From the IMG/VR virus record IMGVR_UViG_3300016644_000052, positions 1-64,000 of that record: a DNA stretch of 64,000 nt; one strand, written 5' to 3'. The position numbers and the translations under genes are program-made. Below, in pieces: positions 1 through 64,000 of this stretch. A model generated the notes under the pieces. That model searched no databases. It was not told the origin of the DNA and worked only from the letters and a program-made list of their open reading frames with translations. The DNA is from a virus. How positions within the stretch are numbered: position 1 is the stretch's first letter; every line of letters begins with the position of its first letter.

Positions 1-1844
1 CCGCGATTGACCCTATCTTGCTGCGATCCAGCAGCAGCTTGATCGGCAGCCTGTGCCGCAGCAAGAAGCGGACCAAGATTGATGTTCTTGCCTTCGTTCT
101 CGTTCATGAACTTGGCCCGGTTGTAGCGATCCCAGGCCGCAGTGGCTTTGGCAACTGCGGCCTGATGTCCAGCATCCAGACGAGCTTGGGTGTCATTGGC
201 AGCAACAGCCCGTTCTACGTTTTCGTTGCTGTACTCTTCGATCAGCTTACTGGCTCGGCTATCATCAAAGTAGTTACCAGCTTGATTGCCACCAAAGAAC
301 CAAGTCGGCAGATTGCGCGTAAAGATGTTCGAGTTGAGGCTGTTGCCAGCAATCACCCCAGCAGACGCTGCGTTGATCGATTTGCCCTTATTGGCCGCAT
401 CGCTGATAATGCTGATAAGCTTTTCTCGGATAAAGCCTTGGCCCATACCTTGTAGGCCAGGATGGCTCTTATCCAGTTCCGCGGCAATTTCGTCGACCGA
501 GCGGCGGTCCCTAGCAGCAGCAATATACTGCGTTGCCATGTTGTTGGGATTACGCTCCATGTCGGCATTGGCTGAGCCAATCTCGCCATAAATCTCACCC
601 AGGCTGGAATAAGCCGTCGTTGCAGCATTCATGCGCTTACCCCGGTGCTCGCCAGAAGAACGTTCATAGAACTGGTCAATCAGACGAGCAGCTTCGGCAG
701 GATCCTTGGCATTGAGAATTGCATCACGCTGTTGAACCGTCATTCCAGCTTGAGCGGGATTATCAAATTCCCACTTCACAAACTGGGCTTGCTGCTCCAC
801 CGTAGCCTTGTGCGGATCGACGCCGAACATTTTGACGAAGTTGTCTCGACGTTCTTTGCGCCACTGAGCAATACCCGAAGCCGAGCCGCCATCACCCTGA
901 GCGCCGCCATAGCCACCCTCAGCGTGGAAATTGCCCAAGAGGCCTGCAACTACCGGAGCACTAAATCCGCTGTTCTTGAGCGTCGTTGCAACAGCTTTCT
1001 GTTGGGAGCCAAGAGTGAAATCACTAGCCCCGCCGCCACCATTGGCACTGCCAGAGTAGCCACCGCCATCTGAGCCAGACATGCCGCTTGTATCTGGAAA
1101 GCTCGAATTAATGCGGCCCATCACCAGGTTGAATGCTTTAGGGCTGAGATTTCCGGAGCGAGCGATACGCAGAGCATCGCTGCGATCAAACGCATCACGA
1201 TCGACTTGCATGTAAAACTTGTCGGCTTCATCGGCTGCCGCTCGGTCGGTAGTTTCCCAACCAAAGCGAGTCCCGCTCTGATCGTAGGCTTGTTGGGTTG
1301 TCGCCCGATTCCAGTAGTTAGTGAGACCGGAGAAAATTTTGCTCTGGGCGTCTGTCGCACCCTTCAACGAGAAATTCTTGAACAGGTCAGGATTTTCATC
1401 CCGCAGTTTTGCTAGACCGACCGTATTACCCGTCTCGGCCAGAGCCATAGCCTGCATAAGCAGCGGAGCCTTGGAGTCTTCGGTCTTAGTCTGGTTGAAC
1501 TCGTAGTTGCTCTTTTCCAGACCAAGCTTGCTATTGGCTTGGTTGTAGAGTGAACCAGTCCGAGCACCAGCGGCTGCCAGGCTTTCACCCGACAGGCGGT
1601 TCTTGTCGAACCCGTTGAACAAAGCGCCAGTCCGCAGCGCTTCTTCGTAAGCAGCCGGATCCTGATACTTCAGGAGTTCCGCAGCAAAAGCCTTGTTGAC
1701 CCGATCATTGATGCTGGCATCAACTTCGTTGATCCCGTTGCGGGCAGCATCGAATGCACTAGCCAGAGTACGAGAGAAGCTCTCGACACCGGACATGCTA
1801 TTCCGGAAGTCGGGAGCTGCGACTTCACGCCAGGTAAGAGCCAT
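1..1844 (-). CDS. virion-associated peptidoglycan hydrolase / internal virion protein, partial (3' end lies left of the window)
   Basis: Absent from the ORF track because there is no stop in the window. ATG at 1844 with AAGGA upstream; my own translation stays open to position 1 (about 614 codons). Contains GLLGNFHAEGGYGG..GSASGIAQWRKERRDNF, which resembles the phage tail lysozyme domain. Lies in the late structural block. Confidence 0.6.
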   Translation of the reverse strand, partial: MALTWREVAAPDFRNSMSGVESFSRTLASAFDAARNGINEVDASINDRVNKAFAAELLKYQDPAAYEEALRTGALFNGFDKNRLSGESLAAAGARTGSLYNQANSKLGLEKSNYEFNQTKTEDSKAPLLMQAMALAETGNTVGLAKLRDENPDLFKNFSLKGATDAQSKIFSGLTNYWNRATTQQAYDQSGTRFGWETTDRAAADEADKFYMQVDRDAFDRSDALRIARSGNLSPKAFNLVMGRINSSFPDTSGMSGSDGGGYSGSANGGGGASDFTLGSQQKAVATTLKNSGFSAPVVAGLLGNFHAEGGYGGAQGDGGSASGIAQWRKERRDNFVKMFGVDPHKATVEQQAQFVKWEFDNPAQAGMTVQQRDAILNAKDPAEAARLIDQFYERSSGEHRGKRMNAATTAYSSLGEIYGEIGSANADMERNPNNMATQYIAAARDRRSVDEIAAELDKSHPGLQGMGQGFIREKLISIISDAANKGKSINAASAGVIAGNSLNSNIFTRNLPTWFFGGNQAGNYFDDSRASKLIEEYSNENVERAVAANDTQARLDAGHQAAVAKATAAWDRYNRAKFMNENEGKNINLGPLLAAAQAADQAAAGSQQDRVNR

Positions 1845-1859
1845 GATCTATCCTTTGGT

Positions 1860-2258
1860 TCAGCCGCCGTTCCAGGCAGCCATCCGGTTCTGGTCGACGT
1901 ATTGCTGGATCTGTGCGGGCGTCTGACCTTCAGTGAAGCCACGAGCACGGGCACGATCTTCGATCGAGGTGTTGTAGGTCTTGATCGAGTTGGCCATGTT
2001 GGCGTTGGCAAACTTCTTCTGGAACTCGAACTGCTTGTTGGCCAAGCTCAGCTGCTTGAAAGCACCAAACAGGCTGCCCAGCGTCTGGAGACCGGCCAAG
2101 GCCATGCTCGCCTTGTCTTTGAAGTTCATCTGACCAAAGCCGCCTTGGCTCGGCATCAGCGCCTGATCGAAGCCATTAAGCCAACTAGCCTGCTGATCCA
2201 GGAAAGACTGCGGCAGAGAGAACGATGGCTGACCAGTATCAACATTGAGCAAAGACAT
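1860..2258 (-). CDS. hypothetical virion protein
   Basis: 132-aa track ORF, tightly packed between structural genes on the same strand. Confidence 0.5.
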   Translation of the reverse strand: MSLLNVDTGQPSFSLPQSFLDQQASWLNGFDQALMPSQGGFGQMNFKDKASMALAGLQTLGSLFGAFKQLSLANKQFEFQKKFANANMANSIKTYNTSIEDRARARGFTEGQTPAQIQQYVDQNRMAAWNGG

Positions 2259-2270
2259 GGACGCGACTCC

Positions 2271-4658
2271 TTAGATACTTGACGGCAACGCTGGAGTCAG
2301 AGTTGCGGTAGTGAATTCTGAGATCATTCCCAGGGAGATTTCTGCGATGTCAGAACCTGTCATTAAGGTTCGAGCGAGAAACTGGCCGGGAGTTTCCAAT
2401 GCGTTTCCGAAACTAGTGCCGGTTAAACTCATTGGATCAAGCATACCTTTATCATAGCCGACAATTTGTGCATAGGTGTTAGCAGCTTCAGCTGCTTGCT
2501 TTTCGTAAGAAGCCTGGAGATCAGTGATCTTTCCCATGACTTCACGGGCCGAAGCTTCAACATAGCCGGCAATGCCTGTACCAACGGCGCTGGTCAGTCC
2601 GATCAATCCCTGAGCAGACATCAGTCCGTTCCAGGCAGACGAAAGATTGCCACCAGCCAGCAGGTTTCCACCAACCGCCATACCAACGAAGGTGGTGATA
2701 GAAGCGATCAGCGCCCCCCACTTCTCACCAAAGATCGCAACCGAGACTTTGCCCAGGATCTGCATGATCAGGGAGGAGGCAATGGTATAAACAATGGCGC
2801 CGGCGATCAGAGCCAATGTCCCAGACAGACCGATTGCTGTACCGATGGAGGTCAGGATTGCTGCACCTTCCGCACCAAAAGGCGGAAAAACAATGGTGAG
2901 CGTAACGATCGCAGCAAAGAGGATGAACTTGAAGAAGCCGGTTTGATACCACTTCTTTTTGACGATCACGTAAGAGTTGAGCACCAGGTAGACGCAGGTC
3001 GTCATGAGCTGCGTGCTCTGGATCAAGCTCATCTCGTCGAGCGTGGCATAGTGCAGCGGCACCAGAAATCCACTCTCTTCCAGGTCTTCCAGCGCTGACC
3101 TGGCACTGATCAGAACAGCCTTATCGCGGTACACGTTGTTGTGATGGAAAGCGCTTATGATCGTCAGCTTACGCCAGGTGCTCGGGCCATCCTGCCAGCT
3201 GATCGTGAAGGACGTTCGATTGACTGAAATCGTGTCCAGGTAGGAGACGGGATCAGTTGCAACCCAATAACCAACAGGGTCGGGATTCAGGTCGATCCAG
3301 AGATCACCAGTCTTGGCTCCGTCCCTGACCAGACCTGTTCCGACTACCTCGGAAGCATCTTCAAAGTGAACGCCCACATCATAGACCACAGGATCACGAT
3401 TGGTGCTGACGTACACATTGAAGCCGGGCTGGCTGTCCTGGTTTGCTCCATCTGCTTCCGGCAGCAGACCAAGTTCGGCAAGCCAGGCTCGCTTGAAGAA
3501 ACGGTAGATGTACTCTTTGCCAGCGTTTTCCTTGGTATTCAGGGGAACACCATGAACAATGTAGGCATAGTCGATATCCCCGATGTCGGGGTTTTCCTTC
3601 ATCTTGGATACGAGGTCATCGTACCGCTGACCGGTGACTTTTTTGAAAGCCTTCTTGGAATAGGTATAGACGTTGGGAGCCGGGTGGTCGGGCACGAACA
3701 CGTTGTCCAGCATGACCGGAATAATAGGCAGGAATTCACCTTCCAGCTGCGAAACCCAGATGGCGTTGTCCAGCACATCATTGCCGCTGCCGTTCTTGTA
3801 GATCCAATAGATCGGACTGGACTCGCTTACGCCTGTGAGACGCTGTGTGTCTGATTTGGTTCGATAGTAGTACGTGCCATCGTAGAGGTGATAGTAGAAG
3901 TCGACAGTTAGTCTGGTCTTAATTGAGTAGGCTACGCCGTCTGACCCAATACCAACGTAAGATACTTTCTCGTAAACATTGGTGTAGCTCCACGAAACGT
4001 CATCAGATGTATCCACGCTTTCTTCAAGAATGGCCACATACGAATCAAAATCTTGGGCTAAAGGATCTGCATTGACCCACTCGCCATAAGCCCACGGCCC
4101 AATCGTCGTGTGATTGACCCTGGTGTACATCGCATAGATGTATGTGCTGCTCGTGCTGAAGTCGGCAGGGACAAAACTACCCAGCGTTGAGCTGCCGTAA
4201 TATACGGTTATCGTGTTGGCAGCTGCATTGTAGGTCGAGGTCCAACCAAGCCCATAGATTGTCGGGTGGTTCTGCAAAACCCACTGCTCAGCCCAGTAGG
4301 TATAGACGCCCTTCTTGGTTTCCAGCTTGTAGAAGTTGATCCCCTCGTTCCGCCCACGGGGAATCTGTGCAGCCACCTTTTGCTGGTTGATGATAGCCCG
4401 ACCACCCAGACCACCTACAGGCACACCGACCCAGCGATCATATTCGCTATCCAAAGCCCAATTGAAGAACTTGCGCATGTTGAGTCCGGGGCTACGCAGG
4501 TAGCCTGACCGGATCACATCTGCGGCAGAGTAGCGGGAGTTGGTGATGATATTTGCCGTCACCAACCCTTTGAGGAAGTTGGCGCGCTCAGTGATGTCGC
4601 CGGCCAGGTTATAGACCGTCGAAGCGACATAGACTTCTTCTCCGCCAAAAAACCCCAC
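2271..4658 (-). CDS. large virion structural/ejection protein with a C-terminal multi-TM Gly/Ala-rich region
   Basis: 795-aa ORF. The last roughly 230 aa are hydrophobic and Gly/Ala-rich (FILFAAIVTLTIVF.., GLSGTLALIAGAIVYTIASS.., FVGMAVGGNLLAGG). Position matches the N4-like structural module. Confidence 0.6.
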   Translation of the reverse strand: MGFFGGEEVYVASTVYNLAGDITERANFLKGLVTANIITNSRYSAADVIRSGYLRSPGLNMRKFFNWALDSEYDRWVGVPVGGLGGRAIINQQKVAAQIPRGRNEGINFYKLETKKGVYTYWAEQWVLQNHPTIYGLGWTSTYNAAANTITVYYGSSTLGSFVPADFSTSSTYIYAMYTRVNHTTIGPWAYGEWVNADPLAQDFDSYVAILEESVDTSDDVSWSYTNVYEKVSYVGIGSDGVAYSIKTRLTVDFYYHLYDGTYYYRTKSDTQRLTGVSESSPIYWIYKNGSGNDVLDNAIWVSQLEGEFLPIIPVMLDNVFVPDHPAPNVYTYSKKAFKKVTGQRYDDLVSKMKENPDIGDIDYAYIVHGVPLNTKENAGKEYIYRFFKRAWLAELGLLPEADGANQDSQPGFNVYVSTNRDPVVYDVGVHFEDASEVVGTGLVRDGAKTGDLWIDLNPDPVGYWVATDPVSYLDTISVNRTSFTISWQDGPSTWRKLTIISAFHHNNVYRDKAVLISARSALEDLEESGFLVPLHYATLDEMSLIQSTQLMTTCVYLVLNSYVIVKKKWYQTGFFKFILFAAIVTLTIVFPPFGAEGAAILTSIGTAIGLSGTLALIAGAIVYTIASSLIMQILGKVSVAIFGEKWGALIASITTFVGMAVGGNLLAGGNLSSAWNGLMSAQGLIGLTSAVGTGIAGYVEASAREVMGKITDLQASYEKQAAEAANTYAQIVGYDKGMLDPMSLTGTSFGNALETPGQFLARTLMTGSDIAEISLGMISEFTTATLTPALPSSI

Positions 4659-4676
4659 GGCCTTATATCCCCGCTA

Positions 4677-5867
4677 TTAGGTGAGACCGTTGTTTGTCTT
4701 GACCTTGGTAAGAACCGCATCGAGCGAAGCATTTTGGAACCCGCTGGGGGCCAACAGACCTTCGTCGATCGTCTTCTGCGTGATCCAGGCATCAGTAAAC
4801 AGCTTGGCTGCTTTGAGTTCCGCATCACGTTGGTAGGAAGTGATCTGCTGGGTGTAGAGATCCTTTTGCTTACCGATTGAACCAGTGATGGTTGTGCCAT
4901 CAGTGCGATTGTTAAGCGTCTGTGCCCGCTGCACTTCAACCTGCTCACCAATCAGTGCCAATTGCTTGGGCAGAATATTAGTCAGGTTGTAGCTCTGAAC
5001 CGAGTTTTCGGTAGCAAGATTGGTTGTCTTCTGGGTCGTTTCAGCTTTCTGGGCATCGACCAACAGTTTTTGAGCCGGCAGCATGGTTGCCAAGTTGTAA
5101 TCGAGGATCGAACCCTCTTTGCCCAGATTGCTTGTCTGAACGAGAACCTGCGCAGCCTTGTTGGTTTCATTTGACTTCTGGGCATCAACCAGGAGTTTTT
5201 GCGCTTCGACCATCAGCTTTTGGGCTGGCAGCATCGAAGTCAGGTTATAGGTCTGGACGCTGTTTTCCGTGACCAGATTAGTGGTCTGCTGCTGGATCTG
5301 AGCCAGCTGTGCTGGCATCGTGTTGGTCAGTTGGTAACGGGCAGTGCTGAACGCAATGCTTTCGTTGGAGAGCTTGATCTTGGTTAGGGCGTAGTTGATC
5401 TTCTGATTAATCGCTTCGCCGCGAACCGTTGCATACTGGACCTTTGCAGTCTCTAGCTGCACCTTGGCGGTATAGGCATCAATCTGTGCCCGCTGAGCTA
5501 CCCAGAATGCCTGATCCCGGCCAAGCAGGAACTGAACTGCACCGCTCATGGCCGCTTCGGTCATGGCAATATAAGCACGAGTATAATCAGCGCCGGTTAT
5601 CCGGCCTTTGTCAAATTCCTCTTTTAGGTGCGTGCTGAAGCTCTTCATCAGCACATCAAACGTTCCAGTGCCCCCGACAATTCCAGTAGTCAGGTTAGCA
5701 TTGGTCAGCTTGGAAACTTCGGCGGCAATATTGGTATTGGTTACAGTGGGCAGGGTATATCCCGTGCCAGACAGATCGACAGCCGGAATCGTGAATGTTT
5801 CAGCTGCCGTTAGCGAAACGGTCAGCTCATTAGCACGAACATCAATGTTATCGACGAGTTCAGGCAC
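4677..5867 (-). CDS. virion structural protein with internal coiled-coil repeats
   Basis: 396-aa ORF with a three-fold internal repeat (NL.TENSVQ.YNLT..LPAQKL.V.AQK). Structural-module context. Confidence 0.55.
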   Translation of the reverse strand: MPELVDNIDVRANELTVSLTAAETFTIPAVDLSGTGYTLPTVTNTNIAAEVSKLTNANLTTGIVGGTGTFDVLMKSFSTHLKEEFDKGRITGADYTRAYIAMTEAAMSGAVQFLLGRDQAFWVAQRAQIDAYTAKVQLETAKVQYATVRGEAINQKINYALTKIKLSNESIAFSTARYQLTNTMPAQLAQIQQQTTNLVTENSVQTYNLTSMLPAQKLMVEAQKLLVDAQKSNETNKAAQVLVQTSNLGKEGSILDYNLATMLPAQKLLVDAQKAETTQKTTNLATENSVQSYNLTNILPKQLALIGEQVEVQRAQTLNNRTDGTTITGSIGKQKDLYTQQITSYQRDAELKAAKLFTDAWITQKTIDEGLLAPSGFQNASLDAVLTKVKTNNGLT

Positions 5868-5894
5868 AGGATATTCCTTTGATCAACGCTTGGC

Positions 5895-6521
5895 TTACTC
5901 GACGCTACCGGCTGCCATCTGGGCAGCAGCCAGATCCTTCAGCTCTTCTTCGGTGAGCTGGGGCAGGACTTCGAGAGCGAATTCCTTGGCCCAGGTAGTA
6001 ACCGGGGTGGTGACACCAGTACGGCGATCACGAACCACGCGAATGCTAAGGAATCGACGGTCTTCCAGAAGGTTGTAGATGCACTTCGGAATATGGTAGC
6101 CATCATCGGTGTGCTCCCCGAACGGGACGAACTTGCGGATCGTGCCGATGTACTCGTTGGCCACCGTAATGATTTCGCCAGGCAGATCCTTCTTCTTGGG
6201 ATCCAGATTGGTAATCCGGACCCGGATCAGCTTGGTTGCCTCGGCGATCAGCTGCTCACGCAGCGAAGCCTTCTTGGCTTCGGGGCTGGCCAGCGGATTG
6301 ACTTCAGGCTCAGCCGCAGCTTCTTCCTGGCTTTCTGCTTCACCGGCCAGGTGAGCATCAATCTTTTCACGAAGCTTTTCTGCGCTGATGTTGTTCGAGA
6401 AGCTGATACCCATCAGCTTGGCTCGCTGCATCAGGACTTCCTTCTCGCTCAGAGTGGTGTCAGCGGCAGCTTCGGTGGTTTCTTCGGTCATGGATCGTGG
6501 TCCTGTTTGCTGGGATTTCAT
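5895..6521 (-). CDS. hypothetical head-associated protein
   Basis: 208-aa ORF immediately downstream (in the direction of transcription) of the major capsid gene. Acidic N-terminal half. No family recognised. Confidence 0.45.
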   Translation of the reverse strand: MKSQQTGPRSMTEETTEAAADTTLSEKEVLMQRAKLMGISFSNNISAEKLREKIDAHLAGEAESQEEAAAEPEVNPLASPEAKKASLREQLIAEATKLIRVRITNLDPKKKDLPGEIITVANEYIGTIRKFVPFGEHTDDGYHIPKCIYNLLEDRRFLSIRVVRDRRTGVTTPVTTWAKEFALEVLPQLTEEELKDLAAAQMAAGSVE

Positions 6522-6572
6522 GGGGAAATGGGGAGAAGCCTAAGCTCCCCCCCATTTATCCCTTGGCTCAGA

Positions 6573-7757
6573 TCAGAGCGGTGCAACCGTCTTGATCAGG
6601 CCGATGCGCTCGGGGCGCTTGACCAGGATACCGTAGTACCACTTGATCGAGCTGAACCCGGTCTCGCCGAACGGATCGTTGCGATCCGCGGTTTCCTTGC
6701 CCGGCATCTTGGTGAGAACCGAGAACTTGACCGACTTGCCGTCGGTCTGGAAACCGATGGTCGAGAAGCTGTCGTCACCGACAACCAGCATCGGATACAC
6801 ATCGTACTTGCCGCTGGTGGTGCGATAGCCGGGGTTGGTGCCAACCGTGGCGCCGACACCAGCCCAGTGCAGCATTTCCGGGACCTGAACGATACGGAAG
6901 GTATCGATCGTGCCGATTTCACCGTTCAGCACCGTACCGGCATCGCCGTAGTGCTGGACCGGGATGAACGCCTGGTTGTTAAACAGGTCCTTCATGCCCT
7001 TGAGGTGAGGCACCAGTTCCGAACCAACGAACATCACACGGGCAGCCGGGATGGTCTTGGTGTCGATCATCCGCGAGCCGGTGATGACCTTGGTCTGCTT
7101 CGGGGTGCGGTTGTCGGTCAGGATCTGGTCCAGACGCATCAGGTTGGCGTAGCTGACGATAGCTGCACCAGCGCCTTCACCCGTCACCGTACCATTGGTC
7201 GTTGCCGAACCGGCATAGACCACGACACCAGCAGCAGCCAGAAGGTCCTTCTGAAGGACAGCTTCGGTCAGCTGAACTGCACCATTCATCAGCTCACGGC
7301 TGAGGTGGTCCATCAGTTCTTCGTCCGAATCAAAGTCCATCGCTTCCTGAGTGAACTCAGTGAAGAAACCGAACTTGTACAGCGAGCCTTCGCGCTGAAG
7401 ACGGGTAAAGCCGACGCGGTTAACGCGGCCACCGTTTTCAGTCAGGGTCGGCAGCTTCGACGTAATGGTGCCAATATCCCGGCTCGAACCATACAGGTTG
7501 CCGTTCGAAATCGTGGCACCAGCAGCGTCAATGCCCTGGTCGTTGATGTTACGGGCGTCCAGCAGCGGAACGTACTCATAGACCTTGATCGACTTGCCGT
7601 AGTTCTTCGGCATGTTGACCGTGGCAGCCAGCGGCATGAAGTACTGTTCGGTGCGAGCTTCGATGATTGCCTTCTTCAGGTAGAAGAAGGTGTTCATCTG
7701 GGACGAGCCATCACCATCGATGTCGGAGGTCGAACCCCCGGTATTGTAGTTCAACAT
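6573..7757 (-). CDS. major capsid protein (N4 gp56-like)
   Basis: 394-aa ORF with the size and position expected between the scaffold-like gene and downstream virion genes. Composition is typical of an HK97-fold capsid protein. The antisense 557-aa ORF was rejected. Confidence 0.8.
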
Positions 7758-7807
7758 AGCGAATAAATCCCAAGAGGCCTCTCAGACTCCACGCAGGAAT
7801 GTCTGGT

Positions 7808-8980
7808 TCAGAGGCGTCCGTTCATCTGTTTCAGGAATTCATCATCGCTCATGGCAAGCGGATTGATCTTTCCTGAGGCGGGACGAGTAGAGCTGACCCG
7901 TGTCGGGGAAGCTGCGCTCGCCTTGTCACCATTCGCCACTTGGGTCTTGGGAGCGGCTACACGAGTAGCAACGACTTGCGGGGTGCCCCCTGCATTGGTC
8001 GGCGCATTCTGAGCCGTCTGTCCGCTTAGACCTCGGAAAGCACCTGCTTGATACAGGGCATCACCGACCGTCTGATAGGCCTGGAGGAAAGGTGTGTTTG
8101 CCGGGATTTCTCCGAGAACTCTGCGGCGTTCCAGTTCAGCGGTAATGATATCGTAGATACCGTTTTCGCGCTGAGTATTGATGACCTGCATGATCTCGGG
8201 CTGTGCCCAGCAGGCTTCCTTGCTGGTTGGATCCCAGGTGGAGTCGATGACCTGGACCGTTTCCTGACCCAATGGAGTGGACGTAATGTCTTCCAGGGTG
8301 GAACGAAAAGCGATCTCTTCATCGCTGACCCGGTGATCTCCAGCTTGATAGCCAGAGTCTTCTGACGGATCGATATCCAATGGATCGATCCCCGAATCTT
8401 TGACGAGCTGCTTGATGGCTTCCGGGTTCCGCTTATCCAAATCGATCAGATAAGACAGCTTGCCCTCGTCAAGCAGATCGTTGTTCTGAAGCATCTGTAG
8501 CACTTTTCGGTGCGGTTGTAACTCCTGCATACGCTTGGTGTAGTTAGCACCCATCTGCATGAGCTTGATGGCTTCTTCAGGATCTTTGAGTTCGACAGTC
8601 TTTCCGTTTGCTTTGAACGGAGTCATGATCTGATCGAACGCAGCCTTGTAGCGCGAATACTCGGCCTCGCTGACTTCGATCTTCCGCTCTGCCTCGGGCT
8701 GGCTGTCGCCAGCCTCGGCAGCGGGATCTACGTCAGCCGGCCTCGTTTCAGCTTCAGGAGTAGGGGAGGGAGAGGTGGTATCTTCCTCACTGGCTCCAGC
8801 ATCGGAACCAAGGTCACCAGACTCCTCTTCACCAGCTGCTTCTTCTTCCTCGGCGGGAAGATCAGCGGGAGGCGTTTCATCTGAAGTGCCCTCTTCGCTC
8901 GGCGCCGGAGGGCTAGTGAGGTTGAGGAAGTCCTCGTCCGACATCTCCAGGATGTCTGTGCCGGTTCCGTCTAGGTTCAC
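7808..8980 (-). CDS. scaffolding-like protein
   Basis: 390-aa ORF between the portal and capsid genes. N-terminal third is strongly acidic and Pro/Glu/Ala-rich, followed by helical segments. Confidence 0.5.
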   Translation of the reverse strand: MNLDGTGTDILEMSDEDFLNLTSPPAPSEEGTSDETPPADLPAEEEEAAGEEESGDLGSDAGASEEDTTSPSPTPEAETRPADVDPAAEAGDSQPEAERKIEVSEAEYSRYKAAFDQIMTPFKANGKTVELKDPEEAIKLMQMGANYTKRMQELQPHRKVLQMLQNNDLLDEGKLSYLIDLDKRNPEAIKQLVKDSGIDPLDIDPSEDSGYQAGDHRVSDEEIAFRSTLEDITSTPLGQETVQVIDSTWDPTSKEACWAQPEIMQVINTQRENGIYDIITAELERRRVLGEIPANTPFLQAYQTVGDALYQAGAFRGLSGQTAQNAPTNAGGTPQVVATRVAAPKTQVANGDKASAASPTRVSSTRPASGKINPLAMSDDEFLKQMNGRL

Positions 8981-9342
8981 TGCTCATCCCCCTCGGCATC
9001 GAACAGGTCGAGAGCGTCATCTTCAGCACGAGCTTCAGCCAGAGCTTCTTCCAGCTCGGCCAGGTTACGCTCGGCAGCAGCACCCATTTGTACAGTCATC
9101 GACAGGAAGCGCTTCACATGCCCGGTAGCTTGAGCCATCGAGAGAGCATCTGCCCGCTGCTGGGCATCCATGGCCGGGTCAGACGACATCTGAACCAGAC
9201 GGGCAGCCTCAGTGACGCAGAAGTCTTCCAGGATCAGCTTCCGGAATTCCCGATTATTGGCGAGCTTGAGCGCCATCTGGCGACGGTTAACTAGATCCTG
9301 GGAGTCCTTGAGTTGCTGTTCAAGGGCAGTAACGTCTGACAT
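8977..9342 (-). CDS. hypothetical head-morphogenesis protein
   Basis: 121-aa helical, acidic ORF. Its stop overlaps the start of the next gene by 4 nt. Confidence 0.45.
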   Translation of the reverse strand: MSDVTALEQQLKDSQDLVNRRQMALKLANNREFRKLILEDFCVTEAARLVQMSSDPAMDAQQRADALSMAQATGHVKRFLSMTVQMGAAAERNLAELEEALAEARAEDDALDLFDAEGDEQ

Positions 9343-9375
9343 ACCTAATGGTCCTTAGATATTCGTTTGAGTTTT

Positions 9376-11643
9376 TTAGTAGAAAGCTGGATCCTGATTA
9401 AGATCAGCCATCTGATAATCTAACTCTGCCGGGGCATAACTTGTGTCAATTGGGGCAGGTCCAACATTCGACATGTCGGATTTAGTTCTGCTCAATTCAT
9501 TGAATCCAACGGCAGCTTCTACGTCTGGATCAATTTCGTCGAACTTCTTCGAACGAAGCAGGGCCTTGGTTACTTCAAGATCCTGGTTGCCTTCAGCCTG
9601 GGCACGGTTGCGTTCCATCTCACGCGCATGGGACGTACCGGTTTCCTGCTCGACATAATCGAGATCGGTCTTCTCAGCCTTGGATTGAGCTTCCTTGGCC
9701 TTGGCCTGGTTGAGCGCTACCTTGCTTTCCAGCTCGGCCACTTCAGCTTGAAGCTTGCGCATTTCCAGTTGCTTCACCTGTTCCATCATCGGGTCAGGCT
9801 CAGGCTTGAAGCTGCGGATCTTGCGAGCCAAAGCAGGCATACGCTTAAGCTCAGCGATCTCAGCCAGGATCATCCGGCGCATTTCCGGATCTTCGTTCGG
9901 GCCAATCGTCTGAAGCATGAAGGCCAAGTCTTGCGACTTGGCATTGTCGACTTCAGCCGTCGAGATATCGACTTCCAGGTCAAACTCGCCAGCCAGGTCT
10001 TCGCGGTTGACGGTGACAAACTCTTCGTTGGTCAGGCGAACCACTTCCTGTTCGGACAGGAACTCCTGGTTCATAGCGATGATCTTGCGGCCAACCTCGC
10101 TCATGCCTTTGGCCAGACGGCGCAGGATTGCCATTTCCCGCTTCGAGGCAGCATCCAGCACACCGCGAATACCGGCAGCCACATCGCCATAAGCTTCGCC
10201 CGACATACCGCCTGCAAAGCTCTTGACCCCGGTCAGGGCTTCGGCTTCCTGGTTCTGAAGATTGAGCATCAGCAGGGCTGACTGCGGAATCTCCGGATAC
10301 TTGTGTTCAATCAGGCCGGCCTGAGGCGGCATGTTGGGATTGAACTCGTAATCCTGCCCATTCTCGTATCGGCGCCGGTTGAGAGGATCAAGCATCCCCT
10401 TGGCAAAGCCCTGCTGACCATTGGCAGAGCGGCCCAGAAGATCGACCAGTCCACGGCTGACAGCACCCAGGATTGCCTGGTTGTCTTCCAGCAGCTCGGC
10501 ATCCGGCTCACCGTACAGCTCCCGCTTGACCGGAAGATAGGGAACCACAACAAACGGCAGCTTCTGATCGGGGAACGGGTTCAGCTCCATCCGGATCATC
10601 ACATCGCCAATCCAAGTGGCGACGATCGGAACCAGAACGCCATCACCCTTGATGTCGTAAAAGCCCCAGTATTCGTAGGCGACCACCTTTTTGCGGGTAG
10701 CATCGTGGTGGTTGAACGTGTCCGGAGTCCGGCTCTCGTGATCGGTCTGAGTCAGCGGCGTGTTCGCTTCCCAGTTGATCTTGTCGAGATTCTTGTAGCG
10801 CTTGCCCTCCTTCAGTAGCTCAGCCTTGTTGGTCTCGAACGAAACAGCAACAAACAGCGCCTTGTCGATATCACCTTCACAGGACGGATCGATGATCACG
10901 TTCTGCGGATTCATCACCTCAACCGTAGGACGGTTCTCGATGATCTTCTCGATCTCGACTTCTTCCTCGCCGGTCTGCTCGGCGTAGGTAGGCTGGCCAG
11001 TTTCCTTGTAGAGCTTGACCGCTTCAATCACTTCAGGCGTCATCGACAGCTCGAAGTTACGCGGATCTTCCTCGCTCAGAGCCAGAGCTTGCTGGAATGC
11101 CTGGGCTTGCTCCTCGGTTTCCAGCGCATAGTGCGTGTAAACCGGAACCTTTTCCTTGACCTTGACGGTAGCCCGCTTCCAGCCAAGCCGAAGGATCGAA
11201 GTGCCCTCATCCACCGTCGAACGGACGTAGTCGTCGATCAGCTTGACCCGGTTGAGCTTGGTGCGGAACTGCCAGTTCAGGACCAGCTCGTTCTGCCGGG
11301 CAGCTTCGGGATCTTCGAAGCTGGTGGGCGAAACCTTGAAGATCTTGTTCGATCCGAGGAACGGTTCGGTCAGCGCCGAGTAGCGCCATTCTGCCTGACG
11401 GCGGATCAGCTTGGGCTGGACCCCGGAACGGTTCTTGACCCGCTTGGGCCGCACCGAACCACGCACATGCAATAGATCGGACCACTTCTTGATCTTGGTG
11501 ATCTGCTCGTCATGCGAAGTCTTCGCATTCTCCAGGTCGAGCTTCAGCTGCCGAACACTGGGTTCGTTCTGCCAGTCCGTCAGTTGAGGACCAATCTCAC
11601 CATTACGGGCAATCTCAACCATATTCTCGGCCTGTTCAAACAA
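9376..11643 (-). CDS. portal protein (N4 gp59-like)
   Basis: 755-aa ORF upstream of the scaffold and capsid genes, with the size typical of N4-like portals. Confidence 0.8.
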
Positions 11644-11752
11644 GAGGGGTGCTTAGACTTTTCGACTATCTATCAGAATTCTGGGTCTGGACTGGAACCA
11701 AACAAGACTATTCCACGAACAGCACAGCAACACTGCCAGTGTGTTCAGCAAC

Positions 11753-12316
11753 TCACGGAGCATGCTTGGTGTCCGGTACGGCCAGCCCTGCGTTGACCAG
11801 CTGGATCAGGAAGTCGGCAGCTTCGTCACCTTGCACCGCAGCTTTGGCGAGGCGGCCAAGGTCATATTCCGAGACGGCAACCAGTCCGGTAGGCTGGGTT
11901 TCACCAGCAGATGCTGGGGCACTACCAGACACGGCGGCAGCACTGGCTCTGACGGGGCAACGGTGATTGTCCGGGCGCACCCGGTTAGCAGCAATGTAGG
12001 CAGCAACAGCCCCATCAACCGCAGCGGCATTGGCTTCGTGGTGAAGAGTGACATCGTCAGCAATCCTTTGGCTCAGCAGAGCATTCTCGGAGTTGAGCCG
12101 TTCCTGTTTGAGAGTGGCTTCCTTGCTGGCCAGTTCCATCTTGGCGATGGTCTGCTCAGCCTTAGTGAGCTTGTCCTGGACTCCATCGAACCAGAGGAAT
12201 CCATGCAGCGTGATCCACAGCCAGGCCACAGTAACCAGAAGCGGCAGACCCAGGATCAGCAGCAAGCTGTCCTTGATCCAGCGGATAGTGTCATCGAGGC
12301 GTTGAAACAGGTTCAT
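11753..12316 (-). CDS. i-spanin (Rz-like)
   Basis: Uses the internal ATG at 12316, which overlaps the holin stop as ATGA. One N-terminal TM (SLLLILGLPLLVTVAWLWITL) followed by a coiled-coil periplasmic part. The track's upstream extension to 12640 was rejected. Confidence 0.65.
   Translation of the reverse strand: MNLFQRLDDTIRWIKDSLLLILGLPLLVTVAWLWITLHGFLWFDGVQDKLTKAEQTIAKMELASKEATLKQERLNSENALLSQRIADDVTLHHEANAAAVDGAVAAYIAANRVRPDNHRCPVRASAAAVSGSAPASAGETQPTGLVAVSEYDLGRLAKAAVQGDEAADFLIQLVNAGLAVPDTKHAP
11806..12030 (-). CDS. o-spanin (Rz1-like lipoprotein), embedded in the i-spanin gene
   Basis: Lies in an alternative frame wholly inside 11753-12316. MPLRLMGLLLPTLLLTGC carries a lipobox, and the mature part is Pro-rich (SEPVLPPCLVVP). 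The exact start (12063, 12030 or 12015) is uncertain. Confidence 0.65.
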   Translation of the reverse strand: MPLRLMGLLLPTLLLTGCARTITVAPSEPVLPPCLVVPQHLLVKPSLPDWLPSRNMTLAASPKLRCKVTKLPTS

Positions 12317-12552
12317 GACTCTACCGTTCCATTGGCTTTGCCCCATTCCCGCACGGCAAAGGCAGCAGTGGCTGCCGTGACGTAGGCTGCTGCCGCAGTC
12401 ATGTCGGGGACTTCCCAGTTTACGATCGGGATGATCATCAGGTTGACGACTGCGCCACCAGCAATCCCGATGCAGGTGACAGGCCGCCACCACTTGCGGA
12501 CAAAGCACAAGACAACGTCCTGGCTGCGGAGGATGGCCGACTTCAGGCTCAC
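12313..12552 (-). CDS. holin candidate
   Basis: 79 aa with two hydrophobic helices (CIGIAGGAVVNLMIIPIV; AAAAYVTAATAAFAV). Has 4-nt overlaps with the endolysin stop and the spanin start. Confidence 0.55.
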   Translation of the reverse strand: MSLKSAILRSQDVVLCFVRKWWRPVTCIGIAGGAVVNLMIIPIVNWEVPDMTAAAAYVTAATAAFAVREWGKANGTVES

Positions 12553-13019
12553 TTACCGCTCCGATAGAGAGCAGCTTCAACCTGACGGCGGCGAACCAGA
12601 CCAGGAAGACGCCTTCCGCCAGCATTGACCCATTTACCAAACTCGGTTGCAGCTTCGCTGAACTTGCCTGCCTTGTGCAGCTTGGTCAGTGTCGCCTTGG
12701 AGATTGCACCCGTGTTGTAGTGAAACGAGACCAGCGCATCGAACTGGTTTTGCGTGACCTTGGCCCCACCCAGTGCAGCGTTTACTTCAGCGACAAAACG
12801 CTGGATGTGCTTGCTGAACCGGGCATCACATTCTGCTTGGGTCCAGATAACACCCGGACGAATGTCCGGACCAGTCGATCCCCAGCCAATCGTCCACGGA
12901 TCACCACCAGTACCGGGATCGGGGTAGGCTTCAAACTTGCCGTCAGCCCGCTTCTTCGCGCAGCCTTCGAACTGCTTGATCATCGCCTCACCCTTGGGGC
13001 TTAGCTTCATCGCCGTCAT
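12549..13019 (-). CDS. endolysin, GH24 T4-lysozyme-like muramidase
   Basis: IKQFEGCAKKRADGKFEAYPDPGTGGDPWTIGWGST fits the Glu-Asp-Thr lysozyme signature. NQFDALVSFHYNTG is also typical of the family. Confidence 0.85.
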   Translation of the reverse strand: MTAMKLSPKGEAMIKQFEGCAKKRADGKFEAYPDPGTGGDPWTIGWGSTGPDIRPGVIWTQAECDARFSKHIQRFVAEVNAALGGAKVTQNQFDALVSFHYNTGAISKATLTKLHKAGKFSEAATEFGKWVNAGGRRLPGLVRRRQVEAALYRSGK

Positions 13020-13375
13020 GCCGGTTCTCCTGCACGCTTACGGATCAGCAGCTCCAGACGAGCCAGGGCATTCCAGGCAGCATGAGCTGCATGGAGCAGG
13101 TTGCTGTCAGCATCGAAATCACCTTCGATCACTTCCTTGACAATGTGCCGGGCAAGGGCGTCACCGTAGCGGTTGATCCCGTCGGGCACGGATTCCCAGC
13201 CATGCCAGGTGTACTTCCTGGCTCCGAACGAGCTGACTTCAGCGACAGCCGAGACAGCATTGGGAAAATAGCGCAGCACGCCCCGCATGATCTCAGCCTT
13301 GCCGGCATCGAGCTTGGCGCCGGGGGAGTGGGCATCGACCCCGTTGGGATCGAGTTCGAGCTTGGTCAGGCTCAT
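13016..13375 (-). CDS. DUF5664-type (dATP/dGTP diphosphohydrolase N-terminal-like) protein
   Basis: ATG at 13375 overlaps the upstream stop as ATGA. KLDAGKAEIMRGVL..P.AVSAVAEVSSFGARKY..W..YGDALARH matches my memory of this family. The track start at 13495 was rejected. Confidence 0.55.
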   Translation of the reverse strand: MSLTKLELDPNGVDAHSPGAKLDAGKAEIMRGVLRYFPNAVSAVAEVSSFGARKYTWHGWESVPDGINRYGDALARHIVKEVIEGDFDADSNLLHAAHAAWNALARLELLIRKRAGEPA

Positions 13376-14553
13376 TTCTTCAGTTCCTTGAGTACCAACG
13401 AACCACACCGGATCCGGTCGACTTCGCCCAGAGTCCGATCGTAGATGATCGCTTTCATGTCCTTGTAAGAGCGGTAGCCTTCGTGGCGGTGCCACGAGTC
13501 ATTGGCAGCCAAGGTCCGGTGAGTTTCTACCCGGCAGCCGATGTAATCCTTGACCTGATCGTGGTGAAAATGACCGCAGTGCCAGACCCGTTCTTCGGCA
13601 TCGGCCCAGTCCTGTTTGGCATCGGTAGCCATGATCATAGGCAGATCAGCCAGCTTGGCTCCGTCACCGTGGGTCGAACCAATCAGCGTCACCCCGAAGC
13701 GGTGATAGTAGAAGCTGCTTGGCTCCAGCTCGACCTGAACCCGAGGTTCATTCGAGAACATTCCGCTAAGAGCCAAGGACAGCATGAATGCCTGATGCGG
13801 ATCGTGATTGCCCCTGTTGTTCCGGATAATCACCTTCTCGTGCTTTTCCAGCAGCCGGCGAATACAGCGAACCATGGCCCGGAAGCCAACCTCGGCAATC
13901 AGCGGAAAGCGGCCATCGACATCGAGCGCATTGCCGCTCTGCGGCGTGCGGTTGCTGGAATTATCAGCATGGAAGAAGTCACCGAGGTTGAGCAGCAGGG
14001 CGACCTTGCTCGACGGTGTCCTGGACGAAAGCCAATCTACCGCAGCAAAGGTCACTTCTTCGGCAATCTTGAGATTGAAGTCTTCACCAACTTCGCGTGC
14101 CCAGGCCAGCATCCCAAAGTGGGGATCACCCATGGGAACCACTGTCAGCAGGTCTGCATCATGCTGCTTGGGTGCAGCCACCGGGGGCATGACCCCACGA
14201 GCATCTTCAATGATAGCATTGATCGACGAGGTCAGGATCTCCAGTGACCTGGCTTCATCCGGTGACTGGCGTTCCCAGGTCCGTTCGACCATGCCGTCAG
14301 CACCACGCTGGATGGTCACCTTGCCCATCAGAAAGCCTGGGGCCGTACCGCTTTCGAAGTGTCCGGGAGCTATACCGCTGAGAGCAGCCTTGGCTCTGAG
14401 CGAGCGGACTGCCTTGGAGAGCACATCATTGCCCAGGCCCAAGGCCTTGTTGGCTGCATGTTCGGAGCCATGCTCACGAACGGCATCGAGGTATTCGATC
14501 TGGCGCTTGGTCGCAAACGGGTACAGGGCAGTGTACTTGTCGTGAATGGTCAT
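13372..14553 (-). CDS. calcineurin-like metallophosphoesterase with an N-terminal HTH-like region
   Basis: Motifs GDPHFG, NLGDFFHADN, GNHD and GHFHHD appear in the canonical order. Confidence 0.75.
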   Translation of the reverse strand: MTIHDKYTALYPFATKRQIEYLDAVREHGSEHAANKALGLGNDVLSKAVRSLRAKAALSGIAPGHFESGTAPGFLMGKVTIQRGADGMVERTWERQSPDEARSLEILTSSINAIIEDARGVMPPVAAPKQHDADLLTVVPMGDPHFGMLAWAREVGEDFNLKIAEEVTFAAVDWLSSRTPSSKVALLLNLGDFFHADNSSNRTPQSGNALDVDGRFPLIAEVGFRAMVRCIRRLLEKHEKVIIRNNRGNHDPHQAFMLSLALSGMFSNEPRVQVELEPSSFYYHRFGVTLIGSTHGDGAKLADLPMIMATDAKQDWADAEERVWHCGHFHHDQVKDYIGCRVETHRTLAANDSWHRHEGYRSYKDMKAIIYDRTLGEVDRIRCGSLVLKELKK

Positions 14554-14563
14554 GTCTGGGCCT

Positions 14564-14848
14564 TCACTTGGTCACAAGAGCGAGGGCTGCCGCTTTGATG
14601 ACGATGTATCCGGCGACGATCCCGGTCAGGATTCCGCTCGCCCACTTGATGAACTTGCCCATCAGCTTGACTGCGCCCCAGGCGGCGACGATGTCTTTGG
14701 TCTCGGCAACGTCAGACTTCATGGTGGCGACATCGCCTTGAAGCCCTCCGATCGCGGTCCGCATCTCATCCATGAAATGCGACATCTTTTCTTCCATGCG
14801 ATCCATGCGCTGGGCGATGTCCAAATGAGTGGGACGTGTCTGGCTCAT
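14564..14848 (-). CDS. small membrane protein with a C-terminal TM
   Basis: ATG at 14848. Coiled-coil N-terminal part, then GILTGIVAGYIVIKAAALALV. Confidence 0.45.
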   Translation of the reverse strand: MSQTRPTHLDIAQRMDRMEEKMSHFMDEMRTAIGGLQGDVATMKSDVAETKDIVAAWGAVKLMGKFIKWASGILTGIVAGYIVIKAAALALVTK

Positions 14849-15067
14849 GGCGTCAGCCCTGAACAAAAGAATTAAGTCCGGAGATTATCTCTGCCGGACC
14901 TAATACTTTGTTGGAATAGAGTGGAGATGAGCGCACGGCATACGACCCCTTCAGCAAATTGAGGAGACGCTACCATAAGGTGCGCTGTGCTTTCGCTGCT
15001 ATAAAGCTCGATTCAATTAGTCTAAGCCAAGAATTATGTCGAAAGACTTGATTGAGTGCTGTGTGTT

Positions 15068-15529
15068 TTAGTTTGTAGGTTTGTCTGGCCAGACAATATT
15101 AAATGGATCTGTTTGATCTGTTATGTCGCGCAATGCTTGGCGGTAAGTTGCCCAGGTTTGTGCCTGAATGTTAGACACCGGCGCATCGGCCAGCTGCGTC
15201 CAATCACTTTCAGCCAGCTTAGCGTTGCGTTCACTGCGGACGTTGGCCCACTGATCGGCTTCGATCTGCGCGATTTCTTCTGCCGTGCGGTCAGTGACGA
15301 TCCACGCCTGAACCCACCCGCCGTTGACTAACTGCGGATCGGCTTCGGTTACGGCCTGCGTATAATCGACCGCAGGGATGTCAGTGCGCGTGACAGGGAA
15401 CACGCCATACTCAGCAAGCAGCGCGTTGGTCGGCTGGGCCGGGAAGCTGGTCTGGGGATTGTCTCTCCGCAAGTCACCGATTGAGTAAGGGTATTTCTCG
15501 ATGACTGCGTTGGGTGCGAGAACGTACAT
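15068..15529 (-). CDS. tail fibre assembly/chaperone-like protein (DUF4376-like)
   Basis: The C-terminal part (WANVRSERNAKLAESDWTQLADAP...W..YRQALRDI) resembles the tail assembly chaperone repeat. Lies downstream of the fibre genes. Confidence 0.55.
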   Translation of the reverse strand: MYVLAPNAVIEKYPYSIGDLRRDNPQTSFPAQPTNALLAEYGVFPVTRTDIPAVDYTQAVTEADPQLVNGGWVQAWIVTDRTAEEIAQIEADQWANVRSERNAKLAESDWTQLADAPVSNIQAQTWATYRQALRDITDQTDPFNIVWPDKPTN

Positions 15530-15535
15530 GGTGGG

Positions 15536-15769
15536 TTACTCCACTTGGGACTTGATAACGTCCAGCATCACTTGTGCTTTGCGCTGCTCAAACAGAGAAG
15601 ATGCCAGCAGCCCTTCCAGCTGGGCTTTGAACTCCTGCAATTCCGCATCATCGCCAATGCGCTCAATGGCAAGGCGGAAATTGTCGATGTTGACCTGATA
15701 CTCCGTCACCTCTTTGATGCGAGCATCAAGGGCAGAAGTCAGTATTTCATTGCGGTATTCGTTGTTCAT
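15536..15769 (-). CDS. hypothetical small coiled-coil protein
   Basis: 77-aa track ORF, directly abutting the propeller gene. Confidence 0.4.
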   Translation of the reverse strand: MNNEYRNEILTSALDARIKEVTEYQVNIDNFRLAIERIGDDAELQEFKAQLEGLLASSLFEQRKAQVMLDVIKSQVE

Positions 15770-16804
15770 TTAAATTTCTCCGAAGGCTACACCGTAGCCA
15801 GTGCCAGTAGGCAACGTAGCGGGGTTGGCGTACTTGGCGCCGAAGCCTGTGGATGAGGACCACGGATAAGCGGTAATGTAGGGGGAGCCGTTATGCGCGA
15901 CGGCGATTGCGTCACCGGAGGGAGAGAATGCTACGCTGTAGCTCGTGAGGGTAGGTAACGTAGCCGGATTGGAATACTTAGTCCCGAAGCCAGAACTGCT
16001 CCACGGATAGGCAGTGATGTAGGGGCTGGTGGCATGGGCGACTGCGATTGCGTCACCGGAGGGAGAGAACGCTACACCAAAGCCAGTTCCGGTAGGTAAC
16101 GTAGCCGGATTGGAATACTTAGCCCCAAACCCAGAACTGCTCCAAGGGTAGGCTATGATATAAGGACTGGCATTATTAACAACTGCAATCGCATTACCAG
16201 ATGGTGAGAACGCTACGCTGTAGCTCGTGCCGGTTAGCGCCACACCCGGATTGGAATACTTAGTCCCAAATCCAGAGCTGCTCCAAGGGTAGGCGGTGAT
16301 ATAGGGACTAGTGGTATGGGCAACTGCGATAGCATCACCAGAAGGTGAGAAGGCTACGCCGTTACCAGTTCCGGTAGGCAAGGTGGCTGGGTTAGTGAAC
16401 TTAGTCCCAAACCCAGAACCGCTCCAAGGGTATGCAGTGATGTAGGGGCTGACGCTATGAGCGACTGCAATGGCGCTTCCAGAAGGCGAGAAGGCTATGC
16501 CGCGACCAGTTCCGGTAGGCAGCGTGCCGGGATTAGCATACTTAGTCCCGAACCCAGAACTGCTCCACGGATAGGCGGTGATATAAGGAGATCCGTTGGA
16601 AGCCACTGAAATTGCATCGCCGGATGGCGTGAAGGCCGCGCTATACGCTGTATCACCCGCAGGTAAGGTGCTGGGATCGCTGAACTTGGTTCCAAATCCA
16701 GAGCTGCTCCACGGGTAGGCGATGATGATACCATCGCTGTGTCCTACCGCAATAAACTGCTTCTTAGCAGCAGCAGTCCCACCAATAGCCTTCTGCCACA
16801 ACAT
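15770..16804 (-). CDS. seven-blade beta-propeller repeat protein, probable distal tail/receptor-binding component
   Basis: Seven copies of a roughly 43-aa unit (FSPSGDAIAVAH..SPYITAYPWSSSGFGTKYSNPATLPTGTG.GVA), similar to the TolB-type PD40 motif. Its start overlaps the tail fibre stop. Confidence 0.7.
   Translation of the reverse strand: MLWQKAIGGTAAAKKQFIAVGHSDGIIIAYPWSSSGFGTKFSDPSTLPAGDTAYSAAFTPSGDAISVASNGSPYITAYPWSSSGFGTKYANPGTLPTGTGRGIAFSPSGSAIAVAHSVSPYITAYPWSGSGFGTKFTNPATLPTGTGNGVAFSPSGDAIAVAHTTSPYITAYPWSSSGFGTKYSNPGVALTGTSYSVAFSPSGNAIAVVNNASPYIIAYPWSSSGFGAKYSNPATLPTGTGFGVAFSPSGDAIAVAHATSPYITAYPWSSSGFGTKYSNPATLPTLTSYSVAFSPSGDAIAVAHNGSPYITAYPWSSSTGFGAKYANPATLPTGTGYGVAFGEI
15800..16700. 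repeat. tandem 129-bp coding repeats (7 units)
   Basis: Long near-identical DNA stretches recur with a 129-bp period, for example gtaggtaacgtagccggattggaatacttag at about 15953 and 16093. Confidence 0.8.
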
Positions 16805-18903
16805 TAAACATCACCCACGCGAGCGCCGTAGATCGTCGTGCCGACCTTCCAAAGCGTGATGACAGTGTAGCCAGTAGTGGCCAGTGTCGGGGCCGTGCCG
16901 CCGTTCGTCTCCCAGACAACGCCGAGGGTCGTCCAAGTGATCGAGTACGCCGTGCCGTCATCGACCATCAGTGTGATCGACTGACCCGAAGCCCAATTGG
17001 CTTGTCCCGGTGTGCGGCTTGCCCCCAGCGTCCAGGTCTGGATCGAACCGTTGTTGGGATCGAGGTTGACGGTGGCACCGTCAGTGATGGCGAACACCTC
17101 TTCGGTGTAGCCGTCGTTCAGCACCGGCTTTGACAGCGTCTTGTTGGTCAACGTTTGTGCATCGGTAGTGCCTACCGCATCACCGGTTGGCGCAATCTTG
17201 CCTGCCCAATTGACCAGATCTGGGTCATAGGCCTGGACAGTTACGCCAATGGCGCCACTAGAAAGATAGCCGGCAGAAGCGTGATTGCCCCAACCGTGGG
17301 CTGCGTCCCAGTTGCTGATCTTGGCTGTGGTTACCCCAGCAGCAGCCGAAGCTGCAAACACCGGGTCTGTCTCAGTATAATTAGTCAGGTATCCAGCGGA
17401 GGCATGGTTACCCCAGCTGTAAGCGGTATCCCAATTGCTTACATTACCGGCAGTAATTGCGCCTGCCGGGCTGGCAGCAAACACCGGATCTGTTTCTGTA
17501 AAACTGGTAAGATAACCTGCATCATTAACAAATGCAGAAACGCTAGTCGGCTTGCCGGTCAAATTGGCCCAGGTAAAGTTGACCGTAGTAATGTAAGAAC
17601 CAACCGGCTGCTTACCATCGAGTGCGGTCTGGAGACCGGTAATGGCAGAGATAGCGTGCTCATGCTCGATTGGAGCATAGAGACTGCCACCACCGCTATC
17701 TGCCGTCACATATGCCGCAACCCAGGTGTTGTTGGTGGTGCGGATCCGCATCTCATTCGAAGTTGAGTTGAAATACAGCGCTCCAGGAATGAGAGCATTA
17801 CCGTCATTGTCCAGCGTTGGGTTGCTCGACTTTGCGCCGAGGTAGCGCTTACCAAAGTCAGCAAAGGTAGTGACTGCTGCATCACGGGCCGCTTCAGACG
17901 CAGCTTTAGCAGTCTCAGCGTTGCTGGCACTGGTCGCTGCATTGCTGGCGCTTGTTGCAGCTTCAGATGCCCTGGTCGTAGCTGTAGCGGCTTGCTGACT
18001 GGCAGTGGTAGCAGAACCGGCAGCAGAAGTAGCGCTGTTAGCTGCATTGGTCGCACTGGTTCCCGCAGCTGTTGCACTTGCCGAGGCAGCTGTTGCTGAA
18101 TTGCCAGCATTGGTCGCCGAGGTGGCAGCAGCAGACGCCTGGTTGGTTGCGGTGGTTGCAGAAGAAGCCGCAGCAGTCTTGCTGTTATCAGCCGCAGTTG
18201 CACTGCTTGCTGCATTGGTGGCAGAGGCAGCAGCAGCTGTCTTGGAACTGGCTGCGTCATTCTTGCTAGTAAGAGCGGCTGCTGCACTGGCCGCAGCTTC
18301 GTTAGCTTTAGTCGTTGCTGTGGTTGCTGAAGCACTTGCAGCGGTTGCACTGTTAGCAGCCGTGCTAACACTGGAGCCAATGGAGGCGAGGCTATTAGCC
18401 GCAGACGTTGCGGAATTAGCTGCACTGGTTGCACTACTGGCAGCATTGTTAGCCTGGGTAGTTGCTGTGCTTGCTTGAGTGGTGGCGGTTGCTGCCGATT
18501 GGGCAGCAGCAGTCTTACTTGCTTCGATCGCAGCTACGTCAGTATTGATAGAAGCAGCAGCCGCAATTGCTCCGCTTTCTGCGGACTGGGCGGCAATCTT
18601 GCTGGCATTGGCCGCAGTAGCCGCAGCCTCGGCTGCGTTTTTAGCGGTTACCGCAGACTGGGCAGAACTGGTTGCACTGGTCTGAGAAACAATCGCACTT
18701 TGAGCCGCTTCCACAGCATCGTCGCGGGCTGCGACCAGATCGCCGACTGCACCAATTGACTCAAGCTTTTGGGCTACCAGAGCAATCTGAGGCAGGTTGG
18801 CTTCAACCGTCTCGACCACATCGTAGGCCTTGCCCAGTTGGTTCTCAACCGTAGCAGTCTGCGGATTTCCCTTGGGATCGTTGATATTACGGATCATACC
18901 CAA
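16804..18903 (-). CDS. tail fibre protein
   Basis: 699 aa. The N-terminal third is Ala/Ser/Thr-rich quasi-repeat coil (AASSATSAANSATSAA...). The C-terminal part has repeated ETDPVFAAS..W..GNHASAGYL units and a beta-rich distal domain. Confidence 0.7.
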   Translation of the reverse strand: MGMIRNINDPKGNPQTATVENQLGKAYDVVETVEANLPQIALVAQKLESIGAVGDLVAARDDAVEAAQSAIVSQTSATSSAQSAVTAKNAAEAAATAANASKIAAQSAESGAIAAAASINTDVAAIEASKTAAAQSAATATTQASTATTQANNAASSATSAANSATSAANSLASIGSSVSTAANSATAASASATTATTKANEAAASAAAALTSKNDAASSKTAAAASATNAASSATAADNSKTAAASSATTATNQASAAATSATNAGNSATAASASATAAGTSATNAANSATSAAGSATTASQQAATATTRASEAATSASNAATSASNAETAKAASEAARDAAVTTFADFGKRYLGAKSSNPTLDNDGNALIPGALYFNSTSNEMRIRTTNNTWVAAYVTADSGGGSLYAPIEHEHAISAITGLQTALDGKQPVGSYITTVNFTWANLTGKPTSVSAFVNDAGYLTSFTETDPVFAASPAGAITAGNVSNWDTAYSWGNHASAGYLTNYTETDPVFAASAAAGVTTAKISNWDAAHGWGNHASAGYLSSGAIGVTVQAYDPDLVNWAGKIAPTGDAVGTTDAQTLTNKTLSKPVLNDGYTEEVFAITDGATVNLDPNNGSIQTWTLGASRTPGQANWASGQSITLMVDDGTAYSITWTTLGVVWETNGGTAPTLATTGYTVITLWKVGTTIYGARVGDV

Positions 18904-19595
18904 CCATTCCTGGCAAAGCGGTTAGAACTGGTGCTGACGGACTCGATGACGAGATCTCGATCGATCACCTCGGAAACGATGGCTTCGTAGCGAGTCATGT
19001 GTTCCATGGCTTTGGCAGCTGACTCCTGGGTGTTCATATGGCTGAACACGAAGTAGGAAATCAAAGCGGTGAGGGCTTCTTCGAGAACTTCCGGGATCTC
19101 GATGACCTGGCTCGGAGTGTTGTAGTTAAGCGGAGCGTGGCGAGCCTGATAAGATACACCCAGCGGTGCGCCATCGACAGGATGCGAGAGCTGCAACACA
19201 TCCGGCTGCGGAATAAAGACCGAGAGCGGATCATCAAGATCGTTGATTGGCAGCTCCACTCCGTTCTGGTCATAAACAGAGGTGATACGGATCACATCGT
19301 TGTCGAACAGGTTATCGGCTGTATCCTGGATATAGCTGTAATAACCAGCCACCGGATTGGTGACCGAATGCTTCTTGTCCAGGCGATAGAGCGTCACGTT
19401 CTCCATCTGCGTGATAAGCAGTGAGTTTTCTTTCAGCAGCATCCGTGAAAATATTCGCAGCAAGGCGGTATTGGCATAATGAATAATGCGCGGACGCTTA
19501 GCCGCGACAATGGTGCCGCTTCCTTCATCACTAATAGAGAGATTAGACAGCTCCCCATAAGAAAGCTTCTCAAAGAGATTGTTGATGTCCATCAT
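18894..19595 (-). CDS. virion structural protein (tail/adaptor-associated)
   Basis: 233-aa ORF between the terminase and tail fibre genes on the same strand. Confidence 0.5.
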   Translation of the reverse strand: MMDINNLFEKLSYGELSNLSISDEGSGTIVAAKRPRIIHYANTALLRIFSRMLLKENSLLITQMENVTLYRLDKKHSVTNPVAGYYSYIQDTADNLFDNDVIRITSVYDQNGVELPINDLDDPLSVFIPQPDVLQLSHPVDGAPLGVSYQARHAPLNYNTPSQVIEIPEVLEEALTALISYFVFSHMNTQESAAKAMEHMTRYEAIVSEVIDRDLVIESVSTSSNRFARNGWV

Positions 19596-19620
19596 GGCCC
19601 CACTTCGCTCAGTGTGGTTT

Positions 19621-21234
19621 CTACACGATGTAAGAGGACAGGCCCCCGCTATTCATCTCTTGTTCCTCTTCTTCCCACAATTCTACTTCGTGAGGGGTAG
19701 TTGCTGGGGTATCTGATGGCTTCCACGGTTTGAGATAACCCAGCATCGAGATCGTATCGATGCAGTCATCTTTGCCTTTGATCCCGGACTGGGTGACCAG
19801 TCGGAGCTGGCCCATGAAGTGGCCCATGATCTGGCTCGTCTTGAGTTCCTGCGGAAAGTAGAATTTGCCGGCCTTGAACCAGGGAAGAACCAGATTGAAG
19901 CGGGTCAGCTTGTCGACCGTCGGGCGAATGCCTGGGCTGCCGCTCTTTTCGGACGAGGCGAAGTTGAACCAGATGTTCCGGTTCATCATCTCCTGCTGGA
20001 GCCAAGAGATGAATGCACCTTGCTGCCCAGTGACTTCCACCCCGACAGCTTGCGGTCTGTATTCCTGGACTAGACGGAACAGATCGTTGACCGACTTGTC
20101 CATGGTCTGGCGTTCGCACACCCCGTCGACCCAGAACCAATCGCCGTTGGCGTTATAGGCCCAGACTGAGATCACCGAGAAGTCAGCAGTCTGCTTCTTC
20201 GAGGTGGCAAAATCAGTGGTGATGTAGAAGTTAAAGGCGTGTTTGTTTTGAAGCAGGCGGGTGCGCTCGTACCAGCGGATCTCGGCGTCCTGGACCAGGC
20301 GCTCTTCTTCGGAGGTAATGCGCAGCATCAGCTCCTGCATGAAGGCAGCAACCTTGCCGGTGAGCACCGCCTTTTCATACTGCTCTCGCACGAACTTGTA
20401 GGTAAAGCGGTCCGGCCAGGCGCCTTCGAACTCTTCTTCCGAGCAAGGAAAGCGCTCGCATACCGGCCAGACGTTTACGTCCCAGGCGCCTGATTCCACC
20501 GCTTCAATCAGGATGTCTTCCTTGTTGAAGGGCGTACCGTTGAAGATCACCTTGCGCCGGGTCGGATCGAGCGCGTAGTCGACACCCTTATAAACCGTGT
20601 CCTTGATCGCCTGCATGTTGGCCTTGGACTTTGAATCATCGTCGCTGACCAAGTCGTCCATCACGCAGATGGTTGGACGTTTTCCAAACACCTTAGTACC
20701 ACGTAATCCGGTCTTCGCGCCGAATAGCTTTATACCGACGTGATGACCTTCTTGGTTCACGAACTCGATATAGTTGTCAGTGAACTTAGCTTCTGGAATC
20801 CATTCCTGGAGAAATGGGCTGTTGTAGTAGCGAAACTCGATGTTCTTGCGAAGCGACTTGACCCCGTTGTCCATCGAATCCGAGACGTAGATGCAGCCTG
20901 ATACTTCCCCAAAGTTAGGAAGGTAACCGAACACTCCAAGGAACAGGAAGAAGTATTCACCAAAGATACTGGTCTTCCCTGCCCCGCGAAAGCATAGGTT
21001 GGCAACGTAATTGGTGGGCTGCGCCACCTTGTCGAGCATCTTGAGGTGAACCGGAGGCGTCTTGTGCGATTCCCCGGCCTGACCATTACACAGTTTGATG
21101 AAATTCATGAAGGTCAGGGCGAACTCACTAGGAACATAGTTCCCTGAGTTCAGCCCTTTATAATCAACCCGGTCTAGCCACTCGTCCAGCTCAAGCTTGA
21201 TTACTTCCCCCGACATCAACGTACTCCGCGTCAT
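19621..21234 (-). CDS. terL: terminase large subunit (N4 gp68-like)
   Basis: Walker A-like CFRGAGKTS, Walker B-like ICVMDDLVSDDD, and a nuclease domain with FYITTDFATS..DFSVISVW. Confidence 0.85.
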   Translation of the reverse strand: MTRSTLMSGEVIKLELDEWLDRVDYKGLNSGNYVPSEFALTFMNFIKLCNGQAGESHKTPPVHLKMLDKVAQPTNYVANLCFRGAGKTSIFGEYFFLFLGVFGYLPNFGEVSGCIYVSDSMDNGVKSLRKNIEFRYYNSPFLQEWIPEAKFTDNYIEFVNQEGHHVGIKLFGAKTGLRGTKVFGKRPTICVMDDLVSDDDSKSKANMQAIKDTVYKGVDYALDPTRRKVIFNGTPFNKEDILIEAVESGAWDVNVWPVCERFPCSEEEFEGAWPDRFTYKFVREQYEKAVLTGKVAAFMQELMLRITSEEERLVQDAEIRWYERTRLLQNKHAFNFYITTDFATSKKQTADFSVISVWAYNANGDWFWVDGVCERQTMDKSVNDLFRLVQEYRPQAVGVEVTGQQGAFISWLQQEMMNRNIWFNFASSEKSGSPGIRPTVDKLTRFNLVLPWFKAGKFYFPQELKTSQIMGHFMGQLRLVTQSGIKGKDDCIDTISMLGYLKPWKPSDTPATTPHEVELWEEEEQEMNSGGLSSYIV

Positions 21235-21886
21235 AGATCGGGGATGCTGCGATTTCGCGCGTAGTAACCCCGCTTTCTATAGCCTTCTGTTGCTGTTGGG
21301 CGACTTTTACTAGAGTGTCCTTCAGCTCTTTCATGCCAGAACTGTCGGTAACCTCCATGCGAATGTCGAGACCTTTGGCTTCGGGCCGCTTAAGGTGAGT
21401 GAGCAGGCTGTTGGCTGCCTCGGTCCTGACCTTCTCGCTCGATGCTGTGATCATCAGCTCAGCCTGGACGTTGATCGCTTTCTGGAAGAGGTCCTGATTT
21501 AAGACCCAGGTCGGGACCAGGGTCTGCTCCATGATCAAGTTGACCAGCTTACCCTTGTGGTAGGCCGAGACGTAGGCAGAGATCTCTTTCTTGCTGGCGC
21601 CTTTGGCGAGCAGCTGCTGATGCCGGGCAGGGAAGGTCCGAGCATAGGCTTCCTCATTGTTATACCCCATCAGCTTGAAGCTGACATAGGTGACCGCGTG
21701 GAGGTAGTCTTCGGTCTTGAACTTCCCGTCCTTGAGGACAGCGGCATAAGAAATGAAGTTGTCGCGGACCTGTTCGGCCACGATCGGATCAGCAACGATG
21801 TTGTTGATCTTGTCGGTCAGCTCCTGGGTCGCAGCGCTACGCAGCGTGGCGGGCAGGGCTTGCTTAACGTCTTGAACTGAAAGCAC
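21191..21886 (-). CDS. conserved late protein, possible small terminase
   Basis: 231-aa ORF directly upstream of terL and overlapping it. Function inferred from position only. Confidence 0.4.
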   Translation of the reverse strand: MLSVQDVKQALPATLRSAATQELTDKINNIVADPIVAEQVRDNFISYAAVLKDGKFKTEDYLHAVTYVSFKLMGYNNEEAYARTFPARHQQLLAKGASKKEISAYVSAYHKGKLVNLIMEQTLVPTWVLNQDLFQKAINVQAELMITASSEKVRTEAANSLLTHLKRPEAKGLDIRMEVTDSSGMKELKDTLVKVAQQQQKAIESGVTTREIAASPIYDAEYVDVGGSNQA

Positions 21887-22048
21887 GGCTTACCTCGATC
21901 TATCTGGGATTGCACTTGGAGCCAAACAGGTCATACTCACCCGTATCGCCGCAGCGTTTCTGGGTTTTCCGTTGCTGTGAACCAATGGGATAGACCGGGG
22001 CCAGGCTGGTCACCGTGCTGCTAGGCAGCGGCCCCGGTCTTCCTCATC

Positions 22049-22714
22049 TTACTTGGCCATCATTTCGTAGGATTGGTGGAACACGGCTGCCGGCGACCAG
22101 GACACGTAGCCAGCGATGCCGCGGACATTGCCTTCCTGATAGTCGGCATATTCGACCATGTAGCCCGCATCGTTGCCGTTCTCGTCTTCCGGCACCTTCC
22201 ACCCGCGAAACTCATTGTACTCGCGGCGGGACATCGGCACGGCATGGACCACCTTGGTTCCCACGTAGGTCCGGGCCGAAGGAAGGCTGGCAGGCAGAGC
22301 GTCGTCGCACATCTTCAGCTTGGTACGCAGCTCATAGCCGAGCAGCCCCCAGACCTTGGACCGGGCATCTTCACGGGCCAGGCGCTTGCCGATCTCCCAG
22401 TTGAAGTTGGCCGGATCGGCGCAGGCACTCTGTCCAGTGACGGTGAATCCGTTTTCCAGAACCAGAACACAGAACGTCAGGAGTCCCAGGCTTTCCGGGA
22501 GATCACGGCGTTCTTCGCGGTGTTCGCCTACTGCCCCTGCCATGCCGGTGAAGTAATGTTCACTGACAATGGCATTCTCGACCTGGGCTTCGGTAACACG
22601 AACACCACGACTACGGTGGATCAGTTCTTCTTCACTGACGGGCATTTGAGACTCCTCGGGGTTTATACATACAGTATCATTACCCGACATCTCCCTTGCC
22701 TTTAGGTTACCCAT
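22049..22714 (-). CDS. N4 Gp49 / Sf6 Gp66 family protein
   Basis: CVLVLENGFTVTGQSACADPANFNWEIGKRLAREDA and GYMVEYADY..GYVSWSPAAVFHQSY resemble the signatures of that family. Confidence 0.6.
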   Translation of the reverse strand: MGNLKAREMSGNDTVCINPEESQMPVSEEELIHRSRGVRVTEAQVENAIVSEHYFTGMAGAVGEHREERRDLPESLGLLTFCVLVLENGFTVTGQSACADPANFNWEIGKRLAREDARSKVWGLLGYELRTKLKMCDDALPASLPSARTYVGTKVVHAVPMSRREYNEFRGWKVPEDENGNDAGYMVEYADYQEGNVRGIAGYVSWSPAAVFHQSYEMMAK

Positions 22715-22763
22715 AGAACTTATCCACCGTCAATACTTATGTTCATTTTGGTTCTATTTAGAT

Positions 22764-23297
22764 TCAGAGCAGAACCATCCAGTCTTCCGCCAGGAGATCG
22801 GTCTGGCTGGCAGTCCAGGGGACCAGGCAGTCATCGACGGTCTTGATGGCGATGTAGGGGAGGGGGGTGAGGTCATCGTCGGCCACCCCGATCCAGGCGT
22901 TACGCTCCGGGTCGATCGCCACTAGGTACTGGTTCTTGCCGTTCCAGCCCCCTCGGGTCAGCATGTAGCCTTCCTTGAGGAAGCGCAAAGCGTAGGAGAA
23001 GTCGAAGCTCTGGGCGTCAAAGGGACGCAGCTCGCCGTCTTCCATTTCCTCGACCACAGTCTCGTCGTAGCCATTGGCACGCAGGACCGTCTCAATTGCT
23101 TCCCTGGCAATGTCGCCGTCGGTGTTGAGAGCATGGGCCAGCTGGTCGAGCGCTTCGCTCAGGTCATCAAAGTTGGGCGGGGTAGGGGGCGATGGCTCGT
23201 TCTTGGCTGCCTCTTCGAGCAGGATCCGGTTCATCTGGCAGAGCAGGCAATCGCACTCTGCACCGTCGCCCACATCCGTATTGTTGATCGCACCCAT
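22764..23297 (-). CDS. DUF2829 (Tad2-like) domain protein with an acidic, Cys-containing N-terminal extension
   Basis: C-terminal FDFSYALRFLKEGYMLTRGGWNGKNQYL...PYIAIKT.D..LVPWTASQTDLLAEDWMVL fits the DUF2829 pattern. Confidence 0.65.
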   Translation of the reverse strand: MGAINNTDVGDGAECDCLLCQMNRILLEEAAKNEPSPPTPPNFDDLSEALDQLAHALNTDGDIAREAIETVLRANGYDETVVEEMEDGELRPFDAQSFDFSYALRFLKEGYMLTRGGWNGKNQYLVAIDPERNAWIGVADDDLTPLPYIAIKTVDDCLVPWTASQTDLLAEDWMVLL

Positions 23298-23587
23298 GTC
23301 CGGACCCTTTCTGAAGGAGTATTATGTTCAATCCACCGGTCGGCCCCCCTGCTCTTTCCCTATCGGCCCCCTGGCGGGGGCCTGGGGAACGCGGTGGGCC
23401 TCCCTGTGGTGAGGGGTATGGACAATGATCTTTAGAGGGACTATTGATTTCCTTCAGTTTTCGACACTTTGGCAGTCTCTTCTTCTAAAAGTATAGAGGG
23501 AGGGAAGGCTACTCCTATTGTCTAAACCCCATGTAAACATGGGATTTTATTCCAAAAATAGGAGGAGGAAACTCTCACAGAGTCCTC

Positions 23588-23692
23588 ACTCAGTTGAAGC
23601 GAATCAGACTCCAGTCTGGACTCAGTTCGAACTCTGTCAGACTTTGTTTGGCTTCAACTCCCTCAGACATTCTGTTCAATACAGACTCAGTT
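23588..23692 (+). repeat. three copies of ACTCAGTT
   Basis: Copies at 23588, 23620 and 23685. The palindrome CAGACTCCAGTCTG lies between the first two. Confidence 0.5.
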
Positions 23693-24369
23693 CCCACTCA
23701 CTCCAGGTTGAGCTGGGGCTTCCTTGGCTCCAGTCAGGGTTCTCTTTGGCTCACTCGCCCAGCGAGTTTTCCACGAGGGGAGCAAAGCTAGAGATATCTT
23801 CAGGGTTCTTTGGGGCTTTAGTTCCCCTTAAGATTACACCCAAGACATTCATGGTTCACCGCCTGGTTGGGCGGCGTCAAACCCCAGTGACAGGTGGGGA
23901 CAATAACAGTCACAGCGAGGGGGGCGAACTCCTCCTCAGGTAAGCAGGCTCCGGCTTTCTTATCTGGGTACAGCCTTGAACTCGCAGCGGTACTAGGTCC
24001 GCTTGATCAAAGCCTGGAACGAAGTTCCCTAACAGGGGGGCGGGTCGCAAGGGAAAGGAGAGGTTGAGCAGTGCATGGCTCCCTCTCCTTTTTCTTTTCT
24101 CACGCTGAAGCGCTGGAACCAACGGGATAGACAGCCGGCCAGGCTCTCCCTCCTAGTTATCTCCCTATAGGGACCATTCTCATATAATTTTTGGGACAAG
24201 CCTCACTGGCTCATCTCCTGGATTACTCTGTCCCAGGAACCAAGAGGCTCACCAGGACAAGGTCCCCCCATGCTTATCTCGCTAGGGCAGTGGGGATTTT
24301 TGCTCATGTAGGTTCTGGTGCAGTGTATCTACACCACCACCCACCCCAATATCAGAGTACCCCCCCCGG

Positions 24370-24416
24370 TACACTGGGATACACTGGGTCACCTACCCCC
24401 ACTTCATTACACTGGG
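24370..24416 (+). repeat. three copies of TACACTGGG
   Basis: Copies at 24370, 24380 (10-bp spacing) and 24408. The third runs into the hairpin at 24414-24426. Confidence 0.7.
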
Positions 24417-24440
24417 CCTTCGGCCTGGCGCTTACGCGCC
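24414..24440 (+). promoter_or_regulatory. two adjacent short hairpins, candidate vRNAP-type early promoter or early-region control element
   Basis: GGCC-TTC-GGCC has a 3-nt loop that reads GAA on the template strand. It is followed by GGCGC-TTAC-GCGCC. Both lie about 180 nt upstream of the first early ORF. N4 vRNAP promoters are small hairpins with 3-nt loops. Confidence 0.3.
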
Positions 24441-24621
24441 TTGAGGAGTGAATTGAGCGTTCACTCTGCACGGCGTAGCCCTCTGCTCACAGCCACTCAG
24501 GCCTGTCCTATGCCTTAAGCAAGCATAGCTTCAGTCTCATGGGTAAGTCCCCAACAGCACCACCAGTTGCTGGCTAATACTGGTCCCCTTTCTCTTTCAA
24601 CCTTTTGATAGGAGTCCTCTT

Positions 24622-24807
24622 ATGGCTCAGCTTGGTCATTCCATCCGCACTGAATCGGATGATTACTACGAAGAACTCGCCTCAGAGTTCCGTGAATACA
24701 TGGCTCAGCATGATGCTCATGTCATCACTCGTGGCTTCCACCTTAACAACCTTCGTCTCGTTGCTTCGGGCCGTCAGCCCAATCCTTCCCCTGTTCTCGA
24801 ACTCTAA
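24622..24807 (+). CDS. early hypothetical protein
   Basis: First plus-strand ORF after the non-coding region. AGGAG lies 7 nt upstream of the ATG. Confidence 0.5.
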   Translation: MAQLGHSIRTESDDYYEELASEFREYMAQHDAHVITRGFHLNNLRLVASGRQPNPSPVLEL

Positions 24808-24824
24808 TCTAGGAGATTACTCTC

Positions 24825-25154
24825 ATGGCTTCTCTCAATGCTACCCTTGGCTCCATCTATGGTGCCACCTCGAATGCCGCTAACTCTGTTGGCAAAGTCT
24901 TCGCCGCTACCGGTGAAGGTATCGATATGCTGCATCGCGCTATCAGCGAAGCAAGCAATGCTCAGAACCTGCGTTATGTCATCAACCGTGACAACGTAGA
25001 ACAACGCCTCATTGAAGAATCTGCTGAAGAATGCTCGGAGCGCCAGCTCCGTGTAGATGCATTCTGCAACCAGTCTCAGCGTCATGCTGAACTCTTCAAC
25101 TCCAACTACGCTCGTATCAAAGCGCTAGTGGATGCGTCCAAGAACCGTGTCTAA
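24825..25154 (+). CDS. early hypothetical protein
   Basis: 109-aa ORF with an AGGAG RBS. Confidence 0.55.
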   Translation: MASLNATLGSIYGATSNAANSVGKVFAATGEGIDMLHRAISEASNAQNLRYVINRDNVEQRLIEESAEECSERQLRVDAFCNQSQRHAELFNSNYARIKALVDASKNRV

Positions 25155-25161
25155 CCCTAAA

Positions 25162-25183
25162 GGGTCGGAGGAAACTCCGGCCC
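25162..25183 (+). terminator. stem-loop (GGGTCGGAG-GAAA-CTCCGGCCC) after an early ORF
   Basis: 9-bp stem with one G-T pair and a GNRA-type loop. No U-tract, so its function is uncertain. Confidence 0.3.
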
Positions 25184-25256
25184 TGAGGTTGGGCCGTAGA
25201 TAGGCAAGCCGATAGGCACAGCCACATCTCAACTCACCTCTACTCAAGAGGCCTTC

Positions 25257-25370
25257 ATGCACATCGTCAAAACCTACGTCATGCCCATCCTGATGGGCGT
25301 GATGATCGCTGCTGCTGGCCTCTACATGGTCATGCACCAGTCCACCTGTCGCTACGAGGAGGTCTGCTAA
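25257..25370 (+). CDS. small membrane peptide (37 aa)
   Basis: My own translation gives MHIVKTYVMPILMGVMIAAAGLYMVMHQSTCRYEEVC. Below the track's length cut-off. Confidence 0.4.
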   Translation: MHIVKTYVMPILMGVMIAAAGLYMVMHQSTCRYEEVC

Positions 25371-25498
25371 TGCTGTCTCCTCAACTCTCTAAACTCGTAG
25401 ACCAACTAGTCCGCATACTCCGGGCTGAGGGCTACATCGAAGAGGCAGACCTCATCACTCGTATGCTCAGCCCGCTTATCCCCAAACCCAAGGAGTAA
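25370..25498 (+). CDS. small hypothetical protein (42 aa)
   Basis: The ATG overlaps the preceding TAA (TAATG). My own translation. Confidence 0.35.
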   Translation: MLSPQLSKLVDQLVRILRAEGYIEEADLITRMLSPLIPKPKE

Positions 25499-25503
25499 CA
25501 CTC

Positions 25504-25773
25504 ATGCTTACCCTTAGCCGAACCGTAGTCGAGGCAACCGAACTCGACGGTGTCATCTACCTTTGGGGAGATGGCACTACCTGGTGCTGGGAAGAGGACC
25601 ACAGCGAGTGGGACTATTCCGATATGTCGGACGACTACGCTCGTCTCGATCTCAGCAATCCTTACCACCTTGCCCAAGTTCCAGCGTCGGTCCTCGACGA
25701 TATCCTGGACAACTACGGCACTGATCTCAGCTCCATTCCCTCGCAGTGGAGCCAATGGGAGAACATTTCATGA
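25504..25773 (+). CDS. early hypothetical acidic protein
   Basis: 89-aa track ORF. Confidence 0.5.
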   Translation: MLTLSRTVVEATELDGVIYLWGDGTTWCWEEDHSEWDYSDMSDDYARLDLSNPYHLAQVPASVLDDILDNYGTDLSSIPSQWSQWENIS

Positions 25774-25985
25774 ACGTCCTTACCGAATCCCTGCGTGGAC
25801 TGGTCCATCCGCTCCTCACCATCAGCGTAGCCATGCTCATCATGATCCAACAGGATCCTGAGGGCGGGCTGCTGATCAACAACTTCCACGGCCTTGGTCT
25901 GGCAGTCTTCGTGCTGCTCACTTCGGCCATCGTCCACTGCATCCTGGGCATCCGTGCTCTCAATGACTACGACAACCAACGCTAA
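25770..25985 (+). CDS. early membrane protein
   Basis: ATGA overlap with the upstream stop. Two hydrophobic helices. Confidence 0.5.
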   Translation: MNVLTESLRGLVHPLLTISVAMLIMIQQDPEGGLLINNFHGLGLAVFVLLTSAIVHCILGIRALNDYDNQR

Positions 25986-26127
25986 CTTCTGGGCCGGGTT
26001 TACCCGGTCCCAGATCATCGCCCTGAGGGGCGACAGAGTAGATCACTGCAAGTCATGTGACCGTGTCACTTACCGCGTCGATCGCACTCACAAGAACCAC
26101 TGCAATCACTGCAACTCTGCTCTTTGA
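25963..26127 (+). CDS. small zinc-ribbon-like protein
   Basis: 54 aa with CKSCDRV...CNHC, starting from an internal ATG of track ORF 25894-26127. Confidence 0.4.
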   Translation: MTTTTNANFWAGFTRSQIIALRGDRVDHCKSCDRVTYRVDRTHKNHCNHCNSAL

Positions 26128-26140
26128 GCAACCGTAACAA

Positions 26141-26162
26141 GGGGCGCTTGCGCGCCTTTTGG
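26141..26162 (+). terminator. rho-independent terminator-like hairpin
   Basis: GGCGC-TTGC-GCGCC followed by TTTT. Confidence 0.5.
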
Positions 26163-26245
26163 TGGGTTTCGGCCTGTCCGGCATCTCCCCTTATTCCAAC
26201 GGGTCGGAACCCACACCAACCATCATCATCACAAGGAATCTTACC

Positions 26246-26662
26246 ATGGCAGTTGCCAACACCAAGTCCGCTCCCATCACCTTCGGCCAGCGTTATGCCA
26301 ATGCAGCTGTTCCGCCTCAGGAAAAGCCGAAGGCCGAATTCTGGCTGAACATCGGCTATACCCGCGAGGTCGAAACCGAAGAGGGCATTGACTCCAAGTT
26401 CGTCAGCCTGCCGATCGGCATCCCGCTTGACACGCAGGAACGTGTCAACGCCAACTCGCGTAACAATGACTTCGCTGAATTCCAGTCGGCTCGTAACGAC
26501 CTGCTCGACGAGATCATGGAATTCGCCCGCACTATGGAACCGGGCAAGGATGCGATCCTCAACCTTGAGATCCAGCTGCGCCGGGTCAACGAAGACCGTC
26601 CGTCGGTTCCCTCGACCAGCAACAAGTTCAGCCGCACCGGTCTGTCCTTGGTCAAGGCGTAA
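26246..26662 (+). CDS. early/middle hypothetical protein
   Basis: ATG at 26246 within track ORF 26159-26662. Bracketed by terminator hairpins, which suggests a monocistronic, highly expressed gene. Confidence 0.55.
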   Translation: MAVANTKSAPITFGQRYANAAVPPQEKPKAEFWLNIGYTREVETEEGIDSKFVSLPIGIPLDTQERVNANSRNNDFAEFQSARNDLLDEIMEFARTMEPGKDAILNLEIQLRRVNEDRPSVPSTSNKFSRTGLSLVKA

Positions 26663-26683
26663 ACCGCTAAACTAATCTCCAGT

Positions 26684-26720
26684 GAACCCTGTCACCTCAC
26701 GGTGGCAGGGTTCGTTTTAT
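26684..26720 (+). terminator. rho-independent terminator
   Basis: 13-bp stem GAACCCTGTCACC/GGTGGCAGGGTTC (one G-T pair), loop TCAC, followed by GTTTTA. Confidence 0.6.
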
Positions 26721-26838
26721 CTCTGGATAGATAGACTTCGGTTTTAACTTTCTAAAACCTAACTCAGCCGGATTTGGCAGATGCGATCTAAATCCCATTG
26801 CCCATAAAATCTGACTGATTTCAAACAAGGATCAGGCC

Positions 26839-27351
26839 ATGCAATACTATGCTGGCATCGGATCCAGATCCACTCCACCAGAAGTTTGTAGAACGCTTGG
26901 CAACATTGCCAGGCACCTTGGAGAATCTGGACTCGTCCTGCGTTCAGGCCATGCAGCCGGCGCAGATCAAGCCTTTGAACGCTATGCCTGGGCTATGGAA
27001 ATCTTCCTGCCCTGGAACGGCTTCAACGGCGCCATCGCAGATAACCAGAATTACTTCTGCGAACCTATCACCCACGATTCCGAACGGATTGCCAGGCAGT
27101 TCCATCCGGCCTGGCAGAACTGTTCACCAGCTGCCCGCAAGCTGCACATCCGCAACGTCCACCAGATCCTTGGCCGCAAGCTCGACGAGCCTGTGGACAT
27201 GGTCGTCTGCTGGACACCTGGCGGTTCCGGCTCCGGCGGGACTGGCCAGGCCCTCAGGATAGCCAGCGCCTGGGGCATTCCCACTTTCGATATCGCCAAG
27301 CTCTCTGACCAGGAAGCCTTCTCAGACTTCCTCACCAGCAAAGGACTCTGA
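26839..27351 (+). CDS. DprA/Smf-like SLOG Rossmann-fold protein
   Basis: YAGIGSRSTP....LRSGHAAGADQAFE follows the DprA-type GxGSR...SG.A.G.D pattern. Confidence 0.6.
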   Translation: MQYYAGIGSRSTPPEVCRTLGNIARHLGESGLVLRSGHAAGADQAFERYAWAMEIFLPWNGFNGAIADNQNYFCEPITHDSERIARQFHPAWQNCSPAARKLHIRNVHQILGRKLDEPVDMVVCWTPGGSGSGGTGQALRIASAWGIPTFDIAKLSDQEAFSDFLTSKGL

Positions 27352-27354
27352 TCC

Positions 27355-27537
27355 ATGTCCATCGACAGCGAAGTCATCCACGATGACTTCAGCCCCTACA
27401 GCGATGATCCCATGACTCTCGAAGAAATCGACGGGCTGCTCGATGAGATCATCACTGATCGCAAAGAACGCTCACGCCTCGATTTCATCGGCACCTTCGG
27501 CAATCCTGCCCGCAAGCACTACCCGAAAAAACGCTGA
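27355..27537 (+). CDS. hypothetical acidic protein
   Basis: 60-aa track ORF closely following the previous gene. Confidence 0.45.
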   Translation: MSIDSEVIHDDFSPYSDDPMTLEEIDGLLDEIITDRKERSRLDFIGTFGNPARKHYPKKR

Positions 27538-27555
27538 CCAGATCCTGGTCTCGAC

Positions 27556-27579
27556 CCTGCTTGCCTGTCGGCAAGCAGG
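27556..27579 (+). terminator. perfect 10-bp hairpin (CCTGCTTGCC-TGTC-GGCAAGCAGG)
   Basis: Seen directly in the sequence. The U-tract is weak. Confidence 0.4.
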
Positions 27580-27620
27580 CTCTCGCGTTTGGCGGATAGA
27601 CAACTCTTGAGGAACCAAAG

Positions 27621-28079
27621 ATGTTCATCATTTTCGATCTCGATGGCACCCTTGCCAATATCGAGCACCGACTGCACCACATTCGCAAAAGAGATGATGC
27701 AGGCAACAAACTCACACAAAACTGGGATGCTTTTCACACCAGCTGTGTCGATGACCAAGTCATTTGGCCCATCCGATCCATCTACCAAGCCCTCGAAGCT
27801 CAACGTCACACGATTGAGATCTGGTCTGGCCGCTCTGACAAGGTGCGTGCCGAAACCGAAGCTTGGTTAAACAGGTTTCACATCACCGGTTATAACAAGC
27901 TGCTGATGCGTTTCCATGGGGATTACACCCCAGACCATGAACTCAAAGAGTCCTGGCTAAACCAACTCAAAGCAACCGGCGTCATTCCCGATCTAGTCTT
28001 CGATGACCGCTCTCGCCTGGTCGAGATGTGGCGGCGCAACGGCATTCGCTGCTGCCAGGTTGCCGAAGGCAACTTTTAA
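27621..28079 (+). CDS. HAD-superfamily phosphatase (polynucleotide 3'-phosphatase / nucleotidase-like)
   Basis: N-terminal FDLDGTL motif I and later FDDR motif. Confidence 0.7.
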   Translation: MFIIFDLDGTLANIEHRLHHIRKRDDAGNKLTQNWDAFHTSCVDDQVIWPIRSIYQALEAQRHTIEIWSGRSDKVRAETEAWLNRFHITGYNKLLMRFHGDYTPDHELKESWLNQLKATGVIPDLVFDDRSRLVEMWRRNGIRCCQVAEGNF

Positions 28080-28092
28080 AAGGACTGAGCCA

Positions 28093-28497
28093 ATGGCTTC
28101 AAAGCCCAAGCAACCCAAGTGCATCTTCGTCTTCGGATCCAACGAAGCCGGGATCCATGGAAAAGGCGCTGCCTTGTTCGCCTTCAAGAATATGGGCGCA
28201 CAGTTCGGCAAGTGCTATGGTCACCATGGCCAGAGCTTCGCCATTCCCACCAAAGACGAGCTGTTCCAACCGCTCCCGATCGAGCGGATCAATCAATATA
28301 TCCAGGGCTTCCTGGCTTACGCCACCGGCCACCGCAAACTCAAGTTCGCCGTCAGTTGTATCGGCTGCGGCCTGGCCGGCTTCAAACATGAGCAGATTGC
28401 TCCTCTCTTCAAAGATGCGCCCAAGAACTGCGAGTTCGATCTGAACTGGCAGCCCTATCTGGGCGACAAGCATAACTACTGGGGCACTTTCGGATAG
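28093..28497 (+). CDS. A1S_2505-like phage non-structural protein (SLOG-related)
   Basis: FVFGSNEAGIHGKGAA...FAIPTKD...SCIGCGLAG...IAPLF matches my memory of that family. Confidence 0.6.
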   Translation: MASKPKQPKCIFVFGSNEAGIHGKGAALFAFKNMGAQFGKCYGHHGQSFAIPTKDELFQPLPIERINQYIQGFLAYATGHRKLKFAVSCIGCGLAGFKHEQIAPLFKDAPKNCEFDLNWQPYLGDKHNYWGTFG

Positions 28498-28541
28498 CTC
28501 CCAATCCCGACTTTGCCTCAATTCCATAAAAGGAACGAAAC

Positions 28542-28718
28542 GTGAACCGCATTCTTCCTGTCCTCATTCCCGATGACGGCCTCAGGGTCGTTTCCGCTGG
28601 AACCATCGGGTCCTACGCCATGACCCTACTCAACAACCCAAGCCACATCATCGAGGTCATCGCCGAGAAACGGCGCCGGGCCTTGATCAAGGAAAACAAC
28701 TTCCGCCGCTGGAGCTAA
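28542..28718 (+). CDS. small hypothetical protein (58 aa, GTG start)
   Basis: AAGGAA lies 7 nt upstream of the GTG. My own translation. Confidence 0.35.
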   Translation: MNRILPVLIPDDGLRVVSAGTIGSYAMTLLNNPSHIIEVIAEKRRRALIKENNFRRWS

Positions 28719-28722
28719 GACC

Positions 28723-29559
28723 ATGGCAAGCCAACCCATTACCGAAACCGACTCCAAGCTGGCTCACCAGCTGGAGTTGGAAAGGCTGTTCAACAAGAAC
28801 CAGCTGATCCCCAGGATCCGCAAAGAATTTGTCGAATCCAAGGATCCCAACTTTACCGAGTACATGGAAGCTCACGGAATCCCGGTTCCGTTTGGCTATG
28901 ACCTGCTCGTGCAGATGGTCCTCCACAAGCGGACCACGCTGCCGATCCTGGTCGGCATCCTGAAGCGTCACTTTGACAGCCTTCAAGACTGCGCTGATAT
29001 GCTGCTCAGAGCTGCCGAAGTCGACCTGGTCGACTGGCTGCCACTAACCCAGCAGTTCTGCCTCATCTTCGATATTACGCCTGACGTACAAGCGGAGCTG
29101 GATCGCTTCCAGTTTCCGCTGCCCATGGTCGTGCCGCCCAAGCGGATCACCAACAACAAGGAGTCAGGCTATCTGACCTCCGGTGGTTCAGTGATCCTCA
29201 GGCACAACCACCACGACGATGATGTTTGTCTCGACCATCTCAACCGGGTCAACGCTATCAAGTTCACCATCGACGATGACACCTCGCTGATGGTTCACAA
29301 CAAGTGGCGTAACCTCGACAAGCCCAAAGAAGGCGAAACCAAATCCGACTTCCAGAAGCGTGTCAAAGCCTTCGAGAAATACGATCGCTCTGCCCGTGAG
29401 GTCATCGACCTGATCGTCCAGGAAGGCCGGGAATTCTACCTCACCCACAAATACGACAAGCGAGGCCGGATCTACTGCCAGGGCTACCATGTCAATTACC
29501 AGGGTGCGCCCTGGAACAAGGCCGTGGTCCAGCTTGCCGACAAGGAGTTCGTGACATGA
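28723..29559 (+). CDS. phage RNA polymerase II small subunit (N4 gp15-like; N-terminal part of a T7-like RNAP)
   Basis: The C-terminal KYDKRGRIYCQGYHVNYQGAPWNKAVVQLA aligns with T7 RNAP NMDWRGRVYAVSMFNPQGNDMTKGLLTLA. Size is close to N4 gp15. Confidence 0.8.
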   Translation: MASQPITETDSKLAHQLELERLFNKNQLIPRIRKEFVESKDPNFTEYMEAHGIPVPFGYDLLVQMVLHKRTTLPILVGILKRHFDSLQDCADMLLRAAEVDLVDWLPLTQQFCLIFDITPDVQAELDRFQFPLPMVVPPKRITNNKESGYLTSGGSVILRHNHHDDDVCLDHLNRVNAIKFTIDDDTSLMVHNKWRNLDKPKEGETKSDFQKRVKAFEKYDRSAREVIDLIVQEGREFYLTHKYDKRGRIYCQGYHVNYQGAPWNKAVVQLADKEFVT

Positions 29560-29867
29560 AATGCACAAAATGCCGCGGCGAACGCCGCCTTTTCTTCACC
29601 CGTGAAGACGGCAATCTCTGGGTCAACTGTCCCCGCTGCCTTGGCACCGGAACTATGACAGAAGAACCAGAATCCAATGAATACTTCACCATCACGGTTC
29701 GCCGTAAGGGAACCAAGGATGAGCCTTACGAAAGGCATTATCTGGGCAGCTACCTCGAAGCCGAGCGGATCTGCGGACATCTGTGGAACTACTTCGACAT
29801 CGATGACCGCTTCAGGCTCACCCTTCGCAAAGAGGGCGAGCGCAAGATCCTCATGAGCATTGGATAA
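29556..29867 (+). CDS. DnaJ-type zinc-finger protein
   Basis: CTKCRGER and CPRCLGTG motifs. ATGA overlap with the RNAP small-subunit stop. Confidence 0.5.
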   Translation: MKCTKCRGERRLFFTREDGNLWVNCPRCLGTGTMTEEPESNEYFTITVRRKGTKDEPYERHYLGSYLEAERICGHLWNYFDIDDRFRLTLRKEGERKILMSIG

Positions 29868-29871
29868 CGCC

Positions 29872-30132
29872 ATGATCACCGCCGTCCACCCGATCGCTTC
29901 CAGCATCGCTGCCAATGACCTAGTCAATCTGCTGACCAGGTACGGCCTGTCCAAAGACAAGATCCAGGGCACCTTTGCCTCGATTGTCCAGGACTGCCTT
30001 TCCAACCTTCCGATCGCTATCTCCCATGACAGCGTCATGGGGGAGAAAAACGCCAGTGCAGATCTGGCCTATGCCAACATCAAGACTGCGGTTGAGAACC
30101 ACCGCATTATCAGGAGTGCTCTGCATGACTGA
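29872..30132 (+). CDS. hypothetical protein
   Basis: ATG at 29872 inside track ORF 29860-30132. Confidence 0.4.
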   Translation: MITAVHPIASSIAANDLVNLLTRYGLSKDKIQGTFASIVQDCLSNLPIAISHDSVMGEKNASADLAYANIKTAVENHRIIRSALHD

Positions 30133-30469
30133 ACGCACCAAATCCGACATCGTCAAAGAATACGCCATGGCCAACAACATGAAGATCATCGATCTTCAGA
30201 TGTCCGGCCAACCCCTCAAACCAGCCAAGCTCCCTGAGCTGCTGGTCCGCGACAACGAGACTGACTTTACCGCCAATACCAAGCCAGGAGATTCCTTCTG
30301 GATCGGGATTGGTAAGTTCAGTCTCTGGGTCCAGCACCTCAACGAGGGCGTCGTCATCGACGCCTATCCCCGCTCCAACGAAATGCTTCCCGAAGTCGGC
30401 AGCCTCCAGCTGTGGAACGACGACCTCGAAGAAGAGGAGGAACATAATGAGAACTCTGCATACGCGTGA
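30125..30469 (+). CDS. hypothetical protein
   Basis: Internal ATG at 30125 of track ORF 29975-30469; overlaps the previous stop. Confidence 0.45.
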   Translation: MTERTKSDIVKEYAMANNMKIIDLQMSGQPLKPAKLPELLVRDNETDFTANTKPGDSFWIGIGKFSLWVQHLNEGVVIDAYPRSNEMLPEVGSLQLWNDDLEEEEEHNENSAYA

Positions 30470-30728
30470 CGGTACTGCCTATGGCAATGCCATCATGATC
30501 CGCATCATTCCCGATGAAGACCTCGAACCAACCCTGAAGGACTACCTGAAGGGCCGGCCTATGTGGCTGATCGAGACTGACTACGGAAACCGTATCCGCC
30601 TAACCGAACGAGAAATTGACGAAATGTTTACCCGAGGGATTGCTATCAGCTACGCTGAGTGGGCGCAAAAACGCCGCATCCTGCAAGGTCGCAATCTTCT
30701 CGCTGACGAACAACTCGAACTCGCCTGA
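30447..30728 (+). CDS. hypothetical protein
   Basis: ATG at 30447 preceded by GAGGAGG. Confidence 0.45.
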   Translation: MRTLHTRDGTAYGNAIMIRIIPDEDLEPTLKDYLKGRPMWLIETDYGNRIRLTEREIDEMFTRGIAISYAEWAQKRRILQGRNLLADEQLELA

Positions 30729-30729
30729 C

Positions 30730-31182
30730 ATGAGGACATATACGATGCTCAAGTATCTGTTTGCGGCTGCCCTGCTGGCCGCTCCGTTAACCGCCGCTGC
30801 CCAGTCTGAAGATGTGCCCGAATGGTATCTGATCGATACCACTACATCCAACACAGACTTCTATGCCCGCACCGAAGATCTTCTGAAAGGCCGTGACTAT
30901 CAAACCGATGCCCGTGTCTGGGTTCGATTGGATGCTTCACGCGATCGCACTGTGGACTGGAAAGAAATGGTAGTTCTCTATTCCGTCAACTGCCCAGAGC
31001 GGACCACAAAAGTCCTTCACATGACGACCTATTACCGCAATGGTCGTAATGTAACTGACCGGGTCCCCGGTACTATCGAATATATCGTTCCCCGGTCCAT
31101 CATGGCTGCGACTGCTGACATGCTTTGCTACTCACCCAGCTCTAAACCTACCAGCTACGTGCCCGACAAGCACACCATCTAA
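30730..31182 (+). CDS. secreted protein, surface-adhesin-E-like fold candidate
   Basis: Signal peptide MLKYLFAAALLAAPLTAAAQ. The mature part (W.LID......FY......ARVWV......Y.VNC..R....L....YY..G) resembles the Adhesin_E pattern. Confidence 0.5.
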   Translation: MRTYTMLKYLFAAALLAAPLTAAAQSEDVPEWYLIDTTTSNTDFYARTEDLLKGRDYQTDARVWVRLDASRDRTVDWKEMVVLYSVNCPERTTKVLHMTTYYRNGRNVTDRVPGTIEYIVPRSIMAATADMLCYSPSSKPTSYVPDKHTI

Positions 31183-31200
31183 TCATCCTACACATCATCA

Positions 31201-31238
31201 GCACCTAGCCCACTGCTTTTTGCGGTGTGGTTAGGTGC
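31201..31238 (+). terminator. imperfect long hairpin after the secreted-protein gene
   Basis: GCACCTAGCCCAC...GTGTGGTTAGGTGC. Confidence 0.4.
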
Positions 31239-31258
31239 GTCTATTTGAGGAACCAGAC

Positions 31259-31312
31259 ATGCAGACTTTCACCGGCAAGGAATACCTCAAGATCGACATT
31301 GCCAACAACTAG
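31259..31312 (+). pseudogene. orphaned original 5' end of the RNAPII large-subunit gene (17 codons, then TAG)
   Basis: MQTFTGKEYLKIDIANN* has its own GAGGAA RBS and duplicates residues 6-18 of the gene starting at 31999. Confidence 0.65.
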
Positions 31313-32052
31313 GTTTTGACAAACGAAACCGCAGCTAATAAGGGTGTCTCGATAAGGAGAACCCTTGTGAAACAATGCTCTATTTGTGCCCAAACCCTAC
31401 CCCTCACAGCTTTTGATAAGCAGGCTACCGGCAAGCACGGTAGACGAGCCGACTGCAAAGATTGCCGTAAACGGTTCAACCGAACCCCCAAAGGCTTGGT
31501 CAAATCGCTCTACTCAAACCAAGTGGCCAAAAGCAGAAAACGAGGCCACCCGGCACCTGCCTATACTGAAGCAGAATTATTCGATTGGCTTTGGTCACAG
31601 CCTCACGCTCAAGCACTTTATGATGCCTGGGTGTCTGGCGGCTACGTCTCAGACAACAAGCCTTCAGTAGACCGTCTCGATGACTATTTGCCGTACACCC
31701 TGACCAACATACGCTTGGTCACTTGGAGCACCAACAACCAGCGGCAGTATGCTGATCGTGTTGCAGGTATCAATGTTAAGGCCTGTCATGCAGTGGACCA
31801 ATACTCTCTGGACGGGCAATTCATAACAACCCACCACTCTTATAAAGCCGCCGCTCGGGCCGTAAAAGGCAACTTCGCCAACATCAGAAATGTTGCTGAA
31901 CAGCGACCGATACATCGGGCAGAAAAAAACGGCCTTATCCGCAGCTACACCCCAATGAGCGCCAGCGGTTACATCTGGCGAAAGCACGGAGAACCTTTAT
32001 GACTTTTCAATCTTTTACGGGACGGGAATATCTTAAAATTGATATTGCGAAC
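31313..32052 (+). mobile_element. homing-endonuclease cassette with a recoded target-site duplicate
   Basis: Bounded by imperfect 39-nt direct repeats (31268-31306 and 32014-32052). They differ at 12 positions, 10 of them synonymous third positions. Confidence 0.6.
31367..32002 (+). CDS. HNH/His-Me-finger homing endonuclease with a NUMOD/IENR1-like C-terminal DNA-binding repeat
   Basis: GTG at 31367 with AAGGAG 7 nt upstream. N-terminal CSIC...CKDC zinc finger, then VDRLDDYLPYTLTNIRLVTWSTNN, then YSLDGQFITTHHSYKAAARAV.GNFANIRNV. Its stop overlaps the RNAP gene start (ATGA). Confidence 0.6.
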   Translation: MKQCSICAQTLPLTAFDKQATGKHGRRADCKDCRKRFNRTPKGLVKSLYSNQVAKSRKRGHPAPAYTEAELFDWLWSQPHAQALYDAWVSGGYVSDNKPSVDRLDDYLPYTLTNIRLVTWSTNNQRQYADRVAGINVKACHAVDQYSLDGQFITTHHSYKAAARAVKGNFANIRNVAEQRPIHRAEKNGLIRSYTPMSASGYIWRKHGEPL

Positions 32053-33201
32053 CATATGGGCCTCGACAAGCTCACCTGGGATGAGCGCATCACCTGGTTC
32101 GACGCCAACGAAAATTCGTTGGAGACCTTAATTGACCAGGCTGACGAACCAGCCCTCTACTATGCTGGCGTCAAGGCCTGGCGTAAAGTCCAGGCAGGTG
32201 AGCCAACCGGCTACATGATCAGTCTCGATGCAACTTCGTCAGGCTTGCAGATCCTGGCTGCCCTGACCGGCGATGGCTCTGCTGCCGAGCTGTGCAACGT
32301 CACTGGCAAGGGCCAGCGCATGGACGCCTATACCGCGATCTACCGGGCTATGCTCGACAAGGTCGACGACTCTGCCAAGATCGACCGGGACGGCGTCAAG
32401 CGGGCGATCATGACCAGCCTCTATGGTTCTACTGCCGTGCCCAAAGACGTATTCGGCGAAGGCTATCTGCTCCAGACCTTCTATGACACCATGAAAGAAC
32501 TGGCTCCAGCTGCCTGGGAACTCAACGAAGCATTCCTGGCGCTATGGGATCCTGAGGCTCTTGAGAACTCCTGGATCCTGCCCGACAACTTCCATGTCCA
32601 CATCAAAGTCATGGACCGCGTCAAGGAAACTGTTCACTTTCTGAACCAACCCTTTGATGTCTACTATAATGTGAACACTCCGATCGAGAATGGCCGCTCC
32701 CTGGGCGCCAATATCGTTCACTCGATCGACGGCATGATCGTCCGAGAAATGACCCGGCGCTGCACCTATGATCCGGCCATGCCGGCCCAGATCCGCAAGG
32801 TTCTGGAAATCGGCTGCGGCATTCGCCAGAAAACCCATGACGATATTATGGTGATGACCCTGTGGGGTCATTACCTCAAGTCAGGATTTCTCTCGGCCCG
32901 GATCCTCGATCATCTCACTGCCGACAACTGCGGGCATGTTCATGCCCAGACCATCTACAACTTGCTTGATACCCTACCGGAAAAGCCTTTTCCGGTCATC
33001 TCGGTCCACGACTGCTTCCGCTGTCATCCCAACTACGGCAACGACCTGCGGCTGCAATACAACCTTCAGCTGACCATGCTGGCACAGAGCGATTTGCTCC
33101 AGTTCCTAATCAGCCAGCTGCTCGACAAGCCGGTCAAGATCGGCAAGCTCAATCCGCAGCTCTGGACCCAGATCCCTTACACCAATTACGCACTCTCCTA
33201 A
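31999..33201 (+). CDS. phage RNA polymerase II large subunit (N4 gp16-like; catalytic part of a T7-like RNAP)
   Basis: Motif A MISLDATSSGLQILAAL, motif B RDGVKRAIMTSLYGS and motif C VISVHDCF. Confidence 0.85.
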   Translation: MTFQSFTGREYLKIDIANHMGLDKLTWDERITWFDANENSLETLIDQADEPALYYAGVKAWRKVQAGEPTGYMISLDATSSGLQILAALTGDGSAAELCNVTGKGQRMDAYTAIYRAMLDKVDDSAKIDRDGVKRAIMTSLYGSTAVPKDVFGEGYLLQTFYDTMKELAPAAWELNEAFLALWDPEALENSWILPDNFHVHIKVMDRVKETVHFLNQPFDVYYNVNTPIENGRSLGANIVHSIDGMIVREMTRRCTYDPAMPAQIRKVLEIGCGIRQKTHDDIMVMTLWGHYLKSGFLSARILDHLTADNCGHVHAQTIYNLLDTLPEKPFPVISVHDCFRCHPNYGNDLRLQYNLQLTMLAQSDLLQFLISQLLDKPVKIGKLNPQLWTQIPYTNYALS

Positions 33202-33215
33202 AATTGCTGCCTTTC

Positions 33216-33250
33216 GGGACACCCTTCATCGGGTGTCCCGTATTTTTTTA
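33216..33250 (+). terminator. rho-independent terminator
   Basis: GGGACACCC-TTCATC-GGGTGTCCC followed by GTATTTTTTTA. Confidence 0.8.
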
Positions 33251-33337
33251 CCTAACCCCAACAGCCTAGCCTGATCTCTTTCTTGGTTTTCACAAGACTC
33301 CACGGAGACTCCTGGAGCCAACCAGAAAGGATATACC

Positions 33338-33514
33338 GTGACCAAGATAGACATCGTGTGCAGCCAGTGTGGCTCTGACTCTGTCGTCAAAGACGCCTTT
33401 GCCCGCTGGGATGTCGAGGAGCAGGATTGGTATCTCAGCTCAGTCTATGACTTTACCGTCTGCGACGACTGCGGCGCAGAAGACTGCGCCAAAGAGGTGC
33501 CTTATAATGACTGA
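33338..33514 (+). CDS. small zinc-ribbon protein (58 aa, GTG start)
   Basis: AAAGGA RBS. CSQC...CDDC motifs. My own translation. Confidence 0.45.
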   Translation: MTKIDIVCSQCGSDSVVKDAFARWDVEEQDWYLSSVYDFTVCDDCGAEDCAKEVPYND

Positions 33515-33722
33515 AACCGCAATTCGTGAACTGAACGCAATCCGCCTGCCTGTGAACAACGAACTTGGCGACCAGATCGTAACGGCTTGGCTCAAGCTGC
33601 ACATGGAATGGGCGCAGGACAGCTTCGACAAGGCGACCACCCGCGAAGACAAGGACGATGCGGAACTGGACCTGATCGCTATGCGCCGGGTGCTGAAATA
33701 CGCGGGAGGCGGCGATGACTAA
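33507..33722 (+). CDS. small hypothetical protein
   Basis: Starts at an ATGACTGA junction that overlaps the upstream stop by 8 nt. Confidence 0.45.
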   Translation: MTETAIRELNAIRLPVNNELGDQIVTAWLKLHMEWAQDSFDKATTREDKDDAELDLIAMRRVLKYAGGGDD

Positions 33723-33894
33723 GCGCAAGCCATACCCCGCATGGATATGCTTTGACTGCGGCGACAAGTGGGGGCGCAGGGAATGCGGCATTGCAACGTG
33801 GCACACGGACACTTGCTGCATCTGCGGTGAGCGTCGAGCTGTGACAGAACCCCGCGACTACGGCCACCTCAAGGAGGGATGGGAGAAGGCATGA
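33715..33894 (+). CDS. small Cys-rich zinc-binding protein (59 aa)
   Basis: CFDC...CCIC motifs. Overlapping start and stop. My own translation. Confidence 0.45.
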   Translation: MTKRKPYPAWICFDCGDKWGRRECGIATWHTDTCCICGERRAVTEPRDYGHLKEGWEKA

Positions 33895-33983
33895 CTGATT
33901 GCAACATCAGCACCCGACCAATCGCTCATCCTTGCAAATTGGGAGCGGCGCTCCGGATATTTGGGAGTGAAGGCCATGACTGA
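33891..33983 (+). CDS. very small ORF (30 aa)
   Basis: ATGA overlap upstream and an ATGACTGA junction downstream. Weak on its own. Confidence 0.25.
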   Translation: MTDCNISTRPIAHPCKLGAALRIFGSEGHD

Positions 33984-34212
33984 CCTTGTGAAGCTGCTAC
34001 GCGACGAGGACAGCTATTACCGCCTTCAAGAGAAGCATTGGTGCGTCGATCACGAAGAACTGGAGCGACAGCGCCTCGCCGCTGCTGACCGCATTGAAGA
34101 ACTGGAAGCCGCGCTAAAGCGGATTGCTGACTTCGGCACTAACAATCCGGGGCATGGTCGATCCTGTGCCGTAATCGCCCTTCGCGCATTGGTAGGAGAT
34201 GAACGTGACTGA
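33976..34212 (+). CDS. small hypothetical protein
   Basis: ATG at 33976 in track ORF 33961-34212. Confidence 0.45.
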   Translation: MTDLVKLLRDEDSYYRLQEKHWCVDHEELERQRLAAADRIEELEAALKRIADFGTNNPGHGRSCAVIALRALVGDERD

Positions 34213-34432
34213 CATTCGCATTGAATGGCTGACCGCCAGCAGCGACTGCGACCAAGCCGGTTGCAGCGGCGGCTACTCCGAAGGCGCACGGGTCTGGTTC
34301 GACGGCGAACTGGCGCTCGACCTTCCGCCAGAGCCATCCTGCTACGGCTCGACCTTCTACGATCAAGAGGCAGTGTTTGGCCTGATCCTAGCCAAGCTGG
34401 GGCATAACCTTGTGGAGACTAGCTATGACTGA
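34199..34432 (+). CDS. small hypothetical protein
   Basis: 77-aa track ORF. Confidence 0.45.
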   Translation: MNVTDIRIEWLTASSDCDQAGCSGGYSEGARVWFDGELALDLPPEPSCYGSTFYDQEAVFGLILAKLGHNLVETSYD

Positions 34433-34826
34433 CATTAAACAAGTTAGCGATTGGGCGCTATCCATCGCAGCGGAGGCCGCAGGGTCTAAGCTGCACCATT
34501 ACGAGCGAATGTCGGACGATAACCGACTGGCGCAGTCTATTGAGGCCCATGCCCGCGCCATAGAACAGCACGAAGCCTACAAGCGCGAGGTTAGCGATGC
34601 GGTGGAGGGTTACACCAGTATGGTTGGCCTCGACCCCAAGCGCTACTTTGCCCGCTTCATCATCGCCAAGCCCGACCCGCTGGTTGAGGTGATTAGCAGC
34701 GCCCTGCGCGAAGGCTCTCCATTCGATGAAGACCTAAGCCACGACTACACCGCAGAGGCAAAAGTAATTGCTGCGGCCATTCGAGCTAGTGGCCTTGAGG
34801 TTCGCAAGATCGGGGAGGGGGAGTGA
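34425..34826 (+). CDS. hypothetical protein
   Basis: ATG at 34425 at an ATGACTGA junction; track ORF 34410-34826. Confidence 0.5.
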   Translation: MTDIKQVSDWALSIAAEAAGSKLHHYERMSDDNRLAQSIEAHARAIEQHEAYKREVSDAVEGYTSMVGLDPKRYFARFIIAKPDPLVEVISSALREGSPFDEDLSHDYTAEAKVIAAAIRASGLEVRKIGEGE

Positions 34827-35170
34827 TGAGCGCGCCTTATCTTACCTCGGTGCGCTGGCACTGCCTGCAAGCGTTCAAGCGCCATCCTGCTTTGATGCGC
34901 CGCCCATTCCTCGCAAAGGAACTGAGGCTTCCGGCTCGTTAGAATGATGCCATTCTGCGCCCCGCCACCGGGCCGGCGCTGGCCGGTCTGGAAAAGGCTG
35001 GCTGGGTTGAGCGCACGGTATGGGGTGAACCCGGAACTGGTATGCCGTTTCGCACTGGCGGGCCGATCAGCGCATGGCAGGTGACAGACGCAGGACGGGA
35101 AGCAATTGCAGCCTGTCCAGACACATTCCCCGGCGAGCCGGTATATGGCGAAAGGACCACGCATGACTGA
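34826..35170 (+). pseudogene. winged-helix (MarR-like) DNA-binding gene interrupted by an in-frame TAG at 34940-34942
   Basis: My own translation gives MSAPYLTSVRWHCLQAFKRHPALMRRPFLAKELRLPAR*NDAILRPATGPALAGLEKAGWVERTV.... The two halves are in the same frame, and the distal half has no plausible start of its own. Confidence 0.5.
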
Positions 35171-35393
35171 CGAAGCAAAGGCGCTGGTGGAAGCGTTGAA
35201 ACGATACGCGCTGACCTACAACCAACGGTGGAAACTGGTTGGATTAGTTGAAACCCAAGCCCGCGAAATCGAGCGGCTGCGGGATACTCCGAACCGCATT
35301 TGGGCAGAGGCCCGCGACAGCGAATGGGATGAGGGGTTTAACTACGCCGTAAAACTGTTCCGCGCAGCACTCGCAGGAGACAGCCATGAGTGA
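35163..35393 (+). CDS. small hypothetical protein
   Basis: ATG at an ATGACTGA junction. The protein ends in AGDSHE. Confidence 0.45.
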   Translation: MTDEAKALVEALKRYALTYNQRWKLVGLVETQAREIERLRDTPNRIWAEARDSEWDEGFNYAVKLFRAALAGDSHE

Positions 35394-35550
35394 AGAGCAG
35401 TTCGAGGCTCTCGGTAACTGGATCGCCGCCTATATCCAGTTTTACCATGACCGCCGATCCACCGAAGTTGAGTGCAATAGAGCCATCTTGAAAGGTGCAG
35501 AAAACCATGCGCGGCAGCTTCTTGTCGCAGGAGACAGCCATGACCAGTGA
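35386..35550 (+). CDS. small hypothetical protein (54 aa)
   Basis: Preceded by GGAGACAGCC. The protein ends in AGDSHDQ. My own translation. Confidence 0.4.
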   Translation: MSEEQFEALGNWIAAYIQFYHDRRSTEVECNRAILKGAENHARQLLVAGDSHDQ

Positions 35551-35737
35551 ACCCAAACTTGAGCGGCTAAGCCAGTCCATTGAACGCGTCCGTTACCGCA
35601 TGACCCGCGAAGCGGTGCGCCGTGCAATGGAAGATTACATGGACAGCAAGCACGGCATCATTCTGCCCGATAATTGGACAACCGAAGATCAGGGCGATGG
35701 CGGCACCTTCATTGTCGCTGACTACATTACGGAGTGA
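35540..35737 (+). CDS. small hypothetical protein
   Basis: Preceded by GGAGACAGCC. Begins MTSEPK. Confidence 0.45.
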   Translation: MTSEPKLERLSQSIERVRYRMTREAVRRAMEDYMDSKHGIILPDNWTTEDQGDGGTFIVADYITE

Positions 35738-35742
35738 CAGCC

Positions 35743-36048
35743 ATGACCAGTGAACTACGCCCTGCGGTGGAAGTGGCAGAGGATTGTTGGGGAGCAGCGG
35801 AGTTTTGCAACATAGCAGAAGCCGCTGCCGTGATCGAAGCCGACCGTGAAGCAGTCCGCGCCGAGCAAGCTGCGGAGATTGAGCGCCTGACCCTGACCGT
35901 CAGAAAGTTGCAGGGCCACCAAGCTGCGCTGGAAAGCTATCTGCGCGAAATACGTGACAAGCCAGTGGCGCGGTCAAGCGACGCATGGAAGCGGCATTGT
36001 CTGAAACTACAAGCAATTGCCGCCGAAGCACTAGGAGATGTTGCATGA
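35743..36048 (+). CDS. small hypothetical protein
   Basis: Preceded by GGAGTGACAGCC. Begins MTSELR. Confidence 0.45.
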   Translation: MTSELRPAVEVAEDCWGAAEFCNIAEAAAVIEADREAVRAEQAAEIERLTLTVRKLQGHQAALESYLREIRDKPVARSSDAWKRHCLKLQAIAAEALGDVA

Positions 36049-36305
36049 AAAACAACGACTGGCATGAAGCCTATTTCGATCTGGTCAACAAGGTTGAGTG
36101 TGAATGTGTTCAACAGGGCGACTTGGTTTCAATCTGGGATCAGTTCAAAGCAATGTCTGCCGAAATCGCCAAGTTCAAGGCGCTGGCTGAGACGCTGGCG
36201 GGGGCTTTGGAAGCTGGAACTAGGTTTATGTCACCCAGTGCAACCGTATGGCATCGTGAAGCCGCCAAAGCCCTGCGCGAATACAAGGAAGCTACCAATG
36301 TTTGA
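36045..36305 (+). CDS. small hypothetical protein
   Basis: ATGA overlap with the upstream stop. Confidence 0.45.
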
Positions 36306-36495
36306 CAATTTCCAGTGGCCGCTAGGCACCCGCGTAACCAAGACCAAAGGCAGTCAATGGACCGGCAAGGTCGTTGGCTTTTATTCCACTAGCCTGACCG
36401 CTGAAGGCTATGCCGTAGAGAGCGAAACCGAGCGTGGCTCAGTGCAGATCTACCCAGTAGCAGCCCTTAAGGAGCTGGACGATGCAAACCTATGA
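36298..36495 (+). CDS. dfrB: type II (R67/DfrB-like) dihydrofolate reductase
   Basis: The 65-aa product is [65 protein letters not shown]. It aligns over about 55 residues with R67 DHFR as I remember it (..[49 protein letters not shown]..), including the SVQIY active-site strand. Confidence 0.75.
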
Positions 36496-36712
36496 TCCAG
36501 CTCTGCTTCAGCAAAGCCTTCACAACGCTCAGGCTGATGTCACCGCTGCCTGTGAACGGATCCTTCAGCTTGAAAGCTGCCTAGATGACTTCATGAACTG
36601 GGCAGGAGCATTGGCCCTTACCGGCATTCCTACTCCGGAATCCTGGACCTTGCTTAACAAGGTCATGACCAATGCCACGCTGCTACTCACACCGTCCCGA
36701 CAAACTCCTTAA
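36482..36712 (+). CDS. small hypothetical protein
   Basis: 76-aa track ORF. Confidence 0.45.
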
Positions 36713-36866
36713 GTGTCGGTTCGTATTGTGCCCTGATCCAAGACCTCTAAATGGCCACCCCACTGCGGCGCTAGACGGCTAACGTGGGGTCCGGGCCTGC
36801 GTGGTACGAGACAAGGGAGCTAAAATTCCTGCGCCGCAGACTTACCAATAACTGACAGGCTTTTTC

Positions 36867-36895
36867 GGCTCCTTGGCTCACCAAGGGGCCTTTTT
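36867..36895 (+). terminator. rho-independent terminator
   Basis: GGCTCCTTGG-CTCA-CCAAGGGGCC followed by TTTTT. Confidence 0.7.
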
Positions 36896-36917
36896 CATAT
36901 CCACCACAGGACCTGCT

Positions 36918-37145
36918 ATGCCACTCTCGGAAGTATTCCGGGCCAACTTGCGTGCGGCTATCAAGGCACACCCGTTGCCGACCAAGGCTATCAGCCACAA
37001 GGCCGGCTACAACTACGCCTACGTGCGCAAAGTCATGTCCGGCTCCAAAACCAATCCCACCCTGCAATTCGTCGAAGCCCTGGCTCAAGTCTTGGGCGTC
37101 ACTGCGACAGACTTGCTGACCAGCAATGGATCCAATCATGCCTGA
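36918..37145 (+). CDS. XRE/Cro-CI family helix-turn-helix regulator
   Basis: ATG at 36918. LRAAIKAHPLPTKAISHKAGYNYAYVRKVMSGSKTNPTLQFVEALAQVLGVTATDLL fits the HTH_3 pattern. Confidence 0.6.
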   Translation: MPLSEVFRANLRAAIKAHPLPTKAISHKAGYNYAYVRKVMSGSKTNPTLQFVEALAQVLGVTATDLLTSNGSNHA

Positions 37146-37359
37146 CTATGTCATTCTCTCAATCGATAACTGCGCCTTCTGCGACAAAGCCAAGGCTGCT
37201 CTCAATAAGCACGGCATTTCCTATGCCGAGATCAACTGCGCCGATGAGCCAGAGGTCGCCATGCTGCTTGGCAAAGTAGGCCGCACCACGTTTCCCTTGG
37301 TTCTCCGCGTCGTCGGTGGCTTCACCGAACTCGACGCTCAGCTCCAGCAAGCCGGATAG
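37138..37359 (+). CDS. glutaredoxin/NrdH-like redoxin
   Basis: CAFC active-site motif near the N-terminus, TFPLV, and a size typical of the family. The start could also be 37126. Confidence 0.7.
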   Translation: MPDYVILSIDNCAFCDKAKAALNKHGISYAEINCADEPEVAMLLGKVGRTTFPLVLRVVGGFTELDAQLQQAG

Positions 37360-37363
37360 ACCC

Positions 37364-37723
37364 ATGATCTTCTACCTTGCCACCGATGAGCGAGGATTTC
37401 GCCAGCTGCGCAAGACCCAGGACGAAGCCCGCAAGATCAACAAGGACTACACCAAGATAGACATCCCCACGGATGCTACCGGCCTCATGGCCGCTATCCA
37501 GGAACTCCTAACCATCGCTGACGCAGCAATTTTGAACCAAGGCAGCCCAGCAGCGAAGCCAATCCCTGCTCCGGCACCAGCCCCAGCTCCGCCCAAGCAG
37601 CAAAGTTATTCTGAACGCTCTGTCCAGATCGACGAGCTGTTCATGCACTTGCCGCTACCGCACCAGCTTTCTCTGGCTGCCGTCGCACTTGAGACGGCAC
37701 GCAGTCATCTCAAGCCGCAATAA
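37364..37723 (+). CDS. hypothetical protein with an (AP)n linker
   Basis: ATG at 37364 in track ORF 37316-37723. Confidence 0.45.
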   Translation: MIFYLATDERGFRQLRKTQDEARKINKDYTKIDIPTDATGLMAAIQELLTIADAAILNQGSPAAKPIPAPAPAPAPPKQQSYSERSVQIDELFMHLPLPHQLSLAAVALETARSHLKPQ

Positions 37724-37803
37724 CTGACCAAATCACCACCATCACAGAGCCTCGCTTCCACCCGGAAGCGGGGCTTTTTGCATTTGCAGGAACCATCATC
37801 ACC

Positions 37804-38847
37804 ATGTCCCACGATCTCTATCGCTGCACGCCGCGGCAGACCCGTGAATTCATCACTGACGCTCTCTATGCTGGCCTGGTTCCCATGGTCGTGTCTTCGC
37901 CTGGCACCGGCAAGTCCAGCATTTACCGTCAGGTCGCCAATGACCTCAATCTTAAGCTGATCGATCACCGGCTTAGCACTTCGGCCCCGGAAGACCTGTC
38001 TGGTCTGCCGCGGTTCTATACCGACGAAGACGGCATCGAACGTGCTCAGTTCGTGCCGTTTGATTTCCTCCCGATCGAAGGCACCAAGCTGCCTAAGGAC
38101 AAGGATGGCTGGCTGATCTTCTTCGACGAGTTCAACTCGGCGCCCAAGCAGGTCGAAGCTGCTGCTTACAAGACCGTGCTGGACCGCATGACCGGCCAGG
38201 AACGACTGCATAAGCGTGTCGCCATGGGCGGTGCTGGTAACCTCAGCACGGACCGGGCCATCGTCAACAACCTCAGCACGGCAATGCAAAGCCGTCTCGT
38301 CCACATCGAGATGTATACTGTCTTCAAGGAATGGCTCGAAGATGTCGCCATTGCTCACGGCTACGATTACCGGATCAAGGCGTTTCTGAGCTACAAGGAA
38401 CAGTACCTGATGGACTTCCGTCCGGATCACCACGAGAAGACCTTTTGTTGCCCTCGCACCTGGGAGTTCATGGACCGTCTCATCCGTGGCCGTGAAGTCT
38501 CTGAAAAGAAGACAGCACTTTATGCTGGCACAATCACCAGCGGTGTTGCTGCCGAGTTCGTCACCTTCTGCCAGATCTACGGCAAGATCCCGACTCTGAA
38601 GGAAGTCCTGGCGGATCCACTGGGCACCCCAGTTCCGCACCAGACCGACATGAAGTGGGCGATCATTTCGAGCCTGATGGACAAGGTCGACGAGCACAAC
38701 TTCACTGACCTAGCCAAGTACATCAACCGCTTTGAAGGTTCGATGCGGATCCTGTTCTATCGCAACTTGGCTCAGAATCTGACGCTCAAGCAGCATCCGG
38801 CTTACCGCGATGCTCTGCTGGAACTGTCCAAGTATCTCCACGACTAA
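37804..38847 (+). CDS. MoxR-like AAA+ ATPase
   Basis: Walker A SSPGTGKSS and Walker B LIFFDEFN. Paired with the downstream vWA gene, as in N4-like phages. Confidence 0.8.
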   Translation: MSHDLYRCTPRQTREFITDALYAGLVPMVVSSPGTGKSSIYRQVANDLNLKLIDHRLSTSAPEDLSGLPRFYTDEDGIERAQFVPFDFLPIEGTKLPKDKDGWLIFFDEFNSAPKQVEAAAYKTVLDRMTGQERLHKRVAMGGAGNLSTDRAIVNNLSTAMQSRLVHIEMYTVFKEWLEDVAIAHGYDYRIKAFLSYKEQYLMDFRPDHHEKTFCCPRTWEFMDRLIRGREVSEKKTALYAGTITSGVAAEFVTFCQIYGKIPTLKEVLADPLGTPVPHQTDMKWAIISSLMDKVDEHNFTDLAKYINRFEGSMRILFYRNLAQNLTLKQHPAYRDALLELSKYLHD

Positions 38848-38864
38848 ACTCAAAGGAACAGCTC

Positions 38865-40001
38865 ATGGAAATCATCACCGATGATCCAGAGCTGGACTTC
38901 TATACCCTCAACCGTGAACTTGATCGAGCCAAGTCCCAGGTATTTCTCGGCAAATCTGCCGCGTTCCTGGGACCGCTCATGTGCAGTCTCGACTTTGTCT
39001 GGACTCGCTCGATCGAAACTGCGGCTACGGATGGAGTCCGGTTCTACTGGAATCCTGCGGACTTCCTGCGCTGCTGCGCCGAAGAACGCAAAAGCACTAT
39101 CCTGCATGAGCTGTGGCACGTTGCCCGGCTGCACATGCTGCGCCGGGGAGATCGTTGCCCGCAGATCTGGAACGTCGCTTGCGACGTTAAGATCAACCGC
39201 GATGATCTTAAGAACCAAGGCTATTTCATTGGCCCGGACTGGATTAACCGGCCTGACATCACCCTCGACATGGAAGAGGACATCTACGATCTCCTTGCCA
39301 AGCCAGGCAGTCCCAAGCTGCCCGATCAATTCCATTTCAAGGACGACATGCTGCCGATGGATCCAACCACGCAGCAAAAGGCCGTCAACAACGTCGTCAG
39401 GGCCATGACTGCGGCCAAGATGGCCGACAAGGCCGGGGACATTCCCGGCGATGTCGAGCAGGTCATCTCCAAGTTCCTGACTCCAATCATTCCCTGGCAT
39501 GTCCAGCTGCAACGCTGGTTCACAGATATGATCCACTCAGGCTGGACCTTCCGTAAGCCCAACCGGCGCTATCACCACATGTACCTGCCTTCGATCGACG
39601 AAGAAGAAGGCCGGCTAGATCACATCATCGTTTACGAGGATGTTTCTGGCTCGGTCAACGACGACGAAACGCTGCGTTTCAACAGCGAAGTCAAGTACAT
39701 CAAGGACACTTTCAATCCCAAGAAACTGACTCTGGTGCAGTTTGATACCCGTATCACCAAAGAGGTAACCCTGACCGAAGATCAGCCATTCGAAGAAGTG
39801 GTAATAGTGGGCAGGGGAGGGACCTGCCTTCGTCCGGTGCGTGAGCACATGATGAAGCATAGACCCACGGCGGCTATCGTCTTCTCAGACCTCTACGTCG
39901 AGCCAATGGAACCAGGACCAACCAACCCGATCATCTGGGTAGTGGTCAACAACAAGAACGCCGAAGTTCCCTTTGGCAGGAAAATACACATCAATGTGTA
40001 G
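38865..40001 (+). CDS. vWA-domain protein with an N-terminal putative metallopeptidase domain (DUF2201-like)
   Basis: ILHELWHV motif and a C-terminal DVSGS MIDAS-like motif. Confidence 0.75.
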   Translation: MEIITDDPELDFYTLNRELDRAKSQVFLGKSAAFLGPLMCSLDFVWTRSIETAATDGVRFYWNPADFLRCCAEERKSTILHELWHVARLHMLRRGDRCPQIWNVACDVKINRDDLKNQGYFIGPDWINRPDITLDMEEDIYDLLAKPGSPKLPDQFHFKDDMLPMDPTTQQKAVNNVVRAMTAAKMADKAGDIPGDVEQVISKFLTPIIPWHVQLQRWFTDMIHSGWTFRKPNRRYHHMYLPSIDEEEGRLDHIIVYEDVSGSVNDDETLRFNSEVKYIKDTFNPKKLTLVQFDTRITKEVTLTEDQPFEEVVIVGRGGTCLRPVREHMMKHRPTAAIVFSDLYVEPMEPGPTNPIIWVVVNNKNAEVPFGRKIHINV

Positions 40002-40012
40002 AAAATGAAAAA

Positions 40013-40042
40013 CCCCGGAGCTATGCTCCGGGGGCTTTTCTT
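40013..40042 (+). terminator. rho-independent terminator
   Basis: CCCCGGAGC-TAT-GCTCCGGGG followed by GCTTTTCTT. Confidence 0.8.
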
Positions 40043-40191
40043 ATTCAGAGATCATGTACTTCGCTACGTTGTATATGATCCACCATATGGTTGTGGGTTC
40101 CATGTTACCATCCTCGATTGTGTGTTTTGGGAGTTATCGCCTCGGCGATGCACCATCTATACTTTAGGCTTACTTTAGACGCAAGCTTAAA

Positions 40192-40524
40192 ATGGAGAAA
40201 AGCACTATGAGCACTCAACCTCTTACTCGCAACAACCCCCAGAGCTGGCTCGACACCATCTGGGATGCTCTTGGCGGCTACCGCGAAGACTGCATCCCTG
40301 AATCCGAAGGCGACCCAATCTATGACGCCCTGTGGGACGACATCTGCACCGCCATGGCCTGGATCAGCGAAGAACTGGGCATCGACTCTGCTGAATCGGA
40401 ATCCATGCACAGCATTCTAGACCTGCTCAGGCGCTTGGCTCACCCGCTCAACGAAGCTGAACTCCACATTGCGCAGCAAGAAGCCAAAGATCTGATCTCT
40501 CAATTCAATGGAGATAATCCATGA
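40192..40524 (+). CDS. hypothetical acidic protein
   Basis: 110-aa track ORF. The start may instead be 40207. Confidence 0.5.
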   Translation: MEKSTMSTQPLTRNNPQSWLDTIWDALGGYREDCIPESEGDPIYDALWDDICTAMAWISEELGIDSAESESMHSILDLLRRLAHPLNEAELHIAQQEAKDLISQFNGDNP

Positions 40525-41051
40525 GCGTCGTCAACGGAGCAAACCTGTTCCAGTTGGCTCCTATTGCCAACATGCTCCCCACCAAGGAACGCAACCACGG
40601 CGTCAGCCATGGCTTGGCCGAAGCAGGTTATGACATCCGCATCAAGCAGACTGTTCGTTTTGCGCCTCAAACACCTGACTACGTTAATTGTGTTCATTGG
40701 GTAATTGAGCCGGGAGACGAACACACTCAGTGTGTACTCCCATACCGGCCAGGTCGCTTCACTCTCGCATCTGCGATTGAAGAGTTTACTATGCCAGAGA
40801 ACCTAGTCGGCATTGTTCACGACAAGTCGACTTGGGCCAGACAAGGTCTGTCAGTATTCAACACCGTAATCGAGCCAGGCTGGAAAGGTTTCCTTACCCT
40901 AGAACTGGTCTATCACGGCAATAAACCTTTAACAATTCCAGCAGGCGCCGGAATTGCCCAGGTTCTGTTCCACCGGCTCGACAGCTTCGCCTCATACACC
41001 GGCAAGTACCAAGACCAGGCTGATGAGCCTGTCGCCTCAATCTTCACTTGA
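40521..41051 (+). CDS. dcd: dCTP deaminase family protein
   Basis: GYDIRI, KSTWARQGLSVFNTVIEPGWKGFLTLELVYHG and YTGKYQDQ. Confidence 0.8.
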   Translation: MSVVNGANLFQLAPIANMLPTKERNHGVSHGLAEAGYDIRIKQTVRFAPQTPDYVNCVHWVIEPGDEHTQCVLPYRPGRFTLASAIEEFTMPENLVGIVHDKSTWARQGLSVFNTVIEPGWKGFLTLELVYHGNKPLTIPAGAGIAQVLFHRLDSFASYTGKYQDQADEPVASIFT

Positions 41052-41068
41052 TATAAAAAGGAGCACGT

Positions 41069-41425
41069 ATGAACATTCATACCAGCTTGCCTGCCCCCTT
41101 TTCAGTCTCCCAGCTGGCTCACCGCTGGGGCTGCTCGGAAGGATTGATCCGTAAACTCATCCGAGAAGGGCGGCTGCAATGTTTTCGTCCCGGAACTCTG
41201 ATCCGGATCGCAGTCTCGGAAGTGGAACGCTACGAATGCCAAAACATGCAGACGAATATTCCGTCCAGCGATTCCGCGGCGGATTTGCCATCGTCTGGCA
41301 AGAACCAGATGGAACAGGCAATCGAGTCCGCCGTCGCCGTCAGCTTGCCTCGGAAGATCGGGCGAGCGCCGAAGCGGAAGCCCGTCAACTTTGGGAAGGA
41401 ACGGATCCTGCCGCCTGGACCGTAG
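41069..41425 (+). CDS. excisionase/AlpA-like helix-turn-helix protein
   Basis: FSVSQLAHRWGCSEGLIRKLIREGRLQCFRPGTLIRIAVSEVERY fits the family. The last 60 or so codons overlap the integrase frame, so the true C-terminus is unclear. Confidence 0.5.
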   Translation: MNIHTSLPAPFSVSQLAHRWGCSEGLIRKLIREGRLQCFRPGTLIRIAVSEVERYECQNMQTNIPSSDSAADLPSSGKNQMEQAIESAVAVSLPRKIGRAPKRKPVNFGKERILPPGP

Positions 41426-42237
41426 GCAAGATCATGCGGGCCTACATGGACACGCTGACCCACAAGCCATCATACCCCCGCCGCAAAGACGCATGGAAAG
41501 CCATGCAGATCTACTGGGAAAACGTCGATCCAGCCCTGATCGACGAACCCATGTGCCGGCAGTACCGGGAACGACGTAAAGTCAGCGATGCCACGGCCCG
41601 CTACGAGCTGCTGCAACTATCCACTGCGCTCAACTGGGCCAGAACCAATGGCCCCAAACTTTCCTACAAGCGGACCATCTGGCTCCCATCCACGCCTGAA
41701 CGCAAAGAGCGTCACCTTACGCGGGAAGAATTTCACCGTTTCTTTGCCGAAGTAAGGGCAGACCATGCCCGGCTCTATGTTATGATCGGAATCTACACCC
41801 TGGCCCGGCCAGGGGCGATTCTCGAACTGACCTGGGACCGGGTCGATTTCATGCGCCGCCTGATCGATTTCAGTCCAGCGGGACGAATCGGTACACGCAA
41901 GCGGCGCACTGTCACTCCGATCAGCGACAATCTCCTGCCTCATCTCCAGCGAGCGTTCGAAGCTCGCACTTCACAATTCGTGATCGAGCATGGCGGCGAA
42001 CCCCTCAAGAGCATCAAGAAAGCCTTCGAGGCGGCCAGCAAGAGGAGCGCTGTCCACGCAACCCCCTATACGCTGCGTCATACCGGCGCTGTTTGGGCTG
42101 CCGAAGCAGGCGTTCCCATGGCGGAACTCGCTCAATTCATGGGACATGATGACGATCGGACGACTCAAAAACACTATGCCCGCTTCAGCCCGAATTATCT
42201 GTCGGGCGTAGCCAATGCCATCGGTGCAGTGGCCTGA
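41236..42237 (+). CDS. int: tyrosine recombinase / phage integrase
   Basis: Arm-binding-like N-terminus (YSVQRFRGGFAIVW). Catalytic elements ARPGAILELTWDRVDF, HTLRHTGAVW and GHDDDRTTQKHY. Confidence 0.85.
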   Translation: MPKHADEYSVQRFRGGFAIVWQEPDGTGNRVRRRRQLASEDRASAEAEARQLWEGTDPAAWTVGKIMRAYMDTLTHKPSYPRRKDAWKAMQIYWENVDPALIDEPMCRQYRERRKVSDATARYELLQLSTALNWARTNGPKLSYKRTIWLPSTPERKERHLTREEFHRFFAEVRADHARLYVMIGIYTLARPGAILELTWDRVDFMRRLIDFSPAGRIGTRKRRTVTPISDNLLPHLQRAFEARTSQFVIEHGGEPLKSIKKAFEAASKRSAVHATPYTLRHTGAVWAAEAGVPMAELAQFMGHDDDRTTQKHYARFSPNYLSGVANAIGAVA

Positions 42238-42304
42238 GGTTCACGTTGAACCTTGGGCCACTGTTTTTTTAGTCAGTAAATGTGGTCTAAGTCATTGAAA
42301 AGAT

Positions 42305-42350
42305 TGGTCGGGGAAAGAGGATTCGAACCTCCGGCCCCTGCCTCCCGAAG
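42305..42350 (-). other. attP-like core: 3' half of a tRNA-Pro(CGG), from the anticodon loop to CCA
   Basis: The reverse complement reads TTCGGGAGGCAGGGGCCGGAGGTTCGAATCCTCTTTCCCCGACCA. There is no matching 5' acceptor or D-arm upstream. It lies 68 nt downstream of the integrase stop. Confidence 0.7.
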
Positions 42351-42789
42351 ACGCTTCTCCGGGCCGAATACCGCAGATTTCCGTGGTACGGTCCTCGTCT
42401 TTCGTGGCTTTTGGCACCCTTTGTTCCGTCCTTGTTCCGGTCCAAGGTTCAAGGCGAACCTTGAACCCCTGTCTGTTTCGGCTTCGCCGTTAGCAACCAC
42501 CCCTGGCTCTGACAACCAGGACCGGATGGTCAGCCATGCCTGGGCAGGGCGTGCAAAACTATTGCTCTCATTCTGGAAGTAACTAGCAAGTAAAACGTCA
42601 CTCACCTTTGAGATAAAAAGAATTAATCCCCCTGTTTTCTGATTCAATAGTTCTGTTCATCTCTTGTTCTCGTTAACCATTAGAGTTATTATGTTAAGCA
42701 GACGGGAAGAAAAGCCCCTGCATTAGTGGCCTAATTCCCGATCTGTGTCGCACAACTAGAATTGTCTTCAGACAATCGGGGGTCAACTA

Positions 42790-43101
42790 ATGCCTATCCC
42801 AGTTGCACAACTTGTCGAACAAGCCGCAGATCTATTCAATGTTCCGACCAAGGACATTCTCTCGCCTTCTCGTCTCCAAGAGCACGTTCGTCCGCGTGGA
42901 GCCATTGCCCTCGCTGCTTTGCTCAGTGGCCGTGGCCAGGTCGACATTGCCCGTCGGCTCCAGCGCAAATGTCACAGCTCGATCCATTCGCTCATCAAGA
43001 GCACCCGTCAGCGGATCGAAGCCAATGCTGATTACCGAGCCAAGGTCGAAGCACTGATTGCAACCGCTACCGACTGGAACAGCAAATACGCCATCCAATG
43101 A
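42790..43101 (+). CDS. DnaA domain IV-like (Bac_DnaA_C) helix-turn-helix protein
   Basis: SRLQEHVRPRGAIALAALLSGRGQVDIARRLQRKCHSSIHSLIKSTRQRIE parallels E. coli DnaA [47 protein letters not shown]. Confidence 0.65.
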   Translation: MPIPVAQLVEQAADLFNVPTKDILSPSRLQEHVRPRGAIALAALLSGRGQVDIARRLQRKCHSSIHSLIKSTRQRIEANADYRAKVEALIATATDWNSKYAIQ

Positions 43102-43246
43102 CGATCCTTGTTTGGGTCTCAGTACATGTCTGAGAGCCTGGGTAACTCGCCCTTCGAAACGAGGAACGCCGGATGGTTCGGCATCGACGGGGGAGGGATC
43201 AGCTATCTCTCCCCCCAAACATAAGAAACTCAGGGGTCTTTTCGCC

Positions 43247-43789
43247 ATGACATTCATGCGAGCACTCGAAAGCGGACTGCATTATCTGTCCGACCGAACC
43301 AAGAATATCATCCGCTGCCGCCAACAGGCTCGATCGCAGAGCCTGACAAAAACCAAAGAGCCAATGGTGCAAACCGTGGCTCCAATCCCGCAGCGGGTAA
43401 CTGTCCCTATCGTCCGCAAGACGACTTCCAACCAGGCTCGAACAGCCAGCAGGCTCTATGGCCAGATGATGAACAGCGACCACCCGGTCAGTGACCGTCA
43501 GGTGGCCGCCAATGAACTCAGTTTCCTACGCAAGACCAACAATCTGAGCTGGCTGGAGCTGGGCCTGCCAATGCATACCCAGAACCACATCAAGCAAGTC
43601 CTCGCACTTGCTATCCCGGCTTCTACCAAGGCTCCTGGCCGCCAGACCGCTACGCGGTCTGAGCGGGCAAGGGCCTTGTACGAAGCCGGTAAATACTCCG
43701 AGCTTCGCCAATTCAAAAGAAAAGTGAAGATCGGATGGTATAGTCTCGGCTTCAATGACTTCGAGATTTCCACGATCACCCAGAGTTAA
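43247..43789 (+). CDS. hypothetical basic protein
   Basis: ATG at 43247 in track ORF 43058-43789. The start is uncertain. Confidence 0.4.
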   Translation: MTFMRALESGLHYLSDRTKNIIRCRQQARSQSLTKTKEPMVQTVAPIPQRVTVPIVRKTTSNQARTASRLYGQMMNSDHPVSDRQVAANELSFLRKTNNLSWLELGLPMHTQNHIKQVLALAIPASTKAPGRQTATRSERARALYEAGKYSELRQFKRKVKIGWYSLGFNDFEISTITQS

Positions 43790-43824
43790 CTCGCATAAAA
43801 GTAACTCGAACAAGTAGAGAACAT

Positions 43825-43858
43825 ACCCCGGTTTACATTATAAAACCGGGGTAATTTT
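43825..43858 (+). terminator. rho-independent terminator
   Basis: ACCCCGGTTT-ACATTATA-AAACCGGGGT followed by AATTTT. Confidence 0.7.
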
Positions 43859-43876
43859 CAACAGGGTGTATCTGCT

Positions 43877-44215
43877 ATGTCCAAAGTGTTTCGTGCTAAC
43901 CGCAAGGCTACTGACGAGGACATCGTCCGGCTCAACAGTGTCGGACTGTCCCTGGCAACCATCGGCAAGATCCTTGGCTGTCACCAGACGACCATCAAGG
44001 TCCGTCTTGAGCAGCTAGGCATCCGTCCCGCCGATACCCGCCGCACATTCATGGAAGACATCTACAATGCCTTGCCTGAGGCCCAGAAGCGTTGGCTCGA
44101 AAGCGAGCTGAGCGGGCACCACTCGGTCAAGGACTACATCAAGGGCCTGCTCACCAAGGCCTTCATCAAGGAAACCTCTAATGACTTCCCAGGTAACGCT
44201 CTCGGCAGTGCTTGA
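43877..44215 (+). CDS. helix-turn-helix DNA-binding protein
   Basis: LSLATIGKILGCHQTTIKVRLEQLG. Confidence 0.5.
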   Translation: MSKVFRANRKATDEDIVRLNSVGLSLATIGKILGCHQTTIKVRLEQLGIRPADTRRTFMEDIYNALPEAQKRWLESELSGHHSVKDYIKGLLTKAFIKETSNDFPGNALGSA

Positions 44216-44633
44216 GTTCTTCGAAAAGGCCGTGCCTGAACCAACGGAAACCAATTTCCTGGTTCAGCTCGGCTGTCACTTCGAAGAGATCGAAGAGCTG
44301 CTGCACGAACTCGACTGCAAGAGTCCGGTTGGTGACATGCTCATTCGGGATGCCATCGTCAGCGTCGGATTGCTTGCCGACTATCTCAAGAATGCCAGCA
44401 ATCCGGTCGATATTGTCGATCGCACCAAGTTCCTCGACGCCCTATGCGACCAGATCGTGACTGCCACTGGCTCAGCCTACATGGCAGGCATGAACATCGA
44501 ACAAGGCATCGACGAAGTTGCCCGGTCAAACCTTTCCAAGTTTGATGCTGAAGGCAATCCGATCTTTAACGAGCAGGGCAAGATCATGAAGGGACCGGAC
44601 TATCGTCCGGCAGACCTTCAGCTCTTTGTCTGA
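44181..44633 (+). CDS. MazG-like all-alpha nucleoside triphosphate pyrophosphohydrolase
   Basis: HFEEIEELLHE and DALCDQIV acidic motifs, plus SNLSKF. Confidence 0.65.
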   Translation: MTSQVTLSAVLEFFEKAVPEPTETNFLVQLGCHFEEIEELLHELDCKSPVGDMLIRDAIVSVGLLADYLKNASNPVDIVDRTKFLDALCDQIVTATGSAYMAGMNIEQGIDEVARSNLSKFDAEGNPIFNEQGKIMKGPDYRPADLQLFV

Positions 44634-44658
44634 AGCTCATACTTTTCATCACATTGCG

Positions 44659-44690
44659 AAAGGCCTCTTCCCACCGGGAAGAGGCCTTTT
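44659..44690 (+). terminator. rho-independent terminator
   Basis: 14-bp stem AAAGGCCTCTTCCC-ACC-GGGAAGAGGCCTTT. Confidence 0.8.
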
Positions 44691-44711
44691 GCTTATCAAG
44701 GATAGACACCA

Positions 44712-46016
44712 GTGGACCACGTTACAGTGCTGCCATTGAACCAAGGCCAACAAGCAGCGGCTGACGGGTTCTTCAAATTCCTCTTCACGCCGGAGAAGGA
44801 ACTGATCCTTTCTGGCCCAGGCGGCGTCGGCAAGACCTTTTTGATGGGCTACCTGATTGACCGCATCATGCCGCGGTATTTTGAAACCTGTCAGCTGATG
44901 GGTCAGAAGCCGGCCTATGATGAAGTCGTCATGACGGCCACTACCAACAAGGCCGCAGAAGTCCTGGCTCTGGCCACTAATCGTCCGACCTCGACGATCC
45001 ACTCGTTCCTCAACCTCCGGGTCAAGGACAACTACACCACAGGTAAGAGCGAACTGACCAAGACCGGCGCCTGGGAAGTCCATGAGCGCAAGATCATCTT
45101 CGTCGACGAAAGCTCAATGATCGACACTCCGCTGCGCCGAGCACTGCTCGAAGGCACCCATGATTGCAAGATCGTCTATGTCGGGGATCACTGCCAGTTG
45201 GCTCCCGTGATGGAAACCATTTCCCCGATCTACAACACCAACCTGCCGTTCTTCGAACTGACTGAGCCAATGCGCAATTCAGGGCAGCCAGCCCTGATCA
45301 ACCTGTGCAAGCAGCTGCGTCACACTGTCGAGACCGGCGAGTTTCTGCCGATTCAGATTGTGCCAGGCGTGATTGATCACCTCAATGACGCCGAGATGCA
45401 GCAAGCTATCGACACCACATTCCTGCACCAGACCCGTGATAGCCGGATCCTGGCCTATACCAACAAGCGAGTAGTCCAGTACAACGACCACATCCGCTTG
45501 CTGCGCCAGCTTCCAGACCAGGCCTGCAAAGGCGAACTTCTGGTCAACACTTCGGCTATCCAGCTGCGTAACGGAATGCTGACCGTCGAAGACGAAGTCG
45601 AGATCCTGTCAGCAGACCGGACGGAACTGGTCGAGGTCCTCCCCGAACTGGATCCACTCGAAGTGCAGATGGTCACTCTGCGCACTTCGCTGAACGTGAT
45701 CCATACCCGTGTCCCGCTTCCGGCCAACAAGCCATACTTCGACCAGCTCTTGGCCTACTTCAAAAAGCACAAGCGCTGGGAGCGCTACTTCTATCTCAAG
45801 AACACTTTTCCCGACCTCCGTCAGCGTGATGCTGCCACGATCCACAAAGCCCAGGGTAGTACCTACCAGTCGGTCTTTGTCGATGTCGGCAATATCAGCA
45901 CCTGCCATCAACCCGATGTCGTTGCCCGTATGCTCTACGTGGCATTCACTCGGCCCCAGCAGAGGATCTTCCTCTACGGGAACCTGGCCAAAAAATACGG
46001 AGGTCTCATCGACTAG
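44712..46016 (+). CDS. Dda/RecD-like SF1 DNA helicase
   Basis: Walker A GPGGVGKTF, Walker B IIFVDESSMI, and C-terminal TIHKAQGSTYQSVFVD. GTG start with AAGGA upstream. Confidence 0.8.
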   Translation: MDHVTVLPLNQGQQAAADGFFKFLFTPEKELILSGPGGVGKTFLMGYLIDRIMPRYFETCQLMGQKPAYDEVVMTATTNKAAEVLALATNRPTSTIHSFLNLRVKDNYTTGKSELTKTGAWEVHERKIIFVDESSMIDTPLRRALLEGTHDCKIVYVGDHCQLAPVMETISPIYNTNLPFFELTEPMRNSGQPALINLCKQLRHTVETGEFLPIQIVPGVIDHLNDAEMQQAIDTTFLHQTRDSRILAYTNKRVVQYNDHIRLLRQLPDQACKGELLVNTSAIQLRNGMLTVEDEVEILSADRTELVEVLPELDPLEVQMVTLRTSLNVIHTRVPLPANKPYFDQLLAYFKKHKRWERYFYLKNTFPDLRQRDAATIHKAQGSTYQSVFVDVGNISTCHQPDVVARMLYVAFTRPQQRIFLYGNLAKKYGGLID

Positions 46017-46028
46017 GAGACTCCAGCC

Positions 46029-46529
46029 ATGGAAGGCCGTACATTATTCGCTCTCATTCAAGTCCTTTGCAACAAGCTGTTTGAGCGGGAAGAGGCCCGG
46101 ATCGACTCGGTTCTCAAGACCATCTGGACCAAGAATATCGCCCTGAGCCGGGTCAACCATGACGGCTTCATCTACAAGGGTGACTATTATCGGCCCAAGT
46201 CTCTTCCCAATGCGGCCTCGGTCAAGGCAATCCTCCACTCCGAACTGGATGACACCATGGAGGCTTTTCTTGCCGACCAGCGGCGGGTCAAGGACGAGCG
46301 CAAGACCATTGAGCAAGTCCTGACCAAGCTGCTGCGTCCGTGCCAAGACTTCACGGAAATCCGCAACGCTCTGCCCAACTGTCTGGCCGACCTGCTCGAA
46401 CAGACTCAAGGCATCCAGCGAACCAGCGAGGAAGCATGGACCCTGGCTCAGGATGAGCGGGGAATGCGCCAATACCTCAAGGTTCGCCCCCTGATGGAAT
46501 TCTATTCCGCAGCCAGGCTACTTTATTGA
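46029..46529 (+). CDS. hypothetical replication-module protein
   Basis: 166-aa ORF between the helicase and polymerase genes; its stop overlaps the polymerase start. Confidence 0.5.
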   Translation: MEGRTLFALIQVLCNKLFEREEARIDSVLKTIWTKNIALSRVNHDGFIYKGDYYRPKSLPNAASVKAILHSELDDTMEAFLADQRRVKDERKTIEQVLTKLLRPCQDFTEIRNALPNCLADLLEQTQGIQRTSEEAWTLAQDERGMRQYLKVRPLMEFYSAARLLY

Positions 46530-48541
46530 TGCGACACCTGACCTTCACCAATGCCAGCACCTACCCGGTCTGTTTCCTGGTTCCGACCATCCGCAAGGAT
46601 GAAATCGAAAAGGAATACCTTGATCCGTTCCAGGTCAATGCAGACCAGGTGTTGGTCCTCGACCTCCATTATTCCCAAGACAAAAAGAAGACCCCGGCAG
46701 CTGAGATCAAGCAGTACATCGAAGAGGAACTGGTTCCGACCTTCGAGCAGATGGGCTGCCAGTACCTGCTCGTTGCTGACGGCGACTACTTCAAGGCCCT
46801 GACCAAGGCGAGCAAGGTCGAAGCCAATCTCGGCTACGTCCTTGACTGCGCCTGGGGCGACTGGAAGGTGATCTATGTTCCGAATTATCGGGCGATTTTT
46901 TACGATCCTGACAAGACGAGAGCCAAGATCAACCAGGCTATGCAGGCCTTCACCGAGCACCGCACCGGTGTTTACCAGGCGCCTGGGGCACACATCATCA
47001 AGACTGCCCATTATCCGGCGACTTACGGCGATATCTTCGCTTGGCTCAACCGGCTCCTCGACATGGACTGCGATCTTGCCTGTGACATCGAGACCTTCAG
47101 TCTCAAGCACCACACCGCAGGAATCGGCACTATCAGCTTCGCCTGGAACCAACACGAAGGAATAGCCTTCGCCGTTGACCTCAACGAGGCTGAAGCCCAG
47201 CAAATCCGCAGTGCTTTGCGGATGTTCTTCTGCGCCTTCCAGCACAAGCTGGTGTTCCACAACATCGCTTTCGATGCCTACGTGCTGATCTACCAGTTGT
47301 TCATGACAGACATCCTCGACACCGAGGGTCTGCTGAACGGCATGGAAGTCATGCTCCGGGACTGGGACTGCACCAAGCTGATCACCTATCTCGCCACCAA
47401 TTCGTGTGCGGGCAACAAGCTCAGTCTCAAGGACCAGGCCCAGGAATATTCTGGCAACTATGCCCTGACGGACATCAAGGATATCCGCCAGATTCCTTTG
47501 GAACACTTGCTGCGCTACAACCTGATCGACACGTTTTCGACCTGGTATGTGCATAACAAGCATTACCAGACCATGGTCAATGACCAGCAACTCGGCGTCT
47601 ATGAAGAGATCTTCAAGCCCGCCACGCTGGACATCATTCAGATGCAGCTGACCGGGATGCCGCTCAACATGGAGCGGGTGAAGGAAGTCAAGCAGCTGCT
47701 CGAAGCTGACTACAGCCGTGAGCTGGACCGGATCATGAACTCACCCATTGTGGGCCGGTTCACTTATGATCTCAACGAGGCCTGGGTCGAAAAGCGCAAC
47801 GCCAAGCTCAAGAAAAAGCGAGTCAGCTTGGCTGACGCCAATGAGACCTTCAATCCCAATTCCAACCCGCAGCTGCAAAAGCTGCTCTACGAAATGCTTG
47901 GTCTGCCTGTCTTGGCTCTGACTGACAGCAAGGAACCAGCGACAGATGGCTCAACCCTGAAAGCGCTCAAGAACCACACCCAGGATCCGCAGATCGTCGA
48001 GTTCCTGGATGCCTTGCTCGGCTACTCTGCCGTCAACAAGATCCTGACCAGCTTTCTTCCAGCCATGGAGAATGCAGCTCAGGGACCGGATGGCTGGCAT
48101 TACCTGTTCGGCAACTTCAACTTAGGCGGCACGCTATCGGGCCGCCTCAGCAGTTCTGATCCAAACCTTCAGAATCTGCCGGCCAATTCCAGCTATGCCA
48201 AGCTGATCAAGTCCTGCTTCCAGGCACCGCCTGGTTGGCTGTTTGTTGGTCTGGACTTCGCTTCGCTAGAAGATCGCATCTCTGCGCTTACCTCCAAGGA
48301 TCCCAACAAGCTCAAGGTCTATAAAGACGGTTACGATGGTCACTCCTTGCGGGCTTATGCCTATTTCAAGGAGCAGATGCCCGACATCCTGCAAGCTGAG
48401 GGTCGGCGTGTCTTTGAAGTGCAACAAGATGGCCAGATTTTCTATCTGTTCGAGGGTGATGAGATCATCACTCCGAACGGACAGACCATGACAATTGAAG
48501 CTTATCAATCCAGAATGAAACAATTGGAGAGTGCGGCATAG
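46526..48541 (+). CDS. family A DNA polymerase, N-terminal fragment (3'-5' exonuclease, thumb, motif A)
   Basis: Exo I CDIETFSL and motif A VGLDFASLEDRISAL. Ends at TAG after a non-conserved 45-50 aa tail. Confidence 0.85.
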   Translation: MMRHLTFTNASTYPVCFLVPTIRKDEIEKEYLDPFQVNADQVLVLDLHYSQDKKKTPAAEIKQYIEEELVPTFEQMGCQYLLVADGDYFKALTKASKVEANLGYVLDCAWGDWKVIYVPNYRAIFYDPDKTRAKINQAMQAFTEHRTGVYQAPGAHIIKTAHYPATYGDIFAWLNRLLDMDCDLACDIETFSLKHHTAGIGTISFAWNQHEGIAFAVDLNEAEAQQIRSALRMFFCAFQHKLVFHNIAFDAYVLIYQLFMTDILDTEGLLNGMEVMLRDWDCTKLITYLATNSCAGNKLSLKDQAQEYSGNYALTDIKDIRQIPLEHLLRYNLIDTFSTWYVHNKHYQTMVNDQQLGVYEEIFKPATLDIIQMQLTGMPLNMERVKEVKQLLEADYSRELDRIMNSPIVGRFTYDLNEAWVEKRNAKLKKKRVSLADANETFNPNSNPQLQKLLYEMLGLPVLALTDSKEPATDGSTLKALKNHTQDPQIVEFLDALLGYSAVNKILTSFLPAMENAAQGPDGWHYLFGNFNLGGTLSGRLSSSDPNLQNLPANSSYAKLIKSCFQAPPGWLFVGLDFASLEDRISALTSKDPNKLKVYKDGYDGHSLRAYAYFKEQMPDILQAEGRRVFEVQQDGQIFYLFEGDEIITPNGQTMTIEAYQSRMKQLESAA

Positions 48542-48554
48542 CCGCAAACCCTAA

Positions 48555-48594
48555 GGGAACCGTCCGCTCGTGATGATGGTGGCGGGCGGTTCCC
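48555..48594 (+). other. 13-bp-stem hairpin in the polymerase spacer
   Basis: GGGAACCGTCCGC...GCGGGCGGTTCCC, immediately after the TAG. Confidence 0.6.
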
Positions 48595-48722
48595 ACCAAA
48601 TTGAAAACGAATCTGTACTGAATTGAGAAATATTAACCAAGTAGGGTCAGATTTTCTTAACGTAGGTGAATAGATTGTTCATCTGCAAATCAGACTAAGC
48701 GCTTGGGAAAAGGAGACTTATT

Positions 48723-49466
48723 GTGGGAAGTGCTGTCGTTATAAAAGCTAACGCAGAGATCAAAGAGCTTGATTCGACGGCATTCGATGTAGCGCAAATT
48801 AACTCCATTGAGACCCGTTATAAACCGCTGCGCCAAGACTCTAAGGCACCGACATTCGCCCTTACATACCAGGGCACTTATCGTACCCTGATGGTCAACT
48901 GCGGCTTTCCGGAAGCCAAGGCCAAGTCGATCGAGCAACGCTACCACGAGATGTACGAAGTCAGTGATCGCTGGGTCGCTGCCAAGCTCGATGAAGCTAC
49001 CCGCACTGGCTACGTCACCGTCGCTTTCGGTCTGCGGGTAAGAACCCCGCTGCTCAAGCAAGTCATTCGCGGCACCAGCAAGACCCCATTTGAAGCAGAG
49101 GCTGAAGGCCGGACTGCTGGCAATGCGCTCGGTCAGTCCTGGTGCCTGCTCACTTCCCGTGCTGGCTCCGAATTTCTCGGCAAGGTCCGCAAGAGCCAGT
49201 ACAAGTACGACATTCGTCCTACCTCTCAGATCCATGACGCCCAGTATTTTCTGGTGCGAGATAACATCAGCGTCGTCGAGTTTACCAACCGCCATCTCGT
49301 CGAAGCTGTCCAGTGGCAAGACCACCCAGAGATCTATCACGACCTCGTGAAGCTCGGCGGCGAACTCTCCATCTTCTATCCTTCCTGGAAAGAAGAGATC
49401 GGCATCCCCAACGGGGCAAGCCGTCAAGAGATATTCGCCATCATAGACAAAGTAATGAGCAACTAA
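48723..49466 (+). CDS. family A DNA polymerase, C-terminal fragment (motifs B and C)
   Basis: GTG start with AAGGAG 7 nt upstream. Motif B RQDSKAPTFALTYQG and motif C SQIHDAQYFLV. Confidence 0.8.
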   Translation: MGSAVVIKANAEIKELDSTAFDVAQINSIETRYKPLRQDSKAPTFALTYQGTYRTLMVNCGFPEAKAKSIEQRYHEMYEVSDRWVAAKLDEATRTGYVTVAFGLRVRTPLLKQVIRGTSKTPFEAEAEGRTAGNALGQSWCLLTSRAGSEFLGKVRKSQYKYDIRPTSQIHDAQYFLVRDNISVVEFTNRHLVEAVQWQDHPEIYHDLVKLGGELSIFYPSWKEEIGIPNGASRQEIFAIIDKVMSN

Positions 49467-49595
49467 TTACCTGCTAATTAGTTCTAACTACTTTCCATCT
49501 ATTGTTACCGGCCTGCCTTTATGCAAGACAGGTCGCCCTTTGAGTGTGTTTTTCTGGCCTGTAACTTTTGGGCCAATTAAAAGACCACGGCTCAA

Positions 49596-49931
49596 ATGCC
49601 GAAATTCCGGAGTCAACACATGGACAAACAGCACTACCATCTCGTCGCGGGCGAGGTACTTTTCGTCAACAAGGACGGAAACTCAGGCTGCGTCCGACTG
49701 AACACCATGCTGACCAGCACGGACGGGAACATTCCTGTGCGCCTGATCGGCAAGGCACAGCAGGCTCTCCAGATGCGCTTCTTTGAGCAGCTGGAAGATC
49801 CTGACCTGCAAGTCGTGGACGTATTCCTGCACGGCATCAGCCACCTTGGCGTGATGACCGCAGAAGAGTTCTCGGCACCGCCCGAAGGCTATCAGGAGCA
49901 GGAGATCAAGGCTCCTGCCTTGGTGTCGTAA
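49596..49931 (+). CDS. hypothetical protein
   Basis: 111-aa track ORF. The start may be 49620. Confidence 0.45.
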   Translation: MPKFRSQHMDKQHYHLVAGEVLFVNKDGNSGCVRLNTMLTSTDGNIPVRLIGKAQQALQMRFFEQLEDPDLQVVDVFLHGISHLGVMTAEEFSAPPEGYQEQEIKAPALVS

Positions 49932-50089
49932 TGCGACACTCTGCCCACTCCACTTGGATCACCAGTGAAGACGACCAGCTGGAACTACCGTTCCCGCCGC
50001 AGCCGTCTCGCCAATGATCCACTCCCTGTCGCAGCTCCGACTGGAACCCCTAGCCAGGACCGGAGCTGCGACAGCACCAACGCCAAATA

Positions 50090-51133
50090 TTGGAGAGTTT
50101 CGTGGCCGTCACGAATAACAGCGGGATATCACTATCCCTCGCTGTTTGGCTCCTGCACGACGAGTATGACTACGTCGACGAGCCAAACTATATCTCAGCT
50201 ACCAAGCTGATGCGACCTATTCGTCACATCGTCTTGCCGCCTCGGGTTCCCGATGCACAGCGCAATGTCGATGTTGAAGATTTCATTGCTCGCTCGATGG
50301 GCACTTCGCTTCACGATTCCATCGAGAAGGCCTGGACCAAGGGCCACAAGCGGGCACTGCGTCTACTAGGCTATCCAGATAGCGTCATTGACCGGGTCAT
50401 GGTCAACCCGAGCCAGGAAGACCTGGCCAAAGTCGAAGACCCAATTGCAGTCTATCTCGAACAGCGCCTGCTGCGTCAGCACAATGGCTATACCATTGGT
50501 GGCAAGTTCGACATGGTGACCGAAGGTATCGTCCAGGACAACAAGTCCACTTCGGCCTTTGCCTGGGTTAATGGAACCAGGGACGACGAACATCGGCTCC
50601 AGATGAGCATCTACCGGTGGCTCGACGCAGCCCAGGAATTCCCGGTCATCACCGAGGATTTCTGCCGAGTGAATTACATCTTCACCGACTGGCAGAAAGC
50701 TGCTGCCCTGTCCAATCCCAAGTATCCGCAAAAGCGGGTCGAGCATAAGGACATCAAGCTCCTGTCGCTCAAGGAAACCGAAGACTGGATCAATCACAAG
50801 CTGGCCGAGATCAAGCGCTACGCCGATAAGGCTGAGCACGAGATCCCGGAATGCACCGACGAGGAACTGTGGCGCTCTGCCCCGCAATTCAAATACTACG
50901 CCGATGCCAGCAAGACGACGGGTCGTTCGACCAAGAACTTCGACAACCTGGTTGAAGCTCGTCAGTTCCAGGTGAGCAAGGGCGGGAAGGGCGTCATCGT
51001 CATGAAGCCCGGTGAACCCAAGCGCTGCGGCTACTGCGATGCCTTCCCAATCTGCACGCAGAAGAACCAGTTCAACCTTGGTTCCGCCCCCCAGCAATTC
51101 AGCAACGACGTGCTCAATGCTGTCCTCGCCTAA
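50090..51133 (+). CDS. PD-(D/E)XK (RecB/Cas4-like) exonuclease
   Basis: GGKFDMV...VQDNKST core and a C-terminal CGYCDAFPIC (C-x2-C-x5-C) cluster. The start (TTG 50090 or GTG 50102) is uncertain. Confidence 0.65.
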   Translation: MESFVAVTNNSGISLSLAVWLLHDEYDYVDEPNYISATKLMRPIRHIVLPPRVPDAQRNVDVEDFIARSMGTSLHDSIEKAWTKGHKRALRLLGYPDSVIDRVMVNPSQEDLAKVEDPIAVYLEQRLLRQHNGYTIGGKFDMVTEGIVQDNKSTSAFAWVNGTRDDEHRLQMSIYRWLDAAQEFPVITEDFCRVNYIFTDWQKAAALSNPKYPQKRVEHKDIKLLSLKETEDWINHKLAEIKRYADKAEHEIPECTDEELWRSAPQFKYYADASKTTGRSTKNFDNLVEARQFQVSKGGKGVIVMKPGEPKRCGYCDAFPICTQKNQFNLGSAPQQFSNDVLNAVLA

Positions 51134-51146
51134 CGGAGATCACCCC

Positions 51147-53303
51147 ATGATAGACCTTACCGGGGTCCAGCATCATCCGGCGATCGAAGAGATCGTCGAG
51201 GTGTTGTGTAACAAGACCCAGAACACAGACCGCGGATTCTTCCGGGTCGAGACTGCTTACTTCCTGTGCAAAGTCGCATCGATGATGCGAGCCACTGTCG
51301 TCACCAAAGATCGTGGTGACGTTCCGGTCAATTGCTACGCCCTTAACCTGGCCACTTCTGGCTTTGGTAAGGGCTACTCGGTCAATGTCCTGGAAAACGA
51401 ATTCCTGAAAGGCTTTCGTCGCCGTTTCATGGACGACACTTTCCCGGTCATTGCCGAGAAACACTTGTGGGACATTGCCAATGATCGTGCTGCCCGCAAC
51501 GGCACCGATCAGACCGAAGAGTTCCAGAAAGCTGAACGGGAATTCAAGAGCTACGGCGCTTATCCGTTCACCTTTGACAGCGGTACACCGCCTGCGGTCA
51601 AGCAGCTGCGTAGCAAGCTGCTTATGGCCAACATCGGTGCAATCAGTCTTCAGATCGACGAAATTGGTTCCAACCTGATTGGCGCCACCGATGTCCTGAC
51701 CTTGTTCCTGGAACTCTACGACCAGGGCATGGTCAAGCAGAAGCTCGTCAAGAACACTGCCGAGAACCAACGCGCAGAAGACATGGACGGCAAAACTCCG
51801 ACCAACATGCTGTTGTTCGGCACTCCGTCCAAGCTGCTCGACGGTGGCCAAACCGAGGATCAATTCTACGAATTCCTCGAGACTGGCTATGCTCGGCGCT
51901 GTTTCTTTGGCTTCGGTCAGCACCATCACCGGGCATCCGAAGTCAAGTCGCCTGAGGAAATCTTCAAGGCGTTGACGCAGCCAACCAATCACTCGGTCAT
52001 CAACAAGTGGGCGCAGCAGTTCCACCTGCTGGCTGATCCGTCCAAGTACCACTGGAAGATGACCATGGATGACGATGTCGCCATCCAGCTTATCACTTAT
52101 AAGATCTGGTGCGAACAGCGGGCCGACCAGCTCAAGGAGCACGAAGAGATCCGCAAAGCTGAACTCAGCCACCGCTACTTCAAGTCGCTCAAGCTGGCCG
52201 GCGCCCTGGCTTTCATCGATGAAAGTCTCGAAGTCGAGATGGAACACCTGATGGCAGCCATCCTGCTCGCCGAGGAATCTGGCAATGCGTTCCAGACCAT
52301 CCTCAACCGCGAGAAGGCCTACGTCAAACTGGCCAAGTACATCGCCAATGTCGGCACCGAGGTCACTCACGCCGACCTCCTGGAAGCGCTGCCGTTCTAC
52401 AAGAGCGGCAATGCAGCCCGGACCGAGATGATGACCCTGGCTACTGCCTGGGGCTACAAGAAGCACATCATCATCAAGAAGAGCTTTGTCGACGGGATCG
52501 AGTTCTTCCAGGGTGAAACCCTCAAGGAAACCGATCTCAATGCGGTCCGGGTGTCTTACTCGGACCACTGGGCCTACAACTATGCTGGCGAGGAAGTGCC
52601 CTTTGACCAGCTCCATGTGCTGACCCAATCGCCGGGAATGCACTGGGCTAATCACCACTTCCGCAAGGAACACCGAGCGGAAGAGAATGTCATCGCCGGG
52701 TTCAACCTGGTGGTCATCGATGTCGATGGCGGCGTGTCCCTCCAGACAGCTCACGAGCTGCTGAAGGACTACAAGTTCATGACCTACACGACGAAGCGGC
52801 ACAGCGACGAGCAGAACCGGTTCCGGTTGATCTTCCCGATCAACTACCACCTTGAACTCGACTCCGACGAGTACAAGGAATTCATGAATTCGTTCATGGA
52901 ATGGCTGCCGTTCAATTCGGATGAAAGCGCCAACCAGCGAGCCAAGAAATGGGAAACCTTCGGGGGCGGCAGCTATCACTACAACCTTGATGGTGAAGTG
53001 ATCGATGCTCTTCCGTTCATTCCCAAGACTTCCCGCAACGAGCAGTACGTCCAGCAATCGAAGCAGCTCCAGTCACTGGACAATCTCGAACGCTGGTTCG
53101 CTCAGCGGATCGCTCAAGGCAACCGCAACAACCAGATGATCAAGTACGCGCTTGCTCTGGTCGATGGTGGCATGAGCCTGATCGATGTGAAGAACCAGGT
53201 CCATGCCTTCAACAAGAAGCTCAACACGCCGCTTGGCGAGGACGAGATCGAAACCACCATCATGCAGACGGTAGCCAAGCGCTTCCACTCTGCTGCGGTC
53301 TGA
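51147..53303 (+). CDS. DNA primase (primase-polymerase type with a PriCT-like C-terminus)
   Basis: ATG at 51147. FNLVVIDVDGG...FRLIFPI catalytic region and a C-terminal NNQMIKYALALVDGG...EDEIETTI module. The antisense 647-aa ORF was rejected. Confidence 0.7.
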   Translation: MIDLTGVQHHPAIEEIVEVLCNKTQNTDRGFFRVETAYFLCKVASMMRATVVTKDRGDVPVNCYALNLATSGFGKGYSVNVLENEFLKGFRRRFMDDTFPVIAEKHLWDIANDRAARNGTDQTEEFQKAEREFKSYGAYPFTFDSGTPPAVKQLRSKLLMANIGAISLQIDEIGSNLIGATDVLTLFLELYDQGMVKQKLVKNTAENQRAEDMDGKTPTNMLLFGTPSKLLDGGQTEDQFYEFLETGYARRCFFGFGQHHHRASEVKSPEEIFKALTQPTNHSVINKWAQQFHLLADPSKYHWKMTMDDDVAIQLITYKIWCEQRADQLKEHEEIRKAELSHRYFKSLKLAGALAFIDESLEVEMEHLMAAILLAEESGNAFQTILNREKAYVKLAKYIANVGTEVTHADLLEALPFYKSGNAARTEMMTLATAWGYKKHIIIKKSFVDGIEFFQGETLKETDLNAVRVSYSDHWAYNYAGEEVPFDQLHVLTQSPGMHWANHHFRKEHRAEENVIAGFNLVVIDVDGGVSLQTAHELLKDYKFMTYTTKRHSDEQNRFRLIFPINYHLELDSDEYKEFMNSFMEWLPFNSDESANQRAKKWETFGGGSYHYNLDGEVIDALPFIPKTSRNEQYVQQSKQLQSLDNLERWFAQRIAQGNRNNQMIKYALALVDGGMSLIDVKNQVHAFNKKLNTPLGEDEIETTIMQTVAKRFHSAAV

Positions 53304-53310
53304 CCCTTGG

Positions 53311-53344
53311 GGGACTGGTAGCCGGTTTTTCTGGCTCCAGTCCC
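53311..53344 (+). terminator. hairpin after the primase gene
   Basis: GGGACTGG..GGTTTTTCT..CCAGTCCC with an extended imperfect stem. Confidence 0.4.
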
Positions 53345-53352
53345 TCTAGCCA

Positions 53353-54105
53353 ATGGGAAAACCCATGTCTGATATCGAACAAGTAAACGACCAGCTGGTT
53401 CTGATCGGCGGCGAGTCCGCTGCCGGTAAGTCAGCCAGCTTGAGGAACATCCGTAACCAGGAACGGTGGATGTACCTCAACACCGAGGCAGGCAAGCGCC
53501 TGCCATTCAAGAATGCTTTCCAGACTTTCCGGATCACCGATCCCTGGCAAGTCCATGAAGCATTCGACCATGCCATTGCCAACCGTGACCAGTTCGACGG
53601 TATTGTCATTGATACCCTGACCTTCCTCATGGACATGATGGAAACCCAGTATGTCCTGGGAGCAGCCAATACCCAGAAGGCCTGGGGCGATTTCGCCCAG
53701 TTCTTCAAGGTCCTGATGCAAGAGAAGGTCGCTGCCTTTGGCAAGCCGGTCCTGATCTTGGCTCACGTTCGCTCGGATCTCGACGAGAAGGCCATGGAAA
53801 TGCGGACCCAGGTCCCCATCAAGGGCAGTCTCAAGAACAACGGCATCGAGGCTTACTTCTCAACGGTAGTCACCGCCAAGAAGGTCTCAATCAAGGACCT
53901 GGCCGACTACGGTTCGGAGATGCTGCACATCACCGAGGAAGACGAAGAGCTTGGCTACAAGCATGTCTTCCAGACCCGTCTGACCAAGACCACCGTTGGC
54001 GAGCGTATCCGCTCACCGATGGGCATGTTCTCGAAGAAGGAAACCTTCGTCGACAACGACGCCCAGATCCTCCTGGATCACCTCAAGGAATATTACGGAA
54101 GCTGA
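53353..54105 (+). CDS. RecA-like AAA ATPase (Sak4/AAA_24-like)
   Basis: Walker A GGESAAGKS and Walker B GIVIDTLT. Confidence 0.7.
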   Translation: MGKPMSDIEQVNDQLVLIGGESAAGKSASLRNIRNQERWMYLNTEAGKRLPFKNAFQTFRITDPWQVHEAFDHAIANRDQFDGIVIDTLTFLMDMMETQYVLGAANTQKAWGDFAQFFKVLMQEKVAAFGKPVLILAHVRSDLDEKAMEMRTQVPIKGSLKNNGIEAYFSTVVTAKKVSIKDLADYGSEMLHITEEDEELGYKHVFQTRLTKTTVGERIRSPMGMFSKKETFVDNDAQILLDHLKEYYGS

Positions 54106-54163
54106 GAACACTTCAGCTTTTTCTGGGGCTTACAGACCCAGAGCCAAGAAAGAGAGCACCCAC

Positions 54164-54904
54164 ATGAATGCAATGTTTGGAACCCTGACCACTGAAGGTC
54201 TCGAAGAATCTACTGACCGCGTAGGCGGATATGGTCCCCGTGACTCCGGTATCTACACTGGCACGATCAAGGCAATGTATGCTGGCGAAAGCCCGGGCGG
54301 AGCCAAGAGCGTCACGGTACTGGTCGACCTGGAAGATGGCCGCGAATACCGCGAGACCATCTACATCACGGACCGCACCGGCAAGAACTGGTTCGCCAAC
54401 AAGCAAGACCCTTCAAAGAAGGTCCCGCTGCCGGGCTTTACCACGATCGACGACATCTGCCTCGTCACCACCGGTGAGCCGCTGGCCAGCCAGAGCGTCG
54501 AAGACAAGATCCTCAACATCTATGATGTCGAGCAGAAGAAGGAAATGCCCAAGTCGGTTCCGGTCCTGACCGGTACGATCGGCAAGCAGGTCACTCTCGG
54601 CATTGTTCGCCAGATGGAGAACAAGAGCGAGAAGGACGGTTCGGGCAACTATGTCCCGGTTGCTGACACCCGCGAGATCAACTTCATCGACAAGGTGTTC
54701 CACACCCAGACGAAGATGACCGTGGTCGAAGCCCGTAACGGCGCCGAAACGGCTGTCTTCCATGACACCTGGGCCGAGCGCAACAAGGGCCAGACCCGCG
54801 ACAAGCGCACCATCAAGGACGGTGAAGCCGGCAAGTCCGGTCGTCCCGGTGCTACCCCGTCGGCCAGCTCCGCAGCACCTCGCAAGAGCCTGTTCGGAGC
54901 CTAA
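54164..54904 (+). CDS. putative single-stranded DNA-binding protein (N4 gp45-like by position)
   Basis: ATG at 54164 in track ORF 53996-54904. Position between the ATPase and resolvase genes. Flexible Ala/Pro/Ser C-terminal tail. Confidence 0.45.
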   Translation: MNAMFGTLTTEGLEESTDRVGGYGPRDSGIYTGTIKAMYAGESPGGAKSVTVLVDLEDGREYRETIYITDRTGKNWFANKQDPSKKVPLPGFTTIDDICLVTTGEPLASQSVEDKILNIYDVEQKKEMPKSVPVLTGTIGKQVTLGIVRQMENKSEKDGSGNYVPVADTREINFIDKVFHTQTKMTVVEARNGAETAVFHDTWAERNKGQTRDKRTIKDGEAGKSGRPGATPSASSAAPRKSLFGA

Positions 54905-54907
54905 CCG

Positions 54908-55462
54908 ATGCGGATCCCTGTAGTAGGCTTTGACCCCAGTCTCAGGAACTGGGGCATCGCCTTTAGCCAACTCGACTTGGAAACAGGGTATCTGGATACC
55001 CCATCTCTGTCTTTGGTTCAGCCCAAGGACGAGATGGGGAAACAGGTCCGCAAGAATTCCAAGGACCTGTGCATTGCCGAGCAGCTGGCCACGGCTGCCT
55101 TGCAACATGCCCGCCTGGCCAAGGCCGTATTTGTCGAGACTCCGGTTGGCTCCCAGTCAGCCAGAGCCATGGCATCTTACGGTGTTTGTGTCGGCGTACT
55201 CGGAGCCATCCGGGCAGAGGGCATTCCCTTGATCGAAGTCAGCCCGACTGAGGTCAAAGTTGCGTTCACTGGCAACAAGAACGCGACCAAGGAGATGATG
55301 ATCGCCGAGGCGGTCAAGCTCTATCCTGACGCCAAGTTTCCGGTTCATGCCGGAAAGATCAGCCAGAAAGCTGAACACCTGGCCGACGCCATTGCCGCCA
55401 TTCACGCCGGAGTAGCCACTCCGATGTTCCAAAACCTCATGCGCCTCTACTCGAAGGTATAA
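54908..55462 (+). CDS. RuvC-like Holliday junction resolvase
   Basis: N-terminal VVGFDPSLRNWG, then FVETPVG, and C-terminal EHLADAIAAIHAG. Confidence 0.7.
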   Translation: MRIPVVGFDPSLRNWGIAFSQLDLETGYLDTPSLSLVQPKDEMGKQVRKNSKDLCIAEQLATAALQHARLAKAVFVETPVGSQSARAMASYGVCVGVLGAIRAEGIPLIEVSPTEVKVAFTGNKNATKEMMIAEAVKLYPDAKFPVHAGKISQKAEHLADAIAAIHAGVATPMFQNLMRLYSKV

Positions 55463-55467
55463 CACCC

Positions 55468-55842
55468 ATGCAGATCATCATTGCCCAGGACGAAATCGAA
55501 CTTGCCATCCGCCGCTACATTGCTGAACAGATCAATGTCCGTGACGGCATGGAAATCGACATCGACCTCAAGGCCACTCGCGGCGAAGCCGGGATGCAGG
55601 CCTTTATCGACATTCGCGCCTCCAACACCGCCAAGACTGAAGTGAAGGCCGAGACCAACCTGAACCTGGTCAAGACCATCAACACCGCCAAGGAAGAACC
55701 CAAGGCCGTTGAGGCCAAGGCTTCGAACGACAAGGCTGAGCCGGCTCCGGCTGAAGCTGAAGCAGAAGCCGCAGAGGACGCTCCGGCTGAAGGCAACCGC
55801 CAGTCGCTGTTTGGCGGCCTCAAGCGCCCCGTTAACGCCTGA
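55468..55842 (+). CDS. hypothetical protein with an Ala/Glu/Pro-rich tail
   Basis: 124-aa track ORF. Confidence 0.45.
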   Translation: MQIIIAQDEIELAIRRYIAEQINVRDGMEIDIDLKATRGEAGMQAFIDIRASNTAKTEVKAETNLNLVKTINTAKEEPKAVEAKASNDKAEPAPAEAEAEAAEDAPAEGNRQSLFGGLKRPVNA

Positions 55843-56003
55843 TGATCAGGATTCTCGGGGTCGTGGTTGGTGCGATCCTGTGTTTCTTCATCGTCAGTTC
55901 GATGATCGTCTTCACAGCACCCTACATTGCAGTCCTGGTTGTCCTCATCGTGGCTGTAAGAACTGTAGTTAAAATGCTTGAAGGCGAACGGTCTGAGCAG
56001 TAG
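55842..56003 (+). CDS. small two-TM membrane protein (53 aa)
   Basis: My own translation gives MIRILGVVVGAILCFFIVSSMIVFTAPYIAVLVVLIVAVRTVVKMLEGERSEQ. The ATG overlaps the upstream TGA. Confidence 0.4.
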   Translation: MIRILGVVVGAILCFFIVSSMIVFTAPYIAVLVVLIVAVRTVVKMLEGERSEQ

Positions 56004-56050
56004 CAAAGCCTCGTGCAATCCTGCACGAATTTGCGACCCGACTTAGACTT

Positions 56051-56085
56051 AAAGCCCCCCAGGAAACTGGGGGGCTTTCTTTTAT
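56051..56085. terminator. bidirectional rho-independent terminator between convergent blocks
   Basis: AAAGCCCCCC-AGGAAACT-GGGGGGCTTT, flanked by A-runs and T-runs. Confidence 0.8.
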
Positions 56086-59000
56086 CAGTTCACCAGATTG
56101 AGCCAAGGCAAGAGCATCGGCGCCCTAAACATCTGGCCTGGACCAATCGAGTAGGGCAGTTTGCCTTCGAGGCCCAGAGCCACAGCATTGTCGACGATTG
56201 GTGAACCCACCGAGCCAAGGAAATCTGGCACCGGGATAAAGCTGGCCAGCAGCGCATGAACCGGGTTGTTCCGCAGCATCGACATGGCGATCTTGGTCGA
56301 GCGGATCTTGAAGTGGTAGAACCACATCAACCCGTTGTTTTCCAGGGCACCACGGAACCGGCCAGGCAAGCGGTCATAGTTGACGAACTCTTCGCTGATC
56401 CGGCCCAGTGCTTCTGCCTGGCTCTTTCCGCCACGGGTAGTCAGGTCGTCATAGAGCACGGCCTTGGCAAGGAAGTCGCCGTATTGCACCGCCCGCTGGA
56501 GACCAGCAAACAGGGCAGTGTCCCGGCTGATGATCGCATAGCGACCAGCAGTGCGAACTTCCTGCGGCAGCTTGTCGACCTGCTTTTCGATGTAAGCGTT
56601 GAGCTTACCCGAAGAGAGCAAGATCTCGTCGTGCGTAATGGCAACGTCGGAGATCGAGCTGAACTCGCCTGCTTCGATCAGCGGCCAGATCGACAGACGA
56701 CGGTGTCCGTCCTGGATCGACTGGATCTCGTTCTGGAGCTTGCGCCGCTTGAGCGGATCGTCTTCTACCGCGGCAAGCTCTGCCTGGGCATCGAGCAAGC
56801 GCAGCCGGGACCGGGTATAGCTATCAACCTCGGCAGTTTTCTTTTTCATGCCGCGAACGATATCCAGCATTGGCACACCGCGAGACGAAAGTTGGATTAC
56901 GTTAGCCGCCATATTGCTGACTGGAACGATTACCGACTTGATCACGATGAACAGCTTGGCTTCGATCACCAGGTTCTGAAGCAGCTTCTCGGCATTGACC
57001 AGGTAACGGTAGGCATCATTGCCGAATGCCGCAGTAGCAACATTCTTGATCCCTTCCTGGACAGGCTTGGGCAGACGGGTATTGCCCGTCCAGCTATCAC
57101 CGATCGAAGCTGAGCGGTAACCGACCACATCCTCGACCATGTCCTTGCGGACCATGAACCGGTCCCCAAACACACCGCGAATGTAGAACTTCATCTCGTC
57201 GGTCATCAGCTTCATGCTGTCTTGCAGCACCGGATCGAGTTTTGTGGTGTCGAACAGATCGACGTATTCCCGCTTCTTGTCCGGATTTTCGTTCAGATCT
57301 CGATCGTACATCGCCTTGAGATTGTCGACCAAGGTCTCGTTGACGTTCTCAGCCAAAGACTCTTCAACCTGGCGGCCCCGCCAGGCGCCAAGCATCTTGG
57401 CAAGGTGCGTGCTCTGCTCAAGCCGGGCCAACTGGACCGGATCAACGCTGCGTTCAAAAGCAACAACCTCACCGGCTGAGCTAAAGACCGGGAGCAGGGC
57501 CGAACCCTGTTCGGTCATCGGAAAATCAAGAATGTCCTTGATCACTACCGGGTCGGTAATTCTCCCGGCAGTCATGATCCCGGTGGTATAGCCCGTGTCG
57601 AGATCGACCCCGGCAGCCGTCGGGCGAATATTCTGGGCAATGCCCTGATTGTAACCAGCCCGAGCCGAGACCGGAGCATAGTAATAGCTGCGGCGGGCAT
57701 AGTTGCCGCCACCGATCAGTTCGAGCGAGGAAGGCTGATACGGCGCCACTCGGATATAACCGCGTGACACCAGGTCAGCGTAGTTCCGATCGTCTTCAAT
57801 CACCAGCGACGAAGAACCATCGGACTCCATCGGGGCATAGCCCTTGTAGTGATTGTACTTGGCACCATTGGCATCAGCTTTCAGCACTTCCTGTTTGCGG
57901 TTGTACTCAAGCTGGGCAAGCGAAAAGCCCATGCCTTTGCTTTCGGTCTGAGCCAAGGCAACCAGGGTGTCCTTGGTGTTCTGGTCCAGCTCGTTCACGG
58001 CATAAAGCGAGATCAGCTGATTGAGCGCCGAGATCATTTCTTTGCTGGCAGCAGGACGATTGCGGACCTTCTCACCAAGCAGATCAGCCACAGCCACAGC
58101 ATTACGCAGCTGGTTCTGGGCAGCTTCACGGGTCACCATGAAGTGGGCCAGTTCCTTGGACTTCTTCTGGAGCAGGTTCCAGTGCTTGGGATCCATCTGC
58201 CGGATATCGTTCTCCAGCGAGCGAATCTTGTCAGCCCGCAGCGAACTGTCTGCCAGCAGCTCGATTACCTGCGTTTGGCTCATCCGGCCAAAGGTCTTGA
58301 GCGCTGCCAGATCAGTCATGGCCATGCCCTTGAACATTGCCGTCCACTCGTGATCCTTGATCTTGCGGGTGAACTGATTGGCAATCGTGTCGGGCAAATG
58401 TTCGCGGAATTGCTGACGGACAGCCTGGACCGTCGAGCGAACCAGCTTAATCATGTCATAGACTTCCTGATTGCTCAGGGTTCGTCCGACAAAGTCACTG
58501 ACCAGACGCTTGAATGCCAGCGGTAGATCAGACTTGTTGACCAGCGACATGGCTCCGGAAGCCACAGCTTCGCCGCCTTCTTCTGTAACCATCTGGGCTG
58601 CGATCTTGACCACTTGAGCAGCAGCTTTGGCAGCCTTGCTGTTGGTCGTATCGATTACGCTCTGAGCCTTGTCAGCCGCAGCACGGGACAGGGCGCCCAT
58701 GCCGTCGACTACCCACTGGTTCAGCTGATCGATCTTGCGTCCCGTCGGGGCAGCAATCTGATCAATGATCCCTTGGCGCTTCTGCGTCACGGCAACCATG
58801 GCAGCGTTGAGCGAGTCCAGCGCATCCTTGATGTTGGTAGCCTTGGCATCCTGACCAGACATCTTGAGCGAGAGGCTTTCCATTGCTTCGTTACCGAGGT
58901 TCTGGAGCACACCGTCCAGATCCTTGGCTTTACGCCGGCTGTTCTTCGGAACTTCCATCTTGGCTAGGACATCCCGGAACCGCGCATTGGTCGTAGCCAA

Positions 59001-62000
59001 AGCCAGGAATGAAGACATCAGCGTCGAACGACCTTTGGTGTCCTTGAGCGTGAGGAACTTGCCCATCACCGCGTCATAGCGTTCCTGGGCCGCAGCTTCT
59101 TCAGCCGGATCAAGCGATTCAGGGTCAGCCATGAAGTCTGACGGAGTCAGGGTCTTCTCGACATGGGCGTAGAGTTCCTGAACGCGGGACATGACATTGC
59201 CGTCGAGCTTGATGCTGGTGGCCATCACCTGCATCATCATCTCGAAGGTGGTCTGTTCCTGGGCAGTCATCGGGAAACCGTGAGCCTGGAACATCAGCGC
59301 CATGTTGCCACCAACCGTGATCGCATCTTGGACTTCGTTGTCGGCACGCGTCTTGGCGTAAACATCGCCGCTATCCAGGAAGGCTGCAATCTTGTCGTTG
59401 AGCATCTGGTTCAGAGCAACCAGACGATCGTCCTGACCATAGGCAGCATTCTGGTAGCTGACCGTGTCACCCAGCTGGGCAGACAGGCTGGGCTGACCCT
59501 GCATCAGAATTGCAGTGTTGAAGCGCAGCTGGCTGAACATGTCGTTGCCGGGCAGAGCTACCTGCTTGCGGCCAAACACCAGCTTCTTGATGAAAGCCAC
59601 GGCCTTCTGAGCCAGGAGTGCAATGCCCTTGGCCTGGTTGGCCTTGCCCTGCTTGATAAGGGCTTCGTTGCTCAGCGACCAGGCCATGAACTCGTTGAGC
59701 GCCTTGGCTCGTGCCAGGATCGGACTGATCGTGGCGTCGTTCAATGCAGCCTGAATTGCCCGGCGTGCAGCCATGTTGGCTTCGGCCAGACCTTCTTCGA
59801 TGCTGAACGTCTTGCTGATGTCCATGAACTGGCTCATCAACGCCTCAATCCGCTGCACCGCCTCGACCTGTTCGGCGTTCTTGAGATCGCCATTCAGAGC
59901 GCCGACAACCTTCTCAAAGGTGGCAGCGTGGATCAGTTCGTGGACCAGCGTTTCAAGCGACGGCTCGTAGAGGTAGATCGTCTTGTCCGAGTAACGCACC
60001 ACGCCCTTGTCGCCACTGTTGTACGGCACATGGCTCTTGCCGTGATTGCGGGCATAAGCCTGGGTCTGGGCAGGGCTGCCCACTACTACCGTGTAACCCT
60101 TGCTGGCGAGGGAGCGCAGCACATCGGACAGCACTTCCTGCTGGCTCGTCGGGAACGCCTTCAAGATCCGGTTGAGGTTCTTGACCGCCGTAAACGACAA
60201 GACACGGGCACCACTCCTGGCATCGACCCGGCCTACCTGTTGGAGAGCCTTTTCAATTGGCTCAACCGTTTTGGCCGGAGCTTCATCGCCAAACAAGTAG
60301 CGGGTGTTAGTTTCCGCTTCCTTGGTTTGGTTCAATTCTTCGGCCAATGCTTCATTGAGAATTTCAGCCTGATCTTCGGGCGAAAGGCCAGAGAGATCAA
60401 TCTCACCTTCGTTGACGTAAGGCGACGCAACCGAGGCCATTTGATCAACACTGAACTTGAACCGGGCCATTACCCGCTGCCGGGCAGCAACCTCATCAGC
60501 AGCCCGTTTGATCTGACCCGGCATGGCTTCAAGCCGCGCCTTGATTGATGCAACGCTGATTGAATTCTCATCTTCAGCCAGACCATAAAGTGCCTTGGCC
60601 AAAGCTCGGTGCTCAGCCGTGCTGAGGTTGTCGAGCGAGATATTCTGCGCAGCTACGACAAAAGCGTCATAGACCGCCTGCATCGGATTGGACTGCCAAG
60701 CCTGGTAAGCTGCCTGGTTGGCCTTGACGCTGTCTTCCTCGATCGAGGACAGCTTCATGTGCATCCCGTCAAAGACCTTGAGCGTCCCGGTTGGGGCGCC
60801 GTCCATAGTCGCCAGGTTTTGCATCATCTGTCCGTCACCGGTGCCAATCACCAGGAACGGAATACCGGACACTCCAGAGTCAGCCGGACCATAGACTTCA
60901 GCTGCCGTGCGCAGAGACTCATCAAAAGCACGGCTCAGCTCAGGGCTGCTCTTTTCCTTGAGCTTCCCGTTCTTCATGGCTTGGGCTTCGGTAGCCTTGC
61001 TCGCTTGAGCCAAGGAAACCGCATCAATCTCAGCAGAAGTTGAGCCAGCAATGAAGAAATTCTGGTGCTCGGTTTTGACCAGCGGGTACTTTGTCAGCAG
61101 GTTCTTCAGGATCTTCTGAAGCTCGCTGCGATAAAGAAAGTCTCCGACCTTCCAGTTCGGATCCTTGCGCTTGCTGTCATAGAGCTTGGCAACTTCACGC
61201 TGGAACTCGAACTGCATAGCAATCGACTGGACCTGTGTTGCCTGTCGCAGCAGATCGGCGTTCTCCAGCATATTGCCTGCCAATGTGCTTTCAATGGCTG
61301 CTCGCAGCGGAGAAACAAAGACCTTCAACAGGTTATTCTGAAGTGCTCTGAAGTCGTCCCGGTTGAACGTCAGCTCCTGGAACGTAGTCCCACGCTTCGG
61401 CGCAAACTTGCGGCGGGTTGCTGCCAGAAATGGACCTTGCTTGCCGTTAGCCAGCTGGAACTCGATCAACTGGTTAAGCGAAGTGTGGAACTTGTTCCAC
61501 AATTGTTCGGCCCGTTCCGGATCGCCGTTGGCTTCCTTGCCGAACATGGCCATGGCATTGCTCAAGCTGGGATCTTTAGCCTGGGCTTCGCTTGCCGCGG
61601 AAAAGCGAGCATAGACCTCGTCGAGCAAGGCCTTGGCAAAGTTGTTGGCAATGCCGTTCTCACCCGAGCCATAGATCGTGATGGTGAGGGGATTCTTGGC
61701 AATTCCACGCTTTAGCTCAAGCTCGCCGTTCTTGAATTCAAGATCAGGCAGGATCAGGTCCATCAGATCCAGGACCGAAGTCAGCTGCTTACCAAACGGC
61801 CCATTCCGATTACCGTTTAGCACACTGCTCAGACCTTGCTTCAAAGCATCGGTGACAGTCTGGTACAGATCCTTACCATCAGCAGCTCGCTGCTCGTGCA
61901 TGGTCTTGGCGTTGCCAAAAAGCAGACCGCCCTTTGCCATGTTGCGGATCCATTCTGCACTGAACTGACCAGAAGTCAGAATTGCCATGGCGTTGATCGG

Positions 62001-64000
62001 GCCATTGGTGACCCCATCCGCTTCGACGTAAAGCGCAGTTCGGAAAGCTTTGCGCTGCTCGGTGCTGGCATTCTGATAGCGGGCATATTCCATCAAGGCA
62101 TGGACAGCGACAGCCGAAGGGGCACCGCCAATTTCTTGCTTGATCGCCTCGATCCACGCAGGATCGAAACCGGCAGTCTCGCTCAGACCTTCGTTGTCGA
62201 GCCAGTTGCGCATGATTTCCAGAGACTTCGGCAGCTCAGTTTCGAGCTTCTTGAAGACCTCTTCGGCAGATTCTTCGCGCGAGACACGTTCAACCTTGAT
62301 CCCTAGAGCTTGAGCCAGGGCCAGAGAGAATGCCCTGAAGTCTTTGGTTCCACGGCTCGACAGATCCAGTTCCGACCAGCTCGGCAGAATGGCTTCACGC
62401 ACTAGCTTGCTGGCCTGCGGATTGTGCCGGCCTTGCATCTGCATACGGTTCACTCGGCTAAACTCGTATTCGTAGTAGATCGGCAGCTCACCAGCTTCGA
62501 TGTCTTGCGCCTCAGCCCGGTTCCGGACATCAGCAATCAGGCTCATTAGCGAGACATAGGCAGAATGAACCGTCCGGTTCTTACCATCGAGCGACTTCAG
62601 GTGATTCTTGTTGAGCGGTTTGCCATCGGTTTGACCGACCCCAAACAAGCTGACGACACCCATCTCGCCCAGCGCTTCGTAAAAACGAACCATCTGGGAG
62701 TTAATGAAGTGCGGCGTTTGCTGCTCTGCTTCGATAGCAGCTTTCTGCTGTTCAGTCAGCGGTGCCAGCTCGTTGCGCAGCTGCGAACGGGGAACTCGCT
62801 TTGATGGTTCGCCAATAAAGCGAGTCTCTTCTGGCTCGACCAGGACTGCATCTTCGATTGCTGTAGGGTATGCGTTCAGCGCTTCCTCAGCAGGAAGCCT
62901 AAAAGGGGCATACACATCTAAGGTTTTACTATCATACTCAAGTCTGGTTCTGGTTAGGCCACCAGAACTCATCAGGCCTCGGATGATTTCTTTAGCAACA
63001 GCTTCTGGAATACCTTCGACATAACCAGCCGAAGTTTTGCTATTGGAATCCAATCCCCAAAACTTTTTGATCTCTTGAGCCAAAGACCTAGAGATTTGAG
63101 GGGCGCCAACCCCATCGCTCAAAATAGTTAGGATATCAGTTTTTAGATTACCCTTATCATCCAGATAAGAGTACTCGGTGTACTCGTCAGCCGCGACTTC
63201 AATGTTCAAGCCATCAAACTCGCTAGAGCTTACTCCGAGGATCTCGGCAGCAGCATCTTCATCGACAGCGCCAATGTGCTTGTCAGCATTCAAGATCCAC
63301 TGAAGCCCGGCCAGAATAGCGCTTTCCAGCAATTCCTGGTTGTAAGAGAACGTACCATCTTCGTTCTCTTCAACGATGTTGAGTGCTTTGCCGCGTAGCT
63401 CGCGGTTGATTGCCTTGCCTTCAGCCAAGTGCTGGGCAACGCTTTTGCCATTGTAGTCGCTGTTCAAGAACTCCAGCAGATTGGCTTCCACCGCCTGCTT
63501 GATCTCGTCAGCCTGAGCTAGGAAACGCTGATACGACTGGGCAATGTCACTGTTGTAGCGCTTCTCCAGGATCTGCGAGCCGGTGAATGCCCCCAGCTTT
63601 GCAGCACTACTCAGCGCATCCCGGATAACCGACAGCGGAGCCTCTGATCCCGTGGTCCTGGACTTGGGATTTTCCGGAAGCTTGAATGCTTTTGTGAACC
63701 AGTTGGTCAGAGCCTTGACCTTTGAGCCAAGCAGGTTCGGAAACATTCCTTCAATCCCCTTCTTGGCAGGCTGGGGCTTAGCCTGCTCTGAAGGAGTTTC
63801 TTGATCCGCGTTGGTTACCGGGGCGGTTACCGTTAACTCTGAATCTTCTACGGGATTCGCGCTATCCGGTGCATCAGATTGGTTACCGGCTACGGATCCG
63901 GTATCGTCTGCTTTACCTTCGGACTGCGCTTCCGCCTGGGTCTGATCCGTGCCTTGGTTCTGAGCTTCTGGCTTGGAAACAGGATCGGAAGGAGCATCGG
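56085..64000 (-). CDS. virion-encapsidated RNA polymerase (N4 gp50-like vRNAP), partial; the 5' end lies beyond the window
   Basis: The frame has no stop from 56085 to 64000 (I checked it upstream of the track's first Met at 63746). Motifs: T/DxxGR-like RVNRMQMQGRHNPQ, motif A YVEADGVTNGPINAMAIL, motif B RGIAKNPLTITIYGSG, motif C LKVFDGMHM. Confidence 0.9.
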   Translation of the reverse strand, partial: DAPSDPVSKPEAQNQGTDQTQAEAQSEGKADDTGSVAGNQSDAPDSANPVEDSELTVTAPVTNADQETPSEQAKPQPAKKGIEGMFPNLLGSKVKALTNWFTKAFKLPENPKSRTTGSEAPLSVIRDALSSAAKLGAFTGSQILEKRYNSDIAQSYQRFLAQADEIKQAVEANLLEFLNSDYNGKSVAQHLAEGKAINRELRGKALNIVEENEDGTFSYNQELLESAILAGLQWILNADKHIGAVDEDAAAEILGVSSSEFDGLNIEVAADEYTEYSYLDDKGNLKTDILTILSDGVGAPQISRSLAQEIKKFWGLDSNSKTSAGYVEGIPEAVAKEIIRGLMSSGGLTRTRLEYDSKTLDVYAPFRLPAEEALNAYPTAIEDAVLVEPEETRFIGEPSKRVPRSQLRNELAPLTEQQKAAIEAEQQTPHFINSQMVRFYEALGEMGVVSLFGVGQTDGKPLNKNHLKSLDGKNRTVHSAYVSLMSLIADVRNRAEAQDIEAGELPIYYEYEFSRVNRMQMQGRHNPQASKLVREAILPSWSELDLSSRGTKDFRAFSLALAQALGIKVERVSREESAEEVFKKLETELPKSLEIMRNWLDNEGLSETAGFDPAWIEAIKQEIGGAPSAVAVHALMEYARYQNASTEQRKAFRTALYVEADGVTNGPINAMAILTSGQFSAEWIRNMAKGGLLFGNAKTMHEQRAADGKDLYQTVTDALKQGLSSVLNGNRNGPFGKQLTSVLDLMDLILPDLEFKNGELELKRGIAKNPLTITIYGSGENGIANNFAKALLDEVYARFSAASEAQAKDPSLSNAMAMFGKEANGDPERAEQLWNKFHTSLNQLIEFQLANGKQGPFLAATRRKFAPKRGTTFQELTFNRDDFRALQNNLLKVFVSPLRAAIESTLAGNMLENADLLRQATQVQSIAMQFEFQREVAKLYDSKRKDPNWKVGDFLYRSELQKILKNLLTKYPLVKTEHQNFFIAGSTSAEIDAVSLAQASKATEAQAMKNGKLKEKSSPELSRAFDESLRTAAEVYGPADSGVSGIPFLVIGTGDGQMMQNLATMDGAPTGTLKVFDGMHMKLSSIEEDSVKANQAAYQAWQSNPMQAVYDAFVVAAQNISLDNLSTAEHRALAKALYGLAEDENSISVASIKARLEAMPGQIKRAADEVAARQRVMARFKFSVDQMASVASPYVNEGEIDLSGLSPEDQAEILNEALAEELNQTKEAETNTRYLFGDEAPAKTVEPIEKALQQVGRVDARSGARVLSFTAVKNLNRILKAFPTSQQEVLSDVLRSLASKGYTVVVGSPAQTQAYARNHGKSHVPYNSGDKGVVRYSDKTIYLYEPSLETLVHELIHAATFEKVVGALNGDLKNAEQVEAVQRIEALMSQFMDISKTFSIEEGLAEANMAARRAIQAALNDATISPILARAKALNEFMAWSLSNEALIKQGKANQAKGIALLAQKAVAFIKKLVFGRKQVALPGNDMFSQLRFNTAILMQGQPSLSAQLGDTVSYQNAAYGQDDRLVALNQMLNDKIAAFLDSGDVYAKTRADNEVQDAITVGGNMALMFQAHGFPMTAQEQTTFEMMMQVMATSIKLDGNVMSRVQELYAHVEKTLTPSDFMADPESLDPAEEAAAQERYDAVMGKFLTLKDTKGRSTLMSSFLALATTNARFRDVLAKMEVPKNSRRKAKDLDGVLQNLGNEAMESLSLKMSGQDAKATNIKDALDSLNAAMVAVTQKRQGIIDQIAAPTGRKIDQLNQWVVDGMGALSRAAADKAQSVIDTTNSKAAKAAAQVVKIAAQMVTEEGGEAVASGAMSLVNKSDLPLAFKRLVSDFVGRTLSNQEVYDMIKLVRSTVQAVRQQFREHLPDTIANQFTRKIKDHEWTAMFKGMAMTDLAALKTFGRMSQTQVIELLADSSLRADKIRSLENDIRQMDPKHWNLLQKKSKELAHFMVTREAAQNQLRNAVAVADLLGEKVRNRPAASKEMISALNQLISLYAVNELDQNTKDTLVALAQTESKGMGFSLAQLEYNRKQEVLKADANGAKYNHYKGYAPMESDGSSSLVIEDDRNYADLVSRGYIRVAPYQPSSLELIGGGNYARRSYYYAPVSARAGYNQGIAQNIRPTAAGVDLDTGYTTGIMTAGRITDPVVIKDILDFPMTEQGSALLPVFSSAGEVVAFERSVDPVQLARLEQSTHLAKMLGAWRGRQVEESLAENVNETLVDNLKAMYDRDLNENPDKKREYVDLFDTTKLDPVLQDSMKLMTDEMKFYIRGVFGDRFMVRKDMVEDVVGYRSASIGDSWTGNTRLPKPVQEGIKNVATAAFGNDAYRYLVNAEKLLQNLVIEAKLFIVIKSVIVPVSNMAANVIQLSSRGVPMLDIVRGMKKKTAEVDSYTRSRLRLLDAQAELAAVEDDPLKRRKLQNEIQSIQDGHRRLSIWPLIEAGEFSSISDVAITHDEILLSSGKLNAYIEKQVDKLPQEVRTAGRYAIISRDTALFAGLQRAVQYGDFLAKAVLYDDLTTRGGKSQAEALGRISEEFVNYDRLPGRFRGALENNGLMWFYHFKIRSTKIAMSMLRNNPVHALLASFIPVPDFLGSVGSPIVDNAVALGLEGKLPYSIGPGQMFRAPMLLPWLNLVN

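Follow-up and report, generated by a model that had tools for sequence, protein, structure and literature searches.

A family A DNA polymerase encoded by two separate genes in an uncultured N4-like phage and its relatives

How an essential replication enzyme is made when its gene is interrupted is the question raised by a polymerase locus in an uncultured N4-like (Schitoviridae-type) phage. In the 64,000 nt of DNA analysed here (positions 1 to 64,000 of IMG/VR record IMGVR_UViG_3300016644_000052, hereafter the window), the family A DNA polymerase is spread over two genes of 670/671 aa (46526/46529-48541) and 247 aa (48723-49466), which lie 181 nt apart, with every reading frame of the gap closed by stops. 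The original prediction, made from the DNA letters alone, offered a naturally split two-subunit polymerase, a small self-splicing intron or the scar of a lost intron or homing-endonuclease gene (HEG) element as explanations. The features on which it was built, i.e. both ORFs, motifs A, B and C, the stop codon, a hairpin, an AT-rich tract and the AAGGAG-N7-GTG start, were all found where it had placed them.

All features described here are on the plus strand. According to the ORF list, the first gene, polA-N (46526-48541), encodes 671 aa if translation begins at the TTG at 46526 and 670 aa if it begins at the ATG at 46529, the start chosen by gene calling on a public contig of identical sequence; sequence and ORF list both place its TAG stop codon at 48539-48541. 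The product contains the 3'-5' exonuclease, the thumb, palm motif A (DFASLEDRISAL, 48254-48289), which is thus borne by the N subunit, and the first helices of the fingers, and closes with a tail module. The second gene, polA-C (48723-49466, 247 aa), contributes the remaining fingers, in which motif B lies (48831-48875), and the palm, which holds motif C (QIHDAQ, 49227-49244). The catalytic motifs are all intact (DFASLEDR, RQDSKAPTFALTYQG and QIHDAQ), and the products of both genes matched Pfam DNA_pol_A (PF00476). The product of polA-N aligned at 58-61% identity with the first ~620 residues of the intact DNA polymerases (DNAP) of phages Zuri, Piffle and phiEaP8, the same range being obtained over both ORFs. 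Judged by this homology over the exonuclease and polymerase domains, the enzyme is a family A, N4 gp39-like polymerase. Aligning it with uninterrupted N4-like polymerases, as had been proposed, mapped the borders of the interruption: homology to the Zuri, Piffle and phiEaP8 enzymes stops at MPDI (48377-48388) and restarts at VAQINSIE (48789). MPDI is followed by the conserved linker LQAEG (together 48377-48403), the conservation of linker and tail being judged on a tail alignment of 98 fragments. The essential gene is present as two ORFs with their own translation signals, where relatives have an uninterrupted site, as in other 'genes in pieces'.

The tail (RRVFEVQQDGQIFYLFEGDEIITPNGQTMTIEAYQSRMKQLESAA, 48404-48538), which had been regarded as non-conserved, turned out to be a protein module of ~45 residues that is conserved in relatives. 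Strands were predicted at 48410-48427, 48434-48451, 48461-48469 and 48485-48493 and a helix at 48494-48535, and AF2 modelled four strands and one helix with a pLDDT of 94-96. The head of polA-C (MGSAVVIKANAEIKELDSTAFD, 48723-48788) comprises ~21 aa before polymerase homology resumes, and its pattern M-h-x-L-x-x-x-A-x-I-x-E-I-x-x-x-x-F-D is kept across 70 clusters; the start position of polA-C agrees with the heads of these 70 homologous C-fragments. The pN/pS ratio was 0.47 for the tail, with saturated synonymous sites (pS ~0.78), and likewise 0.47 for the head, while pN was 0.37 in the tail, 0.36 in the head and 0.20 in the polymerase core. These substitution ratios indicate that tail and head are both under purifying selection. 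Moreover, head type tracks tail type in 9/9 loci (A/A in 6/6, B/B in 3/3), a co-variation that could equally come from shared ancestry.

The tail appears to be confined to polymerases. A search of its profile against 1.84 billion representative proteins yielded 122 matches, ~105 of them PolA fragments, in which the tail was always at the extreme C-terminus. From the six-frame translation of the window and related loci its HMM recovered nothing but polymerase fragments, so the module is absent from the other genes there. Neither the tail peptide nor the DNA of the insert matched any of 50,697 phage records, the tail model had no significant Foldseek match in PDB or BFVD, and Pfam searches with tail and head gave nothing beyond chance-level matches, e.g. 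Tudor-like and cupin. A long hairpin within the tail-coding region (about 48446-48486) is not kept in relatives and is thus probably incidental.

The split is not peculiar to this phage. The identical 247-aa polA-C protein was called on 6 public contigs, and the best 120 database matches to it were all stand-alone C-fragments; among the best 120 metagenome protein clusters, at least 70-73 had the same break point with a homologous head. The same architecture was found in more than 70 clusters at 90% identity and in ~105 clusters at 50% identity. That the split is common to many divergent, uncultured relatives argues for a real two-piece enzyme. In nine fetched loci with the common break point the gaps were 59, 61, 181, 709, 851, 854, 1012, 1019 and 1816 nt long and carried 0-4 unrelated ORFs, among which were an HD-domain-like one and an Acb3-family match. 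No HNH gene or other recognisable HEG lay between the halves in these 9 loci, and this split site occurred in none of the cultured phage records searched. In a neighbour-joining (NJ) tree of C-fragments the split states were interspersed, with 22 parsimony changes over 114 leaves; as the deep branches of the tree are unresolved, repeated gain or loss of the split is only weakly supported.

A second break point exists 14 codons upstream of the window site, after KLKVY (KLKVY|TDGYDGHS). There, an HNH homing-endonuclease gene separates the two halves, and HNH_3 genes were seen solely at this second site. The tail that terminates the N-fragment is homologous to that of the window-type site (hhalign probability 98.8%, E=1.3e-16). 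Cultured phages with this split, the same tail and an HNH gene include Pylas, Pollock, VEc25, AlfredRasser and others; hence, tail-bearing split polymerases support replication in viable phages. GenBank records with an HNH-interrupted polymerase are those of Klebsiella phage Pylas and Escherichia phages Pollock, VEc25, AlfredRasser, PMBT57 and SP5M, and HNH-interrupted DNA polymerase genes were described for Vibrio phages JA-1 and VchO139-I (PMC3670811). These N4-like phages share with the window the polymerase family and a gene in two pieces within the fingers, and the Pylas/Pollock group also the N-fragment with a homologous tail. They differ in the break lying 14 codons upstream, in the HNH gene in the gap, where the window site has no endonuclease, and in another head peptide; moreover, authors and annotators have assumed an intron. 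Homology between the heads of the two sites was not significant, so a single common mode of tail-head binding is unsupported. In the sole natural fusion, the related C-fragment P0009, a head-like segment directly adjoins the first hairpin of the tail, and AF2 predicted three strands for the insertion (pLDDT 77-87); the Foldseek matches of P0009 were Bst, Klenow and Pol theta.

The DNA between the halves (48542-48722; 181 nt, 44% GC) contains no gene and has stops in three frames. It is an ordinary intergenic region made up of a post-stop stem-loop, an AT-rich tract and a ribosome-binding site. The GC-rich stem-loop (48555-48594), with a stem of 13-14 bp and a 12-nt loop, lies 14 nt past the stop codon, lacks a T-run and is probably a terminator, attenuator or RNA-stability element. 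A strong hairpin directly 3' of the polA-N stop was also present in four related loci (L015, L016, L017 and L018), in two of them with a T-run (L015 and L017). Similar long hairpins occur at other intergenic sites within the window. The AT-rich tract (36% GC vs 55% over the whole window; stops in three frames) includes a second, compound stem-loop (48637-48705) directly upstream of the ribosome-binding site, where the Shine-Dalgarno (SD) sequence AAGGAG (48710-48715) is separated by 7 nt from the GTG start of polA-C (48710-48725 in total). The RNA fold of the spacer had a z of -3.8. A scan for sigma-70 promoters and intrinsic terminators gave no match within the spacer, and comparisons with phage records and with the spacers of relatives (blastn, tblastx) revealed neither similarity nor a remnant gene. 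Copies of the insert were not found elsewhere in the window; thus, it is not a dispersed mobile repeat.

We consider it likely that two genes, each translated separately, encode the replicative family A polymerase of this phage, and that it works as a non-covalent two-subunit enzyme that originated by HEG-type gene fission. Of the explanations offered originally, the naturally split polymerase is thereby supported by the recurrent split site with homologous tail and head, the variable DNA in the gap and purifying selection. Subunit N comprises the exonuclease, the thumb, motif A of the palm and the fingers helices as far as ...MPDI, and ends in the folded mini-domain of ~45 residues; in subunit C, the head of ~21 residues precedes motif B (the O-helix) and motif C. 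The cut falls into a surface loop at the fingers tip, between helix M and the O-helix, and the two polypeptides would associate non-covalently, rebuilding palm and fingers. From purifying selection and the cultured phages with the sister split we infer that the N and C fragments reassemble into an active enzyme. Placed on two new ends at one surface point, tail and head would most likely cap these ends and help to dock the halves; alternatively, the tail may serve another role, e.g. end-capping or partner binding.

As to its history, the gene would have been fissioned by a mobile insertion of the homing-endonuclease type. At the window-type site, relatives hold assorted cargo genes in place of HNH, and the window none; a mobile-element origin is argued here by analogy, since an HNH gene was present in none of the 9 loci. 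Historically, a scar left by the loss of a HEG element is plausible, given the homologous tail and the HNH gene at the second site, but it is not shown for the window site, where the 181 nt hold no gene remnant.

Alternatively, tail and head could be left over from a split intein: its catalytic blocks would be gone, yet the pair would still bring the fragments together in the manner of a non-splicing split intein, and the locus would be a decayed 'fractured gene'. Such an origin is possible, and we hold it as a tentative reading. Fractured genes that combine split inteins with a free-standing HEG are known (Dassa et al. 2009, PMC2677866), and their layout, with an add-on to the N-fragment, a gap with or without a HEG and an add-on to the C-fragment in phage replication genes, fits that of the window. 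Genuine split-intein pieces occur at another site of the same polymerase family (L008, ...GIVNHN|SSSDPNLQ; P0138, MGVRRVYDLEIAEDHCYLANDIYVHN|SNPNLQ). Among split inteins such as Npu DnaE, gp41-1 and Aes123 PolB1 (PMC11923092), the last gave the one match of the tail profile to the PDB (9hth_A, E=4.5e-5), a weak local similarity in which GDTIIDVSGKKMTIAEFYDS of intein block A aligned best, to the second half of the tail. In addition, the tail+head HMM scored above shuffles for 5/8 split inteins (p<0.03), hhalign gave a colinear alignment to the end of IntN and the start of IntC (P=0.0066), and Foldseek a weak match of the tail to the Npu DnaE IntN (44 columns, rmsd 3.2 A, E=5).

Against a relic, Pfam intein/Hint families did not match any of 59 tails or 9 tail+head concatenates at E<=10, and the intein L008 of the same polymerase family gave no significant match. 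A 9-sequence tail+head profile reached E=0.16 to 9hth and matched no other intein, and the two possible intein registers conflict (block A vs the region after block B). Tail and head amount to ~65 aa in total, about half a Hint fold, and convergence is possible for small strand-rich motifs. In profile-profile comparison with a larger profile, hhalign (P=0.05) performed no better than the reversed-sequence control (0.065). A further reading, rather speculative and in our view unlikely, is that tail and head form a 'fission module', a decayed, non-splicing split-intein fragment that would travel with mobile insertions and clamp or cap the halves non-covalently, so that fission of the polymerase gene would do no harm.

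It is very improbable that the polymerase gene is simply broken or that the split is an artefact of assembly or sequencing. An essential gene interrupted by a stop codon and a change of frame could suggest as much; yet the identical protein on 6 contigs, the shared architecture in the more than 70 (90% identity) and ~105 (50% identity) clusters, purifying selection on both add-ons, the intact catalytic motifs and the sister split in cultured lytic phages all argue for functional genes.

Even less can be said for an active split intein that would join the halves covalently by canonical protein trans-splicing. The add-ons sit at both new termini, positioned as in a split intein, but a Cys/Ser/Thr nucleophile is lacking: the tail of the window starts with Val, and Val is also at +1 after the head in nearly all 70 clusters. 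After ...LQAEGRR, relatives have Ala, Thr, Ser or Cys in place of this Val; the position does not coincide with the fragment junction. There is no block B TxxH motif, the tail having FEGD or SEED at the place corresponding to block B, and no terminal His-Asn as in blocks F/G, the head ending F/Y/H-D/N without an HNF...HN segment. The absence of catalytic residues, a length of ~65 aa instead of the ~140 of split inteins and the lack of a Pfam intein match exclude splicing and leave homology to inteins unproven.

We also see hardly any room for the self-splicing intron, in which the 0.4-kb segment would be a group I (or II) intron and the spliced mRNA would encode a single-chain polymerase. Phage polymerase genes are known to carry introns, the RNA of 48370-48810 is more stable than shuffles (z=-4.98), and the analogous HNH insertion of Pylas is annotated in RefSeq as an intron with a joined CDS. 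Group I introns share a conserved P3-P8 catalytic core that is detectable by covariance models, their sequence being kept as RNA and the exons joining in frame once a defined element is removed; group II introns possess domains V/VI and are no shorter than ~600 nt. However, the covariance-model search that had been suggested found no match: no Rfam intron family, nor any other relevant RNA family, was detected at E<=10 in the window (scanned over 47800-49400 for Intron_gpI) or in Pylas, and none reached the gathering score in 11 related loci. Group II models did not match the window region or related loci, and the non-homologous segment measures just ~400 nt. Furthermore, the ends of the would-be intron are conserved as amino acids with saturated synonymous sites, and the tail end folds as a protein in AF2. 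The hairpin inside the tail-coding region is not conserved, and polA-C has its own SD and start codon, at a position kept in 70 clusters. In relatives the gap either measures 59-61 nt and includes a terminator-like hairpin with a T-run, or it extends over 0.7-1.8 kb and houses several genes, each with its own start. The small self-splicing intron is therefore rejected. Finally, a single chain made across the gap by ribosomal bypassing, frameshifting or read-through, for which the stable stem-loops after the stop codon might speak, can be set aside given a 181-nt gap with several stops per frame, gene-containing gaps of up to 1.8 kb in relatives and the independent SD and start codon of polA-C.

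The two-subunit polymerase has counterparts, as split replication genes are already known in phages. In Aeromonas phage Aeh1, nrdA is split by mobE and the NrdA fragments reassemble into an active enzyme without splicing, and gp43 (PolB) of T4-like phages, e.g. phage 25, is divided into 43A and 43B (PMC2677866). In both cases, as presumed for the window, a mobile insertion has left a lytic phage with an essential replication enzyme encoded by two genes; in contrast, these are a ribonucleotide reductase (RNR) and a family B polymerase for which no shared terminal add-on module was described, whereas the window lacks the endonuclease and possesses the conserved tail/head pair. Pfu DNA polymerase engineered to be split at the finger tip by termination-reinitiation was active as two chains (PMC3061061). 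This enzyme, too, is a DNA polymerase cut near the fingers tip, but it is artificial, archaeal, of family B and without docking add-ons.

What is new here is that family A polymerases have a second site of fission, which lies at the fingertip and is widespread in uncultured N4-like phages and absent from the cultured records searched, and that a conserved, confidently folded terminal module, found only on polymerase fragments, is common to two independent cut sites. Annotation pipelines will call such genes truncated polymerases or wrongly join the pieces as 'intron-containing'. The cut at the fingers tip may alter nucleotide selection, as in the engineered Pfu split. The shared tail suggests that gene fission is tolerated through a solution at the protein level, and it would represent a small natural heterodimerisation or capping element that is potentially usable. 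As the gap between the subunits gathers accessory genes in relatives, the split would be a cargo hotspot. If the fission module proved true, selfish DNA would have, in addition to introns and inteins, a third means of inserting itself into an essential gene non-lethally, and the gap so created would be a place where accessory or anti-defence cargo genes can land.

The phage is an N4-like podophage in which the polymerase lies in the conserved gene order helicase, small ORF, DNA polymerase, exonuclease and primase. DNA identity to the nearest cultured relatives, Pseudomonas phage Zuri, the Stenotrophomonas phages Piffle and Pokken and Erwinia phage phiEaP8, is only ~66–72%. Its family A DNA polymerase is encoded on the plus strand in two pieces. 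The upstream ORF, polA-N (46526–48541), has a TTG start at 46526 (the gene caller chose ATG at 46529 on an identical contig), carries motif A (48254–48289) and ends in TAG. The downstream ORF, polA-C (48723–49466), has a GTG start with AAGGAG 7 nt upstream and carries motifs B and C. The 181-nt plus-strand spacer has stops in all frames and a GC content of 44% overall and 36% in its AT-rich part (window: 55%), and it contains a stem-loop at 48555–48594 with a stem of 13–14 bp. The two ORFs, motifs, gap, hairpin and SD-GTG of the original prediction are all present in the sequence and the ORF list.

Zuri, Piffle and phiEaP8 possess one uninterrupted polymerase CDS. The proposed alignment with such intact N4-like polymerases placed the borders at 48388 and 48789: homology of polA-N runs to ...AYFKEQMPDI (48388), and that of polA-C restarts at VAQINSIE (48789). 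The segment without counterpart in the intact enzymes comprises LQAEG plus a 45-residue tail, the 181-nt spacer and a 22-residue head (MGSAVVIKANAEIKELDSTAFD) opening the C piece. Judging from the positions of motifs A and B, and from the established structure of Pol I, the cut falls in a loop flanked by the fingers helix GYDGHSLRAYAYF on one side and the helix that runs on to the O-helix on the other.

Used as a query, the C ORF matched 1773 proteins at E ≤ 1e-10, of which the best 120 clusters were inspected. All 120 are stand-alone C-terminal polymerase fragments of 225–426 aa, many on contigs of 65–77 kb, and their N-termini define three break points. The window-like type 1 occurs in 70–73 clusters, with the head consensus M-L-K-L-x-P-D-A-x-I-E-E-I-x-x-x-x-F-D|V-x-x-INSI; type 2, cut after KLKVY, in ~28; and type 3, cut before motif A, in ~5. 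In the type-3 proteins P0085, P0090, P0102 and P0108 the head is unrelated and predicted to be helical (MQDLLNKLVSIKNRVTLDDYDELIQLASKYGIQEQVSECFDYEEGW|IFCGLDFASLED). Nine type-1 loci were fetched, which share the break point, not the spacer: spacers of 59 and 61 nt are just a hairpin with a T-run, and the longer ones (709–1816 nt) hold one to four small unrelated ORFs. This cargo includes an HD-domain-like ORF (locus L008) and an Acb3-family match (L021). In L021 (logan:SRR31214409_9509), the gene with the Pfam Acb3 (PF25187) match and three small ORFs lie between the polymerase halves at 1201–1899. Accessory genes, which may include anti-defence genes, seem to use the type-1 gap as a cargo site. 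Searching with the final 116 residues of the N ORF turned up many 'middle pieces' of 87–194 aa; as each spans motif A to the tail, the polymerase is encoded in three or more genes in many relatives. None of 50,697 phage records yielded a type-1 tail or head. In a rough neighbor-joining tree, with deep branches unresolved, split states are interspersed among lineages (22 parsimony changes over 114 leaves); this sequence comparison hints at repeated gain or loss of the split.

The tail, initially regarded as non-conserved, is conserved as a protein in the relatives. The tails align readily (window ...EGRRVFEVQQDGQIFYLFEGDEIITPNGQTMTIEAY...; L015 ...EGKRAFKITQDGETHYLLIGDDVELPDGTVMKVEDF...; L008 ...EGSRCFEVQIGGKKLWLHETELVTYLGQEMTGLEFWERL...). 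Across the nine type-1 loci, synonymous sites are saturated (pS 0.73–0.79) and non-synonymous differences amount to 0.37 in the tail, 0.36 in the head and 0.20 in the catalytic core. Saturated synonymous sites together with restrained non-synonymous differences indicate purifying selection on the translated tail and head. AlphaFold2, supplied with the window's last 116 N-subunit residues and 94 aligned sequences, predicted that the tail folds into two beta-hairpins followed by a C-terminal helix (pLDDT 94–96). No Pfam family describes the tail, and Foldseek returned no significant match to its model. A tail profile of 46 positions, built from 59 tails and searched against 1.84 billion representative proteins at E ≤ 1e-3, gave 122 matches. 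Family A polymerase fragments account for about 105 of these, with the tail always at the extreme C-terminus; the remaining dozen are long proteins made of repeats, matched in many short partial stretches, and look spurious. The tail HMM, run on the window and on every fetched locus, matched polymerase N-pieces only. An imperfect hairpin of ~17 bp at 48446–48486 (codons LFEGDEIITPNGQ) in the tail-coding sequence adds to the low folding energy of the region and is not conserved in relatives.

Tail and head sub-types go together at all nine loci (A with A in 6/6, B with B in 3/3). Type A tails have Val, Ala, Thr or Ser after EGRR and ...GDxVxLPDG... in the second half; type B tails have Cys after EGRR and ...YLGxxMTGxELWE. 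Shared descent could explain the pairing. Protein cluster P0009 holds a contiguous short version, MPDIRLSEGKQAYKFGKGDKIEYFLEGDTLPIGATEITGKEFDV-AIINSIQ, in which the first tail hairpin is fused to the second half of the head. Its AlphaFold2 model has strands at 47–52, 55–60 and 70–72 (pLDDT 77–87) and is consistent with tail hairpin and head strand being fingertip neighbors. A role of tail and head in docking the polymerase halves is inferred. With a recurrent break point and both terminal segments under purifying selection, the naturally split two-subunit polymerase is the well-supported one among the initial options.

Type-2 N-fragments end in ...KLKVY-MGHTVYEVNINGTIHHIRDDATITFDGKTYTGEEFY, and a profile-profile comparison matched type-1 and type-2 tails with a probability of 98.8% (E = 1.3e-16, 40 columns); type-2 heads have no significant similarity to type-1 heads. 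The type-2 gap is filled by an HNH_3 endonuclease gene overlapping the end of the tail-coding sequence (L013, L014, L022, L008 and Klebsiella phage Pylas). This split exists in cultured, viable phages (19 records, including Klebsiella Pylas and Escherichia Pollock, VEc25, AlfredRasser, PMBT57 and SP5M). RefSeq joins the Pylas locus (L023, NC_049444.1, 861–4141) into a single CDS and names an 'HNH homing endonuclease intron' within it. In Pylas the upstream piece closes with the conserved tail and a stop codon, and the join probably reflects an assumption made in annotation. HNH genes also split the DNA polymerase of Vibrio N4-like phages, where an intron was likewise guessed (PMC3670811). By analogy with this sister site, the window split may plausibly be the scar of a mobile element.

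That tail and head are the relic of a split intein is a possible but less likely origin. The arrangement recalls 'fractured genes', with a free-standing HEG flanked by split-intein halves (PMC2677866), and genuine split-intein pieces are present in the same polymerase family at another site. The tail profile had exactly one PDB match, 9hth_A (E = 4.5e-5), the Aes123 PolB1 cysteine-less split intein (PMC11923092), with the second half of the tail (window GDEIITPNGQTMTIEAYQS) on intein block A (GDTIIDVSGKKMTIAEFYDS) as the best stretch. However, a 9-sequence tail+head profile reached only E = 0.16 against the PDB, the Foldseek match to Npu DnaE had E = 5, and no Pfam intein family matched any tail. 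The tail+head HMM scored above composition-preserving shuffles (p < 0.03) for five of eight split inteins; three of the eight sequences were source-verified, Npu DnaE against the PDB, Aes123 from PMC11923092 and the L008 intein from its locus. The 9-sequence profile was colinear with the IntN end plus IntC start (P = 0.0066), but a larger profile gave P = 0.05 versus 0.065 for the reversed control, and the two candidate intein registers conflict. Protein splicing is excluded because all catalytic residues are missing from tail and head.

The L008 locus (IMGVR_UViG_3300036045_000010, 1–3723) has its N4-like polymerase spread over four or more pieces. Reading 5′ to 3′, the locus contains a genuine split intein with IntN in ORF 27–248 (start CKVLTHEG...) and IntC ending ...GIVNHN|SSSDPNLQ in ORF 405–1001, the type-2 cut with an HNH-like ORF (910–1683), a middle piece of 91 aa (1683–1958), the HD-domain-like ORF (2401–2967) and the C piece (2971–3723). 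The middle pieces P0138, P0161, P0162, P0309 and P0335 open with the canonical intein C-terminal motif (MGVRRVYDLEIAEDHCYLANDIYVHN|SNPNLQNLP) and close with the tail, so a single polypeptide combines a split intein that looks active with a tail that does not splice.

The intron option proved wrong: the suggested covariance-model check, run with Rfam, detected no group I/II intron in window 47800–49400 or in Pylas (E ≤ 10), intron models at gathering score matched none of 11 related loci, and an intron does not account for gaps that in relatives can be a 59-nt terminator-like element or full of independently initiated genes. An assembly artefact is ruled out by the identical 247-aa polA-C protein called on 6 public contigs. 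At the sequence level, the comparative evidence is decisive against both.

We read the spacer as an ordinary intergenic region with a terminator, attenuator or stability stem followed by a ribosome-binding site. Its RNA folds more stably than shuffled sequence does (z = −3.8), no sequence conservation was found within it, and the hairpin after the polA-N stop is without a T-run. Strong GC-rich hairpins directly 3′ of the polA-N stop also occur in four relatives (L015 3442–3500, L016 ~2785–2815, L017 3440–3500, L018 ~2655–2700); their loops are alike (GTTGACG or GTTGATGC; window loop CGTGATGATGGT), their stems differ. The similar loops may represent a shared regulatory or processing signal. Six further long GC-rich intergenic hairpins in the window (26681–26716, 33215–33240, 37746–37777, 42226–42264, 44656–44692 and 56051–56078), with stems of 10–18 bp mostly followed by T-runs, look like the phage's transcription terminators; the symmetric one at 56051–56078 could act on both strands. 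Elsewhere, six tandem copies of a 141-nt unit, 73–85% identical, lie at 15860–16726 inside the minus-strand ORF 15770–16804, and the ORF next to it has further 21- and 42-nt periodic repeats (17916–18450). Both probably encode tail-fibre-like proteins with repeats.

The literature searched contained no earlier description of the tail as a conserved module confined to the ends of polymerase fragments. Phage replication genes in pieces are known, and the window polymerase is one more such gene; it differs from the known cases in a cut site unseen in cultured phages and in this conserved terminal module.
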